From NCBI RefSeq assembly GCF_018977255.1, contig NW_024704742.1, positions 41,666,001-41,730,000 on the forward strand: a DNA stretch of 64,000 nucleotides, written 5' to 3'. Source of the DNA: Callorhinchus milii. Taxonomy: Eukaryota. A model generated the notes under the pieces. That model was not told the DNA's origin. It saw only the letters and a list, made by a program, of their open reading frames with translations, and did no database searches. Each line of letters starts with the position of its first letter. Positions within the stretch are counted from its first letter, which is position 1. Of the stretch, positions 1-64,000 are shown in pieces. Made by a program: the position numbers and the translations under genes.

Positions 1-525
1 TGTTTTTCCCATAGTGATTGGTGCTGTGGGAAGCCACAGGAGTATGTTAATGAACCTTTTAACCTGGACCAGTAATAAGTCATGAATTGCAAACACCTCT
101 CAGCAGGGAGAGCTCCCAGCTGGCAAGTTTTGATTTGTTCTGTGCTTATCCAATCCATCTCTACCACATATTACATACTGATGCTGGGATGGGAGTGGTT
201 CATGCTACTAAAAAAAACATAGTATGCAAGAAAGCATGATTTTTTGATAAGTTACCACTTAAGATAAGATTAAGGGATAGATAAATATGATAATTGATGA
301 TGGGAGATGCACAAATATCAACTCTTTCATTTCATCACCCAAACCTGCAACACATCTCAGCATGAAATGCGTGAGAGCATTGCCACTGTCTTCCTGTCCA
401 CAGCTCAGGCACAAATTCCTTCCCTTTGAGCGCTGGTTCCACCAATTGGAGATGTGGTGTTTTAAGCAGCGGCGGCTTCCCTCTCTGCAGGCCAATCAAG
501 GTGGATTCCAGGCACTGGATATACG

Positions 526-854
526 AATAATAATAATAATAATAATCCTTGCATTTGATATAGCGCTTTTCACGTCGGGAGGACGTCCCAAAGCGCTTCA
601 CAGAACACACTGTAAAGTGAATTGACTGTATATTTGTGGGCGAATGCGGCAGCCAATTGCGCACAGCAATGTCCCACAAACAGTCGTAGATTGAAAATGA
701 CCAATTTAATTATTGTTTTTAGTTTTTGGAGGGATTATTATTAGGCATGTGGAGTAAGGAAACTTGCGCAAGGTTTCGCCCTCTGCCTGGAATTGAACTC
801 AGGTCTCTCGCTTGCAAAGCGAGTGCTTTAACCACTGAGCTACAGGACTCCACA
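526..854 (-). mobile_element. Full-length tRNA-Ala-derived SINE, short/young subfamily
   Basis: Minus strand: TGTGGAGTCCTGTAGCTCAGTGG (A box), anticodon arm CTCGC-TTTGCAA-GCGAG (TGC, Ala), B box GAGTTCAATTCC, Deu-like 3' body, L2-like tail, (TTA)n. Nearly identical to 12053-12380. Confidence 0.93.
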
Positions 855-1443
855 TGTTCATGTGTTCATGAACTCAGATTCCAGGAGCACCTTCCAGTAG
901 CTGTCGCCCCAAGCCTCAGAGATTCCTCATCAGTTATCTGGCAGGCATCTGCCTTCAGTGTGGTGGGAGGACCTTTACAGGACAGCTTGTGACGTGCCAG
1001 CCTCTTCTCGAGGTCCAAGGTCCAATGAATTTCCAATTTTGCAGCTTTGGCAGTTTACAAAGCCCAATGATCTATCATGGTTTTAGCCTTCAAATACAAA
1101 TTAAAAATTTAAATCCATTTAAGAATTTTCCAAATTTCTGCACAATCATCTTACATTTTGAGACATTGTTCTTACTCTAATCTAATCTAGAACAATTAAT
1201 TCATGAGTCATTTTGGGCCTCTGAAGTATTTATTTATTATGATTATTTATTTTATTATTATTAACCTGCATTTTAAGTGTTTGGATTGAACCCGATTCAA
1301 GCACATGGTGGATTAAATTGAACTGGCCTAAAATAAATTAGGTTCTGAATTTAGTTCTGCCATCGTATGGATAGAGAGTGTTCCTCAATATTTCTGGATT
1401 AGATATTACTGTCTGGAACCAGCTTTGAATCACATAAGCTACA

Positions 1444-1766
1444 GGAGTCCTCTAGTTTACTGGTTAGAGCACTCGCCTCACAAGTGAGAGATCTGGTTTC
1501 GATTCCCAGCAGGGCGAAACCTTGGGAAAGTTTCCTTACTCCACATGCCTGATAATAATCCCTCAAGAAAAAAACAATAATAAAATTGTTCACTTCAATC
1601 CACGACTGTTTGTGTGACACTGCTGTGCGCAATTGACTGCCACAGTTTACCCACAAATATACAGTCAATTCACTTTACAATATATTCTATGAAGCGCTTT
1701 GAGATGTCTAGAAGACGTGAAAAGCACTTTATCATATGTGAGGATTATTATTTATTATTATTATTA
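1444..1766 (+). mobile_element. tRNA-Ala-derived SINE, short subfamily
   Basis: GGAGTCC...GGTTAGAGCACTCGCC...GGTTTCGATTCCC head, body CTGTTTGTG..ACACTGCTGTGCGCAATTG, (TTA)n tail. Confidence 0.9.
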
Positions 1767-1789
1767 CATCCTGTCTATGCTAGTAAGCG

Positions 1790-2130
1790 TCACACTGGCT
1801 CAGCTGGCAGCATTTTTGTCTCTGGATCAAAAGGTTGTGGGTTCAGGTCCTATTTGGGGGATTTTGAACTCGTACTCCAGGCTGACATTCCAGTGCTGTA
1901 CTGGAGAAGTGTTTAATTGTAGGAGAATCTGTCTGTCTGGGTAAAGATACCATGACATGATTTGTAAAGAGAAAATAGTTTCTCCTGGTGTCCTGGCCAA
2001 CAATCTTTCAGATGAAATTGACTTTTCATTTCATGGCTGTTTGTGTAACATTGCTGTGCATAAATTGCCTATACTGACAGTCACTAGACTTCATAGGAAA
2101 CTGAGTGAAACACGTTGAGACATTTTAGAC
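1790..2130 (+). mobile_element. Old Deu-domain (SacSINE1-like) SINE
   Basis: tRNA-like head (GGCTCAGCTGGCAGC...GGGTTCAGGTCC), then GTTTCTCCTGGTGTCCTGGCCAAC and GCTGTTTGTG..ACATTGCTGTGC shared with other copies here. Confidence 0.7.
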
Positions 2131-2224
2131 TTATGGCTGCCAAATGAACTGCAACAATTCTTATTATTGTCCCAACAAGAAGGAGTTGAAGCTGTTTTTA
2201 GTTGCAAATAAAGAATAAAGCACT

Positions 2225-2420
2225 CCAACCTAGAGTGCTTCTAATTCTCTCGGGCCATCACTTTGTTCAAGGCACGTCTCAAAGCTTACCCTTTTGACCG
2301 TGCTTTTGGTTATCTTTCCCCTCCTCACACCCTTCAGCTCCCACCTTCATCCAGCATTGTCATACATTTTGAAACGTCCCTCTGGTGTGAAAGACTTTTA
2401 ACAAGTATAAATTACCTTGT
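2225..2420 (+). mobile_element. L2 LINE 3' fragment
   Basis: FKARLKAYPFDRAF matches the L2 ORF2 C-terminus at 7600-7640; degenerate tail GAAACGTCCCTCTGGTGTGAAAG. Confidence 0.75.
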
Positions 2421-3489
2421 AGAGGTTGCCAATTGCTACAGTTCACCTCCATGGGAACAAGAATACAGCAAGAAGAAAAAAGCTGTCTCTGCTATTAGGT
2501 TTGTTATGACATATATGCAAAAAAAAACATTCCATTACATTTGATGAAGGAAGTTATTGGTGAATAGACCAATTTCAAATGATTATTGTAAATATCCCTG
2601 CAAGGGGAGGATGGACATTTTCTGCACTTTCCATTCTTTAAATGATAAATTGATACAGTGGCACCAGTAAGAAAATACACAGTAAGAAAATTCATTTTGT
2701 GCTTGGTCAGTTACAAAGTATGGTTTATTTTCTAAGAGTGGTGCCAAAACTGACTCTATTCTGTATTTGATATAGATATATAACTGAGGGACTTCAAGAC
2801 CTATACTTCCCTCTTGTGGTTAAATATAACATTTCATTGTAATGCAACTGAAACGATTCCACTTGTGCTGAACCCTAGTAATAATAATAATAATAATAGT
2901 AAACACAACACATAACACCTGTGTTTCTGAAACATGCCAAAAGCATTGACAGAAGAAGTGGTGGTGAAAATTTTGCTAACATACTTAGACTCATATTTAG
3001 ACTGACGGGTTGGATAGTTGTTTATGTTATCATGTTATTCACTTTGACACTAAAGCAAACCCTATTATTTTGGTAATTAAGTGCCAGTGCTACTTTTATG
3101 CTGTAGAAGTGAAGCTGCTTTGCTCCTAGCAGGTACGGTGATAAAGATTAGTAACTGGGTTGTGTGTCCAACTCTATATCTCTGTATATTGAAACCAAAC
3201 AAAAATGGACACTGAAATCATATGTTTTTTTGTTCCTCTTGTTCAATAGTGAATTTGTTGGAACACTGAATTGGCTTTGGGTCTTTATTTGTTAATTTTC
3301 TAGTTTTTCTCCTCCCCTAGGAGGGGATTGAGTCCGCAGCGCCAAGTATAGGAATATATTGTGAGGGAGATGGAGAAGGGGGTTTCTCCCTGAAGCAGTG
3401 GGGCTCTTTCGACACCTTTTGTATGTATATATGTTTCTTATGTATATAGGTCCTGTGACCAATTCTTTAAAGCAGACCTAAAAACCCAC

Positions 3490-3930
3490 AGTAGCAATAA
3501 TAACCTTTACATTTGATTAAGCACCTTTCATGCTGAGAGGATATCTCAAAGCTTCACAGGATTTATTATAGAGTGTAATGACTGTGTATTTTGTATGCAA
3601 ATGCAACAGTTACACTTGAGCACTACAATGTCCCTTAAACAACCACAAAGTGATTAATTTTATTTTGGATGTTGTCGACCAGGACACTGGGAGAATCTCT
3701 CATCTCTTTTTTGAAATAGTGTCATGGGATCTTTAACGTCCAAACTGAACAGACAGGTGAGACCTCAGTTTAATGTTTCATCCAAATGAGCGCTCTGTCA
3801 ATGCAGTGCTCCCCCAGCTGTGTGCAGGAGTGTCAGCCTAACCTGTGTGTCCTGACATGGAGCTTGAGCCTGAAACTCTCTGACTTAGAGACGCAAAAGA
3901 GTGTTGCCAACTGATCCAGGCTGACATCTT
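3490..3930 (-). mobile_element. Old Deu-domain SINE
   Basis: Reverse copy: tail near 3500, GTCATGGGATCTTTAACGTCC and CTCAGTTTAATGTTTCATCCAAA core, head near 3900-3928. Confidence 0.75.
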
Positions 3931-4134
3931 GGTGTTAGGGTAGTATTAGGTACTCTTGAACTAGAATTAGATTCAATTATTAAAAATATATAATTTTAAA
4001 ACTTTCATAAAGTTGTTCATTTTCAGTTTAAAAACTGTGTTTTTGAGCATGACTTGGAAACGCTGCAGTTATTGCTCATTAATAAGAATATGCTGGAAGA
4101 TAGGGATATCATCAGAGTGAATGTGGGACACTCA

Positions 4135-4430
4135 TGGAGTCCTGTAGCTCAGTGGTTAGAGCACTCGCCTCGCAAGCAAGGGGACCTGGGTTTGATTCCC
4201 GGCAGGGTGAAACCTTGGGCAAGTTTCCTTACTCCACACGCCTAATTAATCCCTCAAGAAAAAAACAATAATAAATTGGTCACTTCAATCCACGACTGTT
4301 TGTGGGACACTGCTGTGCACAATTGGCTGCCGCGTTTTGCCACAAATTTACAGTATGTTCTGTGAAGCGCTTTGAGACGTCTAGAAGACGTGAAAAGCGC
4401 TATATCAAATGCAAGGATTATTATTATTAT
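4135..4430 (+). mobile_element. Full-length tRNA-Ala-derived SINE, short subfamily
   Basis: GGAGTCCTGTAGCTCAGTGGTTAGAGCACTCGCCTCGCAAGCAAG head, B box GGTTTGATTCCC, tail AAGCGCTTTGAGACGTCTAGAAGACGTGAAAAGCGCT, (TTA)n. Confidence 0.93.
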
Positions 4431-5239
4431 TTCTGTTATTATTTGATCTTTAAATTTACAACAATAACACCAACACTCTGATGGGAGAAAGACCTGGAAT
4501 AAGAACAGTTTCCACTGTTTCACTCTTACAGAGATGACTCAATGGAGTGACTTATAAATAAAATGCCATTAGCATTGTCTGTGGTAATTGAAATTTCGGG
4601 TCTTAATTTTACTCTCTTAGGTTTAAAAGAGTTCTGCGTTTGAAGCTGTGTGATTTAACTAGAAATGGGGATAGTACAAAGCTTTGAAGTAATAATTAGT
4701 TTAATGTATGACACACTTTGAAGTTATATTTGCTTGAAATGTCTTGTGAGTTAATTAGTAAATATCTTCAAAGACTCATGTTACAAATACACAAAATAGA
4801 GTGTGAAGATTAAACAATTAAAATCAGTCTCATTCAGAAGAATAGTGCATTGCACATTGTTAGGTGCTGCTACCTCGCTACCCCGCATGAAGCATAAATG
4901 CGAGTTGTTGTTGTTGTACATCAGACCCATTGGGTAAATTGGGTAATTTTATGATGAAGTAGTTTATCAAATTCTTGTCTTGTATTATTGTGTTCTACGA
5001 GGTTGTCTTGTTAGTTTTGTTTTAAATGTTTTGAAATTCTGATGCTTATTTAATTATTCTGTTAGTTAGAAACCTATATTTTGTTCTATTTTAATTGACT
5101 GTGGGAAGTTGGCTTTTTGCCTTCAGTGAAGAGTTAATGGAGCTCACAAACAATAGAGGGACTATTGGTGCTAGTACAGCTAATAATAATAATACTATTC
5201 CTTGCATTTGGTCTAGCGCCTTCCATGTCTAAAGAGTAT

Positions 5240-5345
5240 CGGCTTGGCTGAAATGGCCTGCTGACACTCATTGCTAAGACTCACACATGAATAATGGTCA
5301 CTTGGCCAAGGTACCTGAAGGCAACTAGTACCTGTGGAACTTGTT
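5240..5345 (+). mobile_element. Fragment of a second, old SINE-like family (name not assigned)
   Basis: GCCTGCTGACACTCATTG..AGACTCACACATGAATAATGGTCACTTGG recurs at 18950-19150 and 57640-57830, and inverted at 37850-38430 and 61830-61985. Confidence 0.6.
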
Positions 5346-5399
5346 AAGTGTCAGTTACTATCTAACCTTTTAATTCTTCTCATTATTTTATATTAACTT

Positions 5400-5605
5400 T
5401 TTCTGCTCTAAGGAATACAACCCCTGTCTACCCAGCCTTTCATCATTGCCAAGCTCCTTTAGATCAAATATTAATATAGTGAACAGTCATTGGACATCCT
5501 CCAAGGCTAATATATGCTTCTGAAGATATGATGCACAAAACTGAACACAATAATTCAAATGAGGTCTAACCAGCCCTCGATATAACGAGAGAAGCACCTC
5601 ATTAC
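5400..5605 (-). pseudogene. CR1 LINE ORF2 C-terminal fragment
   Basis: Minus strand translates EVLLSLYRGLVRPHLNYCVQFCASYLQKHILALEDVQ*, the CR1 LYKxLVRPHLEYCVQFW motif. Confidence 0.85.
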
Positions 5606-6397
5606 CCTGATATTATGCTGCCTTCCTTCATTACATTAGGTGTGTCTGCTACATAATGAATAGTTTAAAAATAATTCAAACAAATATCATTTGGTTTTAT
5701 AAAAGACTTCTTATTATAAAAAATAAATGTCCAGGCACTGAGTTCAAGGCACTAATTTTACTCTCAGCCTCTGATGTTAATACCACCATCAGAACTGTTC
5801 AATTAAATTGCTGCCGTGTAATTTACTGGCTCCTCAACATTCTCTTACATTAGCCATCAATACCATTTTACCTGAGTTGTTCTGTTCTAGCAAGAAAGTG
5901 ATAGTTGAATGATAAATTTCTCCCAAGAAATTCTCCCAAGAAAAGCGTTCCGTCCGGGAGTCTACTCCGCGTGATGGGCACTATATAAATGCAAGTTGTT
6001 GTTAATGTTCTTGCTGCAGTCCTGATTCTACTGCAGCAAGAACATCAAACTTACCAACTCAGAGCCGATTCTCCTTTCAGTTCAGATTAACTTACATTAA
6101 TACAAACACGACGTGTAAATGAAAAACACTTTCAGGGTTTTCAACATCGGCACCATGAAGAAATACACAAAAGAAGCTGCTAAATAACAGTGCATTGTTA
6201 TACTAGTTACAGATTATGATGGATTGACACATGTTATAAACTATGAGATTTGCTCTCTTATGTTAAAAAAAACAGGTACGACTGTTCTTGAATGATATGG
6301 AATTTAATACATGCCTGGTCAAGCAATGAGCATTTGATGGTATTTCCTTTAAAAAGCCCTGTAAATAAGCACTATATTGTGTGGTGTAACCTATATT

Positions 6398-7790
6398 CTT
6401 TCTTTCCTGCCATGCCCTCTTTGAACCCCTCCAATCTGGCTTCCATGCTGCCCGCAGCACGGAAACAGCCCTGGTCAAAGTCACTAATGACATTCTGAAC
6501 ATCTGTGATCATGGCACCCTCTGCCTCCTTGTCCTCCTCGACCTCTCTGTCGTCTTCGATACCGTCGACCACTCCATCCTCATACACCGCCTCTCCGCTT
6601 TACTCAATCTTCACGGACCTGCCCTTGCCTGGTTTGATTCCTATCTCTCTCACCGTCTCCACTTTGTTGCCTCAAACGGTTTCTCCTCCAGCCCCCGCAC
6701 TGTCATGTCTGGCGTCCCCCAGGGCTCTGTCTTTGGCCCTCTCCTCTTTAATATCTACATGCTCCCCCTTGGTGACATGATCCGCAGACATGGGGTCAAC
6801 TTCCATATGTATACGGAAGTCACCCAACTCTGTCTTTCTGCCTCCACCCTCAACTCCAGGACCACTGGTGTCCTGACAGACTGTCTGTCAGACATCAAGT
6901 CCTGGATGAGGGCAAATTTCCTACAGTTGAATGTGAACAAGACTGAGACCCTCCTGATTGGCTCACGCCAGCGCCTCAGCACCTCAGGCTCTGGCAACCT
7001 CCATGGTTGCACATTACAACTCACCATAGCCAGTCAGGAACCTGGGTGTCTTGTTTGACCCTCAACTGTCTTTTCTTCCCCACATCCAAGCCATGACCCA
7101 CTCTGCCTTCCCTCACCTCCGTAACATCGCCCGACTCTGCCACTAACCACTAACTCACTCCTCAGGCCGCTGAAATTCTTGTTGATGCCTTCATCACCTC
7201 CAGGCTTGACTATGCAAACGCCCTGCTTGTCGGCCTTCCCAACTCCTCCCTCCACAGGCTGCAGATAATCCAGAACTCTGTCCTCTCCCGTACCGAACTC
7301 CATGAACCCACCTCCCCCATTCTTGCCCGACTGCATTGGCTCCCTATCCTTCAGAAGATCCAGTTCAAGATCCTGATCCTCACATACAAAGCCCTCCATG
7401 GCCTCGCCCCACCCTACCTCTGGGACCTCCTAACCCCTTACAAACCCGCCCATTCCCTCCGCTCAGCCGGCTCTGGCCTGCTCCATGTCCCCCGACCCAC
7501 CTACCCACCATTGGCGGGGGAGCTTTCAGCCACTCTGCCCCCAACCTCTGGAATTCCACCCCCCAATCACTCCACCTCGCCCCCTCCTTAGCCTCCTTCA
7601 AGTCCCGCCTCAAGACCCTCCTCTTCGACCATGCCATCAGCCACCCCCCTTTCTCTCCCCTCCCTTCTCCCCCCCCCCCCAGACCCCAGCTCGGGTCTGA
7701 AATGCTGTACACTGTCCAGCATCTTGGGACGTCCTCCCGACGTGAAAGGAACTATACAAATGTAATCTTGTTATTGTTGTTGTTGTTGTA
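6398..7790 (+). mobile_element. 5'-truncated L2 LINE (RT domain to 3' tail), frameshifted
   Basis: RT motifs STETALVKVTNDI, LDLS..FDTVDH, GVPQGSVFGPLLF, decayed YADD (YTEV); tail GGGACGTCCTCCCGACGTGAAAGG plus (TTG)n. Confidence 0.95.
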
Positions 7791-8426
7791 TATTGTCTTG
7801 CCACCAAAACATCACACTCCACTTATTTTTCTAACATCAACTTGAGGAAGTGTGGAACTTTAAAGCTAAACTAAGTAATAATTCTTGTGTTTGATCCTTC
7901 TGGCCTCAATTTAGAATCCATCTGAATATGGTAAGGTGCAGAATTTGGAACCTAACGGCCTGCCTTTCACATTGGGAGGATATCTTGAAGCACTTCACAG
8001 GATTCACTGTAAAGTGCATTGTCTGTATGTCTTTGTAGGCAAACACGGCCAATGTGCACACTGCAATGTCCCACAAACAACCATGAAGCGAATGACCAAT
8101 GCTGCGACTGATGATTTATTTCATCGTCCACCTTTTAATGATTTTTTTTGCCTTGATTTTACTCCAATTTTATTGTGGCTTATTCTCTGCATGACTTTTG
8201 GTCTGTCTCTTTCGCATGTTCACCTGCAGAATGCACAGTCACTACACTTTATAGTATATGCTGTGAAGTACTTTAAGACATCCTCCAGGCATAAAAGGTG
8301 CTATATCAAGAAGAAAGATTATTATTTTTAAATTATAGGTACTTAACTTAAATTGAGTATTTAAACAATCATTTTGCCAAATGCCACAAAATACTTTCAA
8401 TACTGTTGTAAGTTTGAAGAAGGATA

Positions 8427-8602
8427 ATGATAATAATAATAATCCTTGCATTTGCATAGCAGTATACAGAATATACTGCAAAGTGAATTGACTGTATATT
8501 TGTGGGTGAAACACGGCAACCAATTGCACAGAGCAGTGTCCCACAAACAGTTGTGGATTGAAGTAACCCATTTATTATTGTTTTTTTTCTTGAGGGATTA
8601 TA
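8427..8602 (-). mobile_element. 5'-truncated tRNA-Ala SINE with internal deletion
   Basis: (AAT)n CCTTGCATTTG tail and body GTCCCACAAACAG; no head. Confidence 0.85.
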
Positions 8603-9127
8603 ATTAGCTGTAAAGGAAGTCACAGAAGGAAAGCATAGTTAAGAAAATTCACTGAAATTACTATACGCCTAAAAGTCTCCTTGATTTGAACAGTAGCTTA
8701 CTCACATCGGTTAATGAAAAGCCAGCTCACTAAAAAGGGGAGGGGGGGAATTTTATTTTTTGTTTTAATTTCATGAGTACAATCCATAAAGAAACACTAC
8801 TTTGGAAATACTGTATACTCTATTTTGGTTGTTGAACATGATTCTTTACCAGCAGTGTGGTTGATCTGAAATAATGAGGAGTAGCAATCAAAGGTTCAAC
8901 GATGTGTCCCTTCATATGATTTCATAACGGTTTCCATTTTCTGAAGAAAGCAATTTACATTCAAACGATGTATTACTGCCCCAATTACACTGCAAGAGCA
9001 CAAATTTGTATGATCAATTACAAAACAGATACAATTCAAAATGATTTATGATTTTCAAAAAATATTTATTTATATTTATGATTTGATATTTCATAGAGGT
9101 ATGTAAATAATAATAAATAAATAGGTT

Positions 9128-9136
9128 ATGTATGTA

Positions 9137-9168
<32 letters not shown>
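9128..9168. repeat. (TATG)/(TG)n microsatellite
   Basis: Directly visible tandem repeat. Confidence 0.9.
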
Positions 9169-9356
9169 GGTTAAACTAGGGAGTGAAATAATATGAGCTG
9201 TGAAATCCCAGTCCCAAACTCAGGAAAATGGAGACAACTTGCAGACCTGTAGTGGTTGCTAAATAAAGCTCCTAAGTAATGGACAACAATCACTATTATA
9301 TTTTATTTTGTCATTATCGTTTAACCATTACATCTACATCACATTTAAAACACTCA

Positions 9357-9662
9357 AGGTGACATTCTTGGCAACGGTGTTGGAATCGAGCCAGCTCTCT
9401 GTGCTGGCCTCGGCAGTCCGCTTCCTGAGCCAGGCGGGTCTGCAGTACTCCAGGACAGCCAGCCTGGCTCATTGCCAGGACCTGGAAGGGTAGTACCAGT
9501 CACTGAGAGGAAGGAACTCTTCCCACTCAGTAACTGTTATCCCTGCAAGCCAAAGCCCTAAAGGGTAGGGTTGCCATAGCTGGATAAGCAGAGGGAAAGC
9601 TCTGAATGGCAAGCTATGCATTCTTAGCTGGTTAGATTCCAGCAGTACCCCAACGTACACCT
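9357..9662 (+). mobile_element. Unclassified ~530-bp interspersed repeat (family X), 5' part
   Basis: TTGGCAACGGTGTTGGAATCGAGCCAGC...GCCAGCCTGGCTCAT...CCCTGCAAGCCAAAGCCCTAA matches 47200-47520. Confidence 0.85.
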
Positions 9663-10949
9663 AGAAAATACTGCACCAAATACAAGGATTATTGAGTCTT
9701 TGAGAAATAGGTAAATTCCAAAAAATTAAACTCACGTGTCAAATATATTGAGCAATTCAAATTAAATTACACAAGGGATCTAATTTGTAGTCTTTTTATT
9801 AACAGGATTATTCAATACGGAGGCCCTTAAGAAATATTGCAAATTTGACTCCAATGCGTGGAATAATCCATGATAAATCATTTTTAGTTTTAGTTGGTGG
9901 TGTCTGCCAAAACACTTCTCTATTAATAGCATGGCAACCTAAAAGGGTGTTTTATTTTTGGTTTTCCCATTACTGGGGCATATATGGAGTATTATGGTTA
10001 AAATGATGTTTGTTTTTCTTGTCCTTGGCCTGTTCTCTCTGCACTTGACCTAACCTTCAAAATCTCAGTCAGAAGAATACCACTCTGAGCCTCTTTTTAT
10101 TGGTTGTGAATGACAGATTTTTAATGACATCACTCGTGGGAAAATATTCATTCAGAGACAGCTGAATTAGTCAAGGATACAATAACCTAAAGCTATTCAA
10201 TAAAAGACATTCATTTAGAATTGTATTCACAAATTCTTGAAGGCTTTAACGCTTTTGCTCCACAGAGAGGCTAGCCGTGCGCTGACATTGACAAATGTAT
10301 GGAAAATATTTAATTAGTGCAAAGTTACATTTCCCACAGAGTCTGCCTGTCATACTTAAAGGGGAGAGCCATATCGCCAGTAGATTAAAGTATTATCTTA
10401 AAATATAAACTTGCTATAAGGCCACCTCACTGTAGGGGAGAAATTCCAGCTTACCCTTAGATTACTTTATTCACATAGCATTTTTCAGGGCATCCAGAAT
10501 TTGGCAAATTGTGGAATTTACTCTTAATTTTGAAGCCACTTTACTGTAGGCATTAAACAAAACTTACAAAAAGGCAGCTTTAGATTTAATGCTCCAGCTA
10601 AGAATTTGCGAAAGTCTTGACACTGAAATGCTATATAAATAAAATACAGTTATTCACATGTTAACTCTCCCCATCTGTTCATAAATACTAACACATTTAC
10701 CCTGGAATAAGATGATGACAAAAAAATGNTTTTTTTGCCTCACAGGGTGATATATTTTGGGATGTTACATTTGAATGTGTCTTATATTGTAATTTGATAC
10801 AAGGCTACTCAGTTTAAAGGGATACCCTCTTCATGAAAATAAGTTCTGTATTCATCGAATGTGATGCATTGACATAAGAAATAATGTCAATACCAATCAC
10901 CTTGCAATTTGTGTTCGGCTTATTTATTACCAAATTGATACCAGGCTCA

Positions 10950-11480
10950 ATTCCCTTCCCAAACTGGACGAATATTTGCCAAACCCTTTTTCCACCGGGA
11001 GACTGCCCCTTCAAGATGAATCAATGGAACTGACTCACAACCATATCAGCAGATGCTATTAGGAAATCTCAAAAAAAAATTCACTCTCAGGATAAATAAG
11101 ACAGTGGATCTCAAACCAAGCCAATCTAATGAAAGCCTGGGCTGTTGGGCCTATTTTGGTCTTAAAATGCATTTTCTTGCTATTTGAGAGAAATCTCTCA
11201 ACTTCCTCTTCATGTTGTGTAATACTAAGATCTTGTGAGATTTTATTCTCATGCATAACTAGTTCATTCACACCAGATTGTCAGTGTTGCTTCCACATCA
11301 GTATATTGACTCCCTCAAAATGAGGGTCAGTGCTTCACTGTTCTCCTCCCCGGTCTCTTTAAATACCCTAGGATACAGTTTAACTGTCTCAGGGGATTTA
11401 TTGAATTTCCTCTTGAGCCTACAAAGCACCTTTGCATTGCTAAAGCTCTCGTCCCGGAGCTCAAATGACATGAGTTAAAT
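10950..11480 (-). pseudogene. Highly decayed CR1 ORF2 (RT N-terminal) fragment
   Basis: Minus strand near 11310-11400 gives KSPETVKLYPRVFKETGEENSEALTLILRES, resembling CR1 KSPGPDGIHPRVLKE..EEIAEALT.IF. Confidence 0.65.
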
Positions 11481-11714
11481 ATTGAACACAATGTTTTTAA
11501 GTGTTTTTCTCTGATAAAAAAAACCTATTAAGTTATTTAATATACTTTGCTACATCCAGTTCATTCTTATTTTCAAATCCCTTTGAGTCCCCTCAGGTTT
11601 CAGCATTTTCTCTGAAGTTTTCATCTTGTAATATTCTTAGAAGATATTTTTGGTGTTAGGTTTAGCATCTGCTACACTATCACTTTCCTGTTCTTTTGTC
11701 ACCCTAGTGCTGTC

Positions 11715-11968
11715 CGGGCAGACTTTAAAGATCCCATGGCACTATTCAAAAAGAGAAGGGAATTTATCCCATTTTCTTGGCCAACAATCCCCCAAAATGA
11801 AATTAGTTGTTCACTTCATGGCTGTTTGTGGGACATTTTTGTGCAAATTGACTGCCACATTCGCCCACAAAATACATACAGTCACACCACTTTATATCCT
11901 GTTAAGTGCTTTGAGATGTCTCGTTGATGTGACTATATCGAATGCAAGGACTACAATTATTATTAAAT
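11715..11968 (+). mobile_element. 5'-truncated Deu-domain SINE
   Basis: AAAGATCCCATGGCACTATTCAAAAAGAG...GCTGTTTGTGGGACATT...AATGCAAGGA tail. Confidence 0.8.
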
Positions 11969-12052
11969 AGCTTGCTTACATCATCTCAGCATTCTAGGAT
12001 CTCCTGGATAATATCCTACCTCAATTATTTTGTCTTCAAAGGAAAACATGAT

Positions 12053-12380
12053 CAATAACAATAATAATAATCCTTGCATTTGATATAGCGCTTTTCATGT
12101 CGGGAGGACGTCCCAAAGCGCTTCACAGAACACACTGTAAAGTGAATTGACTGTATATTTGTGGGCGAACATGGCAGCCAATTGCGCACAGCAATGTCCC
12201 ACAAACAGTCGTAGATTGAAAATGACCAATTTATTATTGTTTTTGGTTTTGGAGGGATTATTATTAGGCTCTGTGTGGAGTAAGGAAACTTGCCCAAGGT
12301 TTCGCCCTCTGCCTGGAATTGAACTCAGGTCTCTCACTTGCAAAGCGAGTGCTCTAACCACTGAGCTACAGGACTCCACA
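12053..12380 (-). mobile_element. Full-length tRNA-Ala-derived SINE, short/young subfamily
   Basis: Shares diagnostic positions with 526-854 (CTCCC tail loop, TGC anticodon, ACAGAACACACTG); few differences by eye. Confidence 0.93.
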
Positions 12381-12954
12381 AGTCCACAATGTTCTTTAAG
12401 TGTACAGAATTTGGCTGTCTTAATTCTGAAGTTGTTTTTCTGTACATTATTTTTAAAGGACTACAAAACCTGAAGAGAGAGAATGACCAATGGTTTGAAT
12501 GACAATATTCCTCTAATATGATGATTGCAGCCAAAATACTGCACATCCTACCCTTTCCAACTTAATTACACCTTTATTTTCCGAGCAAGACATAGTAAAT
12601 TTCATGTTGTGAAATGTTACACTGCGTGCAATGAGTTATCAATGATGCGACTCAGAAGAAACGCTTTAAATTCGATTTATTTTCTGTGTAAAAGATGCTT
12701 GTCATTTTACACATTCAGTGGCTTTTGCAGTTCTGCAATATTCTCAAACCGGAAGTGGAGAAAAGACAGAGGAAACCACCCCCAAAACAGTGTCAAACAT
12801 AGAAAACAAAATGCTGGCTTCAAAATGTTTTTCATAGACCTTGGGGATCATATTATCCCCTCCCCTGAGTGTTTTTAAGATTTTTTTACAAATTCTAATT
12901 CATTTTGCATTGTGTGGTTTCACTGATTTGGCTGACAAATATTTGATGTATTTG

Positions 12955-13265
12955 CCTGGTTCAGAATTACAGTCTAAGTGCTGCATTGCCCAAAGTGGCG
13001 TTATTTGGATAAAACATTGAACCAAGGTATCTTCCACCTGTTCAGGAGAATATTAAAGAACCCACAACACTGTTTGAAAAGACAAGTTTGTCCCGGTCCT
13101 GGCCTACAATCTTCAAGCTACATTTGCCATTCACTTTATGTATTTGTGTGTGGAACCTTACTATGCGCAAATTGGAGCTACGTGTCGATACACAGTCACT
13201 ACACCTAAGAATAATTACCCAAGAAGCACTTTGCAATGTTTTGACATTATACGCACTATAATACA
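12955..13265 (+). mobile_element. Old Deu-domain SINE
   Basis: TTTGGATAAAACATTGAACCAAGG..CTGTTCAGG..TTAAAGAACCCA..GTCCTGGCC..CAGTCACTACAC. Confidence 0.7.
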
Positions 13266-13569
13266 TATTGTGGTGAACTGAAATATGAAATTCACTCATT
13301 GAAATGGTTTGATCCACATGGAGTTGATAAGAAGGTTGGGAATTATCCTGTCTGCATGCTCTGGGACCTCTTGCAGAAACATAAGAACCTAAGAAAACAT
13401 TGGAAAAGGAAACATCATCTAATTATGCAGAGACCACCCTTTCTGTAAAAATCTGCTTTGCTTGAAAAAGGCTCCCCAGTTATCTCCAAATGCAATTCCC
13501 TCCTGCATGTATCATTCAACCACTAATTGAAGTCAATTAACCTACTAATTCTTCCAACACACTTAGATA

Positions 13570-13936
13570 ATATTGCAAGCACTACCTTTGCAACATGTTT
13601 ACCTTTGAAGGTAAACATAGCAGCCAATTTTTACACGGCAATGTCCTACAATCAGCCATGGGGTGAATGACCAATTTTACCTGGGGGGATTGTTGGCCAG
13701 GCAAGAGAAACTCCTTTCTTTTTTGAATAGTACCATAGGATCTTTAACATCCATGAGAAATGGGACCTCGGTTTAACATCTCATCTGAAGAATGATACAT
13801 CCAACAATGAAACGTACCCCCAGCAATCTGGAATGCCAGGCTACCAGACTGGGAGTTCAAAGTGCCGATGTGGGGTGCAAACCTGCAATTTTCTGACTCA
13901 GAGGTGAGAATGCTACCATGTGAGCCAAGTTTACAC
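13570..13936 (-). mobile_element. Old Deu-domain SINE
   Basis: GGATCTTTAACATCC, CCTCGGTTTAACATCTCATC, head CTGACTCAGAGGTGAGAATGCTACC..GAGCCAAG. Confidence 0.75.
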
Positions 13937-14056
13937 CTTATTTTTGGGTAATGTGTATGATAAAAGACATCTCCCCAATGAAATATTCAGCACAATTACT
14001 TTTTAAAATTAAGGGTGAGAAATTTGTTCATGTGATGTGATAATTATTACCGGTAC

Positions 14057-14988
14057 AACAACAACAACAACTTACATTTATATGGTGTCCTTCACGCAGG
14101 GTAGCGTCTCAGAGTGCTTAACAGTGGCGGAGCCTGACTCGGAGCTGGGGGGAAGGTGGCCCTAAGCATGGTTGAAGAGGATGGTTTTCAGGCAGGACTT
14201 GAAAAAGGGAGAGAGGGGGCAAGGCGGAGGGATTGAGGGAGAGTTTTCCAGAGTTTCGGGGAGTAATAGCTGAAAGCGCAACCTCCGATGGTGGGGCAAA
14301 GAGTGCGCGGAATGAGCAGGAGGCCGGTGCCGGACGAATGGAGGCACTGGATGGTGGATTGGGGAGTGAGGAGGTTGGAGAGGTAGGGAGGTACCAGGGA
14401 GTGAAGGGATTTGACATGAGTGTGAGGATCTTGAAGTTGATCCGTTTGGCGATGGGGAGCCAGTGGAGCCCGTCCAGAACTTGTGAGATATGGGTACGGA
14501 GTTTGGTCCGGGTCAGTATGTGGGCGGCAGAGTTCTGAATGAGCTGAACTTTTTGAATAGTGGAGCTGGGGAGACCGGTGAGGAGTGTATTAGAATAATT
14601 CAGGTGGGAGGTGACAAACTCATGGACAAGGGTTTCGGCTGCATTTGGAATAAGGTACAGTCGGAGGTGGGCAATGTGGTGGAGGTGGAAAAGGCGATCC
14701 TGGTCCTGGACCGGATGTGGGTGAAGAAGGACAGCTGGGGGTCAAACCGGATGCCTAGATCTTGCACTGGTTTGGTGAGTCTGAGGGAGAGCCCAGGGAG
14801 GTTAAGGAGTTCAGATCCGCAGGAGTGAAGATGTTGATGGGAGTCAAGCAATATGGCTTCTGTCTCGTCCACATTCAGCTGCAGGAAACTTGCCCTCATC
14901 CAAGGCATGATGTCTGCCAGACAAGCTGATCGAACATCGGCGGACCTGGAGTTGGTACTGGAGGAGGCAAAGTAGATTTGTACTGGTA
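14057..14988 (-). mobile_element. 5'-truncated L2 LINE
   Basis: (CAA)n tail at 14057; minus strand gives WMRASFLQLNVDETEAILL, LGIRFDPQLSF, FKSCLKTILFNHA. Confidence 0.93.
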
Positions 14989-16911
14989 ACAATTATCAGA
15001 TCTCACAATTTTATTTTCCACCATTTTTTGTTGCATGACTTTCGCCAGAGAATAATCAAAAGGGAAATAAATTATTGCAATGCAAACTGAAATTAAAATA
15101 CAATCCAGGGATAAAAAAATCAGTGTACTTTTCAAAACAAAAAGCACATCAAAAATTGATCTGGAAGCAAATAAGGAAAATAATTATTAAAATAAACAAC
15201 TGGAAATGTGATTAATTGAAAATAATAATGTAATCTAATGTATAAATATTGAACTCCAGCAGCTGTACTCAAAGCTGTCACATGGGTTTATCATTGTGGC
15301 TGTAATGGCATTTTCTCTCTCTCTCTCAGATGAATGTTGCAAAAAGTAGTTTAAATCTTCAACTCTAGAGGCATTTAAAGTTATACTGATCTTGTAGTGA
15401 ATAACGCCCAATCAATATTTTATTTGAATTTTAAAAGCAATGCCTAACTTCACATTGTGCTTATTTTCACTTCTCTACAGCTTTCTGCATACCATATTAA
15501 GCACGGTTAAATTAAAAAAGTGACAGCCTAAGATCTAGCACTTGGTACAGAATTAGCTGCAGTGTTAATGAAAACTTTTAATTTCCTCACTACACAGTGC
15601 CTCAAAATCTAAAATAGCATTATTCAAATGAATTTCATGCCTGTGCTGAAAGCAATGAGTGTAAGTGTAACCCTTGCATCCTGCTCCTAAAGAAATACCT
15701 TGAATTATCAGGCACTCCTCACCATTGAAATAAATGTTTTTTTCCATAGTTACCTGCCATTTCATTTCATTTCATGAGGAGATTTGGGCCTTTCGAACCA
15801 TAGAATCGTAGCACAGAAGAAAACCATTCGGCCGGTTGTGTCTCGACTGGCTTTTTTAAAGTGCATTCCTTTCATCCCTTTTACTTGCCTTTTCTCTATA
15901 CCCCCGTACTTTTACTCCTACCTTTTGAGGAACATTATTATTTGTCCAAAAGATATTAAATTTGAGTAGTATGATAAAGTCTAAAACACAATATTCATAA
16001 AAATAATTTAGAAACAGCTCCTTAAACTTAAAATAATAATAATCCTTGCATTTTATATAGCAATATATCCCATTTTATATCCCATCATCGAGACATCTCA
16101 AAGCTCTTTACCAGATGTACTATAAAGTGTGTTGACTGTGTATTTTGTGGGCAAACCCTAAACCTTTTAGGGATGTATTTTAACCTTTGTTTTGCAGCTT
16201 TCCACAATGCAACGCAATGATATAGAGTTACAAAGATTGAGTGATCGGGCACAGAAACAGACCATTAGGCCCAACTAATTTGTTTCTCTTTCGGAAAATA
16301 GTTTGATGTTCAGTTTAGTGATGTTCAAATTCAGTGACATGTTTCATAACAATAATAAATACATGGATTAATAGATTGCTGTGAATTCTATGAAGGTAGC
16401 ATAATCATTCATGCTTATGCAAGGATAGATGCTCAAGTATAGTTGGGGGATAATTTATTTATCACATTGAATGTACCGAGATGTTCTGGAGTCAGGCTCC
16501 ACTTTCCATTTTGAGGTTAATTTAGTACATTTATTACAGTACATTCAATGTTCCCTGAATATGACAGACAAAAACACTCCACCCAGACCCTCCACATTGA
16601 TCTCAATAAGTCTATGAAGCCAATTCTGTGGCATCGGACCGCCATCTTATGTATCATGAGATTGACTGCTGGTTAGTAGGATACCAGCTTTTAGTTAAAC
16701 AAAACTCCTCAGGAGCTTTTACCCCTGTAACCAACAGTTGGAAAGCATAATCCTGAGTTACAAGTCAACACTGGATATGGCTTTGCAGGTGTCATGGGTT
16801 GTGGTTGTTGGACTTTGTCACATTCAGAGAACATTACCTACAATTTTTATTATTACAATATTGTTCTTAAAGTATATTATTTGTTATGGTTGACTTGTTC
16901 CAAATCGCATT

Positions 16912-17160
16912 ACAATAATAATAATAATAATCCTTGCATTTGATATAGTGCTTTTCATGTCTTCCAGATATCTCAAAGCGCTTCAAAGAATATACTGTAA
17001 AGCGAATTGACTGTATATTTGTGGGCGAAACGTGGCAGCCAATTGCGCACAGCAGTGTCCCACAAACAGTCGTGGATTGAAATGACCTATTTATTATTTT
17101 TATTTTTTTTCTTGAAGGATTATTATTAGACGTGTAGAGTAAGCCGTATGTGTGGAGTAT
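16912..17160 (-). mobile_element. 5'-truncated tRNA-Ala SINE
   Basis: (AAT)n tail and full body to TGTGGAGTA; head missing. Confidence 0.88.
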
Positions 17161-17779
17161 GAAGCAGGCTGAAACAGGCATGGCTGGGATGGTAGATTTG
17201 TAGGAAGAATTAGAATTAGGATTAGAGTGTGCAAAGTCTTGGCTCAGCTCTCTTGAATTGGAAAAATGATGGTCATTGGATAGGTAGAAAGAGTGAATTC
17301 CCCCTTGAAGCTTATTTTGTTTTAAAAGTCAAATAACAAGAGGAAATCAGATAATCAGGAGGTAATACAACGCTGTTGCAGAAACGGTGACAGTGGCAGT
17401 AACTGTGACAGTAACTGTGACAGCAAAGTATGAATAGAAGTCATATTCCTCTCTGTGAGAGGAATGACTGAAGAAGTCCTCTTATAACTCATTGTTTTTT
17501 TAATAAACTTTTGGGTTTCCCGGGAGCAGCTATATTACTTAGCATTTCAGTTCTTTAGCAATGACCCCCTCATCCTTAGGATCGCTGCAGGCCACATTGT
17601 GGGACACACATTGAACCTGTGTCTCCATTGAGGTGATGGAGGTGCTGCAGTCCCCCAATACCAAGGCCCTGTCAATATTTTCTACATCAGGAGTGGAAAG
17701 GTAAATTCACCACATGAGCGATTCTGCAAAAATAATCATCTGTCAAATTTATTTACAATAGTGTGCAAATTATCGCCTA

Positions 17780-17872
17780 TGATAATTAATGCATTATATG
17801 TCGTGATTTTACCACACCTATGATAATTAACACATCATCTGTCACAATTTTCAGATACTTCTATCGAGATTC
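17780..17872. repeat. Short degenerate ~41-bp tandem duplication
   Basis: CCTATGATAATTAA...TGTC...ATTTT present twice in tandem. Confidence 0.6.
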
Positions 17873-18539
17873 CTAATATGTGTACAATTCTACTGCCAGC
17901 AATTGCTATTAAAAGCTCCTTCAATCTGAGTTATTTACCAAACAAAATTTGAGCAATTATCATTTTTCACTTTGCCAGTGTAAAGCATGGGAAGAAAATG
18001 ACGAAAAATAATCTGTACTATTATTGCTGTATTTTCATTAATACTGTAACTTATTGACCATTAGTCTTATCTGTATGAATCTTGACATATATAATTGTTT
18101 CACTGTTAGGCATATTGTATTTATCAAGGTAGTTAATTGAATTGATTTGCATATGACATGTGCATGATAAGAAAGGATTTATCCTCTCATTCAAACGCTA
18201 TAACTCTTGTTTTATGCAGAAGTCTAGAGGGTGTAATCACTACGCTATTAGGAATACACCAATAATACACATTAGGCACTTTATTACCCTGATTGTTGAA
18301 ATACATATATTTCTGTGGAGTGACCATTATAATGTTAAAATATGTAGATTATTTCCCCTGTGATCCTCCCTGGCGCTATTAAACTGCTGCCTTGTGGTCT
18401 CATCTCAGCTTCTTTAAAATCGGTTTAGATTAATTCTATCTTATTAAATTAAAAGGGATGTTATACATCACGTAGGTAGAAAAGAAAACACATTTAATCT
18501 CATCCTTCCACAATACTCACTCTACTGTCTTCCCATTAC

Positions 18540-18810
18540 AACATCCAATTATTTCTTAAATTAATCCAGCATTCATTCTGCTTTCTATCAACCTGTTGAT
18601 AGACCTGTTGATTATCCTTTGTGTAAAGAAACACTTTCTGGTATTTGTTTTAAATTTGCTTTTCATAGTGTCCTGCATTATTTTAGATTTATTTTCTTTA
18701 TTCCATTCAGCATACCTCTACAAGTTTCCGTCTGAGATAGCAATACAAGGAACGTGCACATCCGGCCTTTTCAGTAACTTTACTAGAGCATAGCATATAT
18801 TTTAATCTTG
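18540..18810 (-). mobile_element. Decayed CR1 3' fragment
   Basis: GATTATCCTTTGTGTAAAGAAACACTTTCTG..TTTAAATTTGCT resembles the antisense CR1 end (RK.FFTQR). Confidence 0.55.
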
Positions 18811-18949
18811 GTTCCCTGTTTTCTTTCCATGTCTTTAATATTTGGGAATAATGCTTCCCAAATATCCATCTAGTTCCACCTCTTTTCAAGGCTTTTAGCC
18901 ATCCCATTAGAGTTAAATTGGTATCAAGCGATCAACTTTGCTATAGAAT

Positions 18950-19150
18950 TTGCCGGTACTGAGTTAGCAGTTGGCTTCCACAAAATGGGTAGGGAAAAAG
19001 GAAATGAGCCAGGGTTCCTACTTCTGATCAGTATTCAGTGTAATGAAGTGAACCCTGTTCATTTGAGATTGTATGTGTGTGTATTAACCTTGATTGTGAT
19101 GTATCCCGTGACTGAATGGCTTGCTAACGTTTATTGTTAAGGCATGAATT
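18950..19150 (+). mobile_element. Second old SINE-like family fragment
   Basis: GCTGAGTTAGC..GAGCCAGGGTTCCTACTTCTGATCAG..TCAGTG shared with 57640-57830. Confidence 0.6.
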
Positions 19151-19870
19151 TGAATATATAGAGAGAAAGCAAAAGATTTCACCTCCTATTATAATTAATA
19201 TTTTGTTCCTAGATATTCCAAAAGAGCCAGTTGGGATATCTGAGTGTCGGCTCACTGGTAGAGTCAGTAATGTTTGACATGCAGGCTTGTGAGACACACA
19301 GGTTTGAACAAAAGCTGTGGTGCTGTGATCTTTGACGTTTCCAATCTATAATTGGAAATGGAGTTCACAATGTCTTGAGCAAAGGAGATCATTTCTGTCT
19401 GTCGAGAAACAAAGAGCCACTGTAGCACATAAACATTTGAGATAGCCTGTTCATTAGTCTCACTGGAAGCGCAGTCAAACTTTCCTGTATGGGGATCGCC
19501 TTTCTTTTTAAGTTTACTCATTATTTTCTCTTTTTCTCACATTAACAGTGTACCAATTACATGCAGGAGGGTGGTCAGGTTGTCTCCTCCCGGGACCTCT
19601 GACAATACCACTGTATGACTGGCTGCCAGGTAATGCTGACAGTGAATGATGGTGTAGAGGAGCGATGGAGGAACACCTCCACTCCCTTATTATTCTCCCT
19701 CATGTGGGGACCTCCTTGGCCTTCACCTGGGGCCCAGCCTTAATGCACAATGTGGAAGCAATGACAGAATACAACTGGTTTTCCTGCGGATGGGGGACTG
19801 AAAATGTAATGTTCCTAAACGGAAAGTCATTGTTCCTAATTACAGCCGAATCAGTAGAAATCTCTTCCAA

Positions 19871-20068
19871 AGAGTCAAATTTTCATATAGTCTTAGCGTT
19901 TAAGACCATTTTGTTTTAAATTTAAGATTACGTGGAGAATTCGAAATTCAGTCTTTATTTGAAACCCGGAAGAACAGCAGACAACCAGCTTCTAAATCAA
20001 TTTGGCGCTATGTTAAATAATAAGACAAAATGGTCTTCATGACTAAGACCAGATGAAATTTCGGGTCT
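19871..20068. mobile_element. Palindromic MITE-like element
   Basis: ~55-bp imperfect inverted arms: AAATTTTCATATAGTCTTAGCGTTTAAGACCATTTTGT versus ACAAAATGGTCTTCATGACTAAGACCAGATGAAATTT. Confidence 0.7.
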
Positions 20069-20334
20069 AATATTCATTCAAAATGTCAGTAAAACATTGG
20101 TAGAGAATCACACAATTTCAGTTGGAGAATGGAAATTGCGATTAGGCAGTAACCTTAAGGTTGCAAATACTATATCTATTTTCAAACCCCAATTTACAAT
20201 AGTAATCCTTACATTTGATATAGGGCCTTTCATGTCAGAAGTACGTCTCAAAGGGCTTCACAGGATATGCTATAAAGTGTATTGACTGCATTTATAGGCA
20301 AATTTGCAGGTTAAGCGTTAAATAATACAAATAC

Positions 20335-21003
20335 AGCGCAAAATTACATTTCTTTAACACGTTTCACATTGGGAGGACATCCCAAGATGCTGGATAGTCA
20401 TGAATTTGGACCCGAGCTGGAGGTCAGGATTGGGGAGGATGGCGGGCAGGGAAGGTAGGATGGAGGCCGAAGGCTCGGTCGAAGAGGATGGTTTTGAGAC
20501 GTGCCTTGAAGGAGGCAAGGGAAGGAGCAAGGTGAAAGGAATGTGGGATGGAGTTCCATAGGTTGGGGGCAGAAAGGCTGAAGGCCCGACCGCTGATAGT
20601 GGGGTGGGCCGGGCGGGGGACATGCACCAGGCCAGAGCTTGCCAAGTGGAGGGGCAGACAGGCTGACTTGGGGTCTGCAGGTCACAGAGGTAGTGAGGGG
20701 CAAGACTTTGGAGGGTCTTGAAGGCGAGGACAAGGATTTTGAGCTCCATCCTCTGTGGGATGGGGAGCCAGTGGAGCTGGGTGAGGGTGGGGATGATGGG
20801 TTCACGGAGCCTTGGCGGGAGAGGACACTAGCTGCAGAGTTCTGGATGATCTGAAGCTTGTGGAGGGAAACGTTGGGAAGGCCGACAAGCAGGGAGTTGG
20901 CGAAGTCAAGCATAGATGTGATGAATACGTGGATGAGGGTTTCGGCAGCTTGAGGGGTGAGGCAGTGGAGGAGCCGAGCGATGTTGCAGAGGTGGGGAAT
21001 TGC
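20335..21003 (-). mobile_element. 5'-truncated L2 LINE
   Basis: LDFANSLLVGLPNVSLHKLQIIQNSAA, LKILVLAFK, LWNSIP..LASFKARLKT on the minus strand. Confidence 0.93.
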
Positions 21004-21382
21004 TGACCTCTCTGGCCTGCACTTTAATGTGTGTCTTTTTAAATTATTTCTCCTTAACTTTTGAATGATCCACTTGGAAAGCAGAATTGTATGTCACTTC
21101 ATCAGGAATGTAACATTTATAATTGCGAGGCAAATGCTGCAGTGAAGATCACACAAAATATAGTAATTTGCTATCAGACAGAACAAACAGTTTATCTTTA
21201 ATAAGTGCAGTTAAGTATCAGTTCAGTTCCCAGTGGTACACATCGAAAGGAAAACTGTCCAAATATTCTGTACTAATTGGCACTAATTAGAGTAATTTCA
21301 CTAATGAACGCCACAAGGATCCAGTGAATGGGAAGTAAAAATATCACATTGGTGCAGCAGGGGGTCTATTGACAAAAGTAGA

Positions 21383-21828
21383 GAGGAAGCTCTATGCTGG
21401 AATATAGAGGAAGCTTTCACTGAAATACAGAGGAATCTCTGCACTGAAATATACAGAAATTGATGTACTGCTCAAGAATTTCAATTTGTAAGTGGTATGC
21501 ATAGAATTCTCAGTTTGGTTTGGATACTGTTGGGCATGGTGGTGGATTTCCGCAAGTGTCAGACACCCAGCTGACCAAAACAATACAGATGAAGCTTTAC
21601 ACAGCAGTTTGAAGAAATCTCTACATACATTAATCTCTAGATTGGAATATACATGAATCTCTACACTGGAATATATATTAATCTCTAAATTGGAATAAAC
21701 ATGAATCTTTGCATTGGAGTATAGAGGCAGCAACACTGGAACATAGACAACTCTCTACGCTGAAATATAGTGGAAGCCTTACACTGGAATGTAGTGAAAT
21801 CTGTACTGGTATATAGAGGAAGCTCTTC
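21383..21828. repeat. Degenerate 22-24-bp minisatellite interrupted by a family-X fragment
   Basis: Units resembling CTCTACACTGGAATATAGAGGAAG at ~21383-21470 and ~21618-21828. Confidence 0.85.
21490..21590 (+). mobile_element. Family X 3' fragment
   Basis: CAGTTTGGTTTGGATACT..GCATGGT..GTGTCAGACACCCAGCTGACC plus A-rich tail, matching 47650-47735. Confidence 0.75.
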
Positions 21829-21991
21829 CCTAAAATAAACCATAAAACAGCCAAAAATTGAATGACCAGGTTTATCTGGAAGATTGGCCAAGATATCAGG
21901 ACATTATTCATAAATAATTTTCTATTTTTGAAGAGTACTATGGGATCTTTAACATCCATCTGGACAAACAGATTAGGATCTCAGTTTAACA

Positions 21992-22407
21992 TAATAATAA
22001 TAATTATTATTTGCTTTTGATATAGCTCCTTATCATGTCATCGAGATGTCTCAAAGCACTTCACAGGATATATTGTAAAGTGGATTGACTGTGTATTTTT
22101 GGGGCGAAACATGGCAGTCAATTACGCACAACAATGTCCCACAAGCAGTCATGGAGTGAGTGAATAATTTTATTCGGGGAATTTGTTGGCCAGGAACTGG
22201 AAGAAACTCCCTTCTCATTTCAAATAGTGCCCTGGGATCTTTAACGTCTATCTGATCAGGCAGACAGAATCTAGTTTAACAGTGCAACGCCCCACCCCAG
22301 CACTGATTTGGAGTGTTGGCTGAGACTATGTGATTTCACATCCCTACATGGGGCTTGAACCCACAACATTCTGACTCAGAGGTGAGATTGCTACCACTGA
22401 GCCAACA
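21992..22407 (-). mobile_element. Near full-length Deu-domain SINE, flanked by pieces of other Deu copies (about 21850-21990 and 22405-22520)
   Basis: (AAT)n tail, GGGATCTTTAACGTC core, head GGGGCTTGAACCCACAAC..CTGACTCAGAGGTGAG..CTACCACTGAGCCA. Confidence 0.82.
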
Positions 22408-22524
22408 TCTCATCCAAAGAATGGTCCTTCTGACATTGCAGTAATCCCCCAGCTTTGTATTGGATGTCAGCCTAAACTATGCATTCAAAGTCCCGACTTG
22501 GGGTTTGAACCCACAATCTTCTTA

Positions 22525-23300
22525 TTCAATAACAACAACAACCAATGGACACAGGACAGTCAAGAGTTTGCGCCCAAGATGCAGGTTGGATACAAGAGGG
22601 GTGGGGACCAAGCTGGTAGGGGGTGGAGGTGGGAAAATGACCAAAGATGTGATTAAAGAGGAAGGCCTGGACATAGACTTTGAAAGAGGCTCGGAAAGGG
22701 ACAAGTTGGAGTGATTCGTGGATGGAGTTACAGAGAATGGGAGCAAAAAGACTAAAAGCATGACCAAAACTCCTCAGAAATAGTTCTCAAGTGATTTTGA
22801 CAAATAACAATGAATTATATAATGAGATTGGCAGGGCAGGGGACGTGTAGCAGGCCAGTGCCTGCAGAGTGGAAGGAAAGGGTAAGTTGCTAAGATTTCA
22901 GAAGGTTAGAAGGTATGATGGGCCAAGACTGTGGAAGGCTTTAAAAGTGAGGACAAGGATCTTCAACTTGATCCTTTGGGGCAATGGTAGCCAACCTTTT
23001 TGACACGTGTAAAATACTTTATCAAGAAGATAAAACTTTACAAGGAAATTACAAACAAACAAAATAATCATAGAAATAACAAAATAGCATAGATTTATGC
23101 CATATATCAAGAAATATTCAATCAAGAAACATTTATTTTGTTGGCCAACCAAAAATAATTTTGAATCATCTGCATCTTGTGAAGGGAAGAGTTGGGGGAC
23201 CGGCAATGAGAGAGTTAGCCTAGTCCAGCTCAGAGGTGATAAAAGTATGGATAAGGGTCTTGGCTGCCCAAAGGGAGGGGAAGTGGCAGAGGCGGAAATG
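22525..23300 (-). mobile_element. Old L2 LINE 3' fragment with internal replacements
   Basis: (CAA)n tail; WLPLPQRIKLKILVLTFKAFHSLGPSYL; L2 similarity resumes near 23158 (TCATCTGCATCTTGTGAAGGGAAGAGTTGGG). Confidence 0.8.
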
Positions 23301-23627
23301 TAATAATAATAGCAATAATAATAAATAGTTTAGCAGTAATCGTCCCCTTCAAATTACAACTTAAACTCAAGGGAGCCAGGATACAACCTGGCGTGTAGGG
23401 GGCCTGAGAAAGTAACAGGGCAAAATTCTGCAGTAGGAAAGATCCTTGAAGCCTATGCCTAACACTCCTAACGCTCCAGGGCTGACTGCATGAGGACTTA
23501 CTGGGAAAGTTGTGTTTGGTATCACTTCATCCCTGTACTGTATTTCACATCTGACTCTGTTCCACAGTTGGATTAATTTCCTTGTAAAGTTTTATCTTCT
23601 TGTTAAAGTATTTTACACATGTCAAAA
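22998..23627. repeat. 54-bp inverted repeat (22998-23051 and 23574-23627), 52/54 identical
   Basis: TTTTGACACGTGTAAAATACTTTATCAAGAAGATAAAACTTTACAAGGAAATTA versus the reverse complement of TAATTTCCTTGTAAAGTTTTATCTTCTTGTTAAAGTATTTTACACATGTCAAAA. Confidence 0.95.
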
Positions 23628-25517
23628 TACTTCATTGGAGGCATAACCTCATCGACCTCTTCCTTGACGTAAATTTTAACATCAGAGCATTTGTCCTGCT
23701 CAGCACTACGGAATGTTGAGTACTGATGCAACTTAAAATAAGGGCCATTAAAGTTTCCTTTTTTTTAACTCATTTTCACAAAAAAATCTGCCTCTTTTGG
23801 TGAAAGTCAATCTGTAAAAAAAACAATTTTCTCTCATTTAAATGATAACAAATTAATTAACCAATTTATTTTCGATGTTTGGGATGGTTTCCGGGAAAGC
23901 TTGCACCTTGATTTGTGAATTCAGTTGTGCAAATATATGAAATTATGTGTAGTTTACAAGGAAAGCAAGTGTCTAAAGTAACCTTTCACTTCATGCATGC
24001 TTACAACTGGATCGTATAGATGGTAAACCTGTAATATTTTTGCACTTTTATAGAGTTAGAAGTACAAATAGATAGAGATTATAGATACAATTATAGATAG
24101 AGATGGGAAATTAGAGATTCAGGGACACATAGCAACTCAGAATGAACGAGAATGAGGCAGAAAAAAAGTTGCACCGAATTTACTCAAGCTTTTTTGTATC
24201 AGACTTTTTCACTCTGCTTTGCCCATTTTCTGACACCAAAAATAAATCCCGAAAGGTCCAAGTGCAAAACATGATTTTGATATGGGCAGAAGAATTTCCT
24301 TGTGGTCTCAGCATGGTTGGTTGACTGCTGTGTTGGCCTGTTGAGTTAAGGTTTTAAGGTCTGCTGAAGAAGACCACAGTAGATGAACCTTTGCCATCTC
24401 CAGCAGTGACACACAGCATCACTGCTTAAAAGGTTGACAGTAAAAATATATGATTAACTAACCAAGAAAAATATTGAAATACTCCAACACAATCCCCGAT
24501 GTAATATAGTAAGGTTATCAATAATTCTTTCTTTGATAGAGCGCACATACAGCACTCCATCTCTGGCAAAAACACTCCCTACCCTCACTATAACAATTGT
24601 TTTGTTTCTCAAAGGTATTATAATGGAGCTACCTTTTGTTTTGCTTTGCATTTATTTCCTTCCAATATTCTCCCCTCCCCCTTGGCACCTCATAAGCAAT
24701 GTAACAGTTTCACAAGTGTGTCTAGACCGTGAATGTTGAAAGGCCGTCTGACCATTGGAGCCTATTCAGAACCAGCTTAATGCTGTCTTACCCTGGCACC
24801 CACCCACACACACTGGGATGGGGGGATGGTTTTCTGATCTTTTCATTCCAATCATCGTTACAAATGGTGCCTGTGGCAACGTTGGCCGCAAATGGGCTTT
24901 CCTTGTTACCAGCACGCACTACCAAGACGATATGCTTAATGCTTCCCGGAATTTCAGCCTAACTATCTGTAAGGCTCAATGCAACAGCACAAAGCATATT
25001 TATGTAAGGGGGTTTGAAATTTCCTAAATAATTATTTTCCACCCGGTTTTGAAATTAGTCTTGTTGTATTTTCACTTTGGCTTTTACTTTATATTTGTGA
25101 GTTGTATTGGCACTTCTGTCCTCAAAGGCAATCATATGCATTAAATCTCCTTCTGCACATTCGTAAAGATGTCTGGCTCATGGAAGAGAATGTTATGCAA
25201 CTCCACTGTTTTTCTGCCCTAGCTCAAGTTGCGTGCTTGCTCCAAAGAGTGACTGACTCAATGTTCAGATCTCAGTGACTTGCGAGGCCTCTAAATCAGA
25301 ACCAATCTCCCATGTTTCATAACAAAATAATTTCTGGGAATGATTCTGTCATTTGTTTGATGCTGCGGCCAGGTTTTATCCAGACGATCCTAGTTCCCAG
25401 GAATTCTTAACATTTTTAGCACAGATGTGAGCATTTTGAAATCCTTGGATATTTATGAGTGAATTCTCCCTACTCTGGCACAGGAAAGATATAGTGTATA
25501 TACAGGAACAGCACCTT

Positions 25518-25531
25518 CCACTAGATGGCAG
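25518..25531 (+). promoter_or_regulatory. Candidate CTCF site
   Basis: CCACTAGATGGCAG fits the core consensus CCASYAGRKGGCRS at all positions, in apparently unique DNA. Confidence 0.6.
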
Positions 25532-26099
25532 GGATTCCTCACAAAACTCAAGTAGCCAATAAACCATAGCTTTAGCTGCCTTTGCTTGTCCTGGAGGGAA
25601 TAAAAGACCAGAAAAACTGCACTTTCTATTTGTTGATCTACTAAAGTTTTACACTGGTGCTGATTATGATTTTATCTGGTACTCACACCCACCCCCACAC
25701 TCTTTGATAATTGTTTAAAATATGAAAGGAAGAGTTGCCTGCAAAATATTTTGTCAATTTCATGCCTGGCCATTTGTACCTTGTTTATTATTTCACATAA
25801 ATTACCCCAATACAGTTCCACTCATCAATCCAACACAGCAACAACTTGTATTTATATAGAGCCCTTCACGTGAGGTAGTGTCTCGGAGCTCTTAAAATAT
25901 ACAACTTCAATAGGACAAAACTAAATGGAACCCTGAGTTGTAAGTGTGTCGAAATCATCTATTTTTGGCACACATGTTATACAAACCCATATCGTTCGAC
26001 TCCCACCCCCAGCTTGACTGCCAGCCAGCAGTGTTAAGTGTTATTGGGCATCCTACTGACCTGAAAGGCGCGATATAAGTGTAAATCGTATTGTATTGT

Positions 26100-26270
26100 A
26101 AGTAACTTTCAAAAGGGAATTAGATAGGTACTTGAAAAGGAAAAAAATTACTGGGGTATGCTGAAAGAGTGGGGGAGTGGGACTGATTGGGTAGCTCTTC
26201 CAAAGAGCCGGTCCAGGCACGATTGGCCGAATGGCATCCTTCTGTGCTGTAATATTCTATGACTAGAATA
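26100..26270 (+). mobile_element. CR1 3' end (HER1/HE1-type tail)
   Basis: TTTCAAAAGGGAATTAGATAGGTACTTG...GGCCGAATGGCATCCTTCTGTGCTGTAATATTCTATG; similar at 30450-30605 and 45310-45760. Confidence 0.8.
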
Positions 26271-26371
26271 TTAATTATAGACTATGGAAATTAGGTGTTT
26301 CAGCTATACGACATTCCCTATTTGAATGTAATTTTTTTGGTCAGCCAGTTAGGGTTACATCTTTAACCTGA

Positions 26372-26885
26372 TTGCTTGGGGGCCAACCGGGAGTCTAACA
26401 CATGTGGAAACCCATCACCGTCCTTAAGAGTTTCCAAACCAAATAGATATACATGGAAATTCTGAGATATTTATTTGAATGGAATGCGCACTGTCTCCCT
26501 GTAGAGATGCATCCTCTTCCTTACTTCCGGAGAGTATTTAGGTACAGGATAGCGAAGCCATGGCTTGGGCCCCAGATTGTGGGGTCTAACCAGCNAAAAA
26601 AGATGCAAAGCCTCCTTCACAGTCTGGCAAGCTTTCCAGTTGCTTGTCCATCTTTGGCCACCCTACTCATTAGGGCTTTGGCTTGCAGGATTAATGTGAG
26701 CTGAGTGGGAAGAATCCCTGCCCCCAGTGACTGGTCTGCCTTTCCAGGTCCTGCCGATTAGCCACACTTTCATCAGCAGTGCCCTGGAGTACTGTGGACC
26801 TGCCTGACTCAGGAACTGGACTACCAAGACCACCATAGAGGGTTGGCTTGATTCTAATATTCCATTGCCAAACACTTCACCTCGG
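26372..26885 (-). mobile_element. Family X, near full length
   Basis: Reverse complement aligns from AGGTGA..TTTGGCAATGGAATATTAGAATCAAGCC to GTGTTAGACTCCCGGTTGGCCCCC; contains one N at 26595. Confidence 0.85.
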
Positions 26886-28719
26886 AGCCAGTTCAGTTCC
26901 AAGTAAAACAGAAGAGTGGGTGAGAGTGGAACAGACGGAGTGGGTGAGAGTGTTTCATGTTCCAGCCTTTTTGAATTTTGGTAGCTTCAAGAAATCCTGA
27001 TTAGAGCTACCCACCCTTTTGAAGAATATTACAAACTAGAGGCCAATATAGGGACTTTACAATAAACCTGGTTTCTGTTTGTGACAGAATGAATTGTAGT
27101 GCAGGCTAATAAGCAATATTATCAATCGTTGATTTCACTGTGGAACCTTTATCGATTTTGTATTCTGCAATCTGATTTTTTTTCATCTATTCCTGAAGAA
27201 TGGCCTTGGGTGTGAATGTTGTTTCCCCCCACCCCAACTTCAGGACAATAGTTGCATCCAAAGGTATTTCCAAGGTCTTAAGCATTATTTCGTTGGATTC
27301 TCCCTGAAGCACCAAATTATTATTCCCATCCCGGAGCCAATGTTTTAGTGCTGCTTTACCCAATACTGATTGCGTGAAACCAGTATTCATGAAGCTGCAC
27401 TAAAATTCAGCGATTGGGAATAACAAAGGGGAACACTTCAGGCCAAACCATTATAATCCTTGTATTTGATATAGCACCTTATTGCAACGTTTGAACTGTC
27501 TCAAAATGCTTCATGTAATTTTACTGTGTATTTATTTGTGAACTATTAGCTGTGGTTAGAGAGTAGGGAGAGGAGATTGGGACAATTACATCACAGCCAG
27601 GATTTAGAAACTGGGTAGTTTTATAACAGATTCGCTAACTATTCAATAATTATTGAGTCTCTTGAACAATATTGCATTTTTATCCCACTGTTTCTTTTTG
27701 TCCCTGGTTTTTCAGTGTATTGAGGGGACAGGTTTATTCCCAATTCATTTTTTTTATTAAATCCAGGAACATACTGAGCCTCAGGTTCACCTGCTCACTG
27801 TTAACATTCACATTTATGCCAAATGGAACACATATTCATAGTTAATAATTGACAGTGTTCTGCAGTCTGATTCCAAGCTGTAATCTGCAACGTAATCTTT
27901 GTTTGTAGTAAGATACAAGCCTTGAGGTTGTCAAAGCATTATTTATACCATAGCTGCTTGACTGTTAAAATTGTGGTATGACATGTTCTCCGTAACAGCA
28001 CCCTGCATCATTCTTTTGCTAACACAGGTAATTATATCAATATGTTTCATAATAATTATGTCCCAAAAATATGATTGTCCCTAATAATCAACAATTACCT
28101 ACTAAGAAGCTAATTGGTGGTTCTGCCTAACAGCTTCAAGATTTCCTTTGAAGATGTGGTAATTTCACTGGCACATTTTCAAAGTCTTGTTGTTGTTTTA
28201 TTAGAACAACACTCATTGCATTCAGAAAGCTTAGCTGATCTTCATTCACCATTGCTAACTTGTATGTAAAAAAATCATAAATGCAAATGCTCATCAACCC
28301 ATTCTCAGCCTGTCTGTGGTGTTTGATTCAAAGATACTTGAAAGCATTCTTTTATTCTGTCACTGCTTATGCAGCATGGTTAAAAAATCAAGCTGTGTAT
28401 AATCGTGATTTAACAGAGCCAGGCACTGCTGATGCCTTCCTTTCAATGAGATCACACCTTTGCAGCCTTCCTGCGAATATCTCTGACTTTGGTGAGAAAA
28501 TAAAGAAAAAAATCCTTGGATGTCCGGCACAACTCAAATCGATTTGCACTCAGAATATCCTCATTGTTTGATGGTACATGTGGCCAGGAAGATTACTGCA
28601 TTTGACACTGGTTGCAATTATCTTTTGAAGGGCTAGCAATAATTAGGCCCTGACATCTGAAATGCAGTCATTTATAACCAAGGTTCCTTCAATTAAAAAA
28701 CTGAGCGGGGACACCTTCC

Positions 28720-28824
28720 GAGAAGTGGAACTACATCAATCGAACCGCAGTAATTCTGCTCCGAAACTAAAACGCATTGGAACAGAGTAAACCTGCATCG
28801 GTTTGACGAACTTCCAGTTTTCTC
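28720..28824. repeat. Imperfect ~105-bp palindrome (possible MITE relic)
   Basis: GAGAAGTGGAACTACATCAATCGAACCGCAG..TCTGCTCC versus GGAACAGA..CTGCATCGGTTTGACGAACTTCCAGTTTTCTC. Confidence 0.45.
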
Positions 28825-30147
28825 AATATGGAATTTACATTAGAAATTGTGCCATCTATGTTACTTGACACAGCAGCTTAGTGAAATAATACTCTTTGAG
28901 AAATCCCATTGAACAAAAATAACACCTTACATTCTAGCAAATGTCTCCCATGAGTAGAGAAGTGAGTTTTACTTCTAAACCATTGCAAGCCTTGTAATTG
29001 TGGTGAATCCCTTATGACCTCCTTTCTCATGAATTCCCAAAGCCCTCCAGCTTGTCTAGGGTGTCATGATGCGCATTGTTTGGAAACGTTATTGATGCTG
29101 ACAAGTTGCGACTTTTGCAAATTGCCACGAGTCTCTACTTATGCCAATAGTAATGTTGTGAATGCCAGTCTGCTGGAATATTGACATAACCTGGATGAAA
29201 TGTGATTAATAGATTCCCCTTGGCTTCGGCATTGATTCTGCTCACACCTCAAAGTGTGACTTTTCACATAAAATATTGTACTGTGAGTGTATACTGGGCT
29301 TACAATATGACAGAATTATTCTTTGTCAAAGGAGAAGACTGTCATTCAATTTTGCTGCTTAAATTTACTTTTTTTCTTGTCTTCCGCACTTTAATTTAAT
29401 CGGGCAAGATTCAATTAGCCTTTGTGCCCAATGAGTTTGGGCTGCCATAGCTGTATCCTCGCCTGTGTCTCTATCCACCTGACAAGTCTGAAGCCCAAAA
29501 TTCCAAAGATTTTGCCATAAAATGTAATTGTGGAAGCTTCTTACATTCAAAAGCCTTGTTTTGAGTTGCTAAAAATATCTAGCTTCTAAATTAACATTGA
29601 ATTTAAGAATTTTCCACATTGCTGCATGATCTTAAATTTTAAGAGAAAATGGTCTGACAGGCTAAGACTACATAATATTTTGAACCTCTGGGGCTCATAT
29701 TCACTTGCTGCTAGGTTTCAGATCATTACTTCAAAATTGAAAATTGTGTGGAGTTTTGGAAAGCTGCCTTTAATTAAGTCAACACCTTGGATGTGCTCCT
29801 AACATGAAAGGCGACATATAAATGCAAATTGTTGTTGTTAATTGGAAGTTGCACATTTTCAAATTAATCTATACATCTGTGCCTGGATTAGAACGTGAAG
29901 ATTTGAGAATGGATGAAAGTTATGGAATTTTGCAGGAAAACCATTTCCCAAATATACATTAAACACTTTTGCTTAGAATATTACATAGGTGAGGTGGCCT
30001 CTGTGATATCTAATGCATGTCTGTATCCAAGTACAGCAATAGGGGTCTTGTAATTTTTTCTGAATTATCCTGGGTGGGAACCATTATGAATGATTGAGGT
30101 TGAGCCCAAGTTCTGGATGGATTTTACATTTGGTTTCATAGGTGGGA

Positions 30148-30440
30148 TGAAGAGAGATCAGTGGAGATTGAAAAGAGGTGGGAGATCAGTGGAGAATGGA
30201 GAGAGGTGGAGAGATCAATGGAGATTGGAGAAAGGTGAAGAGATTAGGAGATTGGAAAAAGGTGGAAAGATCTGTAGAGACTCAAGAGCAGTGAGAAGAT
30301 AAGTAGAAATGGGAGGAAGGGAGATGGAGAGATCATATAAAATGTGAGGTAGAAAGATATTAGTGGGGAAAGGAGCAAAAAGAAGTGAAGAGATCCATGA
30401 ATATTACAGAAAGATGAAGAGATCAGTAGAAATAACAGTG
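30148..30440. repeat. Purine-rich ~29-30-bp degenerate minisatellite
   Basis: GAGATCAGTGGAGATTGGAGAAAGGTG-like units repeated at least 4 times, then decaying. Confidence 0.8.
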
Positions 30441-30449
30441 AAAGTTAAA

Positions 30450-30605
30450 GTGGGAAAGGAAATTGGATAAATACTTCAAGAAGAATATTAAAGAGTTTGG
30501 GGGAATGATCAGGGGAATAAGATTCAAATAGACAGCTCCATGGGGAGAGCTAATGCCAGCATAGACACAAATGGTCTTCTGCGCTGTAAAGATTCTATTA
30601 TTTTC
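30450..30605 (+). mobile_element. CR1 3' end
   Basis: AAGGAAATTGGATAAATACTT...AATGGTCTTCTGCGCTGTAAAGATTCTAT. Confidence 0.7.
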
Positions 30606-31929
30606 TGCTGCCTTATTTTCTCATTAGAGTTACGGCTGAATCCTGCAAACCTTCATCCGAAATCGTTTCAACACTTTGATTAACCTTGCTCGCAGCTCCT
30701 AAATAAAATGACCAAATTTTGGATTGGCTTGTGATTCTCTTCCAAGCATATCCAAACCCCTTACTTTAAAGAATAATCCAAATGCATCAATGCTTTAACC
30801 CTTGGAGGGGTGCAGCAATTTAATTTAATTTGGAATTAAAAATTTCTTAATGCTGTTACATTTACTGTCTTTTTATATCAAATGCAAGGATAATTGTTAT
30901 TATTATCCAGTAGCTTTTTGTTCAAAAAAAACCCAATTGTTCTGAAACAATGATGAGAAATGTGTGATTACACTGGAATATCCTTAAGGGATGTGGTACA
31001 GTTTCTTTAGATAACAAGTATTCAGAAACCACTATTCTTATTGTTTGTCAATTGTGTTTAAAACTCTGATAAACTTATCATTGATTTTGGTCTCAGAATT
31101 TTTTTGTTTTTAAGTAATGCAAATGTAGTTTAAAAAAAATTCCATTTTCATAGTTGGTAAAGACAAAGTCTTGTAGCATCCAAATTATTTTCATATTAAG
31201 GCCATTTCTGGGATGCTGAAACCTATGATATTCTGTAGGGAGCTTTCGATTTCTTCCATTTCTCAATCTCAATGAAATGAAAATTTGAAACAAGGCCCAT
31301 ATTTTTACTTTGTTGTTGAGCTGAGCATGTTTAACATGGATTTAGCTTGGATTTAATGGAAGGAGATTGGCAATGCCTACTAAACTATTCAGGTTTGTAC
31401 ATGGATTTTTCGCCTGAAATTGCACTAATCCAAATGCTGCCTTAGGCTTTTAAGAAAAGGCAAATTATGTTAAGTAACAATCAGCAGAGTTCATCACTCC
31501 GCAATAACCTCTGCAATGTTCCCTGACTTTGAAGGAGCCCATAATTAAGATAAGATTTTAGAATCAAGGTATTAACACCAGCTTTATATGTTACAATATT
31601 GCAACTCACAGAAAATCTTTTGAAGCATTATATTAACTTTTTATCGAATTGTTTGGAAACATTTTGAAGGATACAGCTTCATTTTGTCCAAACCTTCTGC
31701 TCTACTCCCAGTTGAAATACGGACAAACTGTCTCTAAAGCAATCAACCCAAAACTTTAAGAATACTTTGAAATGCAATTAATATCCAGCCATAGATACAT
31801 GGGAAACAGTTGCATTCAACAGAGTGAATGGTGGAGAGGCATCATTAACAGTGTTCATTATTTAAAGTCTCAAATGCCACTGGTACCTTTCAGCGCTATT
31901 TCGCCAATTTGTTAGATTTTAGCAGATCT

Positions 31930-32245
31930 TTTAATCCCAATTCCCTGTCCTTACCCTTAATATCTCCACAACCCAAGTATCTGGCTGTGACTCTTTTAAC
32001 CATCCTTATTAATTCCACCTCTATAGCTTTCTGGGGCAGAGCACTCAACATTTTCACAACCCTCTATGAATGTGAAGAAATGTTTCTAAACCTCAGTTCT
32101 AGATTTAAAGCTAACAGCTTTTGTACTAGATTCCAGAGGAAAGAGTTGTCCAATATCTAACCCATCAATTCCTTTTATAAGTGACATAGGAACATAAAAC
32201 TGTACAGGCTTAAGTAGACCATGATGTCCTTTTGGCCAGTTCCAA
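31930..32245 (-). mobile_element. Decayed CR1 ORF2 C-terminal fragment
   Basis: Minus strand IKGIDGLDIGQLFPLES; antisense of RVVKMLSALPQKAIE near 32020-32065. Confidence 0.7.
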
Positions 32246-32639
32246 AGTAAAAAAAGTAAAATTAAAAATAGTAATACATGCATTTTTTAAAATACTGTTA
32301 TGTGGGCAAGTTGGAAAACTATAAAAATGCTCCTGGATTCAAGGAGAACTTTTGAAACTTAAAACTGATTTCTCACTTCTCTGCAATCTCCACTGTTGTT
32401 ATACCTTTAGTGGAAAAATATCACCACACCATGATTTTGAAATGATAAGCCATGGGAGGACAGCACAAAGCCACCTTGAAACTAAGGGCTGAAATGTCTG
32501 TCTATGTTCAGAGTGGCAACATTGATAATGCTGGCTTCCACTATGATAGATTTTTGGAGGTACAGGTGTTTCGGATGAGATATTAAATCAAGGTCTCTTC
32601 TGGTTGTGGATATTAAAGCTCTGTTATAATAATTGTTGT

Positions 32640-32862
32640 TGTAATATCACTTGCATTTGGCATAGCATCTTATCACTTCAATGAGACGTCTCAAAGTACT
32701 TGACAGAATATATTGTAAAATTAATCGATTGTATTTTGGGCAAGCGGGATGCTACCCCATGTGAAGTGCGCTATAAAAATGCAAGTTATTGTTGTTGTAT
32801 ATTGTGGGTGAAAGGCAGCAGCCAATTGCACATGGTAGTGTCCCACAGTCATGGATTGATGT
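32640..32862 (-). mobile_element. SINE 3' fragment interrupted by an L2 tail (~32741-32797, +)
   Basis: CTTGCATTTGGCATAGC tail, TGTATTTTGGG, inserted CCCCATGTGAAGTGCGCTATAAAAATGCAAGTTATTGTTGTTG, then TATATTGTGGGTGAAA.GCAGCAGCCAATTG. Confidence 0.75.
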
Positions 32863-32906
32863 CTTGCCAATACTTGAAAAGAGTAAGTAGTTTCTCCCGG
32901 TGTCTG

Positions 32907-33573
32907 GCAACATTGCCAGACTCCGCCACTGCCCCACCCCTCAGGCTGCTGAAACCCTCACCCACACATTCATCATCTCAAGGCTCGACTATGAGAACTC
33001 CCTCCTCATCGGCCTTCCCAACCCTTCCCTTCACAAGCTGCAGATCATCCAAAACTCTGCAGCTCGTGTACTCTCATGTACCAGGCTCTGTGACCCCATC
33101 ACTCCCACCCTCGCCTGACTCCACTGGCTCCCCATCCCCCAGAGGATCTAGTTCAAGATTCTCGTCCTCACCTTTAAGGCCATCCATGACCTTGCCCCCT
33201 CCTACCTCTCTGACCTGCTGACTCACTACCAACCTGCCCGCTCCCTCCGTTCATCGGGCTCCGGTCTGCTCCATGTCTCCCGCCCGACCCGCCCTACCAT
33301 CGGTGGCCAGGCTTTCAGGCTCTCTGATCCCACACTCAGGAACTCCATCCCACGGTCCCTTCGCCTCGCTTCCTCCCTTGCCTCCTTCAAGGCTGATCTC
33401 AAGACCCTTCTCTTTGACTGTGCCTTTGATCTCCCTCCCACCTCTCTGCCTTCCCTCACCTCTACACTACCCCTCCCCCATGTTTGGGCCCTGACACCTG
33501 ACTGTTCAGCGCTTTGGGACTTCCCCCCGACGTGAAAGGTGCTCTATAAATGTAATTTTGTTGTTGTTGTTGT
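32907..33573 (+). mobile_element. 5'-truncated L2 LINE
   Basis: NIARLRHCPTPQAAETLTHTFIISRLDYENSLLIGLP..LQIIQNSAAR; tail GGGACTTCCCCCCGACGTGAAAGG plus (TTG)n. Confidence 0.95.
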
Positions 33574-36149
33574 CCTAGTGATCAATCTCGCAAATAAAAT
33601 TAGTCATTCACTTTATGGCTGTTTGTTGGACATTGCTGTGATATTGGGGATGCAAATTGGCTGCTGCATTTGCTTACAAATATACAATCACTACAATTCA
33701 CAGTAAAATCCTGTGCATTATAGAATGTCTCAAAATAATCCTTGCTTCATAATAATCCTAGCATTTGATATAATGCTTATTACATGATGAGCATTATATA
33801 TAATGCAAGCATTATTTTTATAATTGTGCATCACCAATGTCACTACATATAACCAGAATTGTAGTCCTCTGATGTCTACATGTATAGACTATTCAGCGGC
33901 AGTCATTGGATAGTGGTCATGAGTAGGATTCCTAGCGTAGGAGTACTTCAAGCTAATTGTAGCATATATAGTCCCAGCTGACACAAATGCCTTATGGGGA
34001 AAGAGCAGTGAAATGAGCTGAAAGTAGATTGTTCCTGTGTGGGAGTTAGCACCAGCTCAGACAAAATAGAGCCAATGTCTTCTTTTCAAAGTGATAAACA
34101 TTCTATGATTATATGTCAACTGGATACTTGAGATACACAAAGCAATTGAAACCAATCTAGTTGACATTTAGGGCAGAAGCAGACTCTCATTGATCTGTGT
34201 TAATGGTACGCGTATCGAGGTATTGGAAAGAAATCGTCTGGAACAATCTTTCTGTGTGATCAGGTGAATTATTTACGGTTGCTAAATGCAGCCAATACTG
34301 CAATTCAGTTAAAGTGGCCCGATGTGCAAAGAGAAACGGATTAAGAATGAAGTTGATCAAGGAAGGATGGTGCCTTTGTCATATTGCAGTATGAATAGCA
34401 GAATAGATGTCTACAACAACTCAAATAACATGATAGAATAGTGATATTCTATTTTTAAGACCCTTGACATTGTCACTGGTCAGCGCAGAGTAAAATCTAT
34501 AGAGCCATAACTTAATGTATAATAACATAAAACCTTTATATTTAACTTTGACTTCCTTGAATCTATGCCCTCTTTTCTAGCTGTATGACATACCTGAAAA
34601 TATTGTGTAAGAATAGCAATGCGAACCAAAGTGTTCCAGGACGGAGCCAGCATAAGGAAGACTGACAGTGTAGAGTCTGGCGAGAATTATAAATCTAAAA
34701 TTTCCAATCAGATTAATATGATTTTGCTTTGTGTGATTCGTTATCTGATTGGATTCAGATCACTGGAGTTTTGTTCCCGTGCTCTCAGCAATAACCTGTT
34801 ATACAGTATTCATGAAATTCCAGCATTCCTGTATGGTCAAAACCACAAGAAGGCTTGCATGGAGATTTAAACAGAGTGTAGAAACTCCAGCTCAGCTATT
34901 TTCTTGACAGTGCAATGACATCAATGAAAATGGATCAATGAAAATGGAGTAGACTGCTAGTGATTAAAATTGTGCCACGTGGCAGGTTAAACAACACTCA
35001 GAAAATGAACATTTAATAGCTCTTTGCCTTTTTTTATTATTCTGTAACATTTGTTTTGCTGAATCCAGACAGGCAATTACGAAAAGGAATTAGATTGTCA
35101 CCTTAAATATTCTAACAGTTCATCAGTGTTCTTGCACACAGGCTGAAACCTGGAACGTATCCAATTATGTGAGATTACCTTTGGGTAATTTTGCCTGACA
35201 GTGTGCAGATTTCTGCTCGGTTGTAAGCTACTGTCACTCCAAGCTTAAAAATTCTACAACTTACTTCCTAAGTAAATCTAAAGCAGTGCTGGCCTGCGTA
35301 GTGGCTGTAAATATTGAAGAGAAGGATTGGCACATTAAAGCCATACAAAACCAAAAGGCAATTGTAAGTACAAAAATAACGGAAATGATTTAAATGGCAG
35401 CATGATGTTTAAAGGAATTATTCTATATGTAAAGAACACCATAGCCTATAAGAATAATAGCATAATACTATAACCCACAACTGGTTGTGAATACATTACG
35501 CTACATCAAGCTACACGCTAACTGCATTAACTACAATAGAAACATAGCTGGATACAATGTGCCAGATTGCAATATGGGAATCAGCTTCCTCTGCAGATTG
35601 AGTAACTGTGTACACAGTTAAATTTGAACAAAACAACTTCAACAAATATGCTTTTGATATTTCAGAACAGTCACAACATAAATAATTTCATTTTGAGACT
35701 TTGTTGCATTTATATTGAGGTCTGAAGTTAATTTACCTGATAGTCATGGGAATCATTTATATTTAATGTTGTTTGTGCTTTTCATCATAAACTATTTTCT
35801 TCTATTGTCTATTGAGTACTGCTTCTTGAGTTGGTTGGAAGGATGCCAACGGCTAGATATTGCCTGTTAACATTCTTCTACAGTTTTTGTTATCCATTTA
35901 TTTCCCTCTTGCCTTGAACCAGTTTGAACGTGTCTCTGTTGCACAGTAGGGTTACGATGTTGTAAATTTTAGAGAACGTAGTATGGATTTTCTTGTGTAT
36001 TTGCACGAATGCTTTGCTTTATTTAATGCAAGACATTGTTGTTTGAGGCATCCGGGTGCTGGTCAAAGCCAAGACTTGCACTGTCAGCCAAAAGGAGATC
36101 TGCTTCTTGCGCAGTTGTGGCACAGGGAATTGATAATGTAACCTGGGAT

Positions 36150-37812
36150 CATTTGCAACCCATCTCCCCAACACTTCCCATCCTCATTAGACCCTCCGCT
36201 CCATGTATTTCTGAACCGTCTTGAAGATGAAGTCTTGAAGCCCACCACCTGCTCCCTGGACCACATCCCCACCCCTCTCCTTAAATCCCAACTCCACTTC
36301 CTTGCCCCATTGCTCGCCGACATCATTAACCACTCCCTGTCATCTGGTACTGTTCCTTCCCCCCTCAAAACAGCCATTATCATCCCCACCTTGAAGAAAC
36401 CTTCCCTTGACCCATCACAGCTATCTAGCTACCGGCCCATCTCAAATCTCCCCTTCCTATCCAAGGTCCTTGAGAGAGCCGTTGCCTCCTAGCTTCGCTC
36501 TTTCCTCTCCTCCCACTCCTTTCATGAATCTTTCCTATCAGGTTTCTGTGCTGCCCACAGCACGGAAACAGCTCTGGTCAAGGTCACAAACGACATCCTG
36601 ACTATGTGTGACCAGGGCTCCCTCTGCCTCCTCGTCCTCCTCGACCTCTCCACTGCCTTTGACACCGTGGACCACTCAATCCTCCTCCACTGCCTCTCCT
36701 CCCACCTCAACCTTCAAGGTTCTGTCCTTGACTGGTTCAGGTCCTACCTTTCACACCGCCTCCACTTCGTCACAGCAAACAGCTTCTCCTCCAACCCCCG
36801 CACCGTCTCGTGTGGTGTTCCTCAGGGCTCTGTCCTCGGTCCCCTCCTCTTCACCCTCTACATGCTCCCCCTTGGTGACATCATCCACAGACATGGGGTA
36901 AATTTCCACATGTATGCGGATGACACACAACTCTATCTCTCTGCCTCCACCCTCAACTCCAGGACTACTGGCATCCTAACCTACTGTCTGCCCGACATCA
37001 AGTCCTGGACGAGGGCCATCTTTCTCCAACTCAACATCAGCAAGACCGAGGCGCTCCTGATTGGCTCGCGCTAGCGCCTCCGCACCTCGGGCGCTGGCAG
37101 CGTCAGCCTCCACGGCTGCACACTCAACCTCACTAAGCCAGTCAGGAACCTGGGTGTCTTTTTTGACCCTGAACTGTCCTTTCTCCCCCACATCCGTGGT
37201 ATGACCGGCACAGCCTACCACCACCTCCGCAACATTGCCAGATTCCGCCACTGCCTCACCCCTCAGGCTGCCGAAACCCTCACCCAATCATTCGTCACCT
37301 CAAGGCTTGATTATGGAAACTCACTCCTCATCGGCCTTCCCAACTCTTCCCTTCACAAGCTGCAGATCATCCAAAACTCTGCAGCTCGTGCACTCTCACG
37401 CACCAGGCTCCGTGACCTCATCACTCCCACCCTCGCCCGACTCCACTGGCTCCCCATCCCCCAGAGGATCGAGTTCAAGATTCTCGTCCTCACTTTCAAG
37501 GCCATCCATAGCCTTCCCTCTCCTACCTCTCTGACCTGCTGACTCCCTACCAATCTGCCCGCTCCTTCCGTTCAGTGGGCTCCGGCCTGCTCCATGTCTT
37601 TTTCAGCCTCTCTGACCCCACACTCTGGAACTCCATCCCACGGTCCCTTCGCCTCGTTTCCTCCCTTGCCTCCTTCAAGGCCGGTCTCAAGACCCTTCTC
37701 TTCAATTGTGCCTTTGTCGCCCTCCCACCTCTCTGCCTTCCCTCACCCCTACACCACCCCTCCCCCATGCTCGGGCCCTGACACCTGACTGTACAGCACT
37801 TTGGGACGTCCA
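36150..37812 (+). mobile_element. 5'-truncated L2 LINE with well-preserved RT frame
   Basis: One frame from 36235 to ~37515 with only two in-frame TAG stops (36490, 37072): KPTTCSLDHIP, YRPISNLPFLSKVLE, LDLSTAFDTVDH, GVPQGSVLGPLLF, YADD, SRLDYGNSLL. Confidence 0.97.
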
Positions 37813-37849
37813 CTTATGAGTTTATTTATATTTCTGTTTTTCTCCCCAG

Positions 37850-38430
37850 GGGCATCTGTTCCCAGTTCGGGGTGCAGTTTCACAGAGACTGGTTGTCCTC
37901 CTGTGCTCTGCCCAACTGACCATTATTCATGTTGAGTCTTGTAGCATAGTGGTTAAAGCACTCGCTCACAAGCGAGAGGACCTGGGTTCGATTCCTGGGC
38001 AGAGCAAAACCCAAGCAAGTTTCCTTACTCCATACACCTCTGTTTACCTAGCAGTAAGTAGGAACCTAGTTGTTAGTCAATTGGCAGATCACTTTCTGGG
38101 GTAATAATCCCTTCTAAAATAAATGAATAAAAATAATAATTTGGCTTCTCAATCCATGACTTTTTTTGTGGGACACTGCTGTGTACAGTTAGTTGCCACG
38201 TTTCGCCCACAAAATGCACAGTCAATTCACTTTACAGTATATTCTGTGAAGCGTTTTGAGTCGTCTCAATGACATTATAAGGCGGTATATCAAATGCAAG
38301 GATTATTATTATGTGTAACCCTTGGCAGTGAGTGTCGGCAGGCCACTCGACTGTAGAAGGAATCACAGCCAAATCTGATCCTCTTATCACCTGGCTGCCA
38401 CACACATGTGCATCCAGTGCATGTGCTATC
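37850..38430 (-). mobile_element. Second old SINE-like family, split by a tRNA-Ala SINE
   Basis: CCCAACTGACCATTATTCATGT | insertion | ATGTGTAACCCTTGGCAGTGAGTGTCGGCAGGC; ATGT on both sides. Confidence 0.7.
37930..38311 (+). mobile_element. tRNA-Ala SINE, long subfamily
   Basis: Head with GGGTTCGATTCC, extra ~62-nt module 38040-38101, standard body and (TTA)n. Confidence 0.92.
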
Positions 38431-39139
38431 ACAGTGCAAGTTCTTTTTTCTTTACTAATTCAGTGATATTACCATTTCTGTCTAATAACTGTCACAAGTG
38501 CTTGCTGAAAGAGTTAATTCAATTTCCTGTATTTTGTGAAAGATGCCACGAGCTGTTCCATGTACCGACAAGTCTCTGCATTAGCGCAGCTTCCAGTTCT
38601 GTTCCGGGAGTGCTCTTTGCCTGGATAAGGTCATCATTTTTGCATGACACATCAAACTTTTAAACATTAGAGTGTGAGTTGTTAAAAATTCACGACTCTC
38701 TAAATCTTCCTGCAATAGAGTTCACAAGTCTGTGCCCATCAGTTTTAACCTGGAGAGAGGATGTCCCTCTGCCTGCCCTCCCCTCCCCCCACTGACAGTC
38801 TGAGTGTCAACAGTAGCCCTACATTGTACAGTAAGTACATCTTTCTCATTTTGTTATTTTATGCCTCTGATGCTGGAGCCATGATTTCTATTGAGAAGTG
38901 CTGACTTTAAAGCCCAGTGTTGGTTATCATTCAAAATGTCTTTCTCAATATGTAAGGAAATCACACTGATCCTGAAGCAAACTATTTCAGGAATGGAGGA
39001 TCCAAGAATTGTCAGGAGTCACATTGCAAATCCTACATTTTAGCCCCCACTGTCTACGGTATGAAAGAAAACTACTTCACCAAGTGATTTCAAGTTTAAA
39101 GAAAACAGCACTTATTGCTAGTTCCACAACTGAAATAGT

Positions 39140-39545
39140 GAATTCTGGTACCACTCTCACCTCTGAGTCAGAAGGCTGTGATTCAGCCGTGTCAGAACTT
39201 TATGTACTGTAGGCTAATATTCCAATGTAGGGAAGCACTATATTACTGAAAGTGCCAATGCTTTGAATGAGACGTTAAACCAAGTTCAGGTGAATGTTTA
39301 AACAGAATTGCACTATTTGAAAAGACAAGTGAGTTTCTCTCAGTGTCCTGGCAGAATGTCCCCCAAACTAAGAATAAAGGTCATTTACTTACTTGTTGTT
39401 GATGGGGCATTGCCATGTACAAATTGACTGCTTGCATTTGCCTACAAAAGCACAGTCACTACAGTTAACAGAAAAATTCTGTGACATGCCTTGATATGTT
39501 TTGGCACAAAAGGGTGCTATATCAAATAGAAGGATTATTATTAAT
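39140..39545 (+). mobile_element. Old Deu-domain SINE
   Basis: GGTACCACTCTCACCTCTGAGTCAGAAGG head; TGAGACGTTAAACCAAG; GTGTCCTGGC; GCTATATCAAATAGAAGGATTATTA tail. Confidence 0.8.
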
Positions 39546-40537
39546 ATCGCTGTGTGTAACTGCCAGAGAAAAAAAACTGGGGTCTTTTCTTAAAGAGGGA
39601 TGTTTAATTGCAGGTCAACCAAGGGGAGATTGCAGAGCCAAGTCTGGAGCTATCCATAATGTGAATTGGCCCATTTTGGGCATAAATATTAACCTGGGAG
39701 GCGAGGGACTGATGAAAAGAGCAAAACAAATAAAAAGGCAAAACATTATGGATTATAAGATGAATAATGACTTTGTACCCCACTTTATGAATCCTAACAT
39801 TTAGTTCAAGAATTAGTACAGGGGGAAATGCCAGTTAGTGTTAAACGGTGTGTAAAATGTGGGAATGCATATCTTCTACGCAATTGGAGTTTGATGGAAA
39901 TCTATATTTACCACTGAGCTTTGACCTCACATGGAATTGCTTTTCATTTTTTAGCTATTTGTGAGTGACTGCCAATGGCACCCAAAGAATTGGTTCTACT
40001 GTAAAATGATAAGGTTACAGCACATCTGCTATTACTGGGAGAATTGACTGGCCTCCCTTAGAGAGGGCCCGCCATCTCTGGTGTTCAAGGTCATTTATTC
40101 CATTAATACATTTCTTTCCGAAGAACTATGACTCATTGTCACACAGATATACCATGCATCATATATGCTGACAACGCCTTGATTTAGTTCATTCTGCTGC
40201 TCCCTCCAGCATTCACATTCTGTAATGTCAAAGGGTTGATGTTTGCCTGCAGGCTTATGTAGTTGCTCTTCATTGCCTTCTCTCACTGGTTCTATGTGAT
40301 TGAGCAGAAGGAAATTGTAATGACATTTTAAATCTTTGTAACATTTTTAGTACTTTCATACTTTGTTTCAGGGTTTGAGGGTGTGTACCAGATGATACTT
40401 ACAGATGTAAAGAAACAATGCAAATTTTGTTAACTCCTTCAGGTATGAGAATAATATTTTCTTCTTTATTTTTTTCCCATTGGGATTTCTTGCTCATTTT
40501 GCCTGGAAGCCCTTTTAGTCGGAATGAAAGAAGCTGT

Positions 40538-40566
40538 GTATATATATATATATATATACTATATAT
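40538..40566. repeat. (TA)n microsatellite
   Basis: Directly visible. Confidence 0.9.
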
Positions 40567-42121
40567 TGATTGCAAGTGAGCTTCTGTTCCATCCAAATCT
40601 CACCTATCATTGACTCGCCTTATGAAGTTAAGTTATATCTGAAACTCACAACTCCATTACATGAGTAGGGTGTAGATGTTAACCTAGGAGGCGAAGGAGT
40701 GATAAAAAGAGGCATTCTCCATTTGACAACACTAGTAATATAAGTTACAAGACCAAAAGCTAAGATTCGGGAAAAAAATGGTCTTTAGGCTCTATTTTAC
40801 CTTATCCTTCCCAATTCCCACTCTAGAGAGAATATTTCTATTTTGAATGATCTTTGTATGATAGAAACCTACAGCAACAACAAATTACATTTATACAGCG
40901 CCTTTCACCTGGGGAGGACATCCCAAGGTGCTGGATAGTGAAGGGGTTGGGGGTTGGAGTCAAAATCCTTGCTACTTTTGTCTCTGTTTATCTTGCCACA
41001 GGATCCTCCCTCCGCATCTTGCTCATTCTGGCGCCATTGTTGAGTAAAATGTAAAATACTGCAGAACTGCTCCGGATGCCCTCCACTCCAAAACGGGGGA
41101 GGGTAAGGGTAGTGGAGGTGCAGGAACATAAGTTTTGGCATATGTTGGAAAAACATCTTTATTGACTCCATCACTAAATCAAATAGAAAGTGACAAACAA
41201 TTATGTAAATATATATATATGCATACATTTTGAAGAAATTTGGTAATATTTCTAACTTGGCACACTGGTAACAATATATTCACTTACAAAATACACAGTC
41301 ACTACACTCCACAGTTAATCTTGGGAAACACTTTGATATATCTTCCTAACATGACAGGCACTATATCAAAACACAAGGATTGTTATTACTTTATTATATG
41401 TTACATGGTACAGTTTTCTGTAACATTAGTAGACAGTACAAAGGAATGAATATATTAGCTTTACAGTAACATTGTGTTACTTCTTTATAAAATTGTACCC
41501 GGCCAATGGAATTAATGAAAAGGGCAATAGCAATGAAAAATGGCGAATGACACTTTGGCATTTGCTGTTAGTTAGCTTACAGGAAATTCTGGTTGCTGTT
41601 GACTCGAGATCCATAAAAAGACTGCTGAGTCTTATTAAAAATAACTTTTCTTTGTTTTTTATGGGAAATTTTTCTTTATTTGAAAAAGAAAATCTCATAT
41701 TTCATTTTGCAATTCCACATTAAATTCATAATTAAACTGACAAAAAAAGCAAAAGTAAGGGGTTTGCAGTAAAAAAAGGAAATATCTTGAAACAAAATAA
41801 TAAAGCGGATTAATTCTCTGGACTGGCAGTTCCTCCTACATGGGTTGGGACTCTGTTCCTATTAACAAGATTTTGAAGTGGGAGAGAATTGGATAACCAA
41901 ATTCTGTAAGACGAAATAATAAAGGTTGGACTGAAATGTAATACTGATAACAAAATATAACATTTGTAACTTCATATAACTTCGGACTGAAAACAATGCA
42001 GACTGCTGGGTATGAAAACTTGGATTCAGATTAAATTATGGAGGGACAGAAATATGGTTACACAGTGATTTCACTTATGCTAAGGAGAGGGAATAGCTTG
42101 GGAGGCTACTTGTCTATCTTG

Positions 42122-42480
42122 GTGTCAGCCTGGCTCTATTAATAGCAATCTCACTTCTGAGAGTCAGAACATTGTGGGTTAGAAAACATTGGGACATTGA
42201 ACTCACAATCTAGGTTGGTATTTTAATACAAGGGGAAGCTTTGGATTGTCAGATATGCCTTCTTTCGGATGAGATATTAAACTGAGATTCCATCCGCTTA
42301 TTTCATGTGGATTTTAAAGATCCCATGACACTACTTGAAAAGAGAAGAAAGTTCCACCCGGTGTCCTGACTCCGATAAAATTGGTTATTCACTTCATTGC
42401 TGTTTGTGGGTCGTTGCTGTGTGCAAATTAGCTGCCACATTCGCCCAGAATACAACTTATCACAACTCCTTTGAAGTACT
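42122..42480 (+). mobile_element. Old Deu-domain SINE
   Basis: GTGTCAGCCTGGCTC head; TTTCGGATGAGATATTAAAC; AAAGATCCCATGACACTA; TTGCTGTTTGTGGG. Confidence 0.8.
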
Positions 42481-42619
42481 AAACTGACACAGTTACGAGA
42501 GGTACAACCTGTATTAGGATAGGAACAATATTACTTCACATTTCCAGAGGAAGTCCAGCTGAGTACAGATACTTTTTCTTCATTTTAAAAGGGAATGATT
42601 AACCCAATCCTAGATGATA

Positions 42620-42693
42620 TTACAGCGCCTTGGGACGTCCTCCTGACGTGAAAGGCGCTTTATAAATGGAATCTTGTTGTTGTTGTTGTTGTT
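42620..42693 (+). mobile_element. Isolated L2 3' tail
   Basis: CAGCGCCTTGGGACGTCCTCCTGACGTGAAAGGCGCT plus (TTG)n. Confidence 0.85.
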
Positions 42694-43020
42694 GATATGA
42701 ACTGGGACCATTCTATAAACTGAACCGACTCAATTTAGGGCACTTTGAATCTGGAATTTGGTTTGGCTTTCATTCCATTGCACGACTCCTTTGTTTACTT
42801 TTCAGACCAGATTTTACATGACGTAGCTTGCACTAACAATTTTATGTTAGTACAAGATCAATATTGTATTTGTATGGTTGGTACAAAGTTGCTTGTATAA
42901 ATTGTGTGCAACATGATCTTAATGCAGCCCTGTAACCATTCACTCTAAAAATACCCATTAAAGACCAAGTCATAAAAGCCTCACAATTCTTACAAGTGAG
43001 ACTGAGGGAATTTGTCATTT

Positions 43021-43381
43021 AATAACAATAATGCTTGCATTTGATATAGCGCCTTATCACATTATTGAGGCAACTCAAAGTATTTCACAGAATATAGGTA
43101 AACTGAAATAACTGTATATTTTGTGGGTGAAACGCAGCAGCCAATTACGCACAACAATGTCCCACCTACAGTCATGAATTGATTGACCAAATTATTATCA
43201 TTATTTCTTTTGAAGGGACTATTACCACTGGAAAGCGATCCTCCAATCGACTAACAACTGGGTTCCTACTTACTGCTGTGGAGAAGGAAACTTGCCTAAG
43301 ATATTGCCCTGCCTGAAATCGAATCCTGGTCCTCTTGCTTGTGAGGTGAGTATTCTAACCAATACACTACAGGACTCCACA
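43021..43381 (-). mobile_element. tRNA-Ala SINE, long subfamily
   Basis: Contains the reverse of the extra module (CGACTAACAACTGGGTTCCTACTTACTGCT); ends CTACAGGACTCCACA. Confidence 0.9.
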
Positions 43382-43824
43382 TTTATATGTACATTTTACT
43401 TCAATATTACATATTGGTCTTTCTTGAATTAAAGGTCTGAAATAGATTGCTTTGTTTTTTCAAAAATATTTGCAAAATGTCCGAACTTAAAAGTAAATGG
43501 ATTTGGAGAATCTGCCATTAATGGATCAAGGTCTGGGTCAATTAGTAACGGTATAAAAGCACGCCACAGAAAGAGCTTTCAGTAAAAGCATGAAAGTGCT
43601 TTTTGCTTGAAAATTCAATTTGCTCTTCAAATGAAGATTAATTTGAAATCTCATTGCTGCATAGATTATTATGATAAGACCTCACTGAAAGCATATTCCT
43701 GTCCTGTTCTTCCAGTGACTCTGAATTTATCCATTTTATTTGGAAAGAACTTGTATATTTAAAATGCTTTAACTCATCAAATGTTTCAAAGTGCTTCTCA
43801 AGTAATTTCAGGCTATTGCTGAAG

Positions 43825-43996
43825 ATACTGCCCTGGCTCATTGGTAGGACCTGGAAGGGCAAAGCAGTCACTGGGGGCAAGCTCGCCAGAGTGATATCAA
43901 TGGCAAGCTATGCGGTTTTAGTTGGGTAGACTCTAGCAGTACCCCAACACTCACTCTCGGGTCCCCAAGCCTTGATTCTTGCCAATTTACGCCTAA
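43825..43996 (+). mobile_element. Family X internal fragment
   Basis: CCTGGCTCATTGGTAGGACCTGGAAGGGCA..AGTCACTGGGG..GACTCTAGCAGTACCCCAAC..CCAAGCCTTG. Confidence 0.8.
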
Positions 43997-44295
43997 TGTG
44001 GATTCCTGTAGCTCTGTGGTTAGAGACTCGCCTGGCAAGCGAGAGACCTGGGTTCGATTCCCAGCAGGGCGAAACCTTGGGCAAGTTTCCTTACTCCACA
44101 CACCCAATAATAATCCCTCAAGAAAACAAAACAATATTAAATTGGTCACTTCAATCCATGACTGTTTGTGGGACACTGCTGTGTGCAATTGGCTGCCGCC
44201 TTTCGCCCACAAAATATACAGTCAATTCATTTTACAATATATTCTGTGAAGAGCTTTGAGACGTGTAGAAGACATGAAAAGCGCTATATCAAATG
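43997..44295 (+). mobile_element. tRNA-Ala SINE, short subfamily
   Basis: TGTGGATTCCTGTAGCTCTGTGG..GGGTTCGATTCCC; standard body. Confidence 0.92.
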
Positions 44296-45309
44296 TGTTT
44301 TGTTAGCAAACAAAGCATGTGAAGGCACACCAGGACAAACATTATCTGATTTTCCTCTCAATCCACAGGTCCCAAGGCTAAAACAAAATCACCACACTAA
44401 TTATTCATGAAAGCTTTTGAGACATCTTGACATTATAAGGCAAGATCACAATGCATATTCTTTATTTTATTGTGCCCCTAAACATTTGCATTGTACAATG
44501 TAAAAAAAAGCTTTATAATAACGAGGAGCTGGTGAGCTTATTAAAACCCAGTATTCAAAGATTTAGTGTCCTGAATCCACTTCTTAAAGGTCATTACCTG
44601 AATTATGTGACTACCCTGTTAACTGTTCCACTGAATGATATCCTGGGTTGAGCAGATAATTTAAAGTGTTTCTCTAAGAGTCAACCCATGACCTCACCAG
44701 AGTAAAAATCCATCGAGAAGCAGGACATTCATATAGATTCAGCAGTATGCCTGAAGTCGCTTTTGAAGTTTTAATTAGAAATCCATTACTTGTCAGAATT
44801 TAAAAAAAAGTGTATGAATAGTAATTTAGGTTGGGGATTTAATTCCAAAGTGAAAAGATATCAGGCCTGTAAAATATCATGGTTCAAATGAATTTCATGA
44901 AAATTATTATCATTTTAAATCTAATTAATTTGATCTCAAAGTCATTTCATCACCATCATCTAAGATTGCTTTCCTCGCCCTTCTTTCCCTATCATAATAA
45001 ATGACTTGAGGAAAAATGTTTTGATGACACACTTTCACTTCTAAAAGAGTCTTAAATTAGGTCAACACTTAATCAGTTAATACTGCAACACGACAGAGAA
45101 CTATTGCAGTCCACCTGGCCCTAGGTTCTCTGTCTGACTGAGATAGGGCAAAGTGTTGGCTTGAGTCGAATTTTCATTGATCACTTCATCTCCAATTACA
45201 TGCAAAACATTTCCTGAGGTTCATAAAATTGGCCAGTTAAGTTGATTATTAGGTGGTAGATCCAGCCTGCTTTGGACTCAACCCAATCATTGTGATGCCC
45301 TCAGCGTTT

Positions 45310-45760
45310 CTTCATTTAAAGTTAAACCATGAGCTTGAAACAGAATGCTTTGTCAAAAGTGACTATTGAAGCTGAGAACATAACAATGTTTAAAAAGGAA
45401 TTGAATAAACATTAGAAGAGGAACAATTTAAACAGGTATGAGCAAGAAACAGGAAATTAGGATAATAATAATCCTTGCATTTGATATAGCGCCTTATCAT
45501 ATTGTTGAGATGTCTCAAAGAGGTTCCCAGAATAATAATAATAATAATCCTTGCATTTGATACAGCACTTTTCACGTCTTCTAGACGTCTCAAAATGCTT
45601 CACAGAATATGCTGTAAAGTGAATTGACCGTATATTTGTGGGCGAATGCAGCAGCCAATTTCACACAGCAGAGTCCCACAAACAGTCGTTGATTGACCCA
45701 ATTATTATTAATGAGCTGAATGGCTTCATTCTGTGCTGTAATTTGTATTCTGATTCTCAT
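45310..45760 (+). mobile_element. CR1 3' end interrupted by two stacked SINE tails (45463-45710, -)
   Basis: TTTAAAAAGGAATTGAATAAAC..GGTATGAG | (AAT)nCCTTGCATTTG twice | ATGAGCTGAATGGCTTCATTCTGTGCTGTAA. Confidence 0.75.
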
Positions 45761-46659
45761 TGTGCAATGTTAGTCTGTCATATCTAATTGTATTTGAACA
45801 CAATAAAAATTAACTTACTGAAATCTATAAAATAAAACTTAAAATACTGCTTTCACTCATGGCTCAGTTTGTGTGCCTATTACCTCCCTGTCCTACAATT
45901 TACTGGAATATAAATCTTGCCATCCTTAACTCTGCAATAACATCAGCCACACCCATTCATACTGCAGACTCCCATTGGAGCACTAAACATGTTATCTGAG
46001 CTTGTGGAATCACAGTTGTGATGACAGCAGAGATTCAAGCTTAATAGAGAATTTATCAGCTTCATGGGACTGTTTTGTAATTTACTGAGTCTAGTGTTAC
46101 CATTAGATTCTGAAATATTCGCAGACCTGCAGACATTTTCCACAATCTGATAGCTCAGCAAGAGGGAATGGTGAAATGTATGACTGGCCTCCACAAACAC
46201 CCCTAAGCAATAATATTATCCACAAGAGTTCCTGTAACCTTTTTAGCAACTGTTAACATCCATTTAAGGTAGGAAATAGAAATGGATTTGTCACTGTAGT
46301 TCCATAGAGGATGCTGCACAGCCTAGAGTGTCTTTCTAGACGGTAACACATTAAGAGGTCAAGATGACATCATAACCACAAGAACATATCAACAAGGAAA
46401 GCACCGCAGTACACAGAAACAAGAGGATTTCCATATTTCCATGACCTGGTTTTGTGTGTTTGTCAGCAGGAATATTACGGCAGAATGTGACAAACAGTCT
46501 ACTATCCCTTGTGAACAATATGATTCGACTAACAGTGATATTGTACATCTGATTTAACTAACAGTCATTTGTTTGGAGGTTATATTTACAGGTGTAATTA
46601 AATTAGCATCAATGCTGTACATTTGAAGACCAAAATTTCACTTAGTCTTAGCCTGTGAA

Positions 46660-47199
46660 TTTATTTTGGGTCAACTGAATGTCTTGTACATGCAGGAAAC
46701 CCAAATACATGCTTAAGAGTATCCAAACCAGATTGTGAGTTCCACATAAGTATGTCACCTCCACATGGAAATTTCCCTGTGTCTGAAATGGAATGGAATA
46801 TATACTATCTCCGTTGAAGGTTGCACACTGTTTACCTAATTCTGGAGGGTATTAGGCGCAGCTTGCCATGAAACAAGGCTTGGGGACTCCAGAGTGTATG
46901 TTGAGATATTGCTGGAGCTTAACCAGCTTGTCCTTGAGAGCACTGTCTGGAAAGCTTCCTGCTGCTTGGTCACCTAGGAACATTCCTAGCCATCAGGGGT
47001 TTGACTGCAGTGTTAACAAAAGCAGAGTGGGAAGAATCCCTGATCCAAGTCTTCCCTTTCCAAGTCTTGCTGATGAGTAAAAATGGCTGATCTGTCATAT
47101 CCAATGGAGTATTGTGGACCTTCCTGAATCAGTAACCACACAACTGAGACCACCAAAGAGGATTACCTCGATTCCAACATTACATTGCCAAATATGTCA
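46660..47199 (-). mobile_element. Family X, near full length (left arm of head-to-head pair)
   Basis: Reverse complement begins TGACATATTTGGCAATGTAATGTTGGAATCGAG and ends GACATTCAGTTGACCCAAAATAAA. Confidence 0.85.
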
Positions 47200-47735
47200 T
47201 GTCAGAATCGAGCCAGCCCTTTGTAGTGGTCTGAGCAGTTTGGTTCCTGAGCCAGGCTGCTCTGCAGAATTCCAGGACACTGCTGATGACAGCACAGCCA
47301 GCCTGGCTCATCAGCAAGACTTGTAAAGGCAGACTAGTCACTGGGGACAGGGAATCATTCCACCCAGTTCCTGCTAACCCTGCAAGCCAAAGCCCTAATG
47401 GATAGGGTGGTCCTAGCTGGACAAGCAGCGGGAAAGCTTGCCAGATACTGCTATCAATGACAAGCTATGTTGTTTGGCTGGTTAGACTCTAGCAGTACCC
47501 CAATGTGCACTCTGGGTTCCTCAAGCCTTGGCTCTTGCAAACCTGTGCCTAATACTTTCCGGAATTAGGTAAGCAGGATACGTCCCTCTAGGGAAAGTGT
47601 GCACATTCCAACAATCTATCTCTGGAATTTCCATGTGTAGGTGGGATTCATGGAATTCAGTTTGGTTTGGATACTCTTAAGCATGGTAATTGGTTTCTGG
47701 ATGTGTCAGACACACAGCTGAGCCCCCAAAAAACA
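47200..47735 (+). mobile_element. Family X, near full length (right arm)
   Basis: TGTCAGAATCGAGCCAGCC...GGTTTGGATACTCTTAAGCATG..GTGTCAGACACACAGCTGAGCCCCCAAAAAACA. Confidence 0.88.
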
Positions 47736-47789
47736 CCAACAGCTGGATTTTGCTAAATTTAATTAATGTGCTTCATATGTGTCAGACGT

Positions 47790-48135
47790 TTGTGAGTTCA
47801 AGCCAGAGTTGTAATTTGGAACTCATATAGTCTGATATCCAATGCACTGTTGGGAGTTGTTGCCATCCTTCAGATCAGACTTTAAACAAAGATCCTGCTG
47901 GCCTGTTCAGATGGTTGTTTAAGGATACCAGGGCACTATTCAAAGACAAAAGGGAGTTTTCCCAGTGTCCTGGCCAACAATCAGAAAAAAACTAGTCAGT
48001 CTCTTCATGTCTGTTTGTGCGACTTTGCTGTGACAAAACGGCTGCCTAGCATGCCTACAAAATATACAATCCACTACCCTATGCAACAAAGCACTTTGAA
48101 ATATTCTCCTGATGTGGAAGGCACTACATCAAATA
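47790..48135 (+). mobile_element. Old Deu-domain SINE, tail interrupted by a DNA transposon
   Basis: GTGAGTTCAAGCC head remnant; GGCACTATTCAAAGA..GTGTCCTGGCCAAC; AAGGCACTACATCAAATA, with GGATT resuming after 48763. Confidence 0.75.
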
Positions 48136-48761
48136 CAGTGGAAGCCTGTTAAGCCGGACACATCGAGGACAGGTGTTTTGCCCGGCTTAAGAGGCGTCTG
48201 TGGCTAGTGGAAGTTCTCTTACCTCTTCCCGGCCAGCAAAGGAGTGGTGGCATTTCTTTCCTCCCATTGCCGTTTCCATTGGATGGGATGGCGACCTATT
48301 AGTGGCGGCGCTAAGGTGGTTGACCACCCTGTAGCTGCTTGTGAATGTTTGGGCGCCACCCATTCACAAGTGATTCCAGCTGTCAATCAATCAGGATTTG
48401 ACTTCTTCCATTCCCTCCCTTGTTCTTCCCTATTCCTCCGCCCCCTCACAGGTTGACAGCCCAACACCAGCTGCTTGTGAATGGCTGGAGTCTGCTGTCA
48501 ATCAATCACAATTTGACTCCTCCCATCTCCATCTTGAAGCCCCTTGTGGCTGAATGCAGCCACTGGACACACTGAAGGCCCAAGTGAGGACATACAGTGG
48601 CGACCAGGGCAGCATTTTAACCGCAGTCACTGGATTTTCATCCGAATCAACCGGTATATTTAAGACAGGTAAGCATACACATGAATCAGGGTTGGGTGTT
48701 TTATTGAATTTAGCAGGGATCCGGCGTTAACCAACTTCCGGTTAAAGCAGATTCCACTTTG
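48136..48761. mobile_element. Non-autonomous Tc1/mariner (Tigger/pogo-like) DNA transposon
   Basis: TA|CAGTGGAAGCCTGTTAAGCCGGA ... TCCGGTTAAAGCAGATTCCACTTTG|TA: imperfect TIRs, TA duplication, higher GC/CpG than flanks. Confidence 0.8.
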
Positions 48762-51074
48762 TAGGATTTTACATCACAACATTCATTCCCATTTTGGTGA
48801 GAACGACTTACTTAGAACTTACTTGTCTCTTTATTCTCCTGGTGCTTTAAGCTGTGCAAATGCTTGCCTCTAAACCTCGGAGTGGGGTTATGAAGTTATC
48901 AACCAGAAAAGTATATATAATTCCTTCATCAGGCATGCCAGGGTAAGTTTGGACACAAGGGAAAACTTAGTGCCTGAACTAATCACAAAGTTAATCACCA
49001 GTTACTATACACCATTGAGCATTACTGTTTGAGTGCTCCCAGTGTATTTCATTAAATAATGCAAATCATATGATAAGTTCTCCAGAACATAAGTGGGCAA
49101 CATTTCTCAATGTTAACATCTGCTGATGTGTAGAATAATTCAATTTGTTTGTCTAGAATACCGAGCAGATTATTTGTGTTTATAAATGTCACATTCTCAG
49201 GATCGATTAAGAATTAGCATTGTATCTTTATCTCTTTTGTTATTTCTTGAGACGTTATGAAAGGCGCTATACAAATGTGAATGACCAATTTCAATAGGGG
49301 AATTGTTGGCAAGGACACCAGGAATAAACTCTCTTTTCAAATATTGCCATGGGATCTTTAAAGTCCATGTCAACTAAGGGAATGGACTTCCGTTTAACAT
49401 CTCATCCAAATGATGGTACCTCTAAAAATATCTCATTACTAATGGATATCAAATTCAATCATGTGATATCCAGAAACCATTAATATCTAGTGTAGAGTGA
49501 TATCTTATTAGACTTATCAGTCACATGTATAATGTTTGGTAGGCTGTGATGTTAACTGCATTAAAATAGATCAAAAAGGAGAATACTTATAGAACAAAAG
49601 AAGGAAAAATGATAACGAGGATTCTGGTGTTTTACAAAATGAGATATGAATTGAAAACTTGAACCGGCAGACGGGACCTTGGTTTAACGTCTCATCCTGA
49701 AAGACAATTGGCACTTATTAATTAGCACTAACAAAGCTTCAAATCAAGGTATAGTAAAATTAAGCTTTCATATTTGCCTGCAAGTTACAGTCATGGTACT
49801 TTATAGCATATCCTGTGAAGAGCTTTGAGATTACTTCCCAACATGGAAGGTGCTAGATCAAATGCAAGGATTATTTTATATGTTGACACATAGATGGGCA
49901 TTGATTAGATCAGTTTTTAAAGGGGATTTGGAGAAAGAAAGTAAAAAGATACAGGGAATAGAGCTGGAATTGGAACAGTTAGTGTCTCAAGGAGACACAA
50001 TTAAAGTGCCAGGTTAAAGATTTGACAGCATACCAAAAATGCTGTAAGTTGCAGTTTGCTGCAAAAATTGCATCGCTCCAAGTCATATTGGGGTCACAAC
50101 CAAAGTCAGCAGCTGAGCATTAAAAAAATGAAATCCATTTTTCTTCACAGAAAAATCTATTTTTTTATTTTTAAGCAGATAAAAATTAATTATAATTATT
50201 GTCACTTTGATCCTATGAAATAAAGATGGATGTATGCATGGCTGGTCATGTTAATATACTGTCTGTCAGGAAGAGACATGAGGCTCTGCAGCTGCAGTAA
50301 TTTGTCACTTGTGCAGACAATACACTGCAATATATTCCAACCTGAGCGGGCTGTTCTTAGCCATGGTTTGATCAATAAATGACAGCAGTCCTTTGCCAGT
50401 TTCATGGCATTTTGTCAATCAAACCTCAACCATCTGCAGTGTTTGAGCTGGTACAGTTTGCCCCAAGCACCTCAACACCTTCTGTACCAAGTCGCACAAT
50501 TACTTTCTTGCTCCAGAATCACTTGACCAGTACCGTGCAGCTGCAGGCAAATGGAACTTAAAAGGCTATTGCGTATAATTATAATATGAAAGCGAAGGAT
50601 AATACATCTGTAAAGTAGACTATATATTTCAGTACTATTGAGATAATAGTCTCCCTCTTGGCATAGCCAGAGGGCTGGGGGGAAAACCAATTCACAGCAT
50701 GTTTTATTCTGAGCAAACGGAATAAAAACAAAAGTTTATTCCAAGGATTTTGTTAAACTGGAAATAATTGAATACAATTTCTAGGCAAATAGAACGGAAT
50801 AGTAAAACGGTTAAGTATGCAATGGCACTGAAACTGGCAGCTTCATTGGCCAACTTTGTGTGGTGTTATTAAACACAGAAGGTAAAACTTCCTTCTCCTT
50901 CTCCCTCTCAATGATTTCCCTACTTTTAAAGGTCTCCCATATTATATCTCATTAACTTTGATGGTGTCATGCTGGTTTAAACGTTTGATGATTTTTTTGC
51001 ATTGATGCTTCTGGAAATGCTTCAAAAACTTTCCAAAAGTCTTGCTGGTCCTACTTGTAATTCACTTCCTGTGG

Positions 51075-51297
51075 TCAAATGGCCAAATGGCCAAGCCTGG
51101 GCTCTTGCCAACCCTCAGCTAATAATCTCCGGAATTAGGTAAGGAGAGTGCATCCCTCCCAAGAGAGGGCTTACATGCCATTCCCAAGACAGGGAAATTT
51201 CCATGTGTAGCTGGCATACATATGTGGAACTTTCATTCAGGTTTGGATACTCTTATTAATGGGTTTCTACATGTGTCAGACTGACAAAGATAAAAAT
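51075..51297 (+). mobile_element. Family X 3' fragment
   Basis: CCAAGCCTGGGCTCTTGCCAACC..CCGGAATTAGGTAAG..GGAAATTTCCATGTGTAG..GGTTTGGATACTCTTA..GTGTCAGACTGAC plus A-rich tail. Confidence 0.82.
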
Positions 51298-51568
51298 GTG
51301 TATGGTATCATTGGACAAGTTCTGTTTTTCTGTTTCAGTTCATCATGTTACATAATCCTAAAACAAGGCTAAAAGCTGTCTCTAACTCTAACGGAGACTG
51401 GAGTTTATAACTTCAAGCTTACCTAAGAGTGCAGAGCCTAATGCTTTGGGTGGGAACCAGGTATTGAATCTGGGAGGCAAGAAGGAGTTAAGTTGCGGGG
51501 ACAAAGCATGGATCACTGGGAAGGTGGAGTGTTTGGTTGTAGATAATTAACAAACTGTTTTTGTTTTT

Positions 51569-51980
51569 AATAAAAACAGAAGTCACTGGGAACTCTCAGC
51601 AGGTCAGAAATCATCTATGAAAGTGAATTAATAATCCCTAAAAAAACCTAATAATAATTTGGTCACTCAATCCACGGCTGTTTGTGGGACACTGCTGTGT
51701 ACAATTGGCTGCCACGTTTCACCCACAAGTATACAGTCAATTCATTATAAAGTATATTCTATGAAGCACTTTGAGACAGGTAGAAGACGTGAAAAGCGCT
51801 ATATCAAATGCAAGGATTATTATTATATGTCGTCAGAATCTTTCTGACAAAAGATCATCGACCTGAAACGTTGACTCACTTTTCTCTCTCCATAGATGCT
51901 GCCTGACCTGCTGAGTGTTCCCAGCGACTTCTGTTTTTATTTCAGATTTCCAGCATCTGCAGTATTTTGCCTTTTGTTTA
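51569..51980. mobile_element. Inverted pair of Penelope-like terminal repeats with a SINE in the left arm
   Basis: 51569-51626 is the reverse complement of ~51885-51941; centre GTCAGAA-TCT-TTCTGAC; right arm matches the reverse of 62840-62975. Confidence 0.78.
51628..51827 (+). mobile_element. 5'-truncated tRNA-Ala SINE
   Basis: AATAATCCCT..GGTCACTCAATCCACGGCTGTTTGTGGGACAC..AAATGCAAGGATTATTA. Confidence 0.9.
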
Positions 51981-52019
51981 TCGTCGTTGTTTTTAATTTG
52001 TCCAATATTATCTTTGTGT

Positions 52020-52500
52020 CAAATGAGATTTAAACTTTCACCATTGATCCATTTACTTCTATGCTCTTTTATTTAGTATTCCTGATACATCTATCTGGGA
52101 CTGGTATAAACCATATTAGATACTTCATACTTTTCATGACCTTTACCTTCTTGACTATCCTTTTCCCTACGGTCAATTGTATTTATCTGCTTGAAATACA
52201 CTCAACATATTCTTCAGTGGAAAGTATAGTGCAAAATAATTTCAAGGTGCTGCCCTAATACTTCAACCTATTCATCCTCAAGGGATATTACTTTCCCTTC
52301 GTAATTTGTTGGCTATGAAGAAACTCAAAGAATCTCTTTCAATTTCCCTAACGACCATTGTGATTTCTGTTTCCAATTTTCTTTTTTTCACCCTGATTAT
52401 TGTTTTAGAATTTCTTATTTGGTTTTTTGGATGTTTTCCAATCTTTCTCCTTTCCAGTTCCCTTAAGTCATTTGAAATAGTTTTGCTTTTCATATACTTC
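52020..52500 (-). pseudogene. Highly decayed CR1 ORF2 fragment
   Basis: Minus strand SKTIIRVKKRKLETEITMVVREIERDSLSFF resembles the CR1 linker, followed by an AGTCCCAGATAGATGTATC (SPGPD.MYP-like) relic. Confidence 0.5.
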
Positions 52501-52854
52501 CTCTACAAGATTGAGATTTATAAGGATAAGAACAGATACGTATAATCAAATACAATGTGAAACATGATGGTTCCTAAAATGAAGGGACCATGGAAATGTC
52601 ACGCTAAAGAAGCCAAATGGTCAAGGAAGTACAGTATAGGGTGTAAAATGAGTTAGGCACAATAGAGTGTTGCTTGATTTACCTTTGGGGAAAGGGAGAC
52701 CTTTATGGAACCTTTGCTGGGAAAAATGAATAAATTAGCTGGAGCTCATGATAAAACAGATTGGATGTGTTCTGTGGAAGAAATGGATTTGATAGACCAA
52801 ATAGCTTTCTCTTATTTCATGCTTTCTTAAGCTTCAGCTTTATTATTTGGAAAG

Positions 52855-53250
52855 AAATCACTACATTTTTACAGCACATGGGAACACCTCAAAGTTCTTC
52901 ACGGGTAATTATTGTCAAGTATACTGAATATTTTTATAGGCAAACACTGGCAGCTGTTTACCGCAATAAGCTTCCACAAACATCCATGAGGTAATTGTTC
53001 AATTCATCTAGAGGACAACCAGAGAAACTCCCTTCCCTTTTTGAATGGTTTCAATACATTTTTAATGTACATCTGAACAGTGCGTTAGTTTAATATCTCA
53101 ACTGAAAGACCGTACCTCGAACAATACAGTGACCCCGCAATGCTGAACTGAAGAATCAAAGTAGGTTTTGAACTCAATTCCTCAACTGGGGTTTGAACTA
53201 TAGTTTAAACCTTTGACCTAGAAGGAAGAGAACGACCAACTGAGACAAGC
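52855..53250 (-). mobile_element. Old Deu-domain SINE
   Basis: AGTTTAATATCTCAACTGAAAGAC core; GGGGTTTGAAC B-box reverse; ACCAACTGAGACAAG head. Confidence 0.65.
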
Positions 53251-53594
53251 AAGCATCTAGGTATAAGTTTTTCATATTGTTCAGATCACGTTGTATTTGG
53301 TATTTAATACTAGTTCAACAATAATCTTCACAGCAACATCATCTTAACATGTACCAAGAGACAATACTGCATTTATCTGTTTCCTTTGACCCATTGTTCT
53401 ACATATTTATGAGCAAAGTAAATCATCCACTACTTGTACCCTTTTTTTCTCCCATAATTTCATTATTTGCTCAAAAAAATTCCCAATCAGTATATTCTAA
53501 ACCCCAAATTCACTTTCTATTGGTTAGTTAGCTGTGCTTCACTGCCACTCATTTTGCACTTAATCCATTGACTAAAATCATTGTTATTGACAAT

Positions 53595-53935
53595 TGGCGT
53601 CCTGTAGCTTTGGGGTTAGAGCATTCACCTCACAAATAAACCTGTGTTCGATTCGCAAGCAGAGCGAAATGTTGGGCAGTTTCCTTATTCAACACACCTC
53701 TGTTTATCCAACAGTAAGTAGGAACCTGGTTGTTAGTCGATTGGCGGATCGCTTTTCTGGGGGTAATAATCCCTTAAAAATAAATAAATAATAATTTGGT
53801 CATTCAATCCATGACTGTTTGTGGGACACTGTTGTGCGCAATTGGCTGCCACGTTTTACCTACAGAATATGGTCTGTTCTCTTTACAGTATATTCTGTGA
53901 AGCACTTTGAGATGTCTCAAAGACATGATTATTAT
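53595..53935 (+). mobile_element. tRNA-Ala SINE, long subfamily
   Basis: GGCGTCCTGTAGCTT..GTTCGATTC head; extra module CTCTGTTTATCCAACAGTAAGTAGGAACCTGGTTGTTAGTCGATTGGCGGATCGC. Confidence 0.9.
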
Positions 53936-54507
53936 ACTTCTTATCCTGCATATCCATAATAATTTCCAATTATTTAATTTTCTTGGTGACATTGGTTTCT
54001 ATTTATATGGACTTAGAGTTTCCTTCATCTGAAATTAAATAATCTCTTTTGAATAGTTGGATAACATTTTTCCTCTCCAACTGATTTTTTTCATATCCTA
54101 CTACATACTTGAAACCCACAAGGAATAATACTGTGTAGGTCAGTATATATATGAACCCTGACAAGAGGAACATATTATTTTATGCTGATTTGTAGATGTA
54201 CTGATTTTTAGGAAACAACCCCTCATATGTGAGTATCGGACAAATTCTCAAGTTGTAAACTTTTTATTTTCTTTATTAAGAAGTTTATTTAAATTTTCTC
54301 ATTCTATACATAACATTTATCCTTCTGTTCCCAGTTCGTGATGCTCCTTATGCTGGTGAAAAAAATATTAATGTGAGAAGGATACTGTTCTGCTTGCTTA
54401 CTGCCCCATTAAAGTTTTATGCCTTGTGGGTATCTTTGAGTCTCTTGACTCTACTCCCTTTACTCTTCTTATGCCGAATTAATTATGGTTCTTATCCATT
54501 TTCAATA

Positions 54508-54636
<129 letters not shown>

Positions 54637-55129
54637 GTAAATTGTTGTAAATCTTTTACAGGAGGACTGCTGCATGGAATTGTACATTTCTGTCTGACTT
54701 AGCTATGAATTATGCTCCATAGGTTAAGTTTGTAGGACATCCATTGAAGTATAGAGTTATAAAATCTAATGATCTAGCTTCAGTCATCACAAATCACCAT
54801 TACCTTTACTACAATATATTGGCTGAAAGTTGAATATGTGCTGAGACACATTTCTTCTTATAATTTGTTTGTGTCATTTCCCCAAATTTTCTTCCACACA
54901 AGTTACTTATTTTACTTCTTCACGCAGTCACTCCTTCTTTAGTCCAGGGTGTCAGCCACATTAGGACATTGACTGGAGTTGAAAGTGTCTCTGTTTCATT
55001 TGACCAATATTCTCTCCCTCAGATCATTCAGCCCAGGTTTATCATAAATATAACTGATACATTGAAGGATTGGTATCCACATTTGCAATCCTATAATAAT
55101 ATTCCTTTTGATTTATTTGCTACATATGA

Positions 55130-55980
55130 TGTATTTGATAAATTTGCTACTTTGTGGCTGCTGTGAGACATTGCTGTGTGCCAAATTGGCTGCTATGTTC
55201 GCCTACAAAATAAAACAACAAAATTACATTTGTATAGCACCTTTCACGTCGGGAGGATGTCCCAAGGAGCTGGATGATCAGTGTTTCAGCGTTTTAGGAC
55301 GTCCTCCAGACATAAAAGACGCTATACAAATGTAATATTGTTGTTATTGTTTCTGACCTGAGCTGGGGGTCTGGATCGGGTAGTGGGGGAAGGTGGGTGA
55401 TCGAAGGCACGGTCGAAGAAGACTGTCTTGAGATGAGTCTTGAAAGATGCAAGGGAGGGGGCGAGGCAGAGGGACATTGGGATGGAGTTCCAGAAAGTGG
55501 GGGCAGAGTGGCTCAAGGCCCACCCACCAATGGTGGGTGGTGGGGTGGGCAAGGTGAAGGACACAAAGGAGGCCGGAGCCCCTGAACGGAGCGAGCGGGC
55601 AGGTTGGTAGGGGGTTAGGAGGTCGTAGAGGTAGGGATAGGCAAGGCTTTGAGAGCTTTGAAGGTGAGGACCAGGATCTTTAACTGTATCCTCTGTGTTA
55701 TGAGAAGCCAGTGGAGTCGGGCGAGGATGGGCGTGATAGGTCATAGAGCCTGGTGTGGGCTCTGGATGAGCTGGAGCCTATGGAGGGAGGAGTTGGCGAG
55801 GCCAACAAAGCAGGGAGTTAGCATAGTGAAGCCTGGATGTTATGAGTGTGGGCATGAGGGTTTTGATGGCCTACAGTAGTGACAAATACAGTCACTACAC
55901 TTCACAGTAAAATCCTTGAAGCACTTTGAGATGTCATCGAGACATCAGACACCATATAAAATGCAAAAATTATTATTGAT
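55130..55980 (+). mobile_element. Deu-type SINE 3' half split by an L2
   Basis: GACATTGCTGTGTGCCAAATTGGCTGCTATGTTCGCCTACAAAATA | L2 | ACAAATACAGTCACTACACTTCACAG..AAATGCAAAAATTATTA. Confidence 0.8.
55213..55878 (-). mobile_element. 5'-truncated L2 LINE with an inverted second L2 tail (55287-55351, +)
   Basis: Minus strand TIGGWALSHSAPTFWNSIP..LASFKTHLKTVFFDRAF; tails in both orientations. Confidence 0.92.
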
Positions 55981-55999
55981 ATTATCATAGAACCTATCA

Positions 56000-56290
56000 T
56001 AACCCTTCTCTTTTTGAATCGCATAATTGGATTGTTAACATTCATCTGAGATCTTGGTTTGATGTCTCAGCTGAAGAATTGCAGCTCTAGCATTGCAGTA
56101 CTCCTCCAGCCAAATGGTGTCACCGAATCTTTAGTGTCCACTTGAGCATGCAGATGGGACCTCAGTTTAACATCTCATCATCCAACAACACAGGGCTCCC
56201 CGTAGACTGTGAGCTCAAAGTCTCGTCGTGCAGCTGGAACTTACAGCTTTCTGATCCAGAGGCAAGATTGCTACCGCTGAGCCAGGCACC
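56000..56290 (-). mobile_element. Deu-domain SINE pieces (partly duplicated core)
   Basis: GGTTTGATGTCTCA and CCTCAGTTTAACATCTCATC both present; head CTGATCCAGAGGCAAGATTGCTACCGCTGAGCCAG. Confidence 0.6.
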
Positions 56291-56627
56291 TTAGAACTGA
56301 GCCAGACTGGCATCTTAGATTTGAACTAGCCTTCACATCATAGCTTAAAGGAGGCACATTGTGGCTTTTACCATTTCAAGGTGCTTTGTCATTGCCAGTT
56401 TTGCAGTTCAATAAAAGTGTGTCACAGCTAAGCAATTTTCAGAGTAACGCTAAGCCTTATAACAAGAATTAAAACAAGTTCCCTGAAACTGTAGAATGTT
56501 TTACATCAAAGAACCTTTCAGTGATATAAAAAGAAAAGTTTAAGTAAAACTCTTTCAGTAAAGAAAAGTTCAATGAAACGTAATGAATTAAAAGCTTAGG
56601 CTGAAATTGATACAGAATTTACAAGAT

Positions 56628-56905
56628 AACAATAATCCTTACATTTGATATAGCTCATTTTACATTGGGTATGATGTCTCAAAGCATTTCCCAACATGCA
56701 CTGTGAAGTGTAGTGACTGAATTTTGTAGGCCAATGCAGCAGCCAATTTGTGCACAACAAACTCCCTCTAACAGCCATGACGTGGATGAAGTGGATGACA
56801 ACTATATTTACGGGATTATTGTCCAGGAGACTGAGAAACTCCCATCTCTTTTCAAATAACGTAATCAGATCATTAAAAATGTTCATCAAAGACCTCTATT
56901 TGATG
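56628..56905 (-). mobile_element. 5'-truncated Deu-domain SINE
   Basis: AATAATCCTTACATTTGATATAGC tail; GAAGTGTAGTGACTG; GCAGCCAATTTGTGCACA. Confidence 0.8.
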
Positions 56906-57976
56906 GGAAGGAATGAGAACTCTACTAACTGTATGAGATTCAGTGTAAACGTCAGATATACCGAAAGTATGAAAATTCACCCTTATCAAGTAAACTAATG
57001 TAACTGAATCACAGCAATTTACTAGCCCTAACCATAAACATATCTTTGATATATTTGTGTGAAAGAGGTGACATAAGAGACAGTAAAGAATAATATAATT
57101 CCAGACCATAGGACATTGTCTTCCTCTTTGATTAATACTGCAGTGATCCATTTAGAGGAAAGAAGAAAACATTCTTTATTTCAGGGAAATTATAGCCTGC
57201 CAAATGTCAATTGCACTGTAAAATAATTAACCTGCAGGCTAAATAACATGGATGCCTACACAAAGTGTTTAAGTTATTTAATGGAGCTTGAAGAATGATC
57301 TTTCCGCTAGCTACTGCCTTGACAATATCATCTGTGCAATACTTGTCTGCAGCTTATAGACACTAAGAGGTCAGATGTAAATGTCACTAGTTTTTCATAT
57401 GCATTAAATAATTTCATTTTACAGACTAGTCATTCACATTTCTATCTTAGGTTAATGCTTTCCCAACTGGCCTGTAGAATATTTCAGATGGATTTCTACT
57501 GTGCAGGTAATTGTTAGCAATTTAATATAAAGTGATAATATTTGACCCAATCTGGGAGTGAGACTGTGATTTCTACACAAGCAAATGTTTAAAAGGAAGC
57601 AACAAGGCAGAGATGCAGTTTATGATCCAAAAGCTCATTGATTCCATCTCTGGTCCACGCTGAGTTTGCTTGTCTCAGCCAGGGCTACATGGGCCATCCC
57701 AGGGTTAGAGAAGCCAGGGTTCGTGCTCCTGGTCCTCTACAATACCCTCTACAGTGGAGGGCCTGCCAACATTCACTGCCAAGTTGGGCAGGGTACTAAA
57801 ATGCAACAAGTGACCATGAAACCACAACCCCAATTCTCAGGTTTACACTGAATCTCATACTGTTAGTAGAGTTCTCATTTGCATTGCTGGAACTGCCATC
57901 CTTTGCATGAGACATCAAACGGAGATCTATGATGAACATTTTTAATGATCCAATTACACATTTTGAAACGAGAAGG
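56841..57976. repeat. Local inverted duplication (56841-56950 and 57841-57976)
   Basis: A 39-nt block 38/39 identical (56912-56950 vs 57841-57879) and a 21-nt block 21/21 identical (56868-56888 vs 57930-57950), inverted. Confidence 0.9.
57640..57830 (+). mobile_element. Second old SINE-like family fragment
   Basis: CTGGTCCACGCTGAGTTTGCTTGTCTCAGCCAGGGC..GGGTTAG..AGCCAGGGTTCGTGCTCCTG..GCCTGCCAACATTCACTG. Confidence 0.65.
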
Positions 57977-58297
57977 CCAGACTGGAAGCAGAGGGCCATA
58001 TGCCAGTGGGAAGAAAATTAGAAAAATTAATTGAAGATATACATTTTTATACAAGGAAACAGACAGCGATGATGTTAAGGGTGAAGTCTTTTATCAGGCA
58101 TGTGGATTTCCCTGTGGTGTGATGAAAATTTCTAAAAATTATTAAAACAACTTGAAAATTAAAATAATGATGTTAGGATGACACTCATTTGGCTGGGAAT
58201 CAAAAAATAAAACAATCTCTAAATTGGAAACAAGTGAGGGGAAATTCTACCCGGACTTAGATTTGCTCTACTTATGTATAATTTTAAAATGTCCAGA

Positions 58298-58468
58298 GGT
58301 CACTCAATCCTCGACTGTTTGTGGGACACTGCTGTGCATAATTGGCTGCTGTGGTCCACCTACAAAACATACAGTCAATTCACTTTACAGTATATTCTGT
58401 AAAGCACTTTGAGATGTCTCAAATGATAAGGCGCTATACCAAATGCAAGGATTATTATTATTATTGTT
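58298..58468 (+). mobile_element. 5'-truncated tRNA-Ala SINE
   Basis: GGTCACTCAATCCTCGACTGTTTGTGGGACAC..AAATGCAAGGATTATTA. Confidence 0.88.
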
Positions 58469-60303
58469 GAATTCAGCCTTAACTCTGAAGTTAGTTTTCT
58501 ATAAGAACTTACACAAAACCACCTTCAAAACTATGGCTGTATTTAAGAATTTGCTAAATTCTGGCATCTCTAAACTGTGGCATACATCAACTAATTCTGA
58601 AGCCCATTTATAATGGCTCAGAATCATTAGGCCTAGTTCACGTTCTGAAAGTAGATTGTGTTCATTATGTACTTTTGGTTACTGGAAGGAATCTCCATTT
58701 GAATTCAAATTCTTACTAGGGAATTTTGTTAGAAAGCAAACCATTTACTCTGATATTGACTTTGACAAATAACCAGGTGTTTGACACATGGTGATGAGTT
58801 TCCACTTTTGTTAGATACCTGGCTGACCAAAAAGAAAGATAATTTTCCAGTGGATGACTCAATGGACCATCTTGGAGATCAGGAAGTGTGGAGATTAGCA
58901 AGTGTGTAATGTTCACCAACCAAATACTATGATAAAAGGATATTATGTTTCAATGCAATACAGATCAAAGTGTTAATCTGGCAACTATTTATTATGCTGT
59001 TGCTTTTCAAGGTCTGATGTGGCCATAATCTGTTAAAAGTTATTATGTATGGTTTTAATACAGCATTCTTTTGACTGACCAACTCATGTGGCTCTCAGGA
59101 CACAATCTCAATGCTCCATGCCGCTATGCTTATGGTGGTAACAATAATGTTCATTGAGGTCATTGCTGTTTAAATGGCCCAAAGATAAATACATTTAGGG
59201 CTGTCATTCTGTCATCAATTCCATTGTGTGGCTTATCATCCAGCCACTGGTCAGACACAGACAACATTTTGCTTATAAACCTTCCCCATATCCATTTCAT
59301 TTCATTTTGTGTTCAGATAATTAACAATTGACAGACTATCTCTGTATGCTCTCTAACAGAGACCCAATTTCTTTATTGCTTGCTCATAATAGCCTGTTTT
59401 CACACTGTGGCTGAGAAAATCTTCTAATCAATTTGTCTGAATATAAAATGCACTCAAGTGTAACACAAGTAGGCTGGTGCTTTTATTGAGGAATAATTCA
59501 AGACAAATAGAAGCAGTTATGATCACTTATATAATGAACCTGCAAGCCTGACATTAAACATTATGAGAAGAGATGTTATAAAGAAACAAACGCATGCTTG
59601 AGATTTTCGCACACTACAGTCCAAGGGGAAAAAAAGTCTTTCAAAACATCATCCCATCTGAAACCTCACAATCCTTTGATAGGAAGCAACAGAAAATTAT
59701 ACAATAGGGAGTTGAGAAGAAAAGGAAATAATTATTAATTCCACCTTTAATTTAAAAATATCCTGCCACTTGCAATGTGTTGTCAATCGAACTGACATCA
59801 GGAGAGAAAAAAAGAAAAAAAGGTCAAAATAACTTTGTTCAGTTGAATAGACTGACACATGTTTGATGCCTGCACTACCCCATTGTACTGTTGCTCTGAG
59901 TATCTGATTTTCCCACAGCCCCCTACTGTTTGTGACTGGTCATTTCCTTAGCACTGATTGATGGTTCGGGTCATTGCCTAGGTGTTCAAGGCTAGGAACT
60001 GACTGGTTGTTCAGATTGTGAGTGGGGCTCAGATTTCTCCCACAAACCTCAGTGAAGAAACTCAGACAAAGAACTTCCTCAGGACACTGCAGGCTGTATA
60101 TTACAACAGGTTATTGTCAGAGCCCATATTTTACTGAGTACGGATACACTATCTACTGGAGGAGGAAGGTAGAAATGAGCTCTCGATGTGCAAAACCTAA
60201 CAAAGTCAGGAACCTCAGAAAACAAACTAACAGTTGCTAAAGACAGTCAGATTTCTTTTCTGACAGCAAATAAGCAGCAGCAGAAAATGAAAAGTGACAT
60301 GTT

Positions 60304-60304
<1 letters not shown>

Positions 60305-60370
<66 letters not shown>

Positions 60371-60395
60371 TTAACTAACTAACTAACTAACTAAC
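60305..60395. repeat. (AACT)n microsatellite, ~22 units
   Basis: Tandem array with one AATT variant. Confidence 0.97.
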
Positions 60396-60984
60396 CCAAA
60401 TTGATTTAAGGTGAAATTATCAATATGGGTATCAATATAACTTTGCAGCTCCATTCTGAAATATGTAGAGTTAATAATATACTTTAATGTATATTTCAAT
60501 AATATACAATCTTTTTTAAATGTTCCAAAACTATTTTCCAGAGACTGAGCTGAGGTCTAACATGCAAATATATTCAAATCTTGACAGAATTATATTAAAG
60601 CTGGAGTCATTGGGACCCCATTCAATTATTGGTACTTGATCTTTAGTATGTTTTTTAAACAGACTACTTATACTCTTTGTAACGTGAAGGAATTACTGAA
60701 TTTCACAGTGAGCTATTCTGCCAATATCCATTTCTTTCACCCGGCAGTTGGGGCTAAAGCACAGGATTTCTAATGCATCTTCTTACAGATCACAATATTG
60801 GTCTGGATGAAGAAGGCTCTTTGGCCCATCCAATCTCATCCCTCTAGCACACCCACCCACCATCCCCTCATCACTGTATCATGCTATTTTATAAATGAGT
60901 CTAGTATCCTGCCTCTACTGTGATTTACCTTAAAGTGTAGTGACTGTATTTTGCAGGTCATCTCGGCATCATCATTGCATTAGC

Positions 60985-61205
60985 AATGAAGAGGTTATAA
61001 CTTGGTTAAGAATAAACCTCATCCGAGTCAAATCTCAGCTTTATTGGCAGACCTTCCTCTTTGACCATTCTTACCCCCAATGCTCTTTTCTTCCAAACCT
61101 CTTGATTCCAACTGCCAGCTCGGGTGCAAACCCTTGACTGTCTACTGCCTTGGGACATTCTCCCCACTTGAAAGGTGCTATATAAATGCAATTTGTTGTT
61201 GTTGT
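60985..61205 (+). mobile_element. L2 3' fragment
   Basis: AGACCTTCCTCTTTGACCAT..GCCTTGGGACATTCTCCCCACTTGAAAGGTGCTATATAAATGCAA plus (TTG)n. Confidence 0.8.
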
Positions 61206-61829
61206 GAGGTGAATTGCTACTGATGGGTGTGATGGACTGGTCCATCACACAAGTGACCCACCTGCTCAGCTGAATGGGAGCACATAGCAGTAAACACAGC
61301 AATGGGGAATTCTAATCTTTAATGGGCCGTATTGTTCTCTGTTTTGTGATCTACCTATCACTCAATGTTTGGTCTATTGTATTTGAAAGGAAAACAGTGT
61401 TTACTGGTTCTCCTGCCTTTGCTTTGAGGGTTAATAGAATGGAAATCTATGAAGCAGTATGCTGGACAGGTTTAATGATTTTTTTAAAAGTAGATTAACA
61501 AATACTTTGTGAAAACTTTATGGCCAGCTGTAAAATATTACTTGTATTTCGAAAAAAATTTTACTGGCTAATTATCCTCAGATTTACCAGTGGAATTTTA
61601 ATTCATGCTTCCGTTGGGAGGAGGTGGACTCTGCACAGTTGCGCCTTGCTAATGGTAAGGCAGCAGGTGCGGTCAGCATTAATGCTGAGTTCGTAATAGG
61701 GGGGAGCAAAGAACAGTCAGGATCTTACAGATCCATGCCAGGAACCTCCAACTCTCCTTAGCGCTGCCCTCCTAACGCTGATCAACAGGACACACTCTGA
61801 GGTATATACTCCGTCAGTGTTCCAGAGTG

Positions 61830-61985
61830 CAATTGGCTATCCACCCAAGTGGCTATTGCTCATGTGTGAGCCTTGCAGTGAGGGTCATGAAGCCACTGAG
61901 AATAGCAAACTCGGAGCAAGAACGGGATTTAGAACCTTCAAGTTTCCATATCAGGAACTCTCTGCTCTAACCATGACAAGATCAG
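61830..61985 (-). mobile_element. Second old SINE-like family fragment
   Basis: CCCAAGTGGCTATTGCTCATGTGTGAGCCTTGCAGTGAG is the reverse of the 5270-5310 motif. Confidence 0.55.
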
Positions 61986-62839
61986 TGCCGCTCTATATGC
62001 TTGGATTTTAATGGCAGTGGAATAGCGCTGTGTGCTGTCTTAAGCAGCTGCGTGGTCAATCTTAGCTGTGCTACTATGGGAATTGGCAAGCAAAGGGAAG
62101 ATGGAAGGAGGGGAGAATACGAGCGAGGAATGCCTGTTTGTGCCTCCTGCAGGCTGATTTCAGTGCAGCATAAGTAGAGTTGCTGGAGCTTGTTTTACCA
62201 AGATATGGGACTTGTCGTGGGGACCCAATGAAGGAGAAAGAGAAAGTTAAAGAGACAATGTTTTGTGTTGCAGGCTTTGAAATTAATATATTGATTTTGG
62301 AAAAAGAAACACTTTATCACCTTGGTTTCACTGACAAAGTGGGTGGGTGGTAGTTGCAGAGACTGAAAGATGAGAAGTACAGATGTCTCAATTGTTGTAA
62401 CTGATGGTTTGACAATTGTGGAAACATGAAGATTATTTGTACAGTTCACAGAACACATGTGGTAAGAAAATCATCATTTAAATCGCTAAACCTTGGCTCA
62501 TGATGTGGGTGTTCTGACAGAACAGAAAATAGTCTTCTCTTTTTACATTAAAGGGGCACTATCGGTCAATGGGGAGAATCTGTGAGGCAGAGAGATTCTA
62601 TTCTGGAAATCTGCTAACGTGCTGCAATTTTGACCAGCACGGCAAGTTTGCTTTACAACACACACTAAAGACTTGAAATTCTACCTGGTCCCAGCTTGTA
62701 AGAAGAGATTGTTAAATTTTAAGATTGCCCATCAGTGTAGAAAATTCTCAAATTCTGCCTTAATATGGAAGCCCATTTTCAATTTTTAAAAAGAGATGAA
62801 AAAGGCTCCCAAATTAAGACTAAATTTCAGAAATAAACG

Positions 62840-63060
62840 AAAGACAAAATACTGCAGATGCTGGGAACCTGAAATAAAACAGAAGTCGCTTCGAACACGC
62901 AGCAGATCAGGCAGCATTTATGGAGAGAGGAAAATGAGTTAACGTTTCAGGTCGATGACCTTTCGTCAGAACTGGGGGATGTTGGAAGGGAGCAGATTAT
63001 GAGGACAAGCAGAGAAGGGGGTGGAGAAAGAAAGACAAACAAAAAACTAAGGTGGAGATT
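62840..63060 (-). mobile_element. Penelope-like element terminal repeat
   Basis: AAAATACTGCAGATGCTGG.AACCTGAAATAAAACAGAAG..CAGGCAGCATTTATGGAGAGAG..GTTAACGTTTCAGGTCGATGACCTTTCGTCAGAACTG, recognised as a shark Penelope-type repeat; contains a hammerhead. Confidence 0.78.
62937..62973 (-). ncRNA. Minimal type-I hammerhead ribozyme
   Basis: AGUU-CUGACGA-A-AGGUC(AUC)GACCU-GAAAC-GUU-AACU: stem I AGUU/AACU, CUGANGA core, 5-bp stem II, GAAA, loopless palindromic stem III (ACGU), GUU triplet. Confidence 0.8.
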
Positions 63061-63469
63061 GTTTGTTTGAGATTGCAGAACTTTGTAAATCAAGGGGAAA
63101 TTTAACCTCTTTCGATTACTGATTTCTGTAAGCTCTTTAAGCAGTCGTGAAGAAGCTGAAAGTTGTAAAAATATTGTGGTGCTTCTATTTGCACATGCAA
63201 GTGTCCTGTTAGTGAGCTCACCTGGGGATCGCATGTGCTGCACTCACCACATTGAACACTGGGCCACTCAATGAGGTATGATGGTGGGTGACCCACGTGC
63301 CGTATTATGTCACTGCTCGGCTCAAGAAGCGAACTTGGAGGTAAAGATTGCAAGGGTCATCCTCCTGAAGTGTTCACTCATACCAGTATCTGGAGGTTGC
63401 GCTAGACACCTAACTTTGCTTGTACACTATCCTTCAGGACCACGTTGCCAAGAGATGAAGGGAACGCTA

Positions 63470-63592
63470 TAATAAATAATAATAATAATCCTTGCATTTG
63501 ATATAGCACCTTATCACGTCTTTGAGACGTCTCAAAATGCTTCACAGAATAAACCATAAAGTGAATTAAATGTATATTTTGTGGACAAAATA
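63470..63592 (-). mobile_element. SINE 3' fragment
   Basis: (AAT)n CCTTGCATTTGATATAGCACC..GAGACGTCTCAAA. Confidence 0.85.
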
Positions 63593-63639
63593 TATCTGGG
63601 TGGGCGAAATATATTCAAATTTTGCAGGCGAAATATGCT

Positions 63640-64000
63640 CAAACCAGCCAGCCTGGCTCATCGGCAAGACTTGGAGAGGCAGACAAGTCATTGGGGACTG
63701 GGATTCTTCCCACTTGGCTTCTGTTAACCCTGCAAGCCAAATCCTAACAGGAGGGTGGTCCTAGATGGACAATCAGTAGGAAGCTTGTCAAACAGTGCTC
63801 AAAAGCAAACCTTTGCCAGTTTAGCTGGTTAAACTTCAGTGATACCGTAATGCACAACCTAGGGTTCCCAAGTCTTGTTTTTTGTCAACCTTTGCCTAAT
63901 ACTCTCTGGATTTAGGTAAGCGGATTGCATCTCTCCAGGAAGAGAGTGCGCATTCCAGACACAGGGATACTCTTAAGTACTGTGATGGGTGTCTGTACGT
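63640..64000 (+). mobile_element. Family X, running to the window edge
   Basis: CAGCCAGCCTGGCTCATCGGCAAGACTTGG..TTAACCCTGCAAGCCAAA..TTAGGTAAGC..GGATACTCTTAAG. Confidence 0.85.

Follow-up and report, generated by a model that had tools for sequence, protein, structure and literature searches.

The window, i.e. the whole 64 kb stretch of DNA analysed here, contains a complete minimal type I hammerhead motif (min-HHR) on the minus strand at 62973-62937, with a loopless stem III. This motif is very probably encoded by a family of Penelope-like elements (PLE), sits in the 3' end piece (pseudo-LTR, or pLTR) of that family, and persists as a relic in an old 5'-truncated insertion. Direct observation covers the motif, the repeat nature of its surroundings, the repeat ends and the inverted, tailed arrangement of insertions, as well as the orthologous insertion carried by a second organism. 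The minimal hammerhead is intact and real; elements of its kind are already known, and it is one copy among very many.

The hammerhead motif

The motif was examined base by base. From the 5' side of the minus strand, it begins with the 5' strand of stem I (62970-62973), followed by core positions C3 to A9 (CUGACGA, 62963-62969, with C at N7). An extra A at 62962 lies between positions 9 and 10.1, a feature described in PMC4209133. Stem II (62949-62961) has 5 bp, with arms at 62961-62957 and 62953-62949, a 3-nt loop at 62954-62956 and predicted pair probabilities of 0.98-1.0; its closing pair is A10.1-U11.1. Then come GAAAC (62948-62944), which holds the GAAA core, and the overlapping palindrome ACGU (62945-62942), which includes the C-G pair 15.2-16.2 and leaves no loop 3. 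The triplet GUU (62943-62941) ends in U17; the cut is predicted directly after it, between 62941 and 62940, and the 3' strand of stem I (62937-62940) closes the motif. All four pairs of stem I and all five of stem II are Watson-Crick. The reading given by the first-pass annotation (core, 4-bp stem I, 5-bp stem II, extra A, ACGU) is thus exact for every base, and its cut position agrees with the indexed coordinates. It did not mention the A-U pair at 10.1-11.1, where the consensus is G-C (above 80%, not invariant), nor that C7 enables an alternative hairpin between the core and CGUUA.

The published RNAmotif descriptor for min-HHRs (PMC4209133, Fig S7: stem I of 3-7, cuganga plus 0 or 1 base, stem II of 3-7, loop of 3-10, gaaannuh) matches 62973-62937 and no other site on either strand of the 64 kb. 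A stricter descriptor of our own found one match in 300 shuffles, and a simpler pattern with one mismatch allowed found 2 sites in the window vs 0.05 expected. Pattern scans of viral contigs, metagenome contigs and prokaryote genomes returned 0 loci each. The Rfam search proposed as a check by the first-pass annotation gave no hammerhead match, either at the gathering score over the 64 kb or at E<=10 over 4 kb and 111 nt, a miss which we infer to reflect the missing stem III. This miss and the absence of a link to a PLE protein would suit a chance match within an unrelated repeat. Such a coincidence is extremely improbable: the published descriptor gave a single match in 500 dinucleotide-shuffled windows, the extra base and the palindrome are both present although the descriptor requires neither, and the family carries the PLE-type insertion structures described below.

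The motif resembles the min-HHRs found in PLE pLTRs by Cervera and De la Pena (2014, PMC4209133), which are of type I, with CUGANGA plus one extra base, a short stem I and GAAA-CG-UH without loop 3, and which are mostly solo and dispersed, at times in opposite-strand pairs. The A-U pair at 10.1-11.1 sets it apart from most of them (3 of the 56 published motifs have it, counted by eye in their Fig S3); coelacanth family 2 of the same paper shares both this pair and the extra A. U17 occurs in 24 of the 56 (Fig S3, by eye). Since U17 and A10.1-U11.1 are also present in a second copy of the repeat (copy B, below), and since no motif position is among the 40 of 84 variant positions listed for the family, both look like family traits. 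The 40 species illustrated in PMC4209133 include no cartilaginous fish.

Three CpG sites lie in the motif (62943-62944, 62953-62954 and 62964-62965), two of them on core positions, and copy B has lost G8 at one of these sites. Hammerhead cores with C7 may decay fast through methylation.

The host repeat

The repeat that carries the motif (copy A, minus strand, 62833-63058) was delimited by contig depth and by pieces ending at 63056-63058. It is a solo, 5'-truncated, pLTR-like end piece of a very abundant repeat, about 225 bp long, with boundaries from about 62833-62840 to about 63058. An optional 3' tail of about 40 nt (62833-62872) is present in copies A and B. No target-site duplication above 5 exact nt was found at copy A. 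A pile of loose ends before 62876 stems from a 1-base indel in copy A and was not taken to prove a second element end.

Contigs from four runs (three organisms; 24 runs listed) were matched to 62740-63340 at 80% likeness, and 4773, 1393, 4284 and 6731 contigs fitted. The summed depth of the repeat is about 10^4 times that of the unique flank in runs X1 and X10, a figure which is not a copy number. In organism B, one contig of single-copy depth covers 62922-63259; it shows 50 differences and 16 gaps over 338 nt, i.e. an orthologous insertion at about 15% divergence; the insertion of copy A therefore appears to predate the split from organism B. Majority differences from the family number 0 in the 37 positions of the motif vs 11 in the 181 of the rest of the element, among the 40 of 84 variant positions listed. 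This could hint at constraint, but the difference falls short of significance (p = 0.22).

A peptide read from the copy B repeat matched 2 of 7 candidates, one protein of Scyliorhinus torazame and one of Heterodontus francisci; in both, the peptide is apparently an exonised piece of the repeat. These matches make a cartilaginous fish very likely as the host. The predicted Heterodontus RNF14 isoform X2 opens with the peptide, in sense orientation, over residues 1-38; the repeat may thus provide host transcripts with a first or early exon. In run X19 (organism E), another upstream family sequence adjoins the ribozyme end from 62975 upward (279 records, agreement 0.51) and retains the four bases preceding the stem.

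Insertion structures of the Penelope-like type

A second locus of the window (locus B, 51.6-52.0 kb) carries further sequence of the family. Copy B (plus strand, 51842-51981) belongs to the same family, with 89% identity over 140 nt, and its core is broken (G8 to A, and a mismatch in stem II). Adjoining its 5' end, head-to-head, lies an inverted, 5'-truncated, tail-less arm on the minus strand (51569-51838, made of 51569-51631 and 51830-51838); a SINE-like repeat at 51629-51826 splits this arm. Both arms begin at the equivalent of 62971. The direct arm ends at the equivalent of 62833 and the inverted arm at that of 62873, so at this one locus a tail of about 40 nt is present on one side only. 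The whole is flanked by an 11-nt direct repeat on the plus strand (51561-51571 and 51987-51997), a candidate target-site duplication; a repeat of this kind arose in 20 of 20000 shuffles and in 121 of about 20000 T-rich pairs. Target-site duplication is a variable trait in PLEs. At the scale of the family, 12 of the 15 joints listed (38 in all) are opposite-strand joins.

Inverted and tailed structures such as that of locus B are reported for insertions of endonuclease-positive PLEs (PMC8557442, PMC3846280), with tails of 30-40 bp (PMC8557442). The two element ends lie 68 and about 108 nt beyond the cut site; for comparison, reverse transcription of the anole PLE starts 85-92 nt beyond its own (PMC11167929). 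The likeness to this element, Poseidon PAc of Anolis carolinensis (Frangieh et al. 2024, PMC11167929), extends to the position of the hammerhead near the 3' end of insertions, which stop about 70-110 nt downstream of it and may or may not carry a tail, and to the use of uncut RNA as the source of copies. The two differ in that the PAc ORF is known and starts in stem II, whereas no ORF was tied to the shark family here, and in that the 5' ends of the shark family cluster at stem I.

Protein domains were searched with Pfam in the 137 ORFs of the window of at least 75 aa. None carries GIY-YIG. Two carry RVT_1 (6390-7055 and 36493-37071), far from the hammerhead repeat; their translations resemble pieces of CR1/L2-type LINEs, which we take to be unrelated to it. 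The peptide search from copy B returned no PLE protein among its matches. A solo end piece would not carry an RT or GIY-YIG ORF. A minimal type I hammerhead within a Penelope-like repeat, as the first-pass annotation had proposed, is well supported by the descriptor match, the repeat depth and the insertion structures; neither the window nor the peptide search yielded a link to a PLE protein gene.

Non-LTR retrozymes are also short non-coding repeats with type I hammerheads, derived from PLE pLTRs (PMC7229834; bioRxiv 10.64898/2026.07.22.740005), and have been reported in one chondrichthyan (same sources). They are head-to-tail tandem arrays, often with canonical ribozymes, unlike copy A, which is solo and has no tandem partner. 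A retrozyme is recognised by two or more units in head-to-tail order, every one of them carrying its own complete hammerhead, and the 64 kb hold one complete motif.

Cleavage at the solo locus

The first-pass annotation proposed that pairing with a second copy could allow a minus-strand transcript to be cut. This is possible in principle. Such ribozymes are reviewed as cleaving as dimers (PMC6765202), and GUU is among the cleavable triplets, GUC and GUA being the fast natural ones (PMC3138052). At this locus, cutting is unlikely, because the window holds no intact partner, the predicted fold hides the core, and published min-HHRs are inactive alone and weak as dimers. No intact same-strand partner copy was found in the window, which on the minus strand reaches only about 1 kb upstream. 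In the predicted monomer fold, C7 lets UGACG pair with CGUUA, four of the five pairs having probabilities of 0.96-0.99, and the open hammerhead-like fold has a probability of 0.002. The active-like dimer is predicted at -9.7 kcal/mol vs -18.2 for two hairpin monomers, i.e. 8.5 kcal/mol less stable, and a six-pair helix using A14-U17, which should be inactive, at -12.1 kcal/mol is also more stable than the active-like dimer; these energies ignore tertiary contacts.

Published activities are low as well. A single min-HHR gave no cleavage in vitro and dimers gave low cleavage (PMC4209133), and 8 of 9 Xenopus dimer elements tested did not cleave (bioRxiv 2026.07.22.740005). The ribozyme of the anole element needs protein and is dispensable for insertion in vitro; RNA-seq ends are absent from its cut site, and uncut RNA is the main insertion substrate (all from PMC11167929). 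The motif at this solo locus is most likely a passive relic.

We considered whether copy A could instead be a working ribozyme, possibly used by the host, that cuts a minus-strand transcript. Its core has stayed intact despite the divergence of about 15% in the insertion common to organism B, and no majority difference from the family falls in the motif among the variant positions listed. The conservation does not reach significance, the predicted folding and the missing partner are unfavourable, no host exon was identified, and the Xenopus dimers are mostly inactive. We regard a working ribozyme as very improbable here.

As a pLTR relic, the motif would have been deposited by an old 5'-truncated insertion. 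By analogy with known PLEs, two copies in the parent's tandem or protein-bound RNA would pair via ACGU to form stem III, and cleavage after U17 would be slow or protein-assisted. Once solo, with no partner in the window, the motif would be held by C7 in an inactive hairpin and remain passive.

Many family copies start at the 5' edge of stem I

The 5' ends of family copies accumulate at 62971-62973, the first bases of stem I, in all four runs, and the flanks behind these positions are unrelated in every run (agreement 0.34-0.40). Loose ends form 879 groups; the 24 listed include 11 at 62968-62975 and no group at the cut site 62941/62940. The records of run X1 are split 69/94/88 over 62971-62973. 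Because the 5' ends lie at or upstream of the first base of the ribozyme, family copies are made from uncut RNA. In each of the four runs, the consensus behind 62973 opens with C on the plus strand, a G in the RNA, and turns to noise after that letter; the chance of a C there is 0.018, 0.105, 0.027 and 0.004 per run, and the runs may share loci. This letter is the plurality letter, its share not being visible. The papers searched, mainly open ones, contained no description of the shark family or of a start at stem I; four short family motifs were not found in the full-text literature.

The segment 62969-62975 (minus strand) holds a putative initiator-like motif (background 0.013 per position), which also reads as a pyrimidine tract plus AG, i.e. 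acceptor-like. The initiator (Inr) consensus is YYANWYY, and 62975-62969 fits it with A+1 at 62973. Of the 56 published motifs, 9 have a related YCAKTY motif, defined post hoc, directly before the core (counted by eye; at the composition of the window, about 1.8 would be expected). Transcription may start at the first base of the ribozyme, and we note this as a lead.

It is possible, if doubtful, that this first base is a Pol II transcription start, which would add to the pLTR explanation rather than replace it. The family would then include a short (about 140-nt), capped, self-promoting, non-autonomous unit, many insertions would be full-length copies, and cleavage would take off a capped 33-nt leader, as an off-switch or a decapping step rather than as a way to make templates. 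The clustering of loose ends at stem I with unrelated flanks, their absence from the cut site among the groups listed, and the initiator-like motif here and in published motifs all point this way. So does the G behind 62973: full-length insertions of capped L1 RNA are marked by an extra G (PMC11702581). Penelope itself has an internal TATA-less promoter (PMC2377424). Against this, the G is known as a plurality letter, and a short fold-back arm could supply it as its opening base, two joints falling on 62974; behind 62972, C comes first in only 2 of the 4 runs, and both arms of locus B begin at the equivalent of 62971 without the G. In Drosophila virilis Penelope, moreover, a 75-nt intron extends up to the 5' end of helix I, and transcription starts 46 nt before this intron (PMC2377424, PMC4209133). 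The full version of the proposal, with an initiator overlapping stem I and many copies being full-length cDNAs of a capped RNA of about 140 nt, copied uncut and bearing a cap-derived G, is rather unlikely.

The D. virilis Penelope pLTR suggests another origin of the boundary. Like the shark motif, it has AG at the 5' edge of helix I (PMC2377424; PMC4209133), and it has an internal promoter, of which the shark counterpart is putative (PMC2377424); the two differ by a 2-nt insert in helix III of D. virilis and by its transcription start upstream of the intron. The shark boundary could likewise be a splice acceptor, with AG at 62973-62972 and the exon running from 62971, and copies would then derive from RNAs in which varied upstream exons are joined to it. 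The pyrimidine tract plus CAG before the boundary, the intron end in D. virilis and the start of both locus B arms are consistent with splicing, and the 69/94/88 split fits donor exons that end in AG more closely than it fits random flank (0.81/0.14/0.05). Donor exon ends, however, predict T rather than C on the plus strand behind 62973 (probability of a C plurality 0.0006-0.10, at assumed donor frequencies), and the loose-end consensus contains no common first exon. We consider a splice site improbable.

The boundary could finally be structural: reverse transcription would halt or snap back where the new cDNA re-pairs stem I, giving truncations and fold-backs. The predicted hairpin covers exactly 62973-62937, a joint of run X10 (62935/62974) lies near a stem I snap-back, many joints are inverted, and PLEs with palindromic 5' junctions are described (PMC3846280). 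Most of the inverted joints listed begin elsewhere (62876-62927), and a single shared base followed by unrelated flank is not directly explained. We hold this origin, too, as possible if doubtful.

Other repeats in the window

Several smaller features were noted. An imperfect inverted repeat at 62745-62832 (34-nt arms, 76% complementary, 20-nt spacer) abuts the 3' end of the element; it has weak, sub-threshold matches to microRNA models, and 62740-62781 reaches 20-30 times single-copy depth in run X1. It is possibly a small low-copy MITE-like repeat. Another low-copy repeat at 63202-63306, with a depth up to about 200 vs 6.8 in run X1, contains a small inverted repeat (63246-63277). At 63352-63381, 388 nt from copy A, 30 nt are 80% like the hammerhead region in inverted orientation, the top score of 419 bins; this is either a decayed inverted partner or chance. 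The second-best look-alike, at 44337-44366, resembles the 3' side of the hammerhead. The similarity extends in neither case, and the two were left out of the count of family copies. Five tRNA-like matches (783-845, 1446-1517, 4138-4210, 12309-12371 and 44005-44068) probably represent the heads of a SINE family derived from tRNA; the 3' part of this family occurs dispersed over the window and is what splits locus B.

Significance for the family

Hammerheads of this class have been known in Penelope-like ends since 2014, and a single motif therefore matters little. The question touched is what weak ribozymes do for their element. The shark family, being very large, offers many natural junctions, and its copies begin at the 5' edge of the ribozyme and not at its cut site. 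If that edge were a capped start, the role of the ribozyme would have to be re-read as removal or control of a leader: the family would include a self-promoting, SINE-like Pol II derivative of Penelope, in which cleavage acts as a brake and not as a template-making step. The initiator-like motif upstream of other published min-HHRs hints that this may hold more widely.
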